A program made the translations under genes and the position numbers. DNA of 64,000 nucleotides from Utricularia gibba (lineage: Eukaryota; Plantae; Magnoliophyta), in assembly GCA_002189035.1 (NCBI GenBank), contig CM007991.1, forward strand, positions 682,001-746,000, written 5' to 3'. The notes under the pieces are model-generated. The model saw only the letters and a list, made by a program, of their open reading frames with translations, had not been told where the DNA came from and searched no databases. Shown here piece by piece: positions 1-64,000 of the stretch (the first letter of the stretch is position 1; each line of letters opens with the position of its first letter).

Positions 1-174
1 GTTATCTATAATATTTAATAAATTTAATGCCGAGTCCAGTGTGTGACACGGGCTCGGCCCAACAAGGACCGTGACAATTATTTTTAATTAGTTGCGCTAA
101 TCACTGTATTATGATGAGTGTAAAGATACATATCGCCGATTAACCGTACTAGCCCTTTGAGTCCATTCTCTCCC

Positions 175-1955
175 ATGGCGAAATCGTCTTCTGGTTCGCT
201 ACTGGCTTCTTCTCCTTTTCGCATCTTCGTCCCAGAGGCGAAGCTTTGCTTTTTCTCTTCGCACTGGCCATCCTCTTCTCCATCTTCTTGCAGCAAATCT
301 CAGCCACTTCCGCCGCCGACTTCGAGGGATTCGATGCCGACGAAGATGAGGAGTTCCTAGTCCCCGATGCTAAGGAAGATTATTCCTTTTCTTCCTATCG
401 CACCCCGCACCCATCCATATCACTTTCCACTTCTACGCCGGAGTCTGAACGTGGTCCCCCAGACTCCCCCGTCGCCGATCAGGGTTCCGGTTCCACTCCG
501 AATGCCCCGACCACTTCCTCTTCATCGTTTGACTACTGGGACGAGGATGAATTCGAGGGTATTCCGCAGGAATCGAGTGTTCCTTCAGAAGGGAGGGCGG
601 CTACTGAGTCGAAACCGGATTCGGGTTCGGAGGCTGAGAAATTGGACGAAGATTCTGAATCGACCGCTGGAACCCAGTTCAGGATTGGTTCGTATTCCGT
701 TGAGATTGTTTGCGTTTCGTTTTTGATAATGTTTGCGATTAATTATTTCACCGGGAAAAGAGAGAACGAAAACATTGCGTTTGCCTGGGCGAGTAAGTTC
801 GCAGTTAAGGACTCAATTTTCGACAAGAATTTCAGTTTGCTAGGAGTCGGGGAGTCTGATGGTGCACCCCTTTGGTTGAAGGAGGGACAGAACATCTTCA
901 AGTTTTATGCAAGTGGAAGGAGATTTTGCACTGGGCTGCTGGCAACCATGGAGCTCAAAAGTAGGCATGATTTGATCTCCAAGTTGTACAATATGGTGAT
1001 TCCTTGCCAGGATGAGATCACTTTTGAAGTTTACATGAACGATGATGCAATGGATCATGTGATCTTCGCGTTAGCACGGAAGAAATTGGCAAAGACAATG
1101 CAAAAAGAGGTTAAAGATTTGCAGAGGTTTGCGGCGTTAGTGACGCCTCCTAGTGGGAGAAAGTGGGTTGCGGAGGAGCTGCAGGCTGTGGCAGAATCGA
1201 AGGAGGTTGCGGGAGATTTACTCACTGATGCTGTGCTTGATCAGGTTTGATCTAAAATCTCCCTTTTTCTTCCAGCCCTTCATCTAGTTGATATTCACAT
1301 TGTTTGTAGCTGCCGCTTGGCCTTCTAATCCCTCCCTCTCCCTTCCCCAGTGCTTATTTTTTGTCAGTTTGTATGCTAAAATGATGAACTGAAAATTGTG
1401 CTGCTGCATTTTCTGGGCATACATTTAGGTGTTCGGTGATAAATCCTTTGAAAAGTTTGGAAAGGGTTTCATCTCAATGCACTTGTCAGACCAACACGCT
1501 GGTTCTAACAAGAAGATGCTGGTATTCAAATTTGCTCTCCCTGATGTCGACCATATGGCTGACATGACTCGGTTGGTTGCTCTTGTACCATACTACATTG
1601 ATCAAATTGGGCGATACAAACTTAGCTCACATGTAAGCATTGAAAAGTCTGTTGATGTAATGTAGTCCCAAACTGATCAAATGCATAATCTGGTCACTTA
1701 TCTGCTTTTGTATACATACCTCAGGCTCGAACCAAAACAGAGGCAGCCAGATCAAAGGTTGCCCAAGAGGAGTACAAAGAACTTCAAAACAGCCGGCAGG
1801 AAGCCTTGCAGAAGAAGAAGGCTGAGGAAAGGAAGAAAGTGGAGGAGGCTGAAGCTAAGCTAAGCGCCGAAGCCCTTCGTAAGAAGGAAGCAAAAGAGCG
1901 TGCCCGCCAAATGAAGAAGGCCATGCCAAAGCTCAAGATGACCAGAGCTCATTAG
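175..1955 (+). CDS. DUF1682 / CCDC47 (PAT complex subunit)-like ER membrane protein, 3 exons (175-1244, 1429-1632, 1725-1955)
   Basis: Signal peptide, acidic low-complexity region, TM segment (SYSVEIVCVSFLIMFAINYFTGK), FYASGRR motif and Lys/Glu-rich coiled C-terminus ending MTRAH-TAG. GT-AG junctions are in phase. The ORF-track frame has no upstream ATG; ATG175 joins it if one T is restored in the T-run at 245-247. Confidence 0.88.
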
Positions 1956-3148
1956 AGTAACCACTGTGCCACATCCTCAAAGCCCATCCATCCATCCAAC
2001 CATCAGTCCGTGAGTTGCATAACTTTCGTTTTTGTTCACTTGCCTTCCTTGGTGATAGTGTCTTTCAGATGATTCCTATATCGAATTTGTGTCATCCGTA
2101 CCTTGAAGAGCCAGACATAGTTATTTAACCAAGAGACTGTTTGTGCTCTCTGAATGTATTCACAGTTCAAGGATAAAGAGGTAGAACTCTCAGAGAAGCT
2201 AATGAAAAGCATTCATGGATGATACCAGGTGCGTTAGGCTATTGGAGGATTTAAATGACAGGATTTCTGATACTGTGTTTAGTTTCTGGGATCGCTTAAT
2301 ATTGAGGTCAGTAGGGAAAAGAGCAAGTCCTATGTGATCTTCTTCCAAATCCATGTCCTGACTCAACAACTCAAAAACCCTAAATCCATGACATCCACAT
2401 TACCGGTTCTGCCTCAGTTCTTCCATTGTCTCCTGCATTCTCATGTTCAGTCTTTGGTTCTGTCAAACCTGCTCAGTCTGCCCTAGAGATTCCTTCCCCG
2501 TCTCCATTGGGAGCTTTGCAAAAGCACAATGTGATATAAATATTCAAATTTAAAATTATTATTTATATTCATAAATTTTAAAATATTCGTATTTGAAATT
2601 ATCAAATATCACGTAAATAGATTGAACGTCTATATATTTTTTGTAACTATATCTTTTTATAAATTTTATTTTTTATGATATTTTATTTGTAAATTTTTTG
2701 TATAAAATTATTAACTTCTAATATTTTATGTTATTATATTTTAAATGTAGAAGGGGATGAGGGGATTCATCTTACCCCTAGCAGTCATCAACTTCAATAG
2801 TTTTTTTCCATCTTCAATTTTCTTGAAAAAATAAAATAACATAACAAATAATTTAGAAATGTAAAAAGACATTGCTCATAGTAAAAAATGAAATTGTTGC
2901 ACATGGCCTGTGGGACCCACACGCAATTGACAACTAAAAGAAGGTACAATATTAGAAAGACAAGGTCAACTCCTCCATAAATGTTTTTTAAATAATATAA
3001 TAATAAATTGCATATAGATGTGGTGATTATTTTAATTAAGATTACCCCAAGTTTGATAATCAGGTTACATGAAATGTTATTAATAAGGTCATTTAAACAT
3101 TTTTTAGGTCAAAACATGTACATCATATATACAACTTTTTTAGCCTCT

Positions 3149-3161
<13 letters not shown>

Positions 3162-3200
<39 letters not shown>
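3162..3200. repeat. (TA)n microsatellite preceded by (TTA)n
   Basis: Read directly from the sequence. Confidence 0.95.
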
Positions 3201-3203
<3 letters not shown>

Positions 3204-3435
3204 ATAACGCAAAATTACCCACAAGCATCCCCAAAACATATATATTTTTTATGGTGAAAATTAATAATGAAATAATATGAGCATGTCGGCATCTTAGACT
3301 CGAGGGAGGGAGGGAGCGGGAAGATGGCGAGTGACGGTTGACCCCTTTTGACTTTGGGGGCTTACTGGGTAGCAGCATTTATGGCATCTTTCTGCTTCCC
3401 AACGCCTCGTTGGCCTGGTCTTCTTCATGGCATGC

Positions 3436-3443
3436 TATAAGTA
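3436..3443 (+). promoter_or_regulatory. TATA box of the Gly-rich protein gene
   Basis: TATAAGTA about 57 nt upstream of ATG3500. Confidence 0.55.
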
Positions 3444-3499
3444 TCTGAGCTGTGGGCGTAGATTGGTATGCAGAGTGAACTTGGAGGCGCTTTACAGAA

Positions 3500-4680
3500 A
3501 TGGGCTTCTCACGAAAATGGCAATGCTGTCTGCCCATACTCCTGATTGTGGTGTTGAATTTGGGTGCATTTTGCTTTGGAGATGTGTATGATCCAAATGA
3601 CTGGAGAGGTGGTTGGGATTGGGGAGGAAGAAGGCGAGGCTGGGGAGGACCGGGTGGCTATCGTCGTGGATGGGGCGGGCCGGGTGATTACGGTAGGGGA
3701 GGAGGCGGGTATGGACCCGGTGTTGGTCCTAGAGGAGGATTCGGACGCGGTGGCGGATTCGGCGGTGGGGTTGGTGCGGGTGGTCCAGGAGGTGGAATCG
3801 GAGCCGGAGGAGGAGGAGGAAGTGGAGGTGGAGGCCCCGGAGGAGGATTCGGTCAAGGTAGTGGGTTTGGAGCTGGTGTCGGTACCGGTGGCCCAGGTGG
3901 TGGCATCGGTGCCGGAGGCGGTGGTGGTGGCGGAAGTGGAGGTGGAGGCCCTAGAGGTGGATTCGGACAAGGTAGCGGATTTGGAGCCGGTGTCGGTACT
4001 AGCGGCCCCGGAGGTGGAATCGGCGCAGGAGGCGGAGGTGGTGGCGGAAGTGGAGGAGGAGGCCCTGGAGGAGGATTCGGACAAGGGAGCGGATTTGGGG
4101 CTGGTGTCGGTACTAGCGGCCCCGGAGGTGGAATCGGCGCAGGAGGCGGAGGTGGTGGCGGAAGTGGAGGAGGAGGCCCCGGAGGAGGATTCGGAAAAGG
4201 GAGCGGATTTGGGGCTGGTGTCGGTACTAGCGGCCCGGAGGTGGAATCGGCGCAGGAGGCGGAGGTGGTGGCGGAAGTGGAGGAGGAGGCCCCGGAGGAG
4301 GATTCGGACAAGGGAGCGGATTTGGGGCTGGTGTCGGTACTAGCGGCCCCGGAGGTGGAATCGGCGCCGGAGGCGGAGGCGGCGGCGGAAGTGGAGGTGG
4401 AGGATTCGGTCAAGGCAGCGGATTTGGAGCTGGTGTCGGAACCAGCGGCCCCGGAGGTGGAATCGGCGCCGGAGGCGGAGGCGGTGGTGGAAGTGGAGGC
4501 GGGGGTCCTAGAGGAGGAGGATTCGGTCAAGGCAGCGGATTTGGCGCCGGCATCGGGGCGCAGGTTGAGGAGCCACTCCACTCCACTCTGGATGAAGCAA
4601 AAGAGACAATGTCTTTCTTGTCCTCCATACTATACAACAATGCTTTGCAAGTCCCCGAAATCACTAGTGCGTTCATGTGA
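3500..4680 (+). CDS. Secreted glycine-rich cell-wall-type protein (GRP), single exon, with a probable 1-bp assembly deletion at 4234-4236
   Basis: Signal peptide (MGFSRKWQCCLPILLIVVLNLGAFCFG), Trp/Arg/Gly N-terminus, then about 8 Gly-rich repeats. Restoring one C (cggccc to cggcccc, as in the neighbouring repeats) keeps the Gly frame to ...GIGAQVEEPLHSTLDEAKETMSFLSSILYNNALQVPEITSAFM-TGA(4678-4680). Confidence 0.88.
3734..4560 (+). repeat. Coding tandem repeat, about 8 units, core period 114 bp (38 aa: GGFGQGSGFGAGVGTSGPGGGIGAGGGGGGGSGGGGPG)
   Basis: The GGA-TTC anchor recurs at 3959, 4073, 4187 and 4300 (spacings 114, 114, 113). Confidence 0.93.
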
Positions 4681-5244
4681 ATAAAAGACACACATGATTA
4701 ACCAAACATGAATCCATCGCTGGTGATAAAATGAAAAAAAAAGGATGAAATTTAATTTAATTGGTATTTTTATTTTTTATATAATATTTTTTATTCCAAA
4801 ATTAGATGGAATTTGAAAAGATTCCATGATATTGAAAGGAAGTACAGTTATATCATATCCCTACAATTAATAAATACATCCCAATTTATTCCCAAAGGAA
4901 ATGAGTCAATGACTAGTGAGCATTGAGTTGACTATGGATTTGACTTGCTTTGACTTTTAAATGCCACATTCTAAAGTAAAAAATGTGAAGAAAAAAAAAG
5001 GGACCTAATTGACAACTCTTCCCTCTGTGGGCGCCGTTCCTCGCCTTGATATGTGGGCCTGGGCTCATCAAATATGGGCCGGGCTCCAGATTACACCTTT
5101 CAGGCCCATTATGCAACACTTTTAGACCGTTTTGTTCGGCGGCAGTCCAAGTATTTTGCAACTTTCAGGCCCAGGCAATTAAATTGAGTATCCAAGTGGC
5201 ACCAACCAATTGGATGATGAGTAAGTGAAAACCCATGCACGTTT

Positions 5245-5552
5245 AGGTGTGTTTTTGTTTATGTGATTATATGATTTTAAAATTAGACTTATAAATTATA
5301 AGATGTTTAGTTGATAGGTTTAAATAAACCTGGGATTACGTGGGTTTTTTTTAATCTCATCTATGTTATTTAAAACAATATCCCTCCCTTCCTTTACTTA
5401 AAACAAATTAATTCCCTTTTTAATCTGAATAGCTATACACTATTTAAAAAATTAATCCCAATATATTAATTCATTTTAGGGTATTTTCGGGTATTTAAAA
5501 ATGAATATAAATTAAATTCATTTTATCTCATTCACATCAACCAAACACTACT
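5245..5552. mobile_element. Possible degenerate MITE (GTGTTT.../...AAACAC termini)
   Basis: Left end aggtgtgtttttgtttatgtgatt and right end attcacatcaaccaaacact form imperfect inverted repeats around an AT-rich core. No clear target-site duplication. Confidence 0.3.
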
Positions 5553-6064
5553 TTAGGGTATTTCAATTTCTAAAAAATAAAAAGTACTTATTAATTTTTA
5601 ATTTTTTCAAATCGAATTTAATCGTAGTTAATAATGAAAGTGATTCTTAAACACTTCATCAAAAATAGAAGCTATTCCAAATAAATTTATTTTTTCAAAT
5701 CAAATTCTTGATGCTCATACTTAGATTCATTCTTTCATGAGACCTAAAATAGTGTATAAGTGATAGTTTGCATGATGTACAGAGTGATAGATACGTGCAG
5801 TGCAGCTAGTAAAACCTCAACGCTGCTGGAGTCAGGCTGAGGATCGGTTGATTAGCCGAAGATTCGAAGTTCGTGGATCGATATTCTGACATATGATATG
5901 AATATAGTTGTCTTGCTTCTTACACTAAACACACGCAAATGCTAACAAAGGAAGCTAACTAGCATCCAGTACAGCAACCATTTTCACTACTGCGAATCCA
6001 ATCCTGAAAATGTTATTGGTGTGGCAACCAGCAAGGCTGAAGTGGCTTGATCAGATGGAGAAGT

Positions 6065-6410
6065 TCAGGGAAAAGGCCAAGGGAAGGGCAAAAAGGTTTG
6101 AGGAATTTGAGGTTTAGGCAAGATGGGTATAGGGAATTGGAATTGGGGTTGCGGAAGCAAGGGCAATGGAGGTAAGCAAGCGAACCCTACGCATGGCGGC
6201 GGCGGGGAGACGGCGGAGGTGGCGGGGACGGAGGCGGGGTGGTGGAGATGGTACCGGCGGGGGAGGAGACGGAGGGGGAGGTGCGCACCACGGTAATGGA
6301 GGGACACCTGGAGGTAAAGGATCCGTACACCATGCAATGGCACCCGTGACAAGAACCCCCCAAATGGCGAATCGGGCGGCGCACGACTGGATGGTCCAAA
6401 CCTTGTACAT
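6065..6410 (-). CDS. Small secreted Trp/Cys/Pro-rich extensin-like protein, paralog A (frameshifted in this assembly)
   Basis: MYKVWTIQSCAARFAIWGVLVTGAIA|WCTDPLPPGVPPLPWC-(SPn)-CVGFAC-LPPLP...WPFP-TGA. Restoring one base in each of the G-runs 6236-6239 and 6204-6207 gives a continuous Ser-Pro(n) linker; removing one base also restores frame. Homologous to intact paralog B. TATAAAA at 6456-6462. Confidence 0.8.
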
Positions 6411-9159
6411 CTTGTTTCAATGCGGGGCGTACCAGATAGAGGTTGAAAGGACCGGTTTTATACCCACAAAATCACTGCATCACCTCCCCTAGCCCTAGGG
6501 CTGGGCCTGGAAATTCCTCATTCCTCCCTGGTAACAGTACACACAGAGGAGGATCGGCCACTCAGCTCGCAAACTGCCCTTTCCAAATTCCAAGGACACA
6601 ATGCCGGTCAAGACATGCTCTCTTCTACTAAACAACATCCAGCGCTCGATCAATCGGGACCCGCCAGGAAGAAGATGGGAATCGTCGCACCACGTTGATC
6701 AAAAAACCAACTGTTAAATTCAATATAAGATGGGTGGGACAACCACGTGAAAACTAAGCATATATCATATTAAAAAAAATTAGATTCAATTAATTATTAG
6801 TAATCTATAATTTATTTCTATATACTTAATCGTTTTTGTTTTATATTCTGATATGGAACCGTTTGTTCTAATACCAATGACTATAGGTCAAACACGAAGA
6901 TTTTGTTATGGTTTATTAAAAAATTGACCATACTTTATTAAGTGTGTGATAAAAATAAATATCGTATATATAAAAAATTATTCTTAATATATGAAAAAGA
7001 AAAATAGTATGACCAATTTTCCAAATAATTGATTTTGTTAGGGCGTAAACTAGCAAAGTGCACTGCTGATTTTTTCATTAATGATGGGAGAAAAATGGGC
7101 AGTCTTCATAAGCTTACTTCCCAGGGTTCATTCATTCATAGTTATTAAATGAAATGCATTTGGCTACTAAAAAAGGCATTAACACAAGCTGAAAATTGCA
7201 TGACCATGCCCTAGCGTTTGTAGCCATCGCAAAAACTAAGTACGAATTCAAAGGCATTAATTCACACTTTATTGACATTAAATTGTCAATTTTAATTCAT
7301 TTTCGATTAGTCTACCGATTTGCAGTCACTACGTACAATTAAAAATTATTTTATTTTATATAAATAATAATTTAATTTGATGATTAAACGTAAAACCTAT
7401 CCATCATCTAGATTTAATTAATCTTATGATTTTTATTTTAATGGTATTAAATTAATAATAGGAATTTATAATTTTTTTATAGTTTAGCCATTTTTTTCTA
7501 CGAAAGGTGGTGGGTCAAACGTGAAGCAGTTAGATCATGTAGAGATGGCGACGCGGTACGTGTCCAACTACGAATCGCAGTCGACGCGGCTTCACACGGA
7601 TGGGTGACGTGGACTGAATGTGAGGAAAGTTTTCCTTGTCCAAATGTCAACAATAGGCATAAATGAACACGCATTTATCCAACTTCGATCGACTATTCTT
7701 TCCATTGACTACAAAATAATAATAATAATTATTATTAATTGGTGTTTTAAACATTTACCATTTTTATTAACCATATATCATAAACTTATATTACATATCT
7801 TATAACTCATCTGATATAATTTGCATAATTTTTTCACATTTATAATACAACCTACCAAAAGGGGCTTAAGAGTGTGTTTTGATACGAAATTTAAATATAG
7901 TGGAAAATAGAAACATGCTAATGGAATAGTAATATATGGATATAGTTAGATATGTCTTGAGTGATAAAGTGTGAATGAGACGGAAAATATTTTATTTATA
8001 TGAAAAAATTATGATCTCATTATTTATTTATATGTAGTTCTTATTTTTATAAAATTCTACCTCCTCTAATAATATCATACTATAAATTATGAAATTTTAA
8101 ATTATGTTTTTTAATGATATGTTTTATAATTTTGTGTTAATATTTTTTATTTTTCAAAAAGGTATTTGATCTTCATAAATTTTCAAATCACAAAAAATAA
8201 ATATAATTTAAACTTTTTTACAAAATTTTAAAAAATAAATAATATAATATATTTAATTATATCATTAATGAATTCATATATGGATATTTGGATGAGGATC
8301 GGAAAATGGAACATGAAGTCCATATCCTAACCCACATATAAAATTGGATATATCCACACACAAATAAAAAACATTATTGGATATATGTAAAATTTGAGTA
8401 GCATTTATCTTACATAATTTTTTAAAATATTCACTTGTTATGCATTCATATCAAATTAAATCATTAAACATACTATTTTAATGATTATTAGTAACAAATA
8501 AATTATACCTTTTAATAGCTTCAATGATGAACATTCAACTTATTTGAAACATTTGTCCGTACTTCGATTTCAATCCAATGCACGACGTACCATATAATTC
8601 ATATAGCTTTTGTACTTTGAAATTAAATAGAAACTACATCGAACTTAGACTATTTGACTTGAATATTATCCTGAATAGAATGTATCAGGATAAATATTAA
8701 GTTTATACGTAACAAAGAACATTATATTTCTGAATTCGTTGCTCTACAATCTTCTTGTTACGTAAAGGCGAAATTTTTCATACTCTTAACCTAATCTCTT
8801 GATGATATTGCGATGGGTGTTGTCCTTCTGGCTTAAAGAATCAACTCAGATGGAAACTATGAATGATGATGATTTCTGATTGATTACACTGTGGCATCAC
8901 AGACAACACACATGGAATGGAAATGTTACATGCATTACAGAAACAGATGTGATGAAACGAGTGGGGGTGACTCCGAGGATGCCTTCATGCACTGTCACAA
9001 AACCTACTTTATTATCAGTTAGGGCAAGCCCTGAAAGATGAACTGGTACGGTGTAATTTGGGGTGTTCGAAGTCGATTTCGGTAGTGGATGATGGGGTTG
9101 TGGCAATGGTCTGTGGTAAGAGCAGGAGCAGGTCGAGGAAGAAACGGGATTTGGGGAAG

Positions 9160-9519
9160 TTAAGGAAAATGCCATGTCCAAGGAGGCATAGGAAAGGGGG
9201 GCCATGAGGGTACTGGTGGTAATGGAGGCAGAGGAGGTAAAGGAGGCCAGGGTATTGGAGGTAAGCACCAGATCCCAACGCATGGCGGCGGTGGCGTCGG
9301 TGGTGGCGGCGGCGGGGGTGCAGACGTGGGAGATGATGACGGCGCCAGTGGAGACGACGGCGGTGGAGCAGACGGCGGGGGAGGTGTGCACCATGGAAGC
9401 GGAGGAAATCCAGGAGGCACAGGATCAGTGCACCATGCAGCGGAACCCGTCACGAGAACAGCTAAAAGGGCTACATGGAGACAACACTTGACCATCCAAG
9501 TGTTGCTCATTTTGTGCAT
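9160..9519 (-). CDS. Small secreted Trp/Cys/Pro-rich extensin-like protein, paralog B (intact, 119 aa)
   Basis: Intact ORF: signal peptide ...LLAVLVTGSAA|WCTDPVPPGFPPLPWC-Pro/Ser linker-CVGIWC-LPPIPWPPLP...WHFP-TAA. TATAAATA at 9550-9557. A downstream Met (9510 or 9495) may be the true start because the TATA box is only about 31 nt from ATG9519. Confidence 0.87.
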   Translation of the reverse strand: MHKMSNTWMVKCCLHVALLAVLVTGSAAWCTDPVPPGFPPLPWCTPPPPSAPPPSSPLAPSSSPTSAPPPPPPPTPPPPCVGIWCLPPIPWPPLPPLPPLPPVPSWPPFPMPPWTWHFP

Positions 9520-9777
9520 GTGGTGTAAGAAGATGCTATCTTCTTCACCTATTTATACACCCAAATCCCTGTTTTCTTACCCAGGGCTAGCCCTAAAATT
9601 GATGACATAGGTGTCCCAAAACCTTAATTAACCATGTCTTAGAAAAGTGATCGTTATTCCACGTAGTTCCATTGAATTTGTAGTGATAATAATAGAAAAT
9701 AGGCACCCAATCAACTGATCTACGCAAATATTTTATATGTTGAGTGTCACGTCACACCTTGTCATTCGAATAATCCC

Positions 9778-9840
9778 TAGGGTTTTTGGGACGATGACGT
9801 CATTCCCTATTAGGGTTTTGGACCACACCAAAACCCTAAT
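9778..9840. promoter_or_regulatory. Telo-box (AAACCCTA) cluster with a perfect 13-bp inverted repeat and an ATGACGTCAT palindrome, upstream of paralog B
   Basis: attagggttttgg (9809-9821) and ccaaaaccctaat (9828-9840) are exact reverse complements. ATGACGTCAT at 9794-9803. A further tagggttt at 9778-9785. Confidence 0.55.
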
Positions 9841-10015
9841 TTTCCCTACTCTAAGGCCAGTAATTGAAAAAAAAATCTTTGAAAAAAATTTGCAAATATC
9901 TAAAAATGTTTCACTAGATAGGCTAGCCGACACATCGTTGAAACCTTACTTAAAAAATTAATTAACCATTAAATGCATCAAGAAAAAAACTAACCTTTAA
10001 AATTATTCATGTACG

Positions 10016-11060
10016 TTAGTTGGTAGACCACATAGGCATCACAAATGTATGTTGACTATGTAGGCATTTTTTGTCAACAAGGAAGTACGGGTTCATTCTT
10101 TGTGTACTGAAGCATGTTAAACCAGGGTTTGTGATTCCTTTGTGGGTTTGCACTTTTCCAATCTGTTTATGGGATTGTACTGATGAATTCTTGTGGATGG
10201 CAGAGAGATTTGTATAAGAGGGACATGAACTCTTCTGTTTATGGGATTGCACTGGTGCTTGCTTTTATCGCCCAGTCGAACTCGTCTGTGCGGCGAAGTT
10301 TAGACTCAGGGTTTCCATGTGATAGTAATCGTGTTAATGATTCTGCTGCACATGAGTTTATGGAGTTATCGGTGCTTGCTTATATCTTCTTAATTTCTTG
10401 TATACACCATGGTCTGAAGGGGACATTCATGCCTTCTCAGCGAATAGAACGAACCTCTGTTCGCTGTAAGAACGAGCTGCCAACAGTCATTGGGCTCCAA
10501 GAAAGTAAAAACAGACTAGGGAAATGCTGTTTCTCATCCCAGGTCTCTTCCTCCACACCCAGATCGCCCCAGCAAGAAAGAGAAGGGTGGTGAAAAAGAT
10601 GTAGAACCAAAACCCTCATTTTCAGATTTTGTACAGATGGAAGATTCAGGATCAAAACTCTCATCTCTTCCAACACACAAAAGAGGAGAATGAGAAGCAT
10701 TTTGGTCATCCAAAACTGCACTGATGAAAACTGAACCGTTTCACAGACATAGAATCGCGATATTTGACAAATTTTACCACAGTGAAATGCTGTTCCAACA
10801 GCTTCTAAATGCTACTTCAAGTAACTCCAAACATGTGGGTTTCAACACCAATTTTCTGCACGCTTTTCAAAGCTTTGATCGCTTTCTTTCGTCTTCCAAA
10901 TTGATGCAATGGTGACGTCGCATGCACTTATCGGGAAGTGTAGGGGGCCAGACTGACTTCAATGCCATAGCAGCTGCAGGATGAATCGTTCTACCACGCA
11001 ACAAGAGAAACGGTCCTCGCAAAATACAAATTCCACATATTCGAGAATAGGGTTTCTTAT
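10016..11060 (-). pseudogene. Possible decayed coding or transposon relic with degenerate internal repeats
   Basis: Moderate-GC island between AT-rich spacers, with broken minus-strand frames (VQSHKQ twice, VQTHK). Repeated ctgtttatgggattg(t/c)act at about 10165 and 10235, and ggtgcttgctt at about 10254 and 10371. No family recognised. Confidence 0.3.
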
Positions 11061-11686
11061 CCACAATAAACGAAAAAAAAATCATTATGAGAGTAAAATA
11101 ATTATATATTAAAAAAATTTTAAACATTTTTCCAATATGTTTCAAATAGAGCTATAGATCGAGACTTATTTTTTTATTCATATCAGATTAAAAATACTAG
11201 CGAATTGAAATAAAAAATCGTTCATATTTTAAAATAAAACTGATTTTAAAAACGTTTTTCCATATGCTCCAAATAGAGTTTTAAATTGAAACTTCTATAC
11301 AAAATATTTATTTATTTTTTTATTTGCATCAGATTAATAATAATTATCCTTAAAAAGTTTTAAGAATTACTACAAAATTATATATAAACAATTTAATAAT
11401 ATATATACATATGGATTTTTTTTAATAACTCGAGGATGAGTAGCTGAGCCGTGGTGTGCAAAAGATTTTTTTCTTTTTAGGGTATTATTTTGTGGATATT
11501 TTCAAGCAAATATTTATATTTTATATTTAATGCATGTGGGAGATATTTACTATTTAGGTGGGGAGGCGACTTGCAGCGGTCTTCCTACGCGGCTTGGGGT
11601 GAAGCTGAACGGAAGAAAAACACGAAAACGAAGTCAGCAGTCCATGAAAACGAAGGGAAAGCTGACATTTTCCATTTCTCAGACGC

Positions 11687-11693
11687 TATAAAT
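11687..11693 (+). promoter_or_regulatory. TATA box of the GDSL-like gene
   Basis: TATAAAT about 76 nt upstream of ATG11769. Confidence 0.55.
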
Positions 11694-11768
11694 TCAGGCA
11701 CTTCCATCCAACCAACGCATCATTCATCTTCCTCTTCATCTTCAACCTCAGAAGTTGACAAATAAATC

Positions 11769-13090
11769 ATGGGTTCCTTTTCTCAGCTCTTCTTGATTCT
11801 GGTTGGTGTCATGTGCATGGCGAGTCTGGTTTCTGCACAAAACAATAACAGTAATCCGGTGTGCCCTTTTCCGTATCTGTACCATTTCGGCGACGGCGCC
11901 ACTGACGTTGGGAACTCCGTCCTGGTCCAACCATGGGGGTCGCTGCTGCCGCCCACACGTGCGCCTTACGGCCGGACGTACCCCGGGGCCCCCAACGGGA
12001 GGTGGTCCGATGGGTTAGTCGATTTCGACTTCGCGGCGTTTGATTTCGGGTTCCCGGAAATCGTACCTTACCTATCCGAGAAGTCGAACTCCAGCAACGG
12101 TGTTATCTTCTCGGTTGCCAGAAGTCCGGTGATGGACAACGGCTTCTTCTCGCGAAGAGGCATAAGAATTCCACCCTACGCCGTTTCCCTCGACTCCCAG
12201 CTCCGATGGTTCAGAACCCACCTCCAATCCGTGTGCGGGGGTTCATCCGTTTGCATCGCCGATCGGCTGGCAAATTCCTTGGTGTTGTTGGGAGACCTCG
12301 AAGCAAACGACATCGGATATGCGTTGACACAGGGGAAGACCCTCCAAGAAGCGCAGTCTTACATCGGCCCCATCACCAGGGAGCAAATCAAGGCCACCAG
12401 AGTAAGCAATCACTTCATCTGTCTAGTTAACCAAACTTATAGCGTTCCTAATGTCACCGTCGCCTATTTGCAGGAACTCATCAGAATGGGTGCCAGGCTC
12501 ATCGTTATTCCGGGCAGTGCCCCCCTCGGCTGCTTCCCCTACATTCTAACTGCTCTGCCCTCCGACAGTCCCGCCGCCTATGACCGTCGCGGATGCCACG
12601 ACGGCGTCAACAGACTGATCACCTTGAAAAACAACTATCTGAGGCGAGCCATCAACAATCTGGGCCAGGAGTTCCCCAACGTCACCCTCATCTACGGAGC
12701 CTTCGACGAGGGTTTCTTGCAAATTCTCGATAGACTGCAACAAGGCAAGTCCACACCCATTTTCTCACTTCCAACACCTAGAACACGCACTCATCCATAA
12801 ACCCTGAAGTTTTTAAGGGTGGTCCTAAAATTGAGTCATTGCTGTGAACTGCAGAAGGCCATGCAGACACTGCCCTGAAAGCCTGCTGCGGCATCGGAGG
12901 AGAATACAACTACAGCAGCAACAGATTCTGCGGGAGCGCCGGAGTGCCGGCGTGCTCGAACCCACAACACCATATGTTCTGGGATGGCATCCACTTCACG
13001 CAGGAGATCGCCGTCCGCATCGAGCAGAGCCTCATTCAACCAACTCTGGCGGCTCTCAACTGCACAGCCCTGCCATCCGCCTTCTCCTGA
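11769..13090 (+). CDS. Secreted GDSL/SGNH-fold esterase-lipase-like protein with a non-canonical catalytic site; exons 11769-12401, 12474-12744, 12855-13090
   Basis: Signal peptide; blocks LYHFGDGATDVGN, GRWSDG, GDLEANDIG, PLGCFP, KACCG and FWDGIHFT; ends ...SAFS-TGA. Intron 2 has a GC donor (AAG|GCAAGT). Confidence 0.92.
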
Positions 13091-14435
13091 ATGCCAATCC
13101 CTTTTCTTCTTTTCAAGTACAGGCCCGGCTAGTACACGATAAGTTCTTTGATTGTTTCCAATGCAACAGCAAATGTAAACAGCCATCCTATCGGCATTAT
13201 AACAGCAAGAAATGGAATGTTCTTGTACCAAAAACAACTATCCAATTTCAGACAAGAAAACAATAATCTTGGTCAGAAAAAAAAATCACCTGTATTACAA
13301 TTGGAGGATCGAATGGGAACCAATGGAATGCCTATGATTGATATACTAGTGAATTTTAGAAAACATTATCCTCGTTTTCAAAAATTATCATCCTATACTT
13401 TATTACTCATACATAGTAATAAAATTATATAATTAAGGATGATTATTTGTCGCACAAAAAATTATAAATGATCATTCTTCAAAATAACCTATTTTTAAAA
13501 ACCTAAGATCAAGTATATGTAAAACTTGACCAGCATTCGGGTCTCCATATTTCAGATTAGTGGCATGAAATATTTTTTTTAAAAAAATGGTCAATTAATT
13601 TATACATTAATTAAATAAATCAAATGTATTTTATGAAATGAAGCGTTGATATTTTGAAGCATTAATATATAATTTCAATTATTTTTTAAAAATTAAATAA
13701 AACCATGCGTAATTACAATTACCTTAATTTAAACAATATTATCCACAAAAAAGTCCGCCGCATAACATTTTGGAGGTGTGAAGTTGGTACGAAAGGTCAA
13801 AAATTATATAAATTAATATTTTATTATATTAAATTTTATTTTTTTATTTTCAATCTCAGTCTTCAGGACGTCATCCAGATCACGTATTGAATGATTATGG
13901 ATATTTATCTTGAACTTTGACTCAATCAAAATTTAATTTAAAAATTAGAAATTATTTATTTAAGTTTAAATATTTACTGATAAACAATTAAGTTGAAGTA
14001 TTTATAAAATAAACTATGTAATACGATATATTATTATATTAAGTCATTATGTTTTATTTGATTGATATTAAACGCCTTCCGTTTCCAGACAGCATGGTTT
14101 TAGGGTTTTAGAAAACGTGATGTAAATGCATGAATAGAAAGGGAGGTGATTTTCAGTGATGAACACATGCGACGAATAACATCGCACACGACACACGAAC
14201 TCACACATGCGATGGAAACTCACATCAAGTACAACGTGAAGATATAGCTTTGAATGATGGATGGATGGTGTTCACTTTGAGCACTACGAATCCAATCCTG
14301 GATTCTTATTGTTTCATACTGCAGGTACACAGAAGCCTGGAGAACCAATGTTGAAATCGCGGATGGCGGAGGCGGATGGCAGAGGGGAACGGCGGTGAAG
14401 CTGCGGATGGCGGCGGTGACAAGTAGCAGCTAAGG

Positions 14436-14788
14436 CTAAGGAAAGGGCTTCGGGAATGGATTAGGGAACCCAGGTGGCAGAGGGATCACAGGCGGCATAG
14501 GCAGCGGAGGCGGCAGAGGCAACGGAGGCGGCAGAGGCAGAGGAGGAGGGCAAACCGGCCATTTGCATGGTGACGGCGGTGGAGATGGCGGGGGTGGCGG
14601 AGACGGTGGGGGAGGGGAGGCGAGGGTGGTGGAGGGGGAGACGGCGGCGGTGGAGGCGGACAAGGTATAGTAGGAAACCCGGGCGGAAGCCAAGGGGGTA
14701 TTGGATCATTGCACCATCCCTGGGAATGGGTTACCAAGACCCCAAGAAGGCTGAGCACGAAGCAAATCTTGATCCTCATTTTCTCCAT
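14436..14788 (-). CDS. Small secreted Trp/Cys/Pro-rich extensin-like protein, paralog C (1-bp frameshift at 14614-14617)
   Basis: MEKMRIKICFVLSLLGVLVTHSQG|WCNDPIPPWLPPGFPTIPC-(SP4-6)n-CKWPVC-PPPLPLPPP...KPFP-TAG after restoring one base in the G-run. The start region aligns with B (MEKM vs MHKM). TATAAATA at 14827-14834. Confidence 0.82.
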
Positions 14789-14983
14789 GTGCGGGTGTGC
14801 AGATGCAAGAAGCTTCATCACCTCTCTATTTATACCCAAACAGAGGCTCGAGTAACTCCACTGTAGGCATAGCCTAATTACTCTCGCATATTAAAAACCA
14901 TTTTCCCAAAGTCCTTATCCGATGCAATTTGACATTAAATTACTAATCAAACTTCAAACGCGGGTAACACAGCTCCATAAAAG

Positions 14984-15051
14984 CAGAATCAAATGAAATC
15001 ATGGAGGAGGAGACTTACAGAATCGAACGAAATCATGGAAGAGGAGACTTA
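14984..15051. repeat. Tandem duplication, 2 x 34 bp, 3 mismatches
   Basis: cagaatcaaatgaaatcatggaggaggagactta / cagaatcgaacgaaatcatggaagaggagactta. Confidence 0.9.
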
Positions 15052-15190
15052 CGAGGGTTGTCATGCAGATTCATTCCCCTTCCCTGGAGGGAGGGGTGTG
15101 TCCGTATCCACGTGCTCCATAATGTCTATTACACTAGCTTCTGTTATTTAAATTTAAATAAAACGTGAGACAATTGTTTGTGTGTCACGT

Positions 15191-15410
15191 TGTGTTTGGT
15201 TTCAGTGTTTAAAAATTAAAATTTAAGGGGAGATAATATAAAGTATCGACCATACCACAACTTTATATCGGTAAATTATATTAATGTTCTTTTATTAATA
15301 CAAAGTTTCTTCAAACCCACCAATATGATGGATTTGAATAAACAGATGTAGCTTACAAATCTCGGATTTATATCGAATCCGAGATTAAAATATCTATACT
15401 ACCAAACATA
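15191..15410. mobile_element. Possible MITE with TGTTTGGT/ACCAAACA termini and an internal perfect 11-bp hairpin
   Basis: tgtgtttggt at 15191-15200 and accaaacata at 15401-15410. aatctcggatt (15358-15368) pairs with aatccgagatt (15376-15386). Target-site duplication not identified. Confidence 0.4.
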
Positions 15411-16551
15411 TTATATGTATATGTATTTGTTATCCAATGAATAACACGAAATTAGGGATTTCAAATTTACAAGAACCATGTATACCAAGATTCCTAAACC
15501 CGGTTAACAAACGTGCCATTAGACACCGGTAATGAAGAATTCTCACCATTATTACAAGTCACATTACAGAGTAAAAATCGGGTACTGTCCAATTAAGAAC
15601 AAAAGAGACTGGTCACTTGATTAGGCCGCAGTTGTACATAAAATAAGGAGGAGCATTCACTCATGATGCCGATGTCTCATCACGAGCCTCATAAATGCAC
15701 TTCTCTTCTGACCCAAGCTCATCTGCAAATCCACGAGCATTGACCAATGTTTTTGTGGACTGATTTAGAAAATTGATTATCTATACATTTTATCTTATAT
15801 ACTAAATTAAAAAATTTATATTATGAATGATTATTTTTTTCATACAATATCTGACATATAACCAAATTTCTAATTCATCCTGTTTTTTTCTCCCAAGTCC
15901 TTTGCCCATGTTTTACTTTAATGAATACAAAGTCTGTTAAAATGTGACATTATTCCTCGTATTAAGGCGTACTATAGTTATTACGATTTATCTATGTAAT
16001 TTTCCTATAAAATAGTATTTTTTATTAATTAATACAATTTTATAAAGCCAATATTAAAATTATATTTTAATATTATTATCTTTTCACTATGTTAATTACC
16101 AAATAACCCTTAAATATGGGAATTGAGCTTGGGCCAATATCTGGGAGCCCAATTTGGTCAAGTGCAGAGTCCAATATGTGGGCCTCGTTTTGATTCGGGC
16201 AGTTAAGGCAGCCCGCATTTTTTGATTCAGCAAGACACAAAATCAAAACCTATGAGACATTTTGAGTGGTCCTCCCGACTAACGAGGGAGAGAAAGGCAA
16301 TTTTGTTTAGAACCATTTATTTTAGTCCAGATGGAAGTATTTTGCTGAATCTCCTTCCATGGGCTACGAGAGTGGGCATTCATTTGCGTGGACTTTTGGA
16401 CTAGTTTCAGAAAGGGTCTTTGCTTCACCTATATGAAATGCTCAAGTGTCAATATGGTGGCCTGCGGCCTTATCTATGCATACGCCACTTCTTTAGTGTG
16501 AGAAGGGATCGGTTGGATCTCAGACAAGCTCCGACTCTGAAACCAGCAGCC

Positions 16552-18516
16552 ATGCAGGAGGACGATCTGTATACAAAGGATGGAACTGTGGATTTTCATG
16601 GTAATCCAGCAAAGAAGAAATCTTCTGGAACATGGAAAGCTTGTCCCTTCATTTTAGGTGCTGCTGCGTTCATTCTTTTCCTTTTGAGTATGTGTATGAA
16701 TTTATGCTGCTTGGATGTAATGATTTGTGGGGTGCTCACAGGAAATGAATGCTCTGAGAGACTGGCTTATTATGGGATGTGCTCCAATCTAGTGGTCTAC
16801 TTCAAGACCAAGCTGGGCCAACACAGTGCCACGGCTTCCAAAAGTGTTTCAAATTGGTCGGGAACTTGCTACATAACCACCTTGATCGGAGCTTTCCTCG
16901 CGGATGCGTATATCGGGAGATATTGGACGATTGCAATCTTTTCGATCATCTATGCTATGGTGAGCTTTTTTGGTCTTATCAGTGCTTGGTAGCTTAAGAA
17001 CTAAGTGCGTTTCAATATGATGTGTGTAGGGGATGATTCTGTTGACTTTATCAGCATCTATACCTGGGCTAAAGCCGGGAAACTGTGGAGGAGGCATCTG
17101 TCATGCGACAGGGGAGCAGCTCGCTGTTTTCTTCGTTGCTCTTTACATGGTTGCACTTGGAACAGGGGGAATAAAATCATGCGTTTCCCCATTTGGGGCA
17201 GATCAGTTTGATGATAACGATGATTTGGAGAAGAAGCATAAGAGCTCCTTCTTCAACTGGTTCTACTTGTCGATCAATATCGGTGCGTTGGTGGCTGGTT
17301 CTGTGCTTGTTTGGGTGCAAACATATGTTAACTGGCAGTGGGGGTTCGGTATTCCAGCTGCGGCTATGGTGTTTGCTACCATTTCATTCTTCACCGGAAC
17401 ACGATTGTATCGACACCAGAAGCCTGGTGGGAGTCCCCTTTCAAGGATTTGTCAGGTTGTGGTGGCATCTTGCAGAAAGTTCAAGGTGAAAGTCCCTGAA
17501 GATGAGAAGCTGCTACATGAAACTCCTGATGCTGAATCAGCCATTAGAGGAAGCAGAAAGCTTGAGCACACAAAGGATCTTTCGTAAGTCTAGTTAGTTA
17601 CTGAACAAAAACAAATGAACACTGAAGATGATGAGGGATTCCTTGAATTCTCACGTATGATCTGATACATACATGTAGATTCTTCAACAAGGCTGCGGTT
17701 GTGACGACGGAAGACAATGCTGCGGAGTCAGCAAATCCATGGCAGCTCTGCACAGTAACTCAAGTGGAAGAGCTCAAAGCTATCATCAGACTGCTTCCTG
17801 TTCTGGCCACCGGCATCATCTTCTCTGCAGCGTATAGCCAAATGGGTACACTGTTCGTGCTCCAAGGCCTGACAATGGATGCGCGGTTGGGGAATTCGAG
17901 CTTCACGATTCCGGCGGCCTCGCTGAGCATCTTCGACACCCTGAGCGTGATCTTCTGGGTGCCTGTGTATGATAAAATCATAGTTCCCGTCACCAGAAGG
18001 TTCACCGGGCACAAGAACGGCTTAACTCAGCTCCAACGAATGGGGACCGGCCTGTTCATCATCATCGTCGCCATGCTCGCCGCCGCGGTTTTGGAGGTCA
18101 TCCGGCTGGACTACGTTCGAACCCACGATGCGTATGACACACAACAGGTTCCCATGTCGATTTTCTGGCAAGTTCCACAGTACTTCATCGTAGGGTGCGC
18201 AGAGATATTCACCTACATCGGGCAACTAGAGTTCTTCTATGAACAAGCGCCGGATGCAATGAGGAGCCTCTGCTCGGCGCTGTCACTTGCAATAGGAGCT
18301 CTGGGGAGCTACGTGAGTTCCTTTCTGGTTACCCTGGTGATGCAGATCAGCACCCGCGGCGGAAAGCCGGGATGGATTCCGGATAACTTGAACTACGGCC
18401 ATATCGACTACTTCTTCTATCTCTTGGCTCTGCTGAGTGGCATCAACCTCGGAGTGTTTCTTCTGGTATCCAACTGGTATAGATACAAAAAGCCTATCGT
18501 GAAAGCAGACGACTGA
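16552..18516 (+). CDS. NPF8: NRT1/PTR family peptide transporter, NPF8 (PTR1/PTR2/PTR5-like) clade; exons 16552-16657, 16742-16959, 17030-17583, 17679-18516
   Basis: YTKDGTVD N-terminus, ExxER motif ([11 protein letters not shown]), [26 protein letters not shown] and [13 protein letters not shown]. All junctions are GT-AG and in phase. Confidence 0.95.
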
Positions 18517-19422
18517 GCATACCTCATTTGCTAAACCAATATCAACCAATGGAATGGAAGCCTATTCAGAAATGTTACCATATTTTTCAAATACTGATGA
18601 TTCTCATGCCTAATAAACATCATTTCGAAGTTCATTCCGAACCACTTAAACCTTCTGTGGTCACTCTTGTACTCAAAGGATAATCTTATTTGAATGTCAC
18701 TTATAATGATATAAATATTATAATATCTATCAAATCATGATAATTATCAATATACGTTATATATCGATCTTACTCTTTTTTTATATTAATTAAGAATTTT
18801 AGTATGCTATATTAAATAAATAATTGTATATTGAAAAATTAAAATAATAGCATCAATTAAATAAAGAGATTATAAATAATTAAAAATTGATTAGATTTAA
18901 TATTTTTTTAATTTAATTCACTTTTTTTTATTTAAATTTTACATTTGATCGTCAACCTATCTAATCCTTAATTTGAATACATGATCTTCAATCCAATTCC
19001 GGGTTTTAAAACAGCGCCCATTGGAGTAAAGTAAATCGTTAAGCATTTCAAATTAGGAGAATTCGGAATACCAGAACTCGTTCGTAGTAAATGAATTCAG
19101 TTTCTTGCATATCGACATCTAATTACAAATCAATCATATTCAATTTAATTGTTTTATGAAACTTTTTTTTTGAACGAATAGTTTCCTATTTATTTCAAAT
19201 AAATATTTTCATTTCCTTAAAATAAACTATCAATCATTCGTTTTTTAAATCAATGATAAATAAAATAATTCAAAGTTTTTATTCTAAAGAGCAGGTGCGA
19301 AAATTTAATTACTCTTCGTAGTTTTTAATGACTTAAATAATAAATTGAAAAAAAAACGGCTGACAGTTTTGAGCATTGAACAGTAAGTAATATCATATCA
19401 GTATCAGATCACAGCCACCCAA

Positions 19423-19441
19423 ACACACACACACACACACA
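19423..19441. repeat. (CA)n microsatellite
   Basis: Read directly from the sequence. Confidence 0.9.
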
Positions 19442-19617
19442 AACAATGACAGCAACAATCCAAAGAGAAAGACGCTCTCTAAGAACTCATCATCACACAC
19501 TGCATCTGGACTAAGTCGTTTATTGTCAATTCCGGTAGTAAACTAAGGCCGAAACGCATCGATGTTCGGACAAACAGGTGGACACCACGGAGGAACGCGA
19601 GCATGAGAAGCAGAAGA

Positions 19618-19856
19618 TCATTTGGGCGCGGGAGCCGGAGCAGGAGCCGACGGCGGAGGCGGGCATGGGAAGGGGGGAATATGGGGTTTGGCAGCGGCCG
19701 GAGTCCGAACTTTCTCGGAAAGGGTGGGATCGGCAATGGCGGCCACCCATTTGGTGGACCGGGGAACGGGGGCTCGCCGCCGCAAGGCCAGGCGCTGCAC
19801 TGTGCAGCAAGAAGAGCGAGGAGGCAGAAGATGAAGAAGGCTCCTTTGCTCGCCAT
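19618..19856 (-). CDS. Small secreted Trp/Cys/Pro-rich protein, divergent paralog D (about 79 aa after correction)
   Basis: MASKGAFFIFCLLALLAAQCSA|WPCGGEPPFPGPPNGWPPLPIPPFPRKFGLRPLPNPIF. Adding one base to the G6 run at 19672-19677 continues it as PPFPCPPPPSAPAPAPAPK-TGA. TATAAATA at 19904-19911. Confidence 0.75.
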
Positions 19857-21085
19857 GTTGCTGCTGTGGGGTGGGATGGAAGTGGAAGCATGGTTTCATG
19901 GAGTATTTATACAAGTAACAGCGTTGAATTCCCCCCGGAGGCTGTTGCGTGTGTGAAGTGGATTAGTGTCGTAATTACTGTTACTAATGACTAGTTTTAA
20001 TTAGGGGGATTGGTTGATTCCCCTTCTTTAAGAGGCCATTAACATATCCCAAGGGGAATTGACTGCTTCTAAAGTCTCCCCTCCTCCAACATTATTTTTT
20101 AGGGTTTGTTTAGGAGTATGTGTTTAACTTAATTAATATTAAATATGAATGACATTAATATACATAAAAGTAAATAATTTTTTTTAAAAAATAATTGTAT
20201 TTTATAGAAATTATTCTTTTAAATAAATTTATATATAATATTAGCAAAATTCTTATAATAAATAATTAAAATAATTTTTTAAGATAATAAGAATAATAAC
20301 ATATTTTAAGATCAATCTAATAAATAAATTTGTGTATTCATCCTAAATAAAATTTTAAACAACTAAAGTTACTTGAATATCTAATCTATAATAAATAATA
20401 TTATCTAACATAAAGCAATATTTTATATTCTATCAAAAGAGTCCTTAATATTTAATATACCATAGTACAATAGAATAATTGTACAATATGACGACATTCT
20501 TGTAAAATATTATTCATTATAAATTCAATCAAATTCTTAATGGTTTTACACCTATTTGAAGTATGTCAATAGCATGATGCTTGCTTCAATTTTCAATGGT
20601 AATAACTAATAAGATTTAACACAAGGGTCTAATCTATAAATTGATGTAAAAACTTTAGATAAATTCTATATCAATTCAGATGAAATATAAAAAATAATTT
20701 ATATAAAATAATATTTCATAATTTTGTATAAAAGATTTTCATTAAAATAAAATAATATAAAATCGTGAAAATTGAATAATATTATACAAAAGTTTAATAC
20801 ATGAATTTAAAAGATTTAATTTACCCATCTGATTTAAATATACAAAGCGTAAATCCACAAATTGGTGTAAATTCAAACACAGGGGGAAGTCGATTAATGT
20901 GACAATGTTCATTTTTACATTTACATAGGTATCACAAAAAGTTTGGAACCAACAGGGAGAGGCTTTTGACCAAGAAAATGGGGTTAATGTGATATTAACT
21001 ATGATCCAGGGGTGATCCTGAATTTACCCAAAATGCCTCTGCTGCACAATCCTTCTTCCATAAACAGCAGAGAGCCCATTGAATC

Positions 21086-22154
21086 TTAATGGTCCTCTTC
21101 ACTTACTCCAGGGCAGTTTGACTCCAAACTCTCCAATGTTTCATACTGAACCCCAAGAAGAAAAGGGAATGCTTGCGATCAGTAGCCAGTTTGAAGTGTT
21201 CAACTCAATCAAAACAAATGTATGAAAGCAATGTTCTTTACCTGGCAACCGCAGAAGAGGCAGTAATGGAATTCATTCCTCAGCTTCAACAGTATGTTCA
21301 GCAAATCCTGAAAAGAGCAAGAATTGATGTTATAAGCTTTGAGGAGATCAGGAGAATGGGGAAGGCTGGAGTTGCATTTGAAAGATGATTTTATGGTTTA
21401 CACCTCTTCTGTTATTTCCTCTTCTTCCTCTTCTTCTTCCTTCTCCTCATCTTCCTCTGCCTCTACAACGTCCCTGTTTTCCAACTGGGCCAATGCAGCC
21501 TCCGCTTTCCGGTAATTCATAATCACCCTCTTTCCTCTCCATCTCTCCTTTTGACGGCTGCCAAAATCTAGCATCAACTCCTCCACTTTCCTCTTCTTCC
21601 TCTCTTCATTTTCCTTCTCCCTCCTCATCTTCTCCATCTTAGGATCCTTTGTACCAATGCCTGCCCGTCCTCTTCTTATCTCCACCGCCACCGGCTCGGA
21701 CATCCCCGAGCCATGCTTACCCAATGCAGATCCAGGAGCATAACCCATTTGTTTCAGAAGTTTGAACCCGATATTGGACTGCGGTATTGCTGCACCTAAA
21801 TTTTCTACGGTTTTCTTATCCTCCTCTATTAACGCCCTCTCCCGTTTGAGCTTTCTCTCTTCTTGCCAATTCTGGGCTCTGGGTTTCTGCCCGGGATTAA
21901 TGGATCCAACGAGGTTGCCACCAGAACTCTGGGATGAAAAATCGTCCAAGACTTCAACTTTAAAAAAAATATCAGCATGAAATCAAAATTCGTTCAACCC
22001 CAGACCCTTCAACTTCGGCATCTACTTTCAAGAAAGCATAATGAACAAAATGAAATAGCAAAAAAACCTTCTTCGCGGAAGGCCGAGAATCTTCCACCGG
22101 TAAGAACTGGGAGAGGTCTCCCATGTAATCTTCCTCCTCTTCATCAGCCGCCAT
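21086..22154 (-). CDS. G-patch domain protein, GPATCH11-like (C-terminal DUF4187-type zinc motif); exons 22068-22154, 21404-21928, 21242-21307, 21086-21145
   Basis: EEDYMGDLSQF N-terminus, G-patch SNIGFKLLKQMGYAPGSALGK...RAGIG, LRNEFHYCLFCGCQ and YETLESLESNCPGVSEEDH-TAA. Confidence 0.9.
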
Positions 22155-22269
22155 CAAGATTGCTCAATTCCTTTTTGCAAGAAACAATCCTGATTCCAGA
22201 TTGAATGAAAATTGGGAGTAAACATTTGAAAATTGATTTCTCGACAAGACGACTCGGGGAGAGAGAGGT

Positions 22270-22350
22270 TCCCCACAGGCGAGGCGGCCGGTCAATTGGG
22301 CCTGGGAGACATATTGGCCTCATTAGTTGATGACCAGCCCAATGCGTTGA
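22270..22350. promoter_or_regulatory. Bidirectional promoter core between the G-patch and OTU genes, with site II motifs
   Basis: TGGGCC at 22297-22302 and AGCCCA at 22336-22341, between head-to-head genes. The OTU 5'UTR intron donor is at 22449. Confidence 0.5.
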
Positions 22351-23084
22351 TCCATTCAGTAAATCTGTCCTCTCTCTTCTTTGCCACTGTCTGCGGCCGC
22401 ATATCGCTAACGCTAGCGCTTCAGTTGTGCTGCTGCTGTTTCAATCAGGTATCTTTGCATTTGTTTGGTTTGTGGTTGTTCCAATTTTTCGCGTTTTCTG
22501 ATTGTGAGAATGGATTGTATGAAGAAATTTATTTTAGGTTTTTGACGACTTGTGAAATGTGTGGTGGGGAAGTGTATTTCTTTGTTTACCCGTCGGGTGT
22601 TCATTGGGAAGTCTCCTGCACAGCTACATCAATCAATTTTCTCTTTTCCTTTTTTTTTTCAGAATCGTAATCTTCAGTTTTCCGACATATTTCTATGTAT
22701 TTTGGAAAGCTTGATATGAAGATTGTGGATTCTAAGAAATTGAACGAGTTTTGACCTTTGATGGATGTAGTTCTGAAGATTGGAATATGTTATGCGATGC
22801 TTATTTTTTCATCACAGTGATAGCTTTAGGTTATGTTGTCTGTGACTGGATCGCACCAGATGTTGTAACTATTTCCCAGATCCTATGAAAAATTAGCGGA
22901 TTTTCTGTTATATCCATTTTTTTTTTGTGAATGTATTGTATTTAATATCAGTTGTAATGCTTCTCGCGAGTTTGAAAACTTTAATATTGCACTTATCCCC
23001 TCTTCTTCTTGTGGACAAAGGCACCTGTTTGTTAGTTCTTTCTTCGAAATTGGATATTGAGAACCTGCACATCAGGATTACTTG

Positions 23085-24218
23085 ATGGCTGATAATCCGA
23101 GCTTAGATGATGAAAAACTCCCTGAGACAACTTCAGGGAGTGATTCGTCTGGCAATCAAGAAACACTTGAAGAGATGCTTTCTAGACACAGGTGCTAAAT
23201 TCCTCCTGTTTTCTTGTGCTATTTTTCTTGGTTCTGTGTGTAATGTGTGTCAGCCAATGCAGTACGTGTATGTACTCTTGTGCTTGTGTGCATACCTTGG
23301 AAGTCGAGTTCAGATTTTCTTCCATGTGTCATCATTCATCTGAACTTCAGGAAAGAAACTCTTGATCTTCAGAACAAAGAAATTGCATTGAAGAAAGCTG
23401 CAGCGAAAGGTAGCAAAGCTGAACAGAAGGCTAAGAAAAAGCAAGTTGATGAAGAGATTCAACAATCTTCAGCTAAGCTTAAAGAAAGGCAAGCCAAGGA
23501 GCTTGGCTCGCTCGGCTATAACAGCACAACCAACAAACAACCTGGGAACCTTGATAATCTTGTGAAAGCCATTGCCGGGGTTTCTGTATCAAACCAAGCA
23601 GATCATTCAAGGCTGAGTAAGGGTGTCAAACGCCGTGAGAAACGAGCTCAACAAGAAGCAGCCAGAGAGCAAAGAATCCAAGAGGAGCAGAGCCAGATCG
23701 TAAGTGATAGATCTGTGGAGAACAAAAACTTGGAGAATAAACTCAAGCCCCTTGGACTTACCATCAACGAGATCAAACCTGATGGGCACTGCCTCTACAG
23801 GGCTGTTGAGAACCAGCTTGCCCTCCAGTCTGGAGGGTCATCACCTTACACTTTTCAAGAACTTCGGGAAATAGCGGCTGCTTATATGCGGGAGCATGCA
23901 TCGGATTTTCTGCCATTTTTCCTCTCAGAGAATGCACAAGATGGTGAATGTGCAGATTCACTAATGGAAAGATTTGAAAGCTACTGCAGAGAGGTAGAGT
24001 CCACAGCTGCCTGGGGTGGGCAGTTAGAGCTTGAGGCCCTCACACACTGTCTTAAGAAACACATTCTGATTTTCTCTGGATCATTTCCTGATGTAGAGAT
24101 GGGCAAGGAATACAAGACCAGAAACGAGACTGGACCACCTGCCCCTAGTATCATGCTATCATACCACCGGCATGCCTTCGGCCTTGGTGAGCACTACAAC
24201 TCTGTAGTTCCTTGCTAA
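23085..24218 (+). CDS. OTU5: OTU-domain deubiquitinase (OTUD6B / Arabidopsis OTU5-like); exons 23085-23191, 23351-24218
   Basis: [14 protein letters not shown]-terminus, [16 protein letters not shown] catalytic Cys loop, WGGQLEL and [15 protein letters not shown] His loop. Confidence 0.92.
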
Positions 24219-25374
24219 AAGCAAAAAACTTTGATGCAGTTTGAGGCCAATAGGAGTGACCCATGGTTGATTTGGATTACTGTTGCCCCTCTGGCCTCTA
24301 CTTAATATGTGTACGTTAATGCTACTCCATTTGTCATTATTTTTTACACTATGCCATGGTAAAACTTCTACCGTATGCATTGCTGTGCATCACAGAAGGT
24401 AAGGTTCTGTTAAGTTATTAGATTAATGTATCCAAGAGGATGTGAATTTCAATCTCTTGAGATCTTATTAGCATCTACAAACCATAAACTAGGTCACTTC
24501 AACAGAATTGATTTGAAGTGCTTGAGCAGCATTTCCGTTAACTCAAAAATGGCAGAAGATTCAGGTATCCAATATCATTTTTTAGGCATTCAGTTCAGAA
24601 AGAATCAAACATAAAGAACCACACATGGGACTAGTCCCTTCACTCTGTGGGCCTTTTGTGGCCTCCCATTAGTCAAGCCCAATACACGATCTCATCGTTT
24701 TCTTCTTCTTTTTTTATTTTTCGTTTCCGATTGTCTTGTTGAATCTGCTCAATTTCGCCTGCAGTCTTAAGAGATCACCAGCGTAGGGCTTCAGGTGCCC
24801 TCTTCTTGTTCCAAGCAGGTATTTTTGAATCTCAACTGTTTTGATGTTGTGTGTGTACACTGAAAGTCGTGCATTTTCTTGAATGGGAAAAGTGTCGGTT
24901 TAAATTTTGAGTCTAGGTTTTGAAAATCTGGGAAGCTCCGTTTTCGATACGTGAATTTCCTTCTGTTGGGCATTCGATGCTTGTAGTTGGTATAATCGAT
25001 TCTGGAACCGTTCACCATACTGTAAAGTTGGGTTGAGCGCGTGTTGCTTCTGAATGGTTTTCTTGGTGCTATTTCCTTGAAAAGATGCACCACTTGATAT
25101 TCATTCATGGTGAAATTTCACGTTATATTGACAACCAGTACTTTTGCCCAAACTGCATCTTACTGTGTTTTGGGATGTGCTTTGCTAGCACAATCAGGCA
25201 ATATTGAAGATATGAAACCCGACGGGGTTGTACCTCTTATCTATCATGAATTTCACGCTGCAAAATTCTATTCTTTCTTTTTGTTCATGTGTTTTGCATA
25301 TCTCATGACTTGCCCTAGGAATCAATTCTTCGCTTTTCTTCTGCTCATGTTCCTTTGTTTAAGCCAATGTAGAT

Positions 25375-26013
25375 ATGGAAATTGAGGATCTAAAAAAATT
25401 AGAAGATGAAGATAGCCCTTTAGCTAAAACTTTGAAGGGGGCAGCCACAGGACTAGCCGCTGGCACCTTTTGGGGTGTAATTGTTGCCACTTGGCAAGAT
25501 GTGCCTCGTGTTGAGAGGAGAGTAGCACTTCCTGGTTTGATTCGGACATTGAAAATGATGGGCAGCCATGGTGCCACCTTTGCTGCAATCGGTGGAGTCT
25601 TCATTGGGGTAGAGCAGATAATGCAGCATTACAGGATGAAAAGAGACGTTGTTAATGGGGCTGTCGGTGGGTTTGTTGCTGGTGCCACAGTTTTCGGTCT
25701 CAAAGGTGAACCAAACCGCTCTCTTATTTCACTTTCCACATCTGATATTACACCTTACAGAGTCACCATGGTAGTGCATGTACACTGCTTTCAAGCTTCG
25801 AAACTATCTTCATTTTCAAAGCTGATAGATATGGTTCAAAGCTTACAGACCATTGCCTTGGCAGGGAGGAGCGTCTCCACAGCCGTTGCTGCAGGATCTG
25901 CATTTGCATTCACTTCAGCATTCCTCGATGCAGGAGATCAAACCATCAAGCACGACACCGGCAAGGATTATTATCCTTACACCCTCAAGAAGAGGCCTCA
26001 GAATGCAGATTAA
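25375..26013 (+). CDS. OEP16-3: Tim17/Tim22/Tim23-family protein, OEP16-3 / complex I B14.7-like; intron 25706-25864
   Basis: WQDVPRVERRVALPGLIRTLKMMG, YRMKRDVVNGAVGGFVAGA and DTGKDYYPYT. The 159-bp GT-AG intron is in frame and stop-free, so the ORF track reads through it. Confidence 0.88.
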   Translation: MEIEDLKKLEDEDSPLAKTLKGAATGLAAGTFWGVIVATWQDVPRVERRVALPGLIRTLKMMGSHGATFAAIGGVFIGVEQIMQHYRMKRDVVNGAVGGFVAGATVFGLKGEPNRSLISLSTSDITPYRVTMVVHVHCFQASKLSSFSKLIDMVQSLQTIALAGRSVSTAVAAGSAFAFTSAFLDAGDQTIKHDTGKDYYPYTLKKRPQNAD

Positions 26014-27231
26014 TAGTACATTCTCCTCTCTGTTGTTACTAAACATGTTTGTTGCACATGTGATGTGTTCATGTGCCGACCCTCTTCTCTTCATCAGATT
26101 CTGGTTTCTTGCTCAATAAACCATGGCAAGGCTTGTTGCCCATGTCCGGATACTCCCCCTGCTTCTTTCCAAGAGACACTTTCCCCCTTTTGCCTGTTTT
26201 CCCAGTTTCTGCCGTATAATCACATTATCACCACGCAGATGTAGCAAAGAGTACAAGTACTTGACATTGCTAGGTATCTGGCGATGGAGACGGCTCTCGA
26301 GGCTATAGGGGAAATGCAACTCATCCTCATACGCCAGCTTTTAGTGGGCCGTGGCTGTTATTGGGCCTGGCTCATAAATACGCCCAATACATGACATTCG
26401 ATTTGTTAATGATCAGAATAAGCATTGTGAATGTATTTGATAAGGTAATTTAATTAATGATATATTTTAATTATTTAAAATTTAGTTCGTAGATAGTTTT
26501 TACAATTATATATTTAAAATATTATTATATTTAAAAATAGTATTTTTATAGTGTCTGAATTATGACACGATAATGCTTGTTGGATTATTTCTTTTCTTTT
26601 GTTTGTGTACGGCGGAAAATGGGGGAAGCCGACAGGGACTTAAAATGGAGGCAAGTCCTGGAAAAGGGGTAAAATGCACGCAGAGGGCCTGGTTATTAGT
26701 TGTCAGACGCGAAACCCTAGTTCTTGACACTCCCCAACCCACATTTACTGCGCTTTCTACAAGTGACACAACATTCAAAAGGGCCTCCGTCGAAGTGTCT
26801 TTTCAATCTACAGAAATACATCAACCATTATACCTACTTTCCCCCTCATGTTCATCTCTCATTTACTCCTTCCCCAACATCCCATCCCATCTCTCTGTTT
26901 TTTTTTTGTTTTCCAATATAAAACTTCTAGTAGTTGTATTTTGGGGGGTGAATTCTGGACTTTACCGCAGTTATTTCGTTCCCAGAGATAATTTGCTAGG
27001 TGGTCAGTGTGTAAGAATAAAGATGGACTGGACTGATTGTAAAAGATGTGTATTTGGGTGATGTATGATCATCCTCGGTCATTCCAGAGGTTCATCCTGA
27101 AAGTTTAACAGAAATGAGAATGAAGACATTGCACAGAATCTGATGATGTAGAAATTGCATTCTGATTCGGTAGAGTTGCCATTCTGTATGATTTAGAATG
27201 AAGTATTTGGCATGATTGTAGAACATGCTGA

Positions 27232-27245
27232 GGGGGGGGGGGGGG
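27232..27245. repeat. poly-G tract
   Basis: Read directly from the sequence. Confidence 0.9.
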
Positions 27246-27336
27246 TTTGGTATTGTTTGTGACGAGTAGATCTCATTCTCCAATCCAAATTCACTGGGAT
27301 GTTTTCCTCCTAGCAAAGAGAGTAAAGCACTGTACA

Positions 27337-29070
27337 TCAGTCAGGTCCAATGGCTGCATGCCCGCTTCCAAAGGTTTTAATGTGATCCTTGAGAGATCTT
27401 TTGTGCTTGAAATCAGAGCCACAAGCACAGTACCACAGCTTCCCGCAGTTCTTCTCATGTGTCCTCCAGTCACCTCTCACTGCCAAGGCTTTCCCACACT
27501 TCCTGCACATGAATGGCTTCATCCCATGCTTCCTCTTGTAATGCGTTTGGAGAGTTCTGAAGTCCTTCAGCGGCTTTGCTCTTGGAGTGTCGATGTTGTT
27601 CCTGCAGCCAGGCGCACAACAGTAACAAGGGAGCCTCAGCATTCCTGTGGGCTGTGTTCCTCTTAGGGATTCAGGACCCTTCCTGTACTGCGATCCATGC
27701 CCCCACATGTGCATCTGCTAAGGCAAACGATGATCAAAACAATGTGAAGAGAAAAGACAGACTTCTGAATGTTGTGCTATTAAAAGAGAGTATTGACAAC
27801 GTGAAGTATGCATGAAGAATCCTGGAATGGGCTTTTCTTGTTCCTTCTTTCAGTACATGACAGACCCTTCACAGAAAACCATCTGGTTTTACCTCGAAAA
27901 CCCTGGTCACAGTAGAAGGGATTTCTGAAATATGCCATGATTCATTTACCATGAAGATCAGATCCCTCTCTTTGTGAAAAAAAAAAAAAAAAAAAAAAAA
28001 ACACATTACAGATAGCCTTATGTGAGTTTATACTACTGATCTTTTGACTGGAAACGAGAGATGATTAAGAGATGTCAAGTAGGACAAGCTGCAAGAACCA
28101 GTGGTGAAAATGGATTTCCTTTTTTTCTGCGAATCCCAAAATTTCACTTGTACACGGTAGCCAAATTTCAATGCACAGACTCCAAGAAGGCAGAAGGAAC
28201 ATTGACTACTGACTTTTCAAATCTCATAAATGAAGAACCAGCCAACACCCAAACCCGCTGGAGAAAAAAAGAAGGAAAAACTTCGCTCCATGCAAAAACT
28301 ACAGGTTCAACCTTTAAATCACATCCCACCGAAAATAAATGATTGTAATAGTAAAATAATGATAATCACAGCAATAATGTCTTCTCAGAGGTATCCTGGA
28401 ACCTAGAGACGCACCAAAGGTTCCAAGTTGTGGGCATGAACCCGACGATCTACCTTTATAGGAACGGAAACAAAAGGTGTGAAAAAAGCTCAGTTCTTTC
28501 ATCTAGCCTACCAATGAAGTTAAAAATTAAAAGCACACATACAACACAGTGCAAATGTAGGTAAATGCGTCAAAGAGAAAGAGGATAATTTATCAGTAAT
28601 TTCACCTGCATGTTGTTGTATCTGTTGAAAGTTTTGTAGCAGACCGGGCAAGAAAACTGAGTCGGGCCAATGAGAATCTGAGAAGGGGTAGGAATCCAAT
28701 ACTGTCCCTTGTTGATTCTGCTGATCAACAGCCCCGAGAGATCAGGATCCGTTTCCTCATCCTCTTCTTCCTCCTCATCTTCCTCCTCTTTATCCCCTGA
28801 CTCACAGCTCATGAGTGAAGCAGCAAGATCAGGGTTGGGAAGACCAATGTGAAGAGCAACCGTCACTCCATTATCACCATCCTTAACAAGATCAGTCTTT
28901 TTGGCATCAAAAAGAGTGTTTTTCTCATCCGAAGTGGTGGGGGTGAGCCTCAGCAGAGGGAGAGCCTCAAGAAGGGGAGGCGAAGTGAAAGTATTGGAAG
29001 AAGAAGGCTGGCAGATGGAGCTCTGGAAGAAATGGGGTTTGTGCAGAAGGGAAGAGTACAGCTCAGACAT
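27337..29070 (-). CDS. WIP-family C2H2 zinc-finger transcription factor (WIP2/4/5-like); exons 28606-29070, 27337-27714
   Basis: [44 protein letters not shown]|[19 protein letters not shown] and [11 protein letters not shown]. The intron sits at the family-typical NNMQ|MHMW position. Confidence 0.95.
27977..28001. repeat. poly-A tract inside the WIP intron
   Basis: Read directly from the sequence. Confidence 0.9.
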
Positions 29071-29602
29071 TTCCTTGTGGCTGTGATTGGAGAGAACGAG
29101 TGAAAAGAGTAGACAATGGTGTCTAAAACAGCAACTGATGAAGAGATGGAGATCAAATGAGCTGCTGCTTCAGCTGTTCTTGTTGACATAAAAAGCATAT
29201 GAAGGCAACCCGTGTAAAGAAAATGGGATGCCTGTCTGCGGCATTCAGTTTTTTAGTATTATTATTTCATGCATCCTGTTGGGAATTCAATTACATGGAG
29301 TGCGGCCCTGCTCTCCTGCTTGCATCACTCAAAAGATGGAACTCCCAGTTCCCCTACGCAACTTGGAATACTTTTAACGCTCAATAGCATATCACATTTG
29401 GTACGGCGGAGATGCCAACTCCTCTAAGGCATGATATGATGTGAATCTAATCAATTGCTTTAGTGCAAACCTCGGCCCTCGGGGAAGATTTTTCTAGAAG
29501 TGATTTTAATAAAATATAATTTTTAAAAAATAAAAATGTTTTTAAATATTTTATTTTTTTGAAGCAACTTGTGTTTTGTCCCATGATGATTCATACTTTT
29601 GT

Positions 29603-29607
29603 AGTAA

Positions 29608-29648
<41 letters not shown>
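29603..29648. repeat. (TA)n microsatellite
   Basis: Read directly from the sequence. Confidence 0.95.
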
Positions 29649-29654
<6 letters not shown>

Positions 29655-30617
29655 GATAATTCTAATTATTTATTTTTAATATGAAACAATGCAAACTATT
29701 TTGCTCACTTGAATTTGTGAAGAAAAAAATGTAAATAAATAAATAAATAAAATGGAGGGTAAATCTGGAAAAAGAATAAAATATCGTATGTTATAAACAT
29801 GATGTCTAATAGTATATAATAAAAAATTTATATGTAAGTTTACACATAAATAGTTGTTTACACATATGTTATTATATGTATGCTCCCCTCGTATATTTAT
29901 ATTACTTACATAATCATTTTTTGAACATGCAAATAATATATACAAATGGAAGTATGCTAATTATATTTATACTACTCATATATTCAAATTTATATTATTA
30001 AGTATCAAATATTATATGTAATTGAGTATATACATACCTAATTACACTATATTTAAATATATTAATATTCTAATAATTATGTAAGTATTTTAGAAACCAC
30101 ACGTGTGTTGAAAAACATATTTACTAAATATAGTTTATTTACTATTTGGGTTTTACTAATTCTAGTAGATGTAATTAAATCAACGAATAAAAAAAAGATT
30201 TTTTAATCATTAATTTTTAACGCGCACGTGCTATTTTATTTTGAGTTAAAACACCACATGATCTTTCTCTGTATTTCAAATGCGATTTATCCCAATTTAG
30301 GAACAAGGGCACAGCATCATCCAAAAGAGGTGTACATAGGGTTCGGGTCGGACTTCTTGTGGGCCTTTTTTGAACGGGTCGCCCGATAGAATCGGGCCTA
30401 GGCCCAAAAGGGACTAGACTGATGAACACTAATCACTGGAAAAGGAACAACAGTTTTAACGTGTTAACTTCTCAAAAACCTTGATTCCCCTTTCTTGAAG
30501 AAATGGTCATCTCTTTTCGTCTGTAAGCGGGAAGATTTCGGGGATGTTGAGCGCGCTGGTCGTTTTCTGTATGATGGTGGTTAGTGGCGACTGAAGAGAA
30601 TATATAGTAAGTACATC

Positions 30618-32642
30618 ATGAGCCAGCAGCCATCGGTTGTTTTAGCCACCGCAAGCTATGACCACACGATTCGCTTCTGGGAAGCGAAAAGCGGGCGTTG
30701 CTATCGGACTATTCAGTACCCTGAATCTGTATGTTCCACAATTTGTAAAATTTCTTTCTTTTTCGTGTCGATGTTAGTGTGAAGGTGCTTGTTTCAATTC
30801 AGTGTTTTTGGTTGTGACCTTCTTGTCGTTCTTAGTTATTTTCTGGTTTTGTAGACGATTTTTAAGCGTTTCTTAGGTTTTGTAGCATATAGAGCTCTTC
30901 ATTTTGGTTGAAATGTTACTGAGGTTATTGCTGGATGCATGTATGTGTCTCGATTTCGTAGTTGGTAATGTTACCCCTCATTGTGTTGACACTTACGGAC
31001 TTTGGGTTCTCTTTTTTTTTTTTCCCTGTATCCTGCAGCAAGTTAACCGGCTTGAGATTACACCAGATAAGGGATACTTGGCAGCTGCTGGAAATCCGCA
31101 TATTCGTTTATTTGACGTCAATTCTAATAGTCCTCAACCAGTATGTTCTGTAATAATTTCTGTTCTCTCTTAAATTCTAAATCTTGCGTAGTGTGATTCT
31201 TTGCGTTATATGTCAGGTGATGAGCTATGATTCGCATACAAACAATGTCATGGCAGTGGGGTTTCACTGTGATGGGAAATGGATGTATTCTGGTTCCGAA
31301 GATGGCACTGTAAAGCTTTGGGATCTGCGGTACATTATATTCTACAAATGCTTACCTTCAGAAAGACTAATTCGTAATGGGATTTCTAATGGGATTTTTT
31401 GTCGCACAGAGCACCCCGTTGTCAAAGGGAATATGAAAGTCGGGCAGCGGTTAATACAGTTGTGTTACATCCAAATCAGGTTCTTGATCTAAAGTACCTG
31501 ATTCATGCAAATCTGTGCTATTTGCCACTACTGACTGCCTGCACACTTCCCTACGTCAATTTGAGGATTGCTGTTATGTTCCTATATCTGTTCTCTTCAA
31601 ATAATTAGATAAGTGCTCTGAAACTCTTCACTTTTGATTCAGACTGAATTGATATCTGGTGACCATAACGGTAATATACGTGTATGGGACTTGACACAGA
31701 ACTCATGCAGCTGTGAACTAGTAAGTGTTGCATTTTCTTTTGATTTCGAAAACTTTAACGCCACGCTTTCAAGTGGGATTAGTCTTATGGGGAAATCAAT
31801 CTTTTTATTCAAATGTTACTTCAGGTTCCAGAGGTGGATGCAGCAGTGCGTTCATTAACTGTGATGTGGGATGGCAGCTTGGTAGTAGCCGCTAACAATC
31901 ATGGGACCTGCTACGTGTGGCGTGTTTTAAGTGGGAATCAAGTGAGATGGACACAAGACTGATTTGAGTTTTGCTTCTCATTTTATAAATCACCCTCAAT
32001 GGATGCTAATTCTTTTTGTAGACCATGACAAACTTCGAGCCACTCCACAGGCTACAGGCCCATGATGGATATATCCTAAAGTGCCTTCTTTCCCCTGAGC
32101 TTTGTGAACCGAATCGGTAATGCTTTGCAGTAACGCTTCAAGCTCGCCCTTTTCCCTCTTGATACTCATTGCCCTATTTAAATGTTCACTTTCAGATATC
32201 TTGCAACAGCATCCTCCGATCACACAGTAAAAATATGGAATCTGGATGGTTTTTCCTTGGAAAAGACACTAGTAGGTAGGTGCAAGCGCCAGTCAAGTGC
32301 TCTGTTGTTCTTGATATTCCCTGCCTTATGCTGCATTACATGAATGACCTTGTTGATAAATCCTAGGTCATCAGCGTTGGGTTTGGGACTGTGTGTTCTC
32401 CGTCGATGGTGCTTTTCTAATCACAGGTTTGATAATTGGATTTAAAAAGATCGCTTTTTTCTTCTTTTGTGCTCATATTGACTTGTGATAACGATATGAA
32501 CATCTTCTTTGCAGCTTCTTCCGATACGACAGCGAAATTGTGGTCAATGTCTAATGGTGAAGAGATAAAAACATACAGAGGGCATCAGAAGGCAACTGTG
32601 TGCTGTGCTCTCCATGATGGAACTGATCCTTCTTCATGTTGA
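30618..32642 (+). CDS. LST8: TOR complex subunit LST8 (WD40), multi-exon
   Basis: [77 protein letters not shown] and [13 protein letters not shown]. Confidence 0.96.
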
Positions 32643-32840
32643 AGCTGATTCTTCAATCCTTCTATTTCTGTACAGTTTCAGAATTTAGGGGTTTCGTTTT
32701 TTTTCCCCAAACATTATTCTTTCTTTGTTGCTGCATTCGTGACCCCTCATTGTGCAGATGTAGAAGTACTTTTGGCTCGTTTTGACGTTTTTTTATAAAC
32801 CTGAAGTAGTATTGGAGTATAAGTTCAGATGATTGCTTCC

Positions 32841-32977
32841 GATTCTACTGAAATGGTGGATTTGATTTCTGTCGTCGTTGAAAAGGGAGATTTTTAGGGG
32901 TGCGCATGATAGGTTCTGATTCTACGAAATTGAGGGAATTGGTTTCTGGCGTCGTTGAAAATGGAAATTTTTAGGGG
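32841..32977. repeat. Direct repeat, 2 x 60 bp (32841-32900, 32918-32977), upstream of the MATE gene
   Basis: gattctactgaaatggtggatttgatttctgtcgtcgttgaaaagggagatttttagggg vs gattctacgaaattgagggaattggtttctggcgtcgttgaaaatggaaatttttagggg. Confidence 0.85.
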
Positions 32978-33620
32978 TTCAGATTTTAGACTCCACTCTC
33001 CGGTAGGCCGGCGCAATCCCCGATTTCCAGATTTCATTGTTCTTTAACTCCCATACCTGATATTTTTAATTGCGAACCGGACTAAGTTTCGCATGAAACA
33101 GGTGGCGATGGCTCACATGAACCTAGTCAAAAGACTCAACAATCGCGAACTTCCTGTGAGCCATGTCAATCTGAAACAGACGGCGATGGCGATGGCGAAC
33201 TGCCTTGCGGTTGTGGGGACCTTGGAATTTGTCACCGGTAATACAAGACTCTCTTTTCTGACCTGGTCAATTCGCTTCATTAAACTATTGCAGTAGTGTT
33301 GGGCGGATTACATCATGATCTCCCACTTTTTATCTTGTGAATGTTATCTGGTATTTTGTCACCTGGGTGCCGGGTGGTAGTGGTGTAGGCATATATGAGC
33401 CGTTGGATAGTAATAAAGAGCAAAAGGAAAGAAGAAAAAAGGTGGGCACGTCTTTCACCTGTCTAGTTCAGTTGATTGATGAATTCTGGTCTCTGGAGGT
33501 CCTGTTGTTTGCAAAGTTTTCAAGTTCCATTTTGTCTCTATGTTTCTCGAGAAATACACCTGGTTCTTCATCTGGTCATCTTTTATCAGGAATAGCAAAT
33601 AGTTTTCATGATCATGTTCT

Positions 33621-36600
33621 ATGGCGAATAGCATCATGCTTCATTAAATCTTTTGTCTCCGTGGAAGATGTTGGACACAAATCCGTTGTGGGATTTGCTA
33701 AAAAACCCAAGGTAAGTTTTTTCCTTTGATGCTCTTTAGATATTGTAAAGAAGAATCTTTTTTTTTTCTAGCGATCAGTATTGCTGACTTTGTGTGTTTA
33801 GCTTGAGTTTGTATTGCTACCATTTCCTTATAGTAACCCTTCCCCCTGAAGTTCTGCTTTGCTCTTTCCACCTAGTGGGATTTTCAAGAAAGATGAGTTG
33901 TGCGTTGAGATAGCCCAGATTGCATTACCTGCGGCGCTGGCTCTGACTGCTGATCCCATAGCTTCTCTTATAGATACAGCATTCATCGGGCATATCGGTG
34001 TGCAGTTTTATCTGTTTGTTATGCAACCAGTAAACTTGTTTGATGCTTGCTTTGCCTCTAATCTGAAGGAAATCTGCGTTCTTCGCCCCTTGGCTCTTCC
34101 TAATCTGCTTATTTTCCACACATAGGCCCTGTAGAGCTGGCTGCTGTTGGAGTGGCTATTGCTGTCATCAATCAAACATCAAAAATCGCAATATTTCCTC
34201 TTGTCAGTGTTACAACTTCTTTAGTTGCTGAAGAAGATGCCGTTGGAATTTTAAGCAATGATTACCAAGAAATAGAAATAGTAGAGAAAGATTATGCTTC
34301 AAACGTTTCAAAGGGTCATTTGAATGAGGAAAATGGTATTCTGAGCCACTTCTTTTTTCAAGTCACTGAACTGGTTTTCTCCTGTTTGAATCTAATAGCT
34401 TGCATTTTGTCTGGATGAACAGTAGAAACGATGCCTGCGCACACGAAGAAAAGACGCATATCCTCAGCTTCAACAGCTTTGATCATTGGTAGCGTTCTTG
34501 GGCTCCTTCAAGCTGCTATCCTCATCTATGCTGCGAAACCTATTTTAAGTTACATGGGTCTCAATTCAGTAAGTTCTCTGTTTTTTTTTTTTTTTTGGCC
34601 TTCACAGTAAGGTTCATGATAGGAGGTGCATTTTATGTTATATTTAAGTTTTCACAATCCAAGCTACATATTGGCTCCACCACCATGTCAGGAAGCATAT
34701 TGTTAACTATCTTTGTTGCTGTAGAACTCTCCTATGATGATGCCAGCACTTAAGTACTTGACACTGAGATCACTTGGTGCTCCAGCTGTCCTCCTGTCGT
34801 TGGCCATGCAAGGCATTTTTCGAGGGTTTAAAGACACAAAGACCCCTTATATGCAACATGTATGTTTCCTTCCAGATTTACAAGTTTCTTCGATATGCCA
34901 TGGTTCTTATATAACCACTAAATTCTAATATAGTGATTGGAGATGCTGCCAACGTTGTATTGGATCCCATATTCATTTTTGTATTTGGTTTGGGTGTCAG
35001 TGGTGCAGCAATTGCTCATGTTGTTTCTCAGTAAGCTTTTAGCTCCGAACCTGTACTTAATGTTTTCTTTCATTATCATCATTGTTTTTGGAAGCCCTTT
35101 CAATACAGAGCGTGACTTTTTTAGGTACTTGATGTCTTTTATCCTGTTGTGGAGATTGATGAAACAAGTTGATATCCTGCCTCTGCCTGTCAAAGATGTT
35201 CATCTTTCCCGGTTTCTCAAGAACGGTAATCTACTTCAACAAAAAGTCCTGAATTTTCCTTTTACAATATTTCAGGGGACCTGCTAAATTTTCTCACTCT
35301 AAGATGAGAAGCATAAACTACTAGCAACATCATGCACTCCCCTGACTTGCACTCATGTAGTCCTTCATTACGAAATGTGTGTCTATAGATTTTTGCGCTC
35401 ATGGTCATTGCATTATCCGACGACTGAAAATTGAGAGCTTAGGAGATGCTTTCCTCTTTCCCCAAAACTTGAAACTATTATCATATAACCGCTTTTGTGG
35501 ACAGGGTTTCTGCTTTTCCTCAGAGTGATAGCTGCAACTTTCTGTGTGACACTGAGTGCTTCATTAGCTTCAAAACTAGGATCAAATTCCATGGCTGCAT
35601 TTCAAATATGCCTACAGGTTTGGTTGGCAAGTTCTTTGCTTGCTGATGGGTTGGCTGTGGCTGGACAAGTAAGAGATTCTTTTTCATTCAAGAACTTGAA
35701 TTTTTTGCACTGATTTCAACTCCATATATTCAAGTATTTGTTTACACCAGCATGTACCTTACTTAGCCTTCATTTCTTGGTTGTGAAAGTAGCTTATGGC
35801 CTGCAGGCCATCCTAGCCAATGCGTTTGCTCGAAGTGACTATGAAAAGATCAAGGCCACTGCCTCGCGCATTCTTCAGGTCTTTCTTTGTTTCAGTGCCT
35901 AATGTTTCTTGATTCCTGCAGTGGATCAATATAAAAATGTTCATTTCAGCTGAGCCTTGTTGTTGGGCTGATCCTCTGCCTCTTCGTCTTCCTGCTACTA
36001 AAATCATCATCACAAATCTTCACAAACGATCCCACCGTCCTCAGTATCCTACAACTAGGAATCCCGGTATGTAACAACCACCACATGCACTACTCCGTTC
36101 AATACATGACTGCATATCCTCTGCTGATCATCCATGCTTCATGTTTCTCTTGCTAGTTTGTAGTACTGACTCAACCTATCAATTCCTTGGCTTTCGTTTA
36201 CGACGGTCTAATGTACGGAGCGTCAGACTTCACATTCGCTGCCTACTCCATGGCAAGTTCTCTATTACCAGTATGCTGCCATCTTATGCACCCCACCACA
36301 GACACAACTAGCTACCAGAGCATCCCCACTCGATCTTATTCTCTTGTTTGTTGGCTGCACGATGCAAGTGAACGTTTTCAGTTTCGGGGCAGCATCCATT
36401 GATCATCATCTGTGATGTTGTTGCAGATTGTCATTGCCATTGTGAGCATCCTGCTATTGTTCTTGCTCTACTCCGGCAGCGGCTTTGTGGGCATCTGGAT
36501 TGCGCTCTCTGTTTTCATGTGTCTTCGAGCTTCAGCTGGGTTCATGAGGTAACCACACCACCCTTTCCATGATTCTTCCCAGCCCTTCTGAAACAGGCAT

Positions 36601-36703
36601 GAGATTCTTCTTCTTCTTCTTCTCCTGGACTTGCAGGATCTGGACGAAATCAGGCCCCTGGAGGCTCGCCTCAGCCTCTGCTTCCGGGCTCCAGCCTCAG
36701 TAA
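33621..36703 (+). CDS. MATE efflux transporter, DTX42/FRD3 (citrate-exporter-like) clade, multi-exon; start uncertain (ATG33621 with an indel, or ATG33668)
   Basis: FKKDELCVEIAQIALPAALALTADPIASLIDTAFIGHIG, LTLRSLGAPAVLLSLAMQGIFRGFKDTKTP, AAFQICLQVWLASSLLADGLAVAGQ and LAFVYDG; ends RIWTKSGPW...QPQ-TAA. A 1-bp T deletion at 34847-34848 breaks KTPLYAT. GC donor at 36253. Confidence 0.9.
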
Positions 36704-38114
36704 ATCCCTAGGGCTGCTGATAGTATTTAATGTAATACCCAATACACCACTCGGTGTGGAAAATGCTTTAATTTGTTCGAAATTAAAATTGGATATATTA
36801 ATTTGCACAAAAATGAGATATGTAGAAATTTGGATTATTTAATAATGATTAAAAATTATATGATTAGTATTTTTTTTAATTCAGTGTGAATATTTTAATA
36901 TTTTATGCAATATTTTTAAAAAATATCTAAAGAAAAAACATAATTGTTCTTATATATTCAAAACTGACAAGAAGTTTCTATGAATAATTGAAAATAGATG
37001 AAATAAGTGCAATAATTAAAGGGAATAACATGAATGAAAACATTAATTGCATGCATATAGGAAATGATTTTGTGTTTCACCATTATTTAAAATTAAATAA
37101 TAAAATTATCCATATATTATATATAATATTAAATATCAACTTTCATAAAATTTATAATATTCCTATGTTATTTAATATATACCAATATTTCACAGCATAT
37201 TAAATGATTTCATAAAGATTTATGTACTGTGAGAACCAAACTTGTAATAACAAATTCCTATTATTATATCTGCATGATTTTTCTCTTGGAAAACTACAAA
37301 AAATAAATCGGTGAGCAACGGATGACGTCAGACTCAGCAGCCGTGCGTAGGGGCTCATCCACTCATCAACTATTAATGAATAAAATATAATCAATTATTT
37401 TATATTCTTGATGCAGTTGCACCAAATAATTGATTCAGGTGCTGACTTTTCTGCCCTCTGATTGAAATGAACGCTACGGATTTATAATTTGTTAAAAATA
37501 TAAATATTTCTAGATAAGAAAATAATAATGATATAATTTTAATTTTGTATTTATTTGAAATAAAATTCACTTGTCTTTGTTAGAGTAAATGTTAATAACT
37601 GGTTTTCATGTATATTGAGTTTATAAATAGAAATAAAAGTAAATAAATAAATAAATAGTTGGGTGACGTGGCGTCGGCGACTAGGTCAAGTCAGAGAGAG
37701 TAGGCATTTTAGAACTCGGAAATATGAAACGGCGGTCTGTGATCAGAAAAGGATGGTCTTGTCTTCTGGAATGGCAGCCATTGACTACGCCTCCATTCCC
37801 TTGCTCCTTTTGTCATGATCGACCACAGCTCGTTTCCGCGTGTTTACATTTTTACTTCCTTGGCCCCCTACTTCGTTCTTGGAAACTTCTCTGGGAATAT
37901 ATGGGTATGCGTATTTAAGCGTTACCTTTGTTGACTGCTTTCTTTGAGAGAAGCGTTTCTTGGCTTCTTTGCTAAACGACCGACGACTCTGGGTTGATTG
38001 TTTGGTGTTGTCTTCATTGCATTCTTCTGGGTTTCGGTCGGAAAATACTTTTTCTGATAGATAGCGGGAGCAGGGGAGGCGAAAGAAGGCTTTTTTATTG
38101 GTTCGTCGATTTAG

Positions 38115-40352
<2,238 letters not shown>

Positions 40353-41620
40353 CTGAGGAACCAGAAATGACTGCATCCTCTCGTAAAGGTGTTCAAACAA
40401 CACAATACCATCACTGTTTCCTGTTGGCTTGGCTTATTTATCTGAATGAACGTGATTGTATTCATTTTTTATACATAAATGAGTTGAGTTTGTGAATGTC
40501 ACTCTAAGTTATCATCAATATAATAGTTTAAATCGAAATTTTTAAAATTACATCATACATTCTTCAATTTATTTTTTTAAATAATTTATTTTCGAATTTA
40601 TGAAATTGTATATTTAATTCTTTATATTTTGATATTAGTTGTACAATTTTGACAATTATTTTGATCTTTATTATATATTTAAACATTCATATTTAATTTT
40701 TAATATTTGGGTTTTTATTATATATTTTATCTTTCGTCTTTGATTCAATTTTTAAAAATTTTTAATTGTTTGAGTTTTCCTTATATGGTTTTGACAGTTT
40801 GATGTGTTTTTTTTTTTTTTTTTACAATTTTGAAATTTTGAAAATTAAATTATTTATATTAACAGGTTGTTGTCACAATTTTCTCATATATAAAGTGACG
40901 TAACTGGGCATCCAACCTCTACTGTGGGCAACATGATTTAAGATACGGGTATATTTGTAAATTAATAAACCGTAATAAGTGACCGTTGCGAAGTTCTGTC
41001 ACAACGGTAAGAAGACAGGACTGAAAGTTGCCGTTGTTGTCATTAATGGCACCGAGAGTGAGAACGCGGAAACCATTGAAAGGGCGGCTCGCGACATTCC
41101 GATCAAGTCGGCGCGTCGCGTGTGTTTTACTCCAAGCGAACACTGCGACCGCGAAAATCATTCTGGAGCAGTTACTCCGCCCAAGCTTTTGAAGAATTCT
41201 CCACGGAAAATCAACCTGAAACAGGAAGTAGTCAGAATTTGTGAACCCCAAGTCAGAGAGAATGCTAATGAGAGAAGTATGGCCTGTCGGGAATCTTGGG
41301 TGAGCTGCAAGATGACAGCTTTTGTCTTTCTGGTAGCCGAAGGATTTTCTTGGGCGATCGTTTGTCGGCATATAGTTTTTATCGATGGGTGTGATCGGGA
41401 TTGATGAAAGTGAACTTGGTACGCGGGTCCACACTACTTTCCCACATTGAAGAAACGCACTGACGAGATTGTCGGTTCTTGATCTTGTCGTTGTTGGTTC
41501 ACTTCAAGGGTTTAATGCGCGATTTCATTGAAGCAGAATACATCGTGCTGGCGGGATCGGAACAGTTCCCCTGATCCCGTATAGTTTTTTTGTTAAAATA
41601 CCGCCGGAGTAGACACGGAA

Positions 41621-44600
41621 ATGGGTGCTGTTTCAGGGGTGGTGTCGAGGCAAGTTTTGCCAGCATGCGGAAATCTTTGTTTCCTTTGTCCTTCTATGCG
41701 TTCCAGGTCTCGGCAGCCTGTGAAGAGGTACAAAAAGATGTTAGCGGACATTTTCCAGGTCAGCTGCTGCAAATTGCAGATTCTATTCTGGGTTTATTTC
41801 CTAAACAGATCCAGGGATTCTTGATGCAAGTTTTCCAGTTTGAATTGATGTTCATTTTGATTGTATGTTTGTCAAGAAGCATTGTGTACATACCCCATTT
41901 AGTAAGTAATGAAAATCTCAATCTTGGGAATGAAAATAAAAAATCAGCTTACACTGTGTTGTTTCTTCTCAGGATGAAGAGCCTAATGATCGTAAGATCA
42001 GCAAACTCTGTGAATATGCTGCTAGGAATCCCTTGCGAATTCCGGCGGTAATTTTCCGGCTGATGCTTCAGTGTTGATGCAGATGCTATTCTTATCTGAG
42101 TTCTTATGTGGCTTTACAGATAGCTACCTTTCTTGAACATAGATGCTACAAGGATTTGAGGAACGGGAAGTTTCAATCTGTAAAAACGGTCATGCTTGTT
42201 TTCAGCCAAATTTGCTCATCTTGCAAGGAACAAATGTATTCCCAGACACTTTGCTACTGTTAATTCTTTGCTCTCCGGTCAGCTAACTCCATGCTTGTAT
42301 CATTCGTTCAGGACTTTTTTTGCAAACAGTATGTTGACTGTTGTGCAAACCTTGCTAGATGCTAACCAGGATGAACTGATAATCACTGGAACCCAATCAC
42401 TCTTTGACTTTGTGAAAAATCAAGTTGGTATCTTCTCATGTATTCATCTGTAGACTTTCTTGTTATCCCTTCTTGTCAGAACAAAGAGATATTTTATAAC
42501 ATGTGTGATTCTCCAGAAAGATGGGGCATACATGTCTGATCTGGAAACATTCATTCCTAAACTCTGCCAATTGGCTCAAGAAGTAGGGGAAGTCCAAAGG
42601 GTTCAGTGTTTGCGCGCTGCTGGGCTTCAAGCACTATATGCATTGGTATCCAGTTCACCTTTTAACCAGTCATAAGAATCTGTCATTTTGATCTTATCAG
42701 CAGGGCTGGTTTTTCTGCACTCAGTAGTTTACTGAACTTTTTTTAATTCTTCCTCAGGTCTGGTTGATGGGCGAAATCTCTCATATTTCTGTAGAGTTCG
42801 ACAATGTAAGCATGACTCACCGGGCGCAAAGGGATGATGCCGTTTACCATATTTCAGTAGTTTCTTTTCTCATTGTGTCTTCTATTGATTTTTCAGATAA
42901 TTTCAGCTGTCCTGGAAAATTGTGAATTCCCCAGAGAGGATGTTAATGATTTGAATCAGAATACCTGGCACTTGGAATTGCCAAAAGACCAAAGTCATTT
43001 TTCTGCTTCATCACATGTTGCTGGCAAGTTTCTTTCTTCTACAATGATTGCATATGATCTACGACAGCTCAATGTATCAGTGTAAGTCCTTGGATTTTCA
43101 CTTACTTCATGAATTAACTGTATGCAAAGAGTGAATCTTGCGTTCCTTTCAGAGAGAACTCCATGAAACCATCCTTCTGGTCAAAGTTATGCCTGCAAAG
43201 TGTGGCCAGGCTTAGTAAAGAATACACAATAATGCGTCGCATGTTGGAGTCTGTGTTCCAGTACTTTGATGCCGGAAACCTTTGGCCCCTAAAAACTGGC
43301 ACCGCATTTCCTGTTCTCAGAGAGATTCAGCTGTTGATCGAAGATTATGGTTGGTAAATACCCCTTGTTTATTTTCATCAATTTCTAACCCCTGCATCAT
43401 GTATTGTTCTCATTTCTTTCAAGTGTCCACTCTCCTTGACCCCTGTGTAGCTTTTCTAGCTTCTTGTTATGGTTGAAGATTTTTTGGGACTGATTGGATT
43501 CCAACTTTTGATCATGCAGGACAGGACACGCACTTCTTTTTGTCAATATTAATCAAGCATCTTCATCATAAAAATATCTGTAAGAAACCTGAAATGCAGC
43601 TTGAAATCATCCAAGTTGTCACTGCCCTGTGTAAGCATGCGAAAGTGCAAGCATCAGAAGTCATTGTCACTTCCATCACTGACACTGTAAGGCTCTTGCA
43701 AAAGAGCATTCATTGGCTACCACATGATTCAAATGGTGCACCCGATCTAAACATGCGGAACAAGAAGTTCAATAAAGCGGTGGACGAATGTCTCGTAGAG
43801 CTGTCATCGAAGGTATAGACTCTTTCCTCTTGTGATAACCAATGAGATGCCTTGATGTTAATATCTATCCTTTCAACAGGTTGGAGATGCAAATGTGATT
43901 CTTGATGCAGTGGGTAACATATTAGAGAGCATTCCGAAAATTGCCACCATAGCGAGGACTACCGTTTCAGCTCTCTGCCATGTGTCACGTATAGTAGTTT
44001 CTTGCCATAATGCATCATATCAGAGCAAGGCGAGTCTACTGCAGCGTCCTCTTACTCTCTAGCGTCTCTTTAACTAACTCAGTCTGTGATGCTACGTATT
44101 TGATGTTTAGGCTTTTCCAGAAGCTTTATTTCAACAAATCCTTGCTGCTATGCTTCATCCAGATCATGAGACTCGGGTTGGAGTTCATGAGATTTTTTCT
44201 TTGATCCTTCACCTGTTTTCCACCTCCCTAGAACGGTTTTTGATAAGAGTAAGGCCTTGAGAACATCTTCTGTGGTTTCATCATCATCTGTGCTGTTGGA
44301 GACGCTGAGAGACCAAAAACATCATGAGGAGGGAAGTCTTTCAGAAAATGTAGCTCACCTTGGATTAAGCAGCAACCAAATATATCAGCTGTTATCATCT
44401 CTATGGAAACAGTCAATTTCTGCAGAGAATAAACCAGAAAATTATGTAGCCATTGCCTGCACCTACAGCTTACTAATGCTGTTCTCTCTATCAAAGGTAG
44501 TGTACCATGTGGTGGTTTCAGCCAAGCATCTTCAGTTAGAAAAAAAAATACTTGATCTGTTTGTGTGTTCATCGCAGAAAAAATGCCGTGATGCACTTGT

Positions 44601-46107
44601 TCAAAGCTTTCAGATGGCTTTTTCATTGAGGGATTTTAGTCTTTTGACTGGAGGTAAACTGCTGACTTTAGGACATCCCCTTTAACTGCCATTTGCAGTT
44701 TAGACTTGAACTTACTGGTTCCCTATCTTACAATAAGGCTCAAGAGAATGTGTAGGTAGACCGTGCAGAGATAAGAGAATCTAATTTTCCTTTTCCTTCT
44801 GCAAGTGCCTTGCTGTGAACTTTTTGATTCTTTTCAGTATCAGTGTGTGGTATGGGACTACCGATTAGAATTCTTAGATAATCTATTAGGGGATTTTTCC
44901 AGGGACGCTACCACCGTCGTGCCGCAGATCTCTCTTTGTACTGTCTACCTCAATGATCATCTTTACGTTGCAAGCTTATAATGTCCTTCCTCCCATCCCA
45001 TCTCTGAAGGCCATGCTTTCAGAAAAAGAGGTAGGCTTCCAACGTACAGTAAACCTTTTTCTTTCCTTTTATAGGTACTCTCTTTTGCATTGAAAGCTGC
45101 TAAGGTCACTCGTATTACCTTCTTGCATTCCTCAGGTTGATCCCTTTTTGCGCATGGCTCAAGATTTTAAGTTGGAGATTACTGAAGCAGAACCGCGGCA
45201 GCAAAGGCTTCCTTACGGGTCAGAAGAAGACAATGCCTCAGCTCTGAGATGTCTCTCAGAAATAAGTATCAACGAGGAGCAGTCAAAGGATGCTCTCGTT
45301 TCTGCCATTCTGAAGAGCTTGGATAACTTAACGGATGTAAGGCTTGAATAACAAGCAAAGGATTCATCCCACATTCTCTAATCTATTACTTTTCTCTTGC
45401 CGGTTTCCCTATTTCTTGTAGCATGAAGAGACGTCCGTCAGAGACGAGCTGCAAAAGGAATTTTTACCAGATGACTTGTGTGTTGTTGACAAGTATGCGT
45501 CTCTAGCGGAGGTAAACAATCATCGTCATCACTAAAGCATATGTATACCTTTCGGTATTTGGTGCAATCATTCCTGTTACGGTGCAGAGGGCCTCCGTAA
45601 TCCTTCCTGATGATGACTCTTCTTCAAATTCAACTGGATGCAGCCTACAGAATCACCTTTGTACGGCCGATGATTCGAGTCTACTCGGAGTAAATCAGCT
45701 TCTACAATCTGTAAGCGAAGAGAATCCAATTCATTTCCTTGCGTACTCATCAACGAGCATCATTCAAGTCCCTCGAGTTTCAGGTCACCGAGACAGTGAA
45801 GGCCGTACGGAGCATGTCTGCCTACAACGCAATCGATGCTTCGTTCATGGAAGTGGTTCGCCGATGTGAAGCACTCTCTACTGAAAAACTCGGAAGAATG
45901 TCGGTTCTGTTAGACGACGTACCTTCCATTCCTCGCTCGTCATCTGTTCGACAGATTGCGGATCCTTTATTCCATCGAAACGCATCCGAAAACGGAGCTC
46001 AAGCGCGATCCGCAACACATGATCTGCACCAGCTTCTGCATCCCTCAAGGTTGCCGCCTTCTGGTCCTTACGAGAGCTTCTTGAAAGCTGCAGGGTGCCA
46101 TCGATAG
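41621..46107 (+). CDS. EFR3-like ARM-repeat protein (SEMI-ROLLED LEAF 2-like family), multi-exon
   Basis: VSRQVLPACGNLCFLCPSMRSRSRQPVKRYKK, KLCEYAARNPLRIP, FIPKLCQLAQE, AFPEALFQQ and a C-terminal RLPPSGPYESFLKAAGC. GC donor at 44030. Confidence 0.9.
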
Positions 46108-46825
46108 AGAGATGAAAAAAAGGATTAAAATTATGTCTGTTAAATTTATTTATAATTTTTATGTGATAAAATTATTTATTTGATAAATATATTTTTTAAT
46201 AAATACGTTATTTATAAAATATCCCCATACTTTATTAATCATATTTTAAAAAATTTTTTTTATGATCTTTATTTATTATAAATATAAGAAAAATTTATAA
46301 AAATAATATATCAAATTCGATCAATATAAAGAATTTAATGTACTTATTTATGATGTAAATTCAATCAGTACAAACAATACAAAGAATCTAAAATTCTAAA
46401 AAAAATTTATAACATAATTTTCAAATGTAAAGATTAAATTATTTGTACTAAGTATAAATTGAAATAACGTCGAGAAACTCTATCCATATATATACTTATT
46501 ATGTATATTTTCATTTGGAATTTTAATTGGTTAAAAAAATACGAAAGTTGTTGACAGTTTTGGGAGTGGAGTTCACTTCCCCACCCTCCACCTTCGCTTC
46601 CATTGAAATTGGTTGTTCTTGCTGACGTGGGATTTTCACTGGGAGGGTGGTTGCAACTTCACTTCAGGGGGAAGCCATTCCCGGTCGACTTCGGTACCCA
46701 CCTCTCTCTCTGGTGGCTTCAGAGTTGCAATCAATTCTGGATTCAGCTGGATTCGGGACCCATTTGGTCTTCAGGCCTTGGACTTCTCTTCTCTTCGGGG
46801 CGCCAGATCGACTAAACCGACAAAA

Positions 46826-49428
46826 ATGTTGGTTCAAGATCGGGTTCTTCCGCCCTCTGATGCCTCGAAACCACGCAGTTACCTGCAACGGAGGAAGCCC
46901 TTTTTTGTTCCAGCCAAGAATCTTGATTTTTCGACATGGGCTGCCGACAATCCGTTCAAAATTCTAGCGGCTCTCCTGATTTTCACAGCGGTGGTAGCCG
47001 TGCCTTTCTTTCTGAATCATTCTACCTCCGGCGGTGATGCGACGGCGTTGCTATGCTTGGAATCGACCCAGTCTCGTAGAATGCACCCCAAATTTCCCAA
47101 GATTAATTGGAAGAATGTCGACCCGATTGTGGACAGATCGACTCCCTTCTCTAGTTTTCGATCAGAGAAATGGATTGTCGTCTCTGTTTCCGATTACCCC
47201 TCTGATTCGTTGACTAAAATGACAAAATTAAGAGGGTGGCAAGTGCTCGCTGTTGGGAACTCGAAGACTCCAAAAGACTGGAGCTTGAAAGGTATTGGTT
47301 GCAGAATGCATCCTTAAATAGGCTACATGTTCTATGTGGATTACGCAAGTTTTGCCGTAACAACGTTCAACAATTTGTGTGATGAATGCTTGCTGATAAA
47401 TAGAAGTATGCCAAGTGTTCTGATTTAGCTTCATTTCTGAAACAGGTTCCATTTATTTGTCATTGGAACTGCAAGCTCAATTGGGATATAGGGTTACTGA
47501 TTTCCTGCCGTATGATTCATATGTTAGAAAAACTGTTGGTTATTTATTTGCTATACAGCATGGTGCCCAAAAGATTTATGATGTTGATGATCGAGGTTAT
47601 GTCATAGATGATAATATTGATAAGCATTTTGATGTTGAGCTGGTTGGTGAGGCTGCCAGACAAGAGATTATCTTGCAGTACAATCTTGAAGATGCCAACA
47701 GAACGACTGTTAACCCTTACATACATTTTGGTCAGCGTTCTGTTTGGCCGAGAGGATTGCCCTTGGAACATGTAGGTGGAATTGGACATGAAGAGTTCTA
47801 CACAGAGATTTTTGGGGGCAAACAGTTTATTCAGCAAGGGATATCAAATGGCTTACCTGATGTGGATTCTGTGTTTTACTTCACTAGAAAAGCTTCATTT
47901 GAATCATTTGACATGAGGTTCGATGATCGTGCCCCGAAAGTGGCATTACCTCAAGGTCTAATGGTGCCTGTTAATTCATTCAATACCCTTTTTCAGTCAT
48001 CCGCTTTCTGGGGATTGATGCTTCCTGTCTCTGTTAGTACAATGGCTTCTGATATCCTGAGGGCTACTGGGCACAAAGGATTCTGTGGGAGGTTGGGGGT
48101 TATGTAGTGGTGTATCCTCCTACAATGCATCGGCATGACAAAGTTGAGGCGTATCCATTTTCAGAAGAGAAGGATCTTCATGTGAATGTCGGTCGTCTAG
48201 TTAGTTTTCTGGTGGGATGGAGATCAAAAAAGCACCGGCTATTCGACAAAATTGTCGAGTTGAGTTACGTGATGGCTGAGGAAGGATTTTGGACAGAAAA
48301 GGATGTGGAGTTTACAGCAGCATGGCTTCAGGACTTGATTGCTGTTAGGTATCAGCAGCCACGTTTAATGTCCCTTGAATTAGACAGGCCAAAGGCAGCA
48401 GTCGGCCATGGAGACCGCAAGGAGTTCGTGCCACAGAAACTACCATCTGTGCATCTTGGTGTGGAGGAAATAGGAACTGTAAACTTTGAAATCGGAAACC
48501 TGATAAAATGGAGAAAAAATTTCGGAAACATTGTGCTTATCATGTTCTGCTCCGGCCCAGTTGAGCGCACCGCCTTGGAATGGAGGTTGCTGTATGGACG
48601 CATTTTCAAGACAGTCATCATCCTTTCCAGGGAGAAAAATGTTGATCTCGCTGTGGAAGAAGGCCAGTTGGATTATATCTATAAGTAAGCTTAAAGTTAT
48701 CTTAAGATTCTGTCTCGTCTTCCTGTTTTCAACACTTGGTTTCTGTTCTTCCTCAGGTATTTAGCAAAGTTCATGAAACGATACTCGAGCGCAGATGGTT
48801 TTTTGTTTCTGCAGGACAATACAATTCTTAACTACTGGAACTTGCTCCAAGCTGATAAAACTGCTCTCTGGATCACAAACAAGGTAACAATTCTCTGCAT
48901 TTGTGCCAATGCACTCAAACTGAGGGAAACTTCATTCTTTTTCCTCTGTATGTGCAGGTCTCAAAGTCTTGGGCAAATGTCTCACCATCCAGCAACTCAG
49001 ACTGGTTTCTTAAGCAATCAGAAATGCTGAAGAAGGTGGTCTCAACGCTGCCTGCTCATTTCCAAGTCAACTACAACGAGAACACCAAAGATCAAGAAGG
49101 GATCACGCTCTGCGAATCAGAGGTCTTCTACATTCCCCGACGTCTCGTATCCGACTTCATCGATCTCATCAGCCTCGTCGGAGATCTCGAGCTCCACCAC
49201 AAGATCGCGACACCGATGTTCTTTCTGGCGATGGACGCCCGTCGGAATTTCGACCCAGTTCTGAATTCCATGAGATACGAGCAGCAGCTGCAGAGCAGCA
49301 ACTCAACATCCTTCTACTCCGCTGAAGCTCCTGCTATCCGACCGTGGAACGTGGCCAGCGAGCAAGACTTCGTTTTGCTGGTAAGACTGATGGCTGCCGG
49401 CGATCCCCTTCTCATGGCGCTCTTCTGA
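46826..49428 (+). CDS. STL: STELLO-like (DUF288) Golgi glycosyltransferase-like protein; exons 46826-47291, 47446-48684, 48757-48883, 48958-49428
   Basis: MLVQDR start, FRSEKWIVVSVS, YDSYVRKTVGYLFAIQHGA, SVWPRGLPLE and LYGRIFKTVIILS. A 1-bp G deletion at 48061-48063 breaks the conserved LRGYW. Confidence 0.92.
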
Positions 49429-49864
49429 TGATGGGCTGCTTCGTTTCATACAAAGAGAACTGAAAAGATCCGTGACATGGAACACACATACTTGGAAACC
49501 TTCTGGTTTTCTTTTCTTGTGCTTGAGTTGGTTTCTAGCCGTTGTAGATGATGATGCAAAGAGGCATTTGTTGGCAACCGAGTCGACGTGTTCGGAAACC
49601 ATTATTTCTATAAATATTATGTAATCATTTCATATTATAGGATAAGGTTTTTTATGTTATTGGAAGGGTATGGCAGCATACATACCACTATTTATTAAAA
49701 TTGATATAATTAATCTGTAATATTTAATAAAAATGATATAATTAATTTCTATTAGTATATTTAATTTCTAAAAATTTGATGTGTTGGGTATATTTGATTC
49801 TTGAAGTTTGACGTACTTAATGGAATCAACAGGAGAATTAAGAGTGATTATAAAGATTATCAAC

Positions 49865-49883
49865 AATAATAATAATAATAATA
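49865..49883. repeat. (AAT)n microsatellite
   Basis: Read directly from the sequence. Confidence 0.85.
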
Positions 49884-50409
49884 ACTATAAAGATCATATT
49901 ATATATCGCATTTTATATGATTTGAAATCGAAATGAAAAATATTTAAGACAAGCTGGATGTTCTTCACCGGAACTATTGATTAAAGTATAATTTATGAAT
50001 TATCAATGTATTCGAGTACGAGAAAATAATGTTTTTGATATATTAAATTAACATGAATAATAATTAATTTACTGCATGTTTTATAAAATTGCAAAGAATA
50101 ATTTTTAAATTTTTTTGTAATTATAGTTAGTCGTATTTAGCTTTTATTTTAAAAAAATATAATATATTAATCTAATTTATATTTGTGTTAATTATAATAA
50201 CGTGAGCGGTTATCGAGAAATATATTTCTTTTATTCAGGAAAAAAAATGAAGGAAAACATATGGTTGGGCTATCTCTGTGGGAGGATGTGTCTGCAATCC
50301 AATGGCAGTCCTCACTCCGACCACTCTCCGCTCCAAGATAACGATCGGAGTTGAAGCAGAGAGAGGTTTCGGAGCCGGGTTCATGGTCCGACCCTTGTTC
50401 AATGCTTCA

Positions 50410-53035
<2,626 letters not shown>

Positions 53036-53370
53036 AGGGAAATAGGCATTACCCACGTTATTCTCTGATTCTTTGTTAGCCCCTTGAGGACTCGTTTTCC
53101 TTTCCCTCTCCCTGCTGCTGTTTTTCAAAGGTTAAGCCATGAAAAATGCACGTACGTTCTCAAAGATGATAAACTGTGCATTTCCATAGGGAAATCAGTA
53201 TCTCCTCAAGTTTCGTTTTTTATTCCTAATCAGTACTACAAGATCAATAGATCGAAATAACCCCCTGACTAACTGCTGCACGATGGCTATAAGACGACTG
53301 GATATCATAGATAAATAAGTGTACATATAACTTGTTACAGGGTTCAAGATTACACAAGGCAGGCAGGCAT

Positions 53371-54672
53371 TCAATCAAGTAGGCCGCCTTTGTCGCGCCC
53401 GGAGGCTGCCGGCTTCTTCCCCGCGGACCTTCCGCTATCCACCGGTGAGATCCTGCAACATGCAAACGATCCATCACTCTTCAACACCACCACCACCCAA
53501 TACACCCATGCAGGACGACGATTCGATTCTAACCCGAAAAAAGTCGGGAGCCATGTCGCTTACCCGAGGCGCAGCGAAGTGTCCGACACCCCGTCACTCT
53601 CACACAAGTAGGCATCCTTCCTCGCCACCAGCCCGCTCCCATCACCCAGACTCGCAAACCTCCGAAGCTCCTCTATCTGCCAGCCACAAACGGAATGCGA
53701 TCAAGCACACACTCGGAAAAACCCCCTTCCATTTTACGTACTGAAAACTAATCATTAGCTTCACCATTTTACCTTCTCCATAAGCGCTTCGTTTTGCAGC
53801 ATCACCTTCTTTTCCTGTTCCAGAAATAAACAAATTTTCAGTATTTATGGATTTTATCCTAAAATGACAGAATTAAATGCATAGCACCTGCTGCTTGCTC
53901 TTTTCCATCTGCTCCAAGATTATCTTTTCCTATTAATTTATTACTATTATTTTCACAATATAATATAATCAGAAAAATGATAGAGCTGAATGATATTTAC
54001 CTTTCTATCCTTGACCAAAAATATTCCCTCCGCAAGTTGGTTCTCCAATATCTGCAACTCACTGTACGTCAAATCCCCCAACTCTTTCCCCAGCATCCTC
54101 CTTTTCCGATCAACTTGGAAAATAAATAAATACAAAAATAAAAATGAATTTACACGTCAGCAGCTTACAATTGCATCAATTGGAGCCGTTCGATTTCCCT
54201 TTTGAGATTTTTCACCTCCGTAGAGAATTCGTGCTTCCGAAAGGGAGAGAAAAGAGGAATAGATTATTCATGGATTAATTTGTGTTTAAAAAATAAATAA
54301 TAAATAAATACCTGATCAACTGCATGTTCCACGGTGGCAACCTCGGGGCCTTCGCTTCTTTGATTGTATCTACCGAGAATCTGTTCCATGCTTTGGAGGC
54401 CGGGGGAGAAGATATTTTACTTAATTCCAGGAAAATAATAATAATAAAAAAGGAAATCGAGATGCGTCGGTAGGGATGAAGCCGGCTTACCAAGAACTGG
54501 CGAACTCGTACAATTTCCCGGTGCCGGAGAAGATGATGAGCGCGACCTGAGCGTCGCAGAGGACGGCGAGCTCCCTGGCCTTCTTGATGAGGCCGCCGCG
54601 GCGCTTGGAGAAGGTCACTTGGCGGCTGTTGACGTTCTCGATTTTCTTTATTTCGATTTTGCCCCTCCCCAT
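53371..54672 (-). CDS. MIKC MADS-box transcription factor, AGL15/AGL18 clade-like
   Basis: [45 protein letters not shown]-box exons ([22 protein letters not shown]) and a C-terminal SDTSLRLG repression-type motif. Stop at 53371-53373. Confidence 0.88.
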
Positions 54673-56810
54673 GGGTGAGAAAAGAAGGCAGGGCGAGTGC
54701 GATTGTGAATGTGAGCAAGTAACGTCTCCCTTTTATCAAGGGAGAGGATGTACGGATTTGGTAATCCCATTTTGTTACAAATTTCCCATTATTAGATCTA
54801 TTTGTATCAATCAGTATATACTATAAAAGGAAATCCAATTACACCTAGATTTCCTTTTGGCAATCGCATTTCACTGGACCCTAACAGATACAACTTTCTA
54901 TAAATACTGAGATTTTTTTTTGAAAGTAACACCAAATATTCCACGAATATATACCTGCAAAATTGGCAGATATTTTAAAATATTATCCCCAGTAGTTATA
55001 GATTATAGCGCATATATATAATAAATTTCGGGCACTTAAAACTGCTCTCCAAATCTGGCTAATCATATATATTTTTTAATTTGATTATTAATTAAATTGG
55101 TGACATGAGTTGTTTTAATTTATCATTAAATTGTGCCAAATTGCAAAAAAAAAAAAAAAAAAAATTGCCTAAAACAACTGAACCCTAGCCAAACACAATG
55201 AGATAATCACTTCAGAAGTAGGAATGGCATGTCTTTTTGCAAGAAAATGGTAAATGATTCATGAAATGAGAAAATGTTTGTGCTATGCTCATTTGAGGAG
55301 ACGTAGTGGTGCATTTTGCCCGGGATTTTAAATTCCGGGTTTTACCGAAAAAAACATTTCATTCGAAATTTAGATTTAACTCATAGTATATAAGATAGAT
55401 TGTGTATAAATTGAGTTTTTTTAATTTTTTCCAGTGAAATGAAAGTTTGTTATGCCAAATTATTAATTATTATATATAATTTTTTATTTTTTTTTCAAAA
55501 TTTACATACAAGATATTAAAATAACACAATTAAATAAACAAATATAAACACCTTATCATAATAGTCATGCACTTCTATAAAATGAGAATATGCTATAAAA
55601 GGAAATTCATTTTCTATTATAATTATTAAATTGTTATGTCACATTTTTGGAAGCGTTAAAGCGAGAAGCTAATGAATTTACCTCATTTGCGACTAGTTTA
55701 TAAATATAATCTCTCGTCCCTCAAGTAACTGCATTTTAACGTATGTTTCTATATGAACAAATAAAAGATTACACACGCAACATTCACTTCATTTATTTAT
55801 CTTTTTTTGTTTAAAATTTTTTTTTGTGACATGTTCTTAAAAAATGCATATTTTTTAATGTTATTGATTTTGTTGTTATATAATTTCCAAATGCATTTTT
55901 ATTGTGTTTGTTTGAATAAGTAAATGGTAGTTTTATAAATAAAAAGTTGATGTTGATATTTGGATAGAGAAGGGGGCCCACAATGAGTATTCTCCATTTG
56001 GGGGGGTTTGTTCTATTTTGGGATAATTTTCATTATGTCAAGAAAGAGGTGATTTAAGGAATGGTGAAAGTTGGAGAGCATATATAGAAAGTTTGTTAGT
56101 GCATTTACCATGTCTAGATATGTTGCCTCAAAAGGTTGATACCAATTTTTTCTAATGGAAAATTTTTAGGCCTGATGTTTTTTTTAAACTTTTAAATTAA
56201 TAATGCTCATTATTTTGAAGATTTTCTACTACAAAAAATATATTATTGGAAATTTATTACAATAAAACTTTTGATGTTGAATATGAGTTTTAGATGAATG
56301 TTTGATTTGAATAATAATTTTTGGAATTATTGGAAATTAAAACTCAGCTGAAATTGGAATGGGCCTAATGAAGATAATTATAGGCTCAATTAGAAAGCCC
56401 ATAGATTGATACACCGCATGTTGAATCTATGGCTGGGAATAAAAGGGAAAGGAACGGCTCAGATTCGCCCGTCTCCAACAAGTTGAATTTCAAATATGAT
56501 GCGGTAGACGTTACGTACGAAAACAGAGCCTGATATACTGAAGCGGGAGGATGAAGCAGTACTTCATTCACAGCCGCCTCCTGAGATGACTGTGTAGCGT
56601 TGTCGCAGTACAAAAGACTTCGTTCTCAAGTTTTTCGTCGTCACGTAACAAGGATTCTTGGTGAGATTTTGTTGTTCGTTTTTTTGCTTTATCCAACTTT
56701 GGAAGCAAATCTTTGACGAGTATTTATTGGATTTTCCTTTTTCGAGTCTCACTATTGTAAAACCAGTACGACTTGATATTCTTTTTGGCGGGGAGTTTTG
56801 TGCAGGTTCA

Positions 56811-59800
56811 ATGGAAGAACCAACCGTTGTTGCAAGTTTGGATGAGTTGAATCTTGCTTTTCGGTCTGAAGAATCTGGTAATTTTTATAAAGACACGTGT
56901 TTTTCTTTTTGACGCAGGTTGTGTGCATTGTGGTTAATTTCTTGGTGAAATTCACGGTTTGGGAATTTTTGGGTTTGATATGAATGAATTGATAGCTTTG
57001 AGAAGATACCAAGCTGTGCACTGGTTGGAGTATCTGGTAGGGCCACTGGGAATATCAAACCAGCCTTCCGAGAAGGAGTTTCTTTCCTGTTTGAGAAGTG
57101 GCTTAATCCTCTGCAATGCTCTTAACAAAGTTCAACCTAATTCAGTTCCAAAGGTTTGTGATTCCTGCTTTTCACATACTCTGCATTTCATATTCTTGTG
57201 GAAACAGAACTTCTTGATCGGAAAATTTTTCTTAGGTTGTGGAGAATTCCTCACCTCCGCCATCACATGCATGGAGCTCCCAGCCATTACCAGCTTATCA
57301 GTACTTTGAGAATGTGCGAAACTTTTTAGTGGCAGCCGAAGATATGAAACTTCCTGCTTTTGAAGCATCCGTGTTTGAGAGGGTAAAACGTGAAATGAGA
57401 TGTTATGCATCAACTTGAATCGTGCAAGTGTAAAATGTAATGCAAACTCATGTCGTTTGAACAGGAAATTTTGGAGGAAGGATCGGCATGCAAGGTTGTT
57501 GATTGCATTTTGGCATTGAAATGTTGGCATGAAAGGAAGCAAATGAGAGGAGGCAATATGGGTTGCAGGCAGCCAAGATCACCTCTTGTAGATAATTCTT
57601 CTGGTAGAATTTATAAGCATGGACAAGGTTCTCATGAACGATCCAAAAAGTTAGATGCATTTGGAGACAGAAACAGGCCTACGCCATTAGAAAGTGATAC
57701 TAGTGAACTTGAAGGTACTTGAAGCCAACTAGTTTGACTATTACTAGCTCTCATGTCTCTTCTACTGATGTCTAACAGAATTCTTTTGCAGACAAAATTG
57801 TCAAGGCTCTTGCTGACTGCACGGTCAATTCTAACGAAGACAATGGCAACGATGTAATTGCATCCTATGATAGAAACCTTGGAATCACGTGTTTAGTAAT
57901 CAAGTAATCCGTTTGATCCTCTTTTCGACAGGATTCTATGAAATTTCTCAACAAGATCCTCTCTACTTGCTTGGGTGAAAAATTTCAAGGAAACCATGAG
58001 GTAAAGCAAGAGACACCGCTAATAGGACCTCTATTCCCATCTACAAAAGTTCAAGAAGATTTTACAATGCGAAATATTCAAGTGCATTGCTTAATCTGTA
58101 GTCAAATATAATTTTCACCAAGCTATTTTGATATCTCAGTTATACAATTCAAATCCCCTCCGTTAAGTATCTAGGAGAGGAAGTATCTTGATTTTCTATC
58201 TTGTGTTTTTAACATAGGGTTAAAAGCTGCATCTTCTTTGTCTTTAGATGAAACCGTCCTCCTTCAAATGTTTTATGGATCAAAGCTGCTCACCGGGGAC
58301 TTCTGATGTTCGGCCGCTATCTGATATCTCTAATCATGAATTCCGGCAGATGGTGAACCTTTTCTCCATATAATTCAATTCATCAGCATTCAAATTAGAA
58401 ATTGAACTTTGTTGTTTTTAGCAAGCTAGAGCTTCTACTTAATCTGGGGGTTTCTACTATGCATGGTTCTGGTATCGTGAAAAATTGACAGAAGTACAAA
58501 GTTTTCTTGAAGAAGGATAGATACAAGCCGTGGAATGCACTCAAGAAGCAAGACAAAGAACTTCTGGTGTGTTTTTTTCATCCACTTGCTTCCACCCTTA
58601 AATATGCTTCTTCATTTCATGTTCAAATATTATTAGCTGATATGCTACATAATGAGGTGCTTGTTCTATGTGGCATTTATTTGAACAATATAATGTATTC
58701 GGTGGTTTCAGAACATTAAGTTGTTGCTATCAAGTGTGAGGCAAGAGGCAGAAACCTTGAAAAGTGTATTTCAAAGCGATATGAAACAACTAGGTGCGCC
58801 CTGTCACTATTTATGCGTGACTCTTTCATATATAGTCACTGTAACCTAGAATCAGAAATCTGTTTTGAACTTTGAAGAACATAAAGTGCTTGAAATGTCT
58901 ACTGCTGCTCTTGGCTATCAAAAAGCTGCAATTGAGAACAGGAATCTGTACAACATGGTACAGGATCTCAAAGGTTAGCATATGATCAAGTTCTGCATAT
59001 CGCTATTCATCTTCTGTGAAGAAGTTCAATAGTAATTTTACATGACGTTTATAATATTATATATCAGGAAATATTCGAGTTTACTGCAGGATTAGGCCTG
59101 ATTGTCACTCTGACGGTCAAGATGTTGTTCATCACATTGGAGAAGATGGTTCTCTAGTCATTGTGAACCCAAAACGTAAAAATGATGTGAAGAAAATTTT
59201 CAGGTTTAACAATGTTTTTGGCCCAAAAACGACACAAGGTAATGCGAACATTGGATTTCTAAAATGCATGTTGAGAGAGATACCTTATTTGTGCTTGCAT
59301 CAAATCTTACAGACGAAGTTTTCAAAGATACTAAACCTCTCATTAGATCTGTGATGGATGGTTACAATGTCTGCATTTTTGCGTATGGCCAAACCAGATC
59401 AGGAAAAACACATACTATGGTGAGTTTTTCTTTTCATGTTCCTGGATTGAGTACATTTTCATGAACTGATGGTAATTTACGTTGTTTTTTTTTGTTCAAT
59501 GAATACTCTGACAGTTTGGTTCGAAAGATGCATCACCAGAGGAAATAGGGATCAGCCATTTGGCTCTCCTTGATTTGTTTCAACTGGTTGACCAGAGAAA
59601 GGGCATGACGAAGTATGAAATTCAACTTCAGATGGTAGAAATCTATAATGAGCAAGCATATGACCTTCTTGCTGACGATCCTGAATCTAGGAAATATCCT
59701 TTATGCCATTATTATCCATACAACATCCTGTCATTCGCTTGATGATATGTCATTCTGAAATTGCAATGCAGAAACACTCTTTTATTCTTGATATGTCATT

Positions 59801-61702
59801 TCGATGGTTTCTCTTGACAATCTGCAAATTAGAGATCAGGAGATGTGTTAGCGAGAATAGCTTTGTCTTTCCCTATGTCACAGCACATACTGTGAAGTCT
59901 GCAGTTGATGCCATGAATTTGATGGGGCATGGTGAAGCGAATCGAGCTTTTGGTTCTAACTCCATGAACATTCAAAGCAGTCATTCTCACAGGTAACTTT
60001 CAAGCTCAAATATACTCTGACATTGCAGGGAGAGTACCTGTATTCTGGTCATTTAGCAAACTATCTTCGTAACAGTGTTCTCTCAGTCCTCGCACACGGT
60101 GAAGTTGCATCTGGGCGCATTTTTAGTAGCTGCCTCCATTTGGTGGACCTTGCCAGCAGCGACCAGTTGTACACTGCAGAAGCTACTGGCACTGGGTGTA
60201 AGGAATCTGGGTACATAAACAAATCTCTTATTTGTTTGATGGATATTATCATGTCACTAGCTCAGAAGAATTCGCACATTCCTCATCGGAACAGCAAGCT
60301 CACATTACTTCTCCAGAAATCTTTAGGTGTGTGCAAAACTTATATTGCATGCTTTTCAGATGTCCTTAAGAAAATTATATTCTTTCTCATTTTCTATGAG
60401 CAGAAGAAAATGGAAAAACTTTGATGCTTGCTCATGTGAATCCCAAAACTGAAAACTATGAAGAGACAATAAGCACCCTAAGAATTGCTCAAAGGGTCTC
60501 AATGGTCGAACTCGGTGCAGTTCGTGTCAATGAGAGCAACGAGGCGCTAGAGCTCAAAGCGCAGGTAGATGTCTTACTTTATTTCTTACTTGCTCAGTTT
60601 TTTATGTGAGTAATGCAACTTTTAGTACTGTTTCCTCTGTGTGAATAACAGCTTGAAAGCCTGAAAAAAGCTTTAGGAGAAATGAGAATGCTGTCAGAGA
60701 AAGATAAGGAAACAACCGTGCAAACTCCTCCACACCCAACAAGATCGAGCATCAAGGATAGGAGCATGCTAGCAAGGAGCAATGACATCAAGAAATGCAC
60801 CAAAACTTGTTCAGAACTGAGCGAGAGAAGAATGCCTCCTTCCCAAAGAAGATTGAGCCTTGAAAAGGGAACAACCCCGGCAGTGAAATCCGGGAAACCT
60901 GATGACAAAAATAGTGTTAATAATAGCCCTGTTGGTGCCGGGAAAACTGAGGCAAGATTTCTGAAGAATTTTGAGTTAGAAGATCGAAAGTCGGTCACAA
61001 AGACGATATACAGAGGAAAAGAAAACAGGGAAAAAGCTCCTCGTAGCCCTGTAACCACTACTCCAATGATGAGAATCGATACCGCTGACATGCAGGGAGC
61101 TACATCTTCTCGAGCTCTTAGAATAGGAATGGTAAGTGACTCAGATATCTGTTTTGAGATCGAGAAACCTTTCTCGAACCCCAATCAAGGAAAAGGAGGA
61201 GGCCGAATAAAGAAGTCACTTCAAACCATCGGGAAGCTGATCAATGGAACAGAGAAGAGGTTCGCCAAGATGCTTGACCACTTACTACCTTTCTTTTTAA
61301 GTGATTCTTCTTGATCTTTGTTATACCTTGCAAGTTACAGAAACCAGATGAAGACATGTGAAGAAAAAGCCGCCTTGACGACAAAGTATCCACCCAAGTC
61401 ACCATCTTCTTCATCCTCCGGTAAGGCCTTGAGAAGGCAATCACTAACAGGAATACCACCACCTTCCCAAAAATCCAGGCGATCTTCACTTGGAGGAGCT
61501 TCTACCGAATCACGTAATCAAAATCTTTCCTCCCTCATCAAAACCTGAATCATGATGACCATTGCTCTTTTGGTTAGCTTATGTGTTGCGGTTCTTTATT
61601 TGTTTTGCACCAGCAGCTGCGGCAGGTGGAAATGAAACCAGGAAAACGTTGACACCAACTCAGGTTCGTGGCTCGAAGAACCCCGACAAACGTTGGATTT
61701 AG
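56811..61702 (+). CDS. Kinesin-14 family protein with N-terminal calponin-homology domain; motor motifs degenerate
   Basis: [12 protein letters not shown]...[21 protein letters not shown] (CH domain), [46 protein letters not shown] and RRLSLE; ends KRWI-TAG. Confidence 0.9.
59694..59827 (+). other. U12-type (minor spliceosome) intron in the kinesin gene; 3' end at 59827 (AT-AA) or 59818 (AT-AC)
   Basis: 5' splice site ATATCCTTT directly after ...ESR-AA. No GT donor fits the frame here. Branch-like TCTCTTGAC at 59810-59818; coding resumes as (K)LEIR. Confidence 0.78.
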
Positions 61703-61759
61703 GAAAATGAGGGTAGTTGAGAGAAAGGGAGTGAATTGGTGAAAACTTTCTTTGGTTAC

Positions 61760-62291
61760 TCATATAGTTCGCCACTGATGACATGAAAATGTCTGGAAAT
61801 TACACAAAGTTTGCCTCTTGCTGGAATGAAGATCTAAAATTAGCAGGGACGAAATAATCGATAATCCAGAGGTTCTAGCAGGAATACTAGCGGGGAGGAA
61901 AGAGCGAGAGAAAGTTTCACATACCATCACGAAGCATAGCCTCAACCGTCTGATCGATGACCTTGTTTCCATCCTCCTCTCCTTTCTCCAAAATATCCTT
62001 GATCTTGGGTTGGACCTGGTTCAAAAGTTGAAATAAGGAGCGGCTTTCAGAGAGGAAATGGTTGCCAGTTATTGTGGGTGTAGACATTTTACCTGAGATT
62101 CCGCCCAAAACCCACTCACGATACTCCCTGTATCTACTGCTAAGCGCAGTACCCAAATCTACGTTCCATCCTCAGGAGCGGCAGGCTGAGAAGTCGAATT
62201 CAAGGGCAGGGAAGAATCAACCGGGAGAGAAAGTATGATGATAGAGTCCTCTCTCTGTGTGGCGGGTTGCCTCGTCTAGCCGCCGGTTCAT
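61760..62291 (-). pseudogene. Possible small spliced gene or pseudogene of unknown function, between the kinesin and PPR genes
   Basis: Phase-compatible GT-AG introns (62016-62092, 61834-61924) join ...GFWAESQ|VQPKIKDILEKGEEDGNKVIDQTVEAMLRD|DLHSSKRQ...WRTI-TGA. The upstream part of exon 1 has an in-frame TAG. Confidence 0.35.
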
Positions 62292-62728
62292 TCAACGGTC
62301 ACTGACACTTGTGCTTCCGCTTGAGTTTCAGTAATCGGTAACGTTTTCTTCCCTCTGAAAATGGTTGACGCTGCCTCCGCTCGAGCAGCCGTGGTGTTGA
62401 GATAATGATGAACGCATCAGGGTTCTTTTTTTTCGAAAAGAAGCACCCTGTGATTCAGGATAAGCTGTCTAGTGAGATTTCTGGAGGTTACGGAGATTTA
62501 GTCTTCCTATCATTTTAATAAAGAAAAAGTCAGTTGATTGAGGGAAGGTGTGCCAAAGTAGTTTCTTACCAACCATGTGTTTGACGAAATGCCAATTCAG
62601 TTGTTTGTGCTATCTGGCTCCTGATGATTCTGTGGGTAATGGCGATACTGAGTGAACTTATTTGTCCGTGTTCAGTAACGATGATTTGGAGAATTAACCC
62701 CCTCCAAAAAGCTGTCTTTTTCAATTTA

Positions 62729-64000
62729 ATGAAAAAGAGCAGGCTTTACAGTTCAGGTTTGATAGATCAAGATGAAGCTGTTGCAGCAAAAAGGGTGTCT
62801 AAAATTCTGGTGTCTTGCCCCAAGGTGTGCCTGGATGCAGAGCTTGACCGGAGTGGCATCCGTGTCTCTGAAAATGTGGTTGAGAAGGTTCTTGAGAAAT
62901 TTGAAAATGCTGGAATGCTAGCTTACCGATTTTTCGAGTGGGCAGGAAGACAGAGGAACTATGATCACAGTGTTAGAGCTTACCATAGTGTGATTGAGTC
63001 ATTGGCAAAGATACGGCAATATGAGTTGGTGTGGGATCTTGTCAATAGGATGAGGAGCAAAGGAATTCTGAACATCGAAACCTTCTGTATCATCATGAGG
63101 AAATATGCTCGCTCTCAGAAGGTTGATGAAGCTGTATATACATTCAACGTGATGAAGAAGTATGATGTGCCTCCCAATCTGGCTGCATTCAACGGATTGC
63201 TGAGTGCCCTGTCCAAGTCAAAGAATATCCGGAAAGCTCAGGAGATTTTCGATGATCAGAAAAAGCATTTCATACCTGATTCAAAAACTTACAGCATCCT
63301 GATTGATGGGTGGGGCAGGGCTCCAAACCTGCCTAAAGCTAGAGAAATATTCAGAGAAATGGTTAGTTCAGGATGCGAGCCAGACATTGTGACTTACGGA
63401 ATAATGGTTGATGTTCTTTGCAAGGCAGGAAGGACTGATGAAGCTATTAACATCATTAATGAAATGGAGTCATGTGGTTGCAAGGCCACATCCTTTATAT
63501 ACACTGCTCTGATCCACGCATATGGGATGGAAAACAGAATCGAAGATGCCATAAACACCTTCCTTCAGATGGAAAGAAGTCACGTAAAGCCTGATGTTGC
63601 AATATACAACGCCTTGATCGGTGCTTTCTGCAGAGCAAACCAATTTCAAAATGCAGTCAAGACTTTCGATGAGATGTCCAGGAAGGAGGTGAAACCAAAT
63701 GCAAGGAGTTTGAACATTCTAATCAGTGGCTTGATCGATCATGGAAAAAGTGACAAAGTTATCAATGCCTTCTTGAGAATGAAGAAGATATGCCAGCCAG
63801 ATGCCGATACATACACCATGATGATCAAGGTTCTTTGCCAGAGAAATGAAGTGGATTTAGCGCTCAGACTGTGGAAATACATGGCGAGCAAGGACTTTGC
63901 ACCAAGTATGCATACCTTCTCCGTTCTCATCAACGGCTTGTGTAGGAAAGGCGATGTACCTCAGGCTAGCACCTTGATGGAAGAGATGATCGAGAGAGGA
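62729..64000 (+). CDS. P-class pentatricopeptide repeat protein (At1g77360-like, probably mitochondrial), 3' truncated by the window end; absent from the ORF track
   Basis: Intronless open frame from ATG62729 (MKKSRLYSSG...) through NAGMLAYRFFEWAGRQ, AYHSVIESLAKIRQY, ETFCIIMRKYARSQKVDEAVYTF and successive 35-aa repeats (PDSKTYSILIDGW, PDIVTYGIMVDVLCK, PDADTYTMMIKVLC) to position 64000. Confidence 0.93.
   Translation, partial: MKKSRLYSSGLIDQDEAVAAKRVSKILVSCPKVCLDAELDRSGIRVSENVVEKVLEKFENAGMLAYRFFEWAGRQRNYDHSVRAYHSVIESLAKIRQYELVWDLVNRMRSKGILNIETFCIIMRKYARSQKVDEAVYTFNVMKKYDVPPNLAAFNGLLSALSKSKNIRKAQEIFDDQKKHFIPDSKTYSILIDGWGRAPNLPKAREIFREMVSSGCEPDIVTYGIMVDVLCKAGRTDEAINIINEMESCGCKATSFIYTALIHAYGMENRIEDAINTFLQMERSHVKPDVAIYNALIGAFCRANQFQNAVKTFDEMSRKEVKPNARSLNILISGLIDHGKSDKVINAFLRMKKICQPDADTYTMMIKVLCQRNEVDLALRLWKYMASKDFAPSMHTFSVLINGLCRKGDVPQASTLMEEMIERG

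Follow-up and report, generated by a model that had tools for sequence, protein, structure and literature searches.

Three divergent paralogs and a compositional look-alike in a cluster of genes for small, putatively secreted proline-rich proteins of Utricularia gibba

Do four short proline-rich reading frames that lie close together in the genome of Utricularia gibba, three of them interrupted in the assembly, represent functional genes, and do they form one family? We analysed a stretch of 64,000 nucleotides (the window; assembly GCA_002189035.1, contig CM007991.1, positions 682,001 to 746,000), in which a first-pass annotation had described four small secreted proteins rich in Trp, Cys and Pro. 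When the sequence was read directly, the four loci were found on the minus strand at the positions given there. All are single-exon, and each has, as had been stated, a TATA box, located 38–55 nt 5' of the ATG, and a plausible predicted signal peptide.

6065..6410, minus strand: gene A, ATG at 6410, stop TGA, ending WPFP
6456..6462, minus strand: TATA box of A, TATAAAA, 52 nt 5' of the ATG
9160..9519, minus strand: gene B, ATG at 9519, stop TAA, ending WHFP
9550..9557, minus strand: TATA box of B, TATAAATA, 38 nt 5' of the ATG
14436..14788, minus strand: gene C, ATG at 14788, stop TAG, ending KPFP
14827..14834, minus strand: TATA box of C, TATAAATA, 46 nt 5' of the ATG
19618..19856, minus strand: gene D, ATG at 19856, stop TGA
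19904..19911, minus strand: TATA box of D, TATAAATA, 55 nt 5' of the ATG

A tblastn search of the window without low-complexity filtering detected no further members. The other matches were only compositional and fell on the antisense of a Gly-rich gene at 3500-4684. This gene, which encodes a secreted Gly-rich protein on the plus strand, is located 1.4 kb away; a gene for a GDSL-fold protein and an NPF peptide transporter gene are also among the neighbours.

The products of A, B and C share one order of modules.

Product of A: signal peptide, W-C-T-D-P loop (C-x13-C), S/P-rich linker, CVGFAC, hydrophobic Pro/Phe/Leu tail
Product of B: 119 aa, with CVGIWC and an LPPLP-type tail
Product of C: signal peptide, W-C-N-D-P loop (C-x16-C), SP4-6 repeats, CKWPVC, (PPPLPL)3-type tail

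A and C are shorter than 120 aa. The (G/A)VLVT motif reported for the signal peptides of A–C was found again, as was the mature start W-C-x-D-P, which is invariant across the three and preceded by small residues at positions -3 and -1. The cysteine spacing was likewise as described, with C-x13-C in A and B, C-x16-C in C, and C-x4-C (CVGFAC, CVGIWC, CKWPVC) downstream of the linker in all three, followed by a Cys-free Pro-rich tail of 34–37 residues. All three indeed end in Phe-Pro, in front of TGA, TAA and TAG, respectively. The mature parts contain 43–59% Pro, four Cys and no Tyr, with a net charge of approx. zero; mature B, for example, comprises 91 aa with 49% Pro, seven Trp, four Cys, one Asp and neither Tyr nor Lys/Arg. 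LPPLP occurs once in A and twice in B, and is missing from C and D. The proposed rod of SP4-6 repeats was recognised in A and C, but not in B and D: SPPP was counted three times in A and at least three times in C, in one local central block, and not at all in B or D. The linker of B is instead built from [T/A]-Pro3-7 and SP/AP dipeptides, with both SPPP and SPPPP absent. As these motifs are missing from B, the sole copy that is intact in the assembly, an extensin rod is not a common feature of the group. In an AlphaFold2 model of B no fold was predicted beyond the signal helix (residues 6–24), and the tails of A–C do not share an amphipathic polyproline-II stripe.

The N-terminus of B matched that of C with a BLASTP E-value of 1e-10 with composition adjustment on, the DNA similarity between A and B reaches into the promoter, and the promoter is also included in the alignment of all three. 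These alignments show genuine homology among A, B and C, which are paralogs and not just alike in composition. Their divergence corresponds to a dS of 0.9–2.6, and at values of about 1 or more the paralogs are old. The dN/dS ratio between A and B was 0.28 in the N-terminal and 0.29 in the C-terminal part, and between C and B it was 0.20 and 0.08 on either side of the frame break in C, values that show purifying selection on A and C both before and after the apparent frameshifts. The earlier suggestion that the C-terminus is under selection thus gained support, as the ratios of 0.08–0.29 indicate purifying selection in the common C-terminus.

Gene D did not follow this pattern. In its product the signal peptide is followed by W-P-C, then by hydrophobic Pro-rich sequence and F-P-C-PPPP-S-(AP)4-K, 78 aa in total once the seventh C shown by sequencing reads is added. 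The W-P-C start and the single later Cys noted before were both present, but the similarity of D to A–C was not significant (D vs B, E=0.14). D appears to resemble A–C in composition only, a clustered look-alike for which homology is not demonstrable, and the proposed family of four is better described as three paralogs and one look-alike. We also applied the test for AG peptides and AGP-like proteins to D (at least 35% PAST, 50–90 aa, AP/SP/TP dipeptides, usually a GPI signal); mature D contains 54% PAST, and no hydrophobic C-terminal GPI signal was present.

The next issue is whether the interrupted frames are real, as the annotation had suspected the breaks in three of the four copies to belong to the assembly. 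Those in A, C and D each need one added base within a run of C, and B is the only copy that the assembly leaves intact.

6204..6239, minus strand: frame-break interval of A, with C4 runs at 6204-6207, 6224-6227 and 6236-6239
14607..14614, minus strand: frame-break interval of C, with a C5 run (14608-14612) and the last part of a C4 run (14614-17)
19672..19677, minus strand: C6 run of D, one base short in the assembly; contigs of X1, X5 and X6 carry a 7th C

The assembly error was proven for D only. In all contigs from the DNA runs X1 and X5 and the RNA run X6 an additional G follows position 19671 of the plus strand, and because all of them carry this frame-restoring base, the break in D is an assembly artefact. 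A is read through three frames in the assembly, and instead of one -1 shift, two such shifts or one -2 shift are needed. The alignment of A and B DNA shows 1-nt gaps at the first (6204-6207) and third (6236-6239) C4 runs of A. C carries one -1 break, and if this is an assembly error the missing base can only lie in 14607..14614; both RNA contigs over C end exactly at the edges of this interval, and none of the same-strain contigs placed over C spans it.

For the breaks in A and C, homopolymer under-calls of the kind found in D are the most likely explanation. They could alternatively be genuine, leaving only B and D functional and making A and/or C recently inactivated pseudogenes that are still transcribed. 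We consider this unlikely, though several observations fit it. The extra base is proven by contigs for D alone, the frame of A needs correction by 1 nt at two places in a span of 35 nt, each in a C run no longer than four bases, and only 1 of 22 G/C runs of at least four bases was wrong in the approx. 5 kb that we compared with same-strain contigs. Furthermore, the X5 contig that spans the break in C carries two substitutions there. Against inactivation, the breaks are all of one missing base and all in C runs, like the proven error in D, and dN/dS downstream of the breaks in A and C was 0.08–0.29. In run X5, which is approx. 3% divergent, all five substitutions downstream of the break in C were synonymous in the Pro frame; two of these five are CpG transitions, so that mutational bias accounts for part of this signal. 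The transcription level of C was also close to that of the neighbouring NPF gene.

C and D are transcribed. C is covered by unspliced RNA contigs from X6 (14300-14606 and 14614-14785) and X9 (14300-14607), and an unspliced RNA contig overlies D; the RNA word depth was 32 and 6 for C and 4 for D. No RNA contigs covered the flanking intergenic DNA, and in the same runs the neighbouring NPF gene showed three GT..AG joints. In the A-B stretch 10–23% of the words were present in the RNA runs. We concluded that all four genes are expressed or probably expressed. Coverage of C starts at 14785, approx. 45 nt 3' of the TATA box on the minus strand, and extends beyond the stop codon.

14062..14435, minus strand: putative 3' UTR of C, at least approx. 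375 nt, with AATAAA at approx. 14053-14058; the end at 14062 is inferred from the full length of a 545-nt RNA contig mapped as far as 14300, the limit of the stretch compared

The TATA boxes, the signal peptides and the UTR layout argue that the transcripts derive from the minus strand. Transcription of the plus strand, giving Gly-rich products or non-coding RNA with the Pro-rich frames as mirror-image artefacts, appears extremely improbable. The RNA contigs hold no strand information, the plus strand nearby carries a true gene for a secreted Gly-rich protein, and the third position of a CCN codon is also third in the antisense GGN frame, which leaves the synonymous pattern uninformative on the strand. 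However, the plus-strand reading frames over A–D have no signal peptide, no coherent Gly-rich composition and no positioned TATA box. The minus strand has TATA boxes at positions -38 to -55 together with signal peptides, the conserved Cys spacing and the Phe-Pro end with three different stop codons, and the RNA of C both begins shortly past the minus-strand TATA box and continues for approx. 375 nt beyond the minus-strand stop.

To place the proteins among known ones we searched for relatives. With hmmscan no Pfam family was matched by B (E up to 1) or by the pieces of A, C and D (up to 10). Word-indexed searches of 5.8 billion proteins detected no relatives, nor did an exhaustive phmmer search of 1.84 billion representatives at E<=0.001, a threshold that is harsh for 40-bit matches. 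No product was on record for any A–D reading frame, not even for the intact B, in agreement with the expectation that annotation would miss these genes. The family of A–C looks lineage-specific, as had been supposed, in that the proteins searched gave no Pfam, word-indexed or phmmer match.

The closest comparisons were found among short proline-rich cell-wall proteins. Short extensins are defined in BIO OHIO by at least two SPPP, a signal peptide and fewer than 200 aa (PMC5073881), an operational definition and not a homology group. A and C have this size, a signal peptide and at least three SPPP/SPPPP in a central block, and the expected chemistry of both would be Hyp-arabinosylation of contiguous Pro. 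B and D lack SPPP, A–D have no sequence homolog, and the four spaced Cys and the long hydrophobic Trp/Phe/Leu-Pro tail found here are missing from short extensins. The profiles Extensin_1 (PF02095) and Extensin_2 (PF04554) were not matched in the hmmscan searches with B and the pieces of A, C and D. None of the mature sequences contains Tyr or the cross-linking motifs YXY and VYK, and without Tyr such cross-linking is impossible.

PRP and PR peptides are recognised by a signal peptide together with at least 45% PVKCYT or repeated PPVX[KT]/KKPCPP (PMC5073881). The PVKCYT content was above this limit in all products (A 56%, B 63%, C 69%, D 52%), and neither of the two repeats was found in A–D. 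The PR peptides of poplar are secreted, approx. 110–130 aa long, with more than 45% PVKCYT, LPPLP-type repeats and an extensin-like motif; their genes are tandemly clustered and lineage-expanded, of unknown function, and similar to AtPRP9/AtPRP10 of the PELPK1 group (PMC5073881). Small size and tandem clustering are shared with the genes studied here. In contrast, the single SPPP of the poplar peptides is C-terminal and the order here is reversed, with the S/T-Pro block first and the LPPLP tail last. The W-C-x-D-P loop, the C-x4-C, the richness in Trp and the near-zero charge are particular to the U. gibba proteins, PELPK is absent, and exhaustive phmmer revealed no homology.

The first-pass annotation had drawn attention to solanaceous pistil CELPs. 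In HyPRPs, tobacco CELPs and class III pistil extensin-like proteins, the C-terminal part is a folded Cys-rich domain of some size (8CM or 6–8 Cys). These proteins share with A–C a signal peptide and a Pro-rich module with Cys, but here two Cys pairs lie inside Pro-rich sequence with no predicted fold. The 8CM domain (Hydrophob_seed, PF14547) was absent, with four Cys only and no Pfam match, and no LTP was matched in Pfam. The absence of the large Cys-rich C-terminal domain, by which descriptions of CELP/PELP set these apart, was as stated earlier; the comparison itself adds little, and PR peptides and short extensins are closer. Maize gamma-zein, a monocot seed storage protein kept in the ER, has an N-terminal (VHLPPP)8 flanked by Cys. 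The (PPPLPL)3 of C similarly forms PPPxxL-type hexapeptide repeats flanked by Cys, which could join chains through intermolecular disulfides and thereby promote self-assembly. This lead concerns only how the protein might work: there is no homology, and the amphipathic polyproline-II periodicity is not common to A–C.

Taken together, we lean towards the reading that A–C are real, transcribed, single-exon paralogs encoding lineage-specific secreted Pro-rich hybrids that combine features of short extensins with those of PR peptides and would act in the wall or surface matrix; D is a neighbouring gene of broadly similar type. The signal peptide would be cleaved before the invariant Trp, and the contiguous-Pro blocks of the linker (SP3-6 in A and C, T/A-P3-7 in B) would be hydroxylated in the secretory pathway. 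Following the Hyp-contiguity rule, these blocks would be arabinosylated as extensin-type modules, giving a stiff polyproline-II spacer. The four Cys may form disulfides, either as two local loops (C-x13/16-C and C-x4-C) or as intermolecular links, and the latter could stand in for the Tyr cross-links barred to Tyr-free proteins. The uncharged Leu/Phe/Trp-Pro tail (LPPLP type, with the conserved Phe-Pro end) would stay unglycosylated and might attach to hydrophobic or aromatic-stacking partners of the wall or cuticle, or associate with further copies of the same protein. The two-loop intramolecular disulfides, the Hyp glycosylation and the proposed roles of A–C we infer from the sequence only.

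A quite unlikely reading is that the products are precursors of secreted signalling or defence peptides, from which the W-C-x-D-P...C loop or the C-x4-C would be released after secretion, by analogy with Hyp-rich glycopeptide systemins or Cys-stapled peptides. Approx. 90 mature residues, a signal peptide and a tandem cluster of divergent paralogs are typical of peptide genes, and W-C-x-D-P is invariant in A–C. However, processing sites, dibasic or of any other recognisable type, are absent, and B is devoid of Lys/Arg. No known peptide family motif or Pfam match was found, and purifying selection extends along the entire protein, tail and extreme C-terminus included, instead of being confined to a single short core. 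Very unlikely, in our view, is a more specific form of the matrix reading, an undescribed family confined to bladderworts. Its members would be amphiphilic glycoproteins in which an arabinosylated rod connects a disulfide-stapled head to a hydrophobic polyproline tail, linked through disulfides and not through Tyr into a matrix of a specialised organ such as the trap. The uncharged, Tyr-free and Trp/Phe-rich proteins would then build this matrix at the wall-cuticle boundary or a secretory surface, possibly co-opted with the neighbouring genes for the Gly-rich protein, the GDSL-fold protein and the peptide transporter.

Four expressed or probably expressed genes, the intact B included, are absent from the protein collections searched, and homopolymer under-calls in the long-read assembly break the frame of D and probably those of A and C. 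Any inventory of secreted or wall proteins drawn from this genome would systematically undercount Pro-rich genes, which are rich in C runs. A–C remain a modest variation on known HRGP types, one more lineage-specific Pro-rich gene cluster. To the HRGP spectrum the family adds a combination of modules with Cys pairs instead of Tyr and near-neutral charge, and as a further distinct module the Trp-rich LPPLP tail with its conserved Phe-Pro end. Should the Cys turn out to form intermolecular links, the family would represent an alternative way to build a Pro-rich wall network.

All four minus-strand Pro-rich genes of the first-pass annotation (A-D) were found at the coordinates claimed for them (4/4), in what is plant nuclear DNA:

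6065-6410, minus strand: gene A
9160-9519, minus strand: gene B
14436-14788, minus strand: gene C
19618-19856, minus strand: gene D
38-55 nt upstream of the ATG, minus strand: TATAAA(A/T) box, in every gene A-D
N-terminal in the product, genes A-D (4/4): hydrophobic signal peptide, positions -3 and -1 occupied by small residues

The signal peptides of A, B and C had (G/A)VLVT in common, and W-C-x-D-P was the predicted start of the mature protein. The members of the first Cys pair were 13 (A), 13 (B) and 16 (C) residues apart, and a Pro-rich linker and a C-x4-C element were found beyond them. The tails, 34-37 residues without Cys in which Leu, Phe, Trp and Pro abound, ended in Phe-Pro, followed by a different stop codon in each gene. 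The mature parts of A-C contained 43-59% Pro, four Cys and no Tyr at a net charge of approx. 0; in that of B, Lys and Arg were absent and Asp occurred once. The earlier description of the loci and their shared motifs was largely right, with coordinates, TATA boxes, signal peptides, Cys spacing and Phe-Pro ends all recovered. Other than the TATA box no promoter element was present in at least three of the promoters A-D; L1-box, W-box and similar motifs were scattered among them and uninformative. Between the A-D loci lie a spliced NPF/PTR transporter gene and a gene for a GDSL-fold secreted protein (11769-12800, plus strand; Pfam Lipase_GDSL, E=1.5e-7), whose block I reads F-G-D-G-A-T-D-V-G-N, so that the catalytic Ser is replaced by Gly. 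An exon of a CCDC47/PAT-complex subunit homolog, an ordinary housekeeping gene, was found at 246-1250 on the plus strand (Pfam PF07946, E=2e-46).

Among the four genes proposed to form one family, A, B and C stood as paralogs. In a composition-adjusted BLASTP search the N-terminus of C matched B with E=1e-10, and the DNA of A and B was alignable from upstream of the TATA box through to the stop. We concluded from the sequences that the similarity among A-C exceeds composition and that these genes are paralogs. Nei-Gojobori estimates were made for each side of the frame breaks on its own. Between A and B, dS was 0.94-0.96 and dN/dS 0.28 and 0.29; between C and B, dS was 1.4-2.6 and dN/dS 0.20 and 0.08. 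By these values the paralogs are old, and purifying selection has maintained them on both sides of the breaks. D, however, had its best match to B at E=0.14, within the signal peptide. It has cluster, strand and a W-x-C start in common with A-C, and its second Cys lies in a P-C-PPPP-S-A-P context, another A-C-like trait. Because its likeness consists of these features and the best match to B reached only E=0.14, D is a look-alike, whose membership in the A-C family was not demonstrated.

No additional copies were detected in the 64 kb by tblastn without low-complexity filtering, and the matches at 3600-4600 were antisense of a Gly-rich gene. This gene (3500-4684, plus strand) encodes a secreted protein in which a DVYDPNDW...GGxGG repeat body comes after the signal peptide, and its antisense is a long spurious Pro-rich ORF, the source of all compositional tblastn matches. 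The reading frame leaves the Gly-rich register after approx. 270 codons, which is probably another under-call in a G run.

To follow transcription, contigs from two RNA runs (X6 and X9) were compared with the assembly. The NPF/PTR peptide or nitrate transporter gene (16478-18414, plus strand) served as internal control that these runs are RNA, and its introns were resolved by RNA contigs:

16656-16739, plus strand: NPF intron, GT..AG
16959-17028, plus strand: NPF intron, GT..AG
17584-17678, plus strand: NPF intron, GT..AG

The three GT..AG joints were present in X6 and in X9, and the intergenic DNA at 14786-16400 and 18502-19265 was not covered by contigs of these runs. On account of the joints and the bare intergenic DNA we concluded that both runs are true RNA. 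Coverage of C began at 14785, approx. 45 nt downstream of the TATA box, and extended beyond 14300; judged from a 545-nt contig, the 3' UTR would be approx. 375 nt long. The word depth was 32 in the 3' part of C, 6 in its 5' part and approx. 49 for the NPF mRNA. Coverage of D was low (depth 4) and ran from 19691 to 19366; a (TG)n microsatellite at 19410-19453, within the transcribed 3' region, was skipped as a repeat in the read comparison. Since no joints were found inside either gene, C and D are single-exon genes. For 5950-9650, 10-23% of the words were present in the RNA runs, a share without positions that could be accounted for by a short transcript or two from A, B or both. The layout of the UTRs, together with the TATA boxes and signal peptides, leads us to infer minus-strand transcription.

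The reading frame changed twice in A, once in C and once in D, and was intact in B. Each change corresponded to one missing base located in a C run, and the first-pass annotation had suspected the assembly. Introns were rejected as the cause, as RNA contigs and genome ran colinear across C and D. Read contigs from two DNA and two RNA runs were compared over 14300-20000, among them X1 (DNA), identical to the assembly outside the run in D, X5 (DNA) and X6 (RNA). X5, a 2019 run with the same species label, was approx. 3% divergent by substitutions over 14481-20000 and carried many small intergenic indels; it probably represents either a close relative or an accession that has diverged, and would lend itself to dN/dS estimates for unannotated genes. 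The contigs of X1, of X5 and of X6 agreed on one inserted base in the C6 run of D (19672-19677). With seven C's the frame was open to the stop at 19618, giving a product of 78 residues. As all three runs insert the base that restores the frame, the break in D is an assembly artefact, and the suspicion was correct for this gene. Same-strain RNA contigs matched C without gaps over 14300-14606 and 14614-14785, and therefore the missing base of C, if any, is confined to 14607-14614. These eight bases, with C5 and C4 runs, were crossed by a contig of X5 and by none from the same strain. On the downstream side of the break X5 had five substitutions, all of them synonymous in the Pro frame and two of them CpG transitions, with the strands indistinguishable; this indirect evidence suggests that C is intact. 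We consider it very probable that the break in C is an artefact, and fairly likely that the same holds for A.

The family is unannotated and, in the protein-level searches, had no detectable relatives. Pfam had no family for B or for any piece of A, C or D. Word-indexed HMMER over 5.8 billion proteins returned nothing for whole B, for B residues 1-60 or for D residues 1-61 (the latter two at E<=10). Phmmer, run exhaustively against 1.84 billion representatives, likewise had no matches; at such database sizes a 40-bit match, equal to the similarity of B and C, is non-significant, and distant relatives, even the true product of C, could escape. Exact-product look-ups found no record of B, of the ORFs of A, C and D in their frameshifted form, or of the two partial products that the RNA contigs predict. 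In the ESM Atlas the matches were confined to generic Pro-rich plant clusters with a score of 0.75, below the useful range. The sole metagenome match to the N-terminal profile (L001) was attributed to chance, being GC-rich, apparently bacterial DNA without a comparable ORF. Nothing usable was found in the literature on CELP and bladderwort Pro-rich proteins. AlphaFold2 predicted only the signal helix of B (mean pLDDT 57), so a fold search was not worthwhile. An amphipathic polyproline-II stripe in the tail, measured as hydrophobic moment at 120 degrees against shuffles, was rejected as a common feature: B showed it marginally (P=0.05), A and C not at all.

Short extensins have been defined operationally by at least two SPPP, a signal peptide and fewer than 200 aa (PMC5073881), and A and C fall under this definition. 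The PRP composition test of the same study was passed by A, B, C and D (4/4). The tails of A and B contained the LPPLP motif, which defines the tandemly clustered poplar 'PR peptides'; these have no known function, and in them LPPLP repeats occur alongside an extensin-type motif (PMC5073881). Judged from these motifs, the best reading of the family is a lineage-specific hybrid of short extensin and PR peptide, with additions of its own: two Cys pairs, Trp richness, near-zero charge, the conserved Phe-Pro end and the lack of Tyr. Such a protein would be secreted, and its contiguous-Pro linker would be hydroxylated and arabinosylated to a stiff spacer. The Cys might form disulfides, as local loops or between molecules, and hydrophobic or aromatic contacts could tie the tail to the matrix of the wall or cuticle, or to itself. 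That A-C are instead precursors of released peptides is less likely, because processing sites are absent and constraint spans the whole length. For annotation A-D are a useful warning, and the family, read as such a hybrid, falls within the range already known for small, secreted, Pro-rich plant proteins encoded in clusters.
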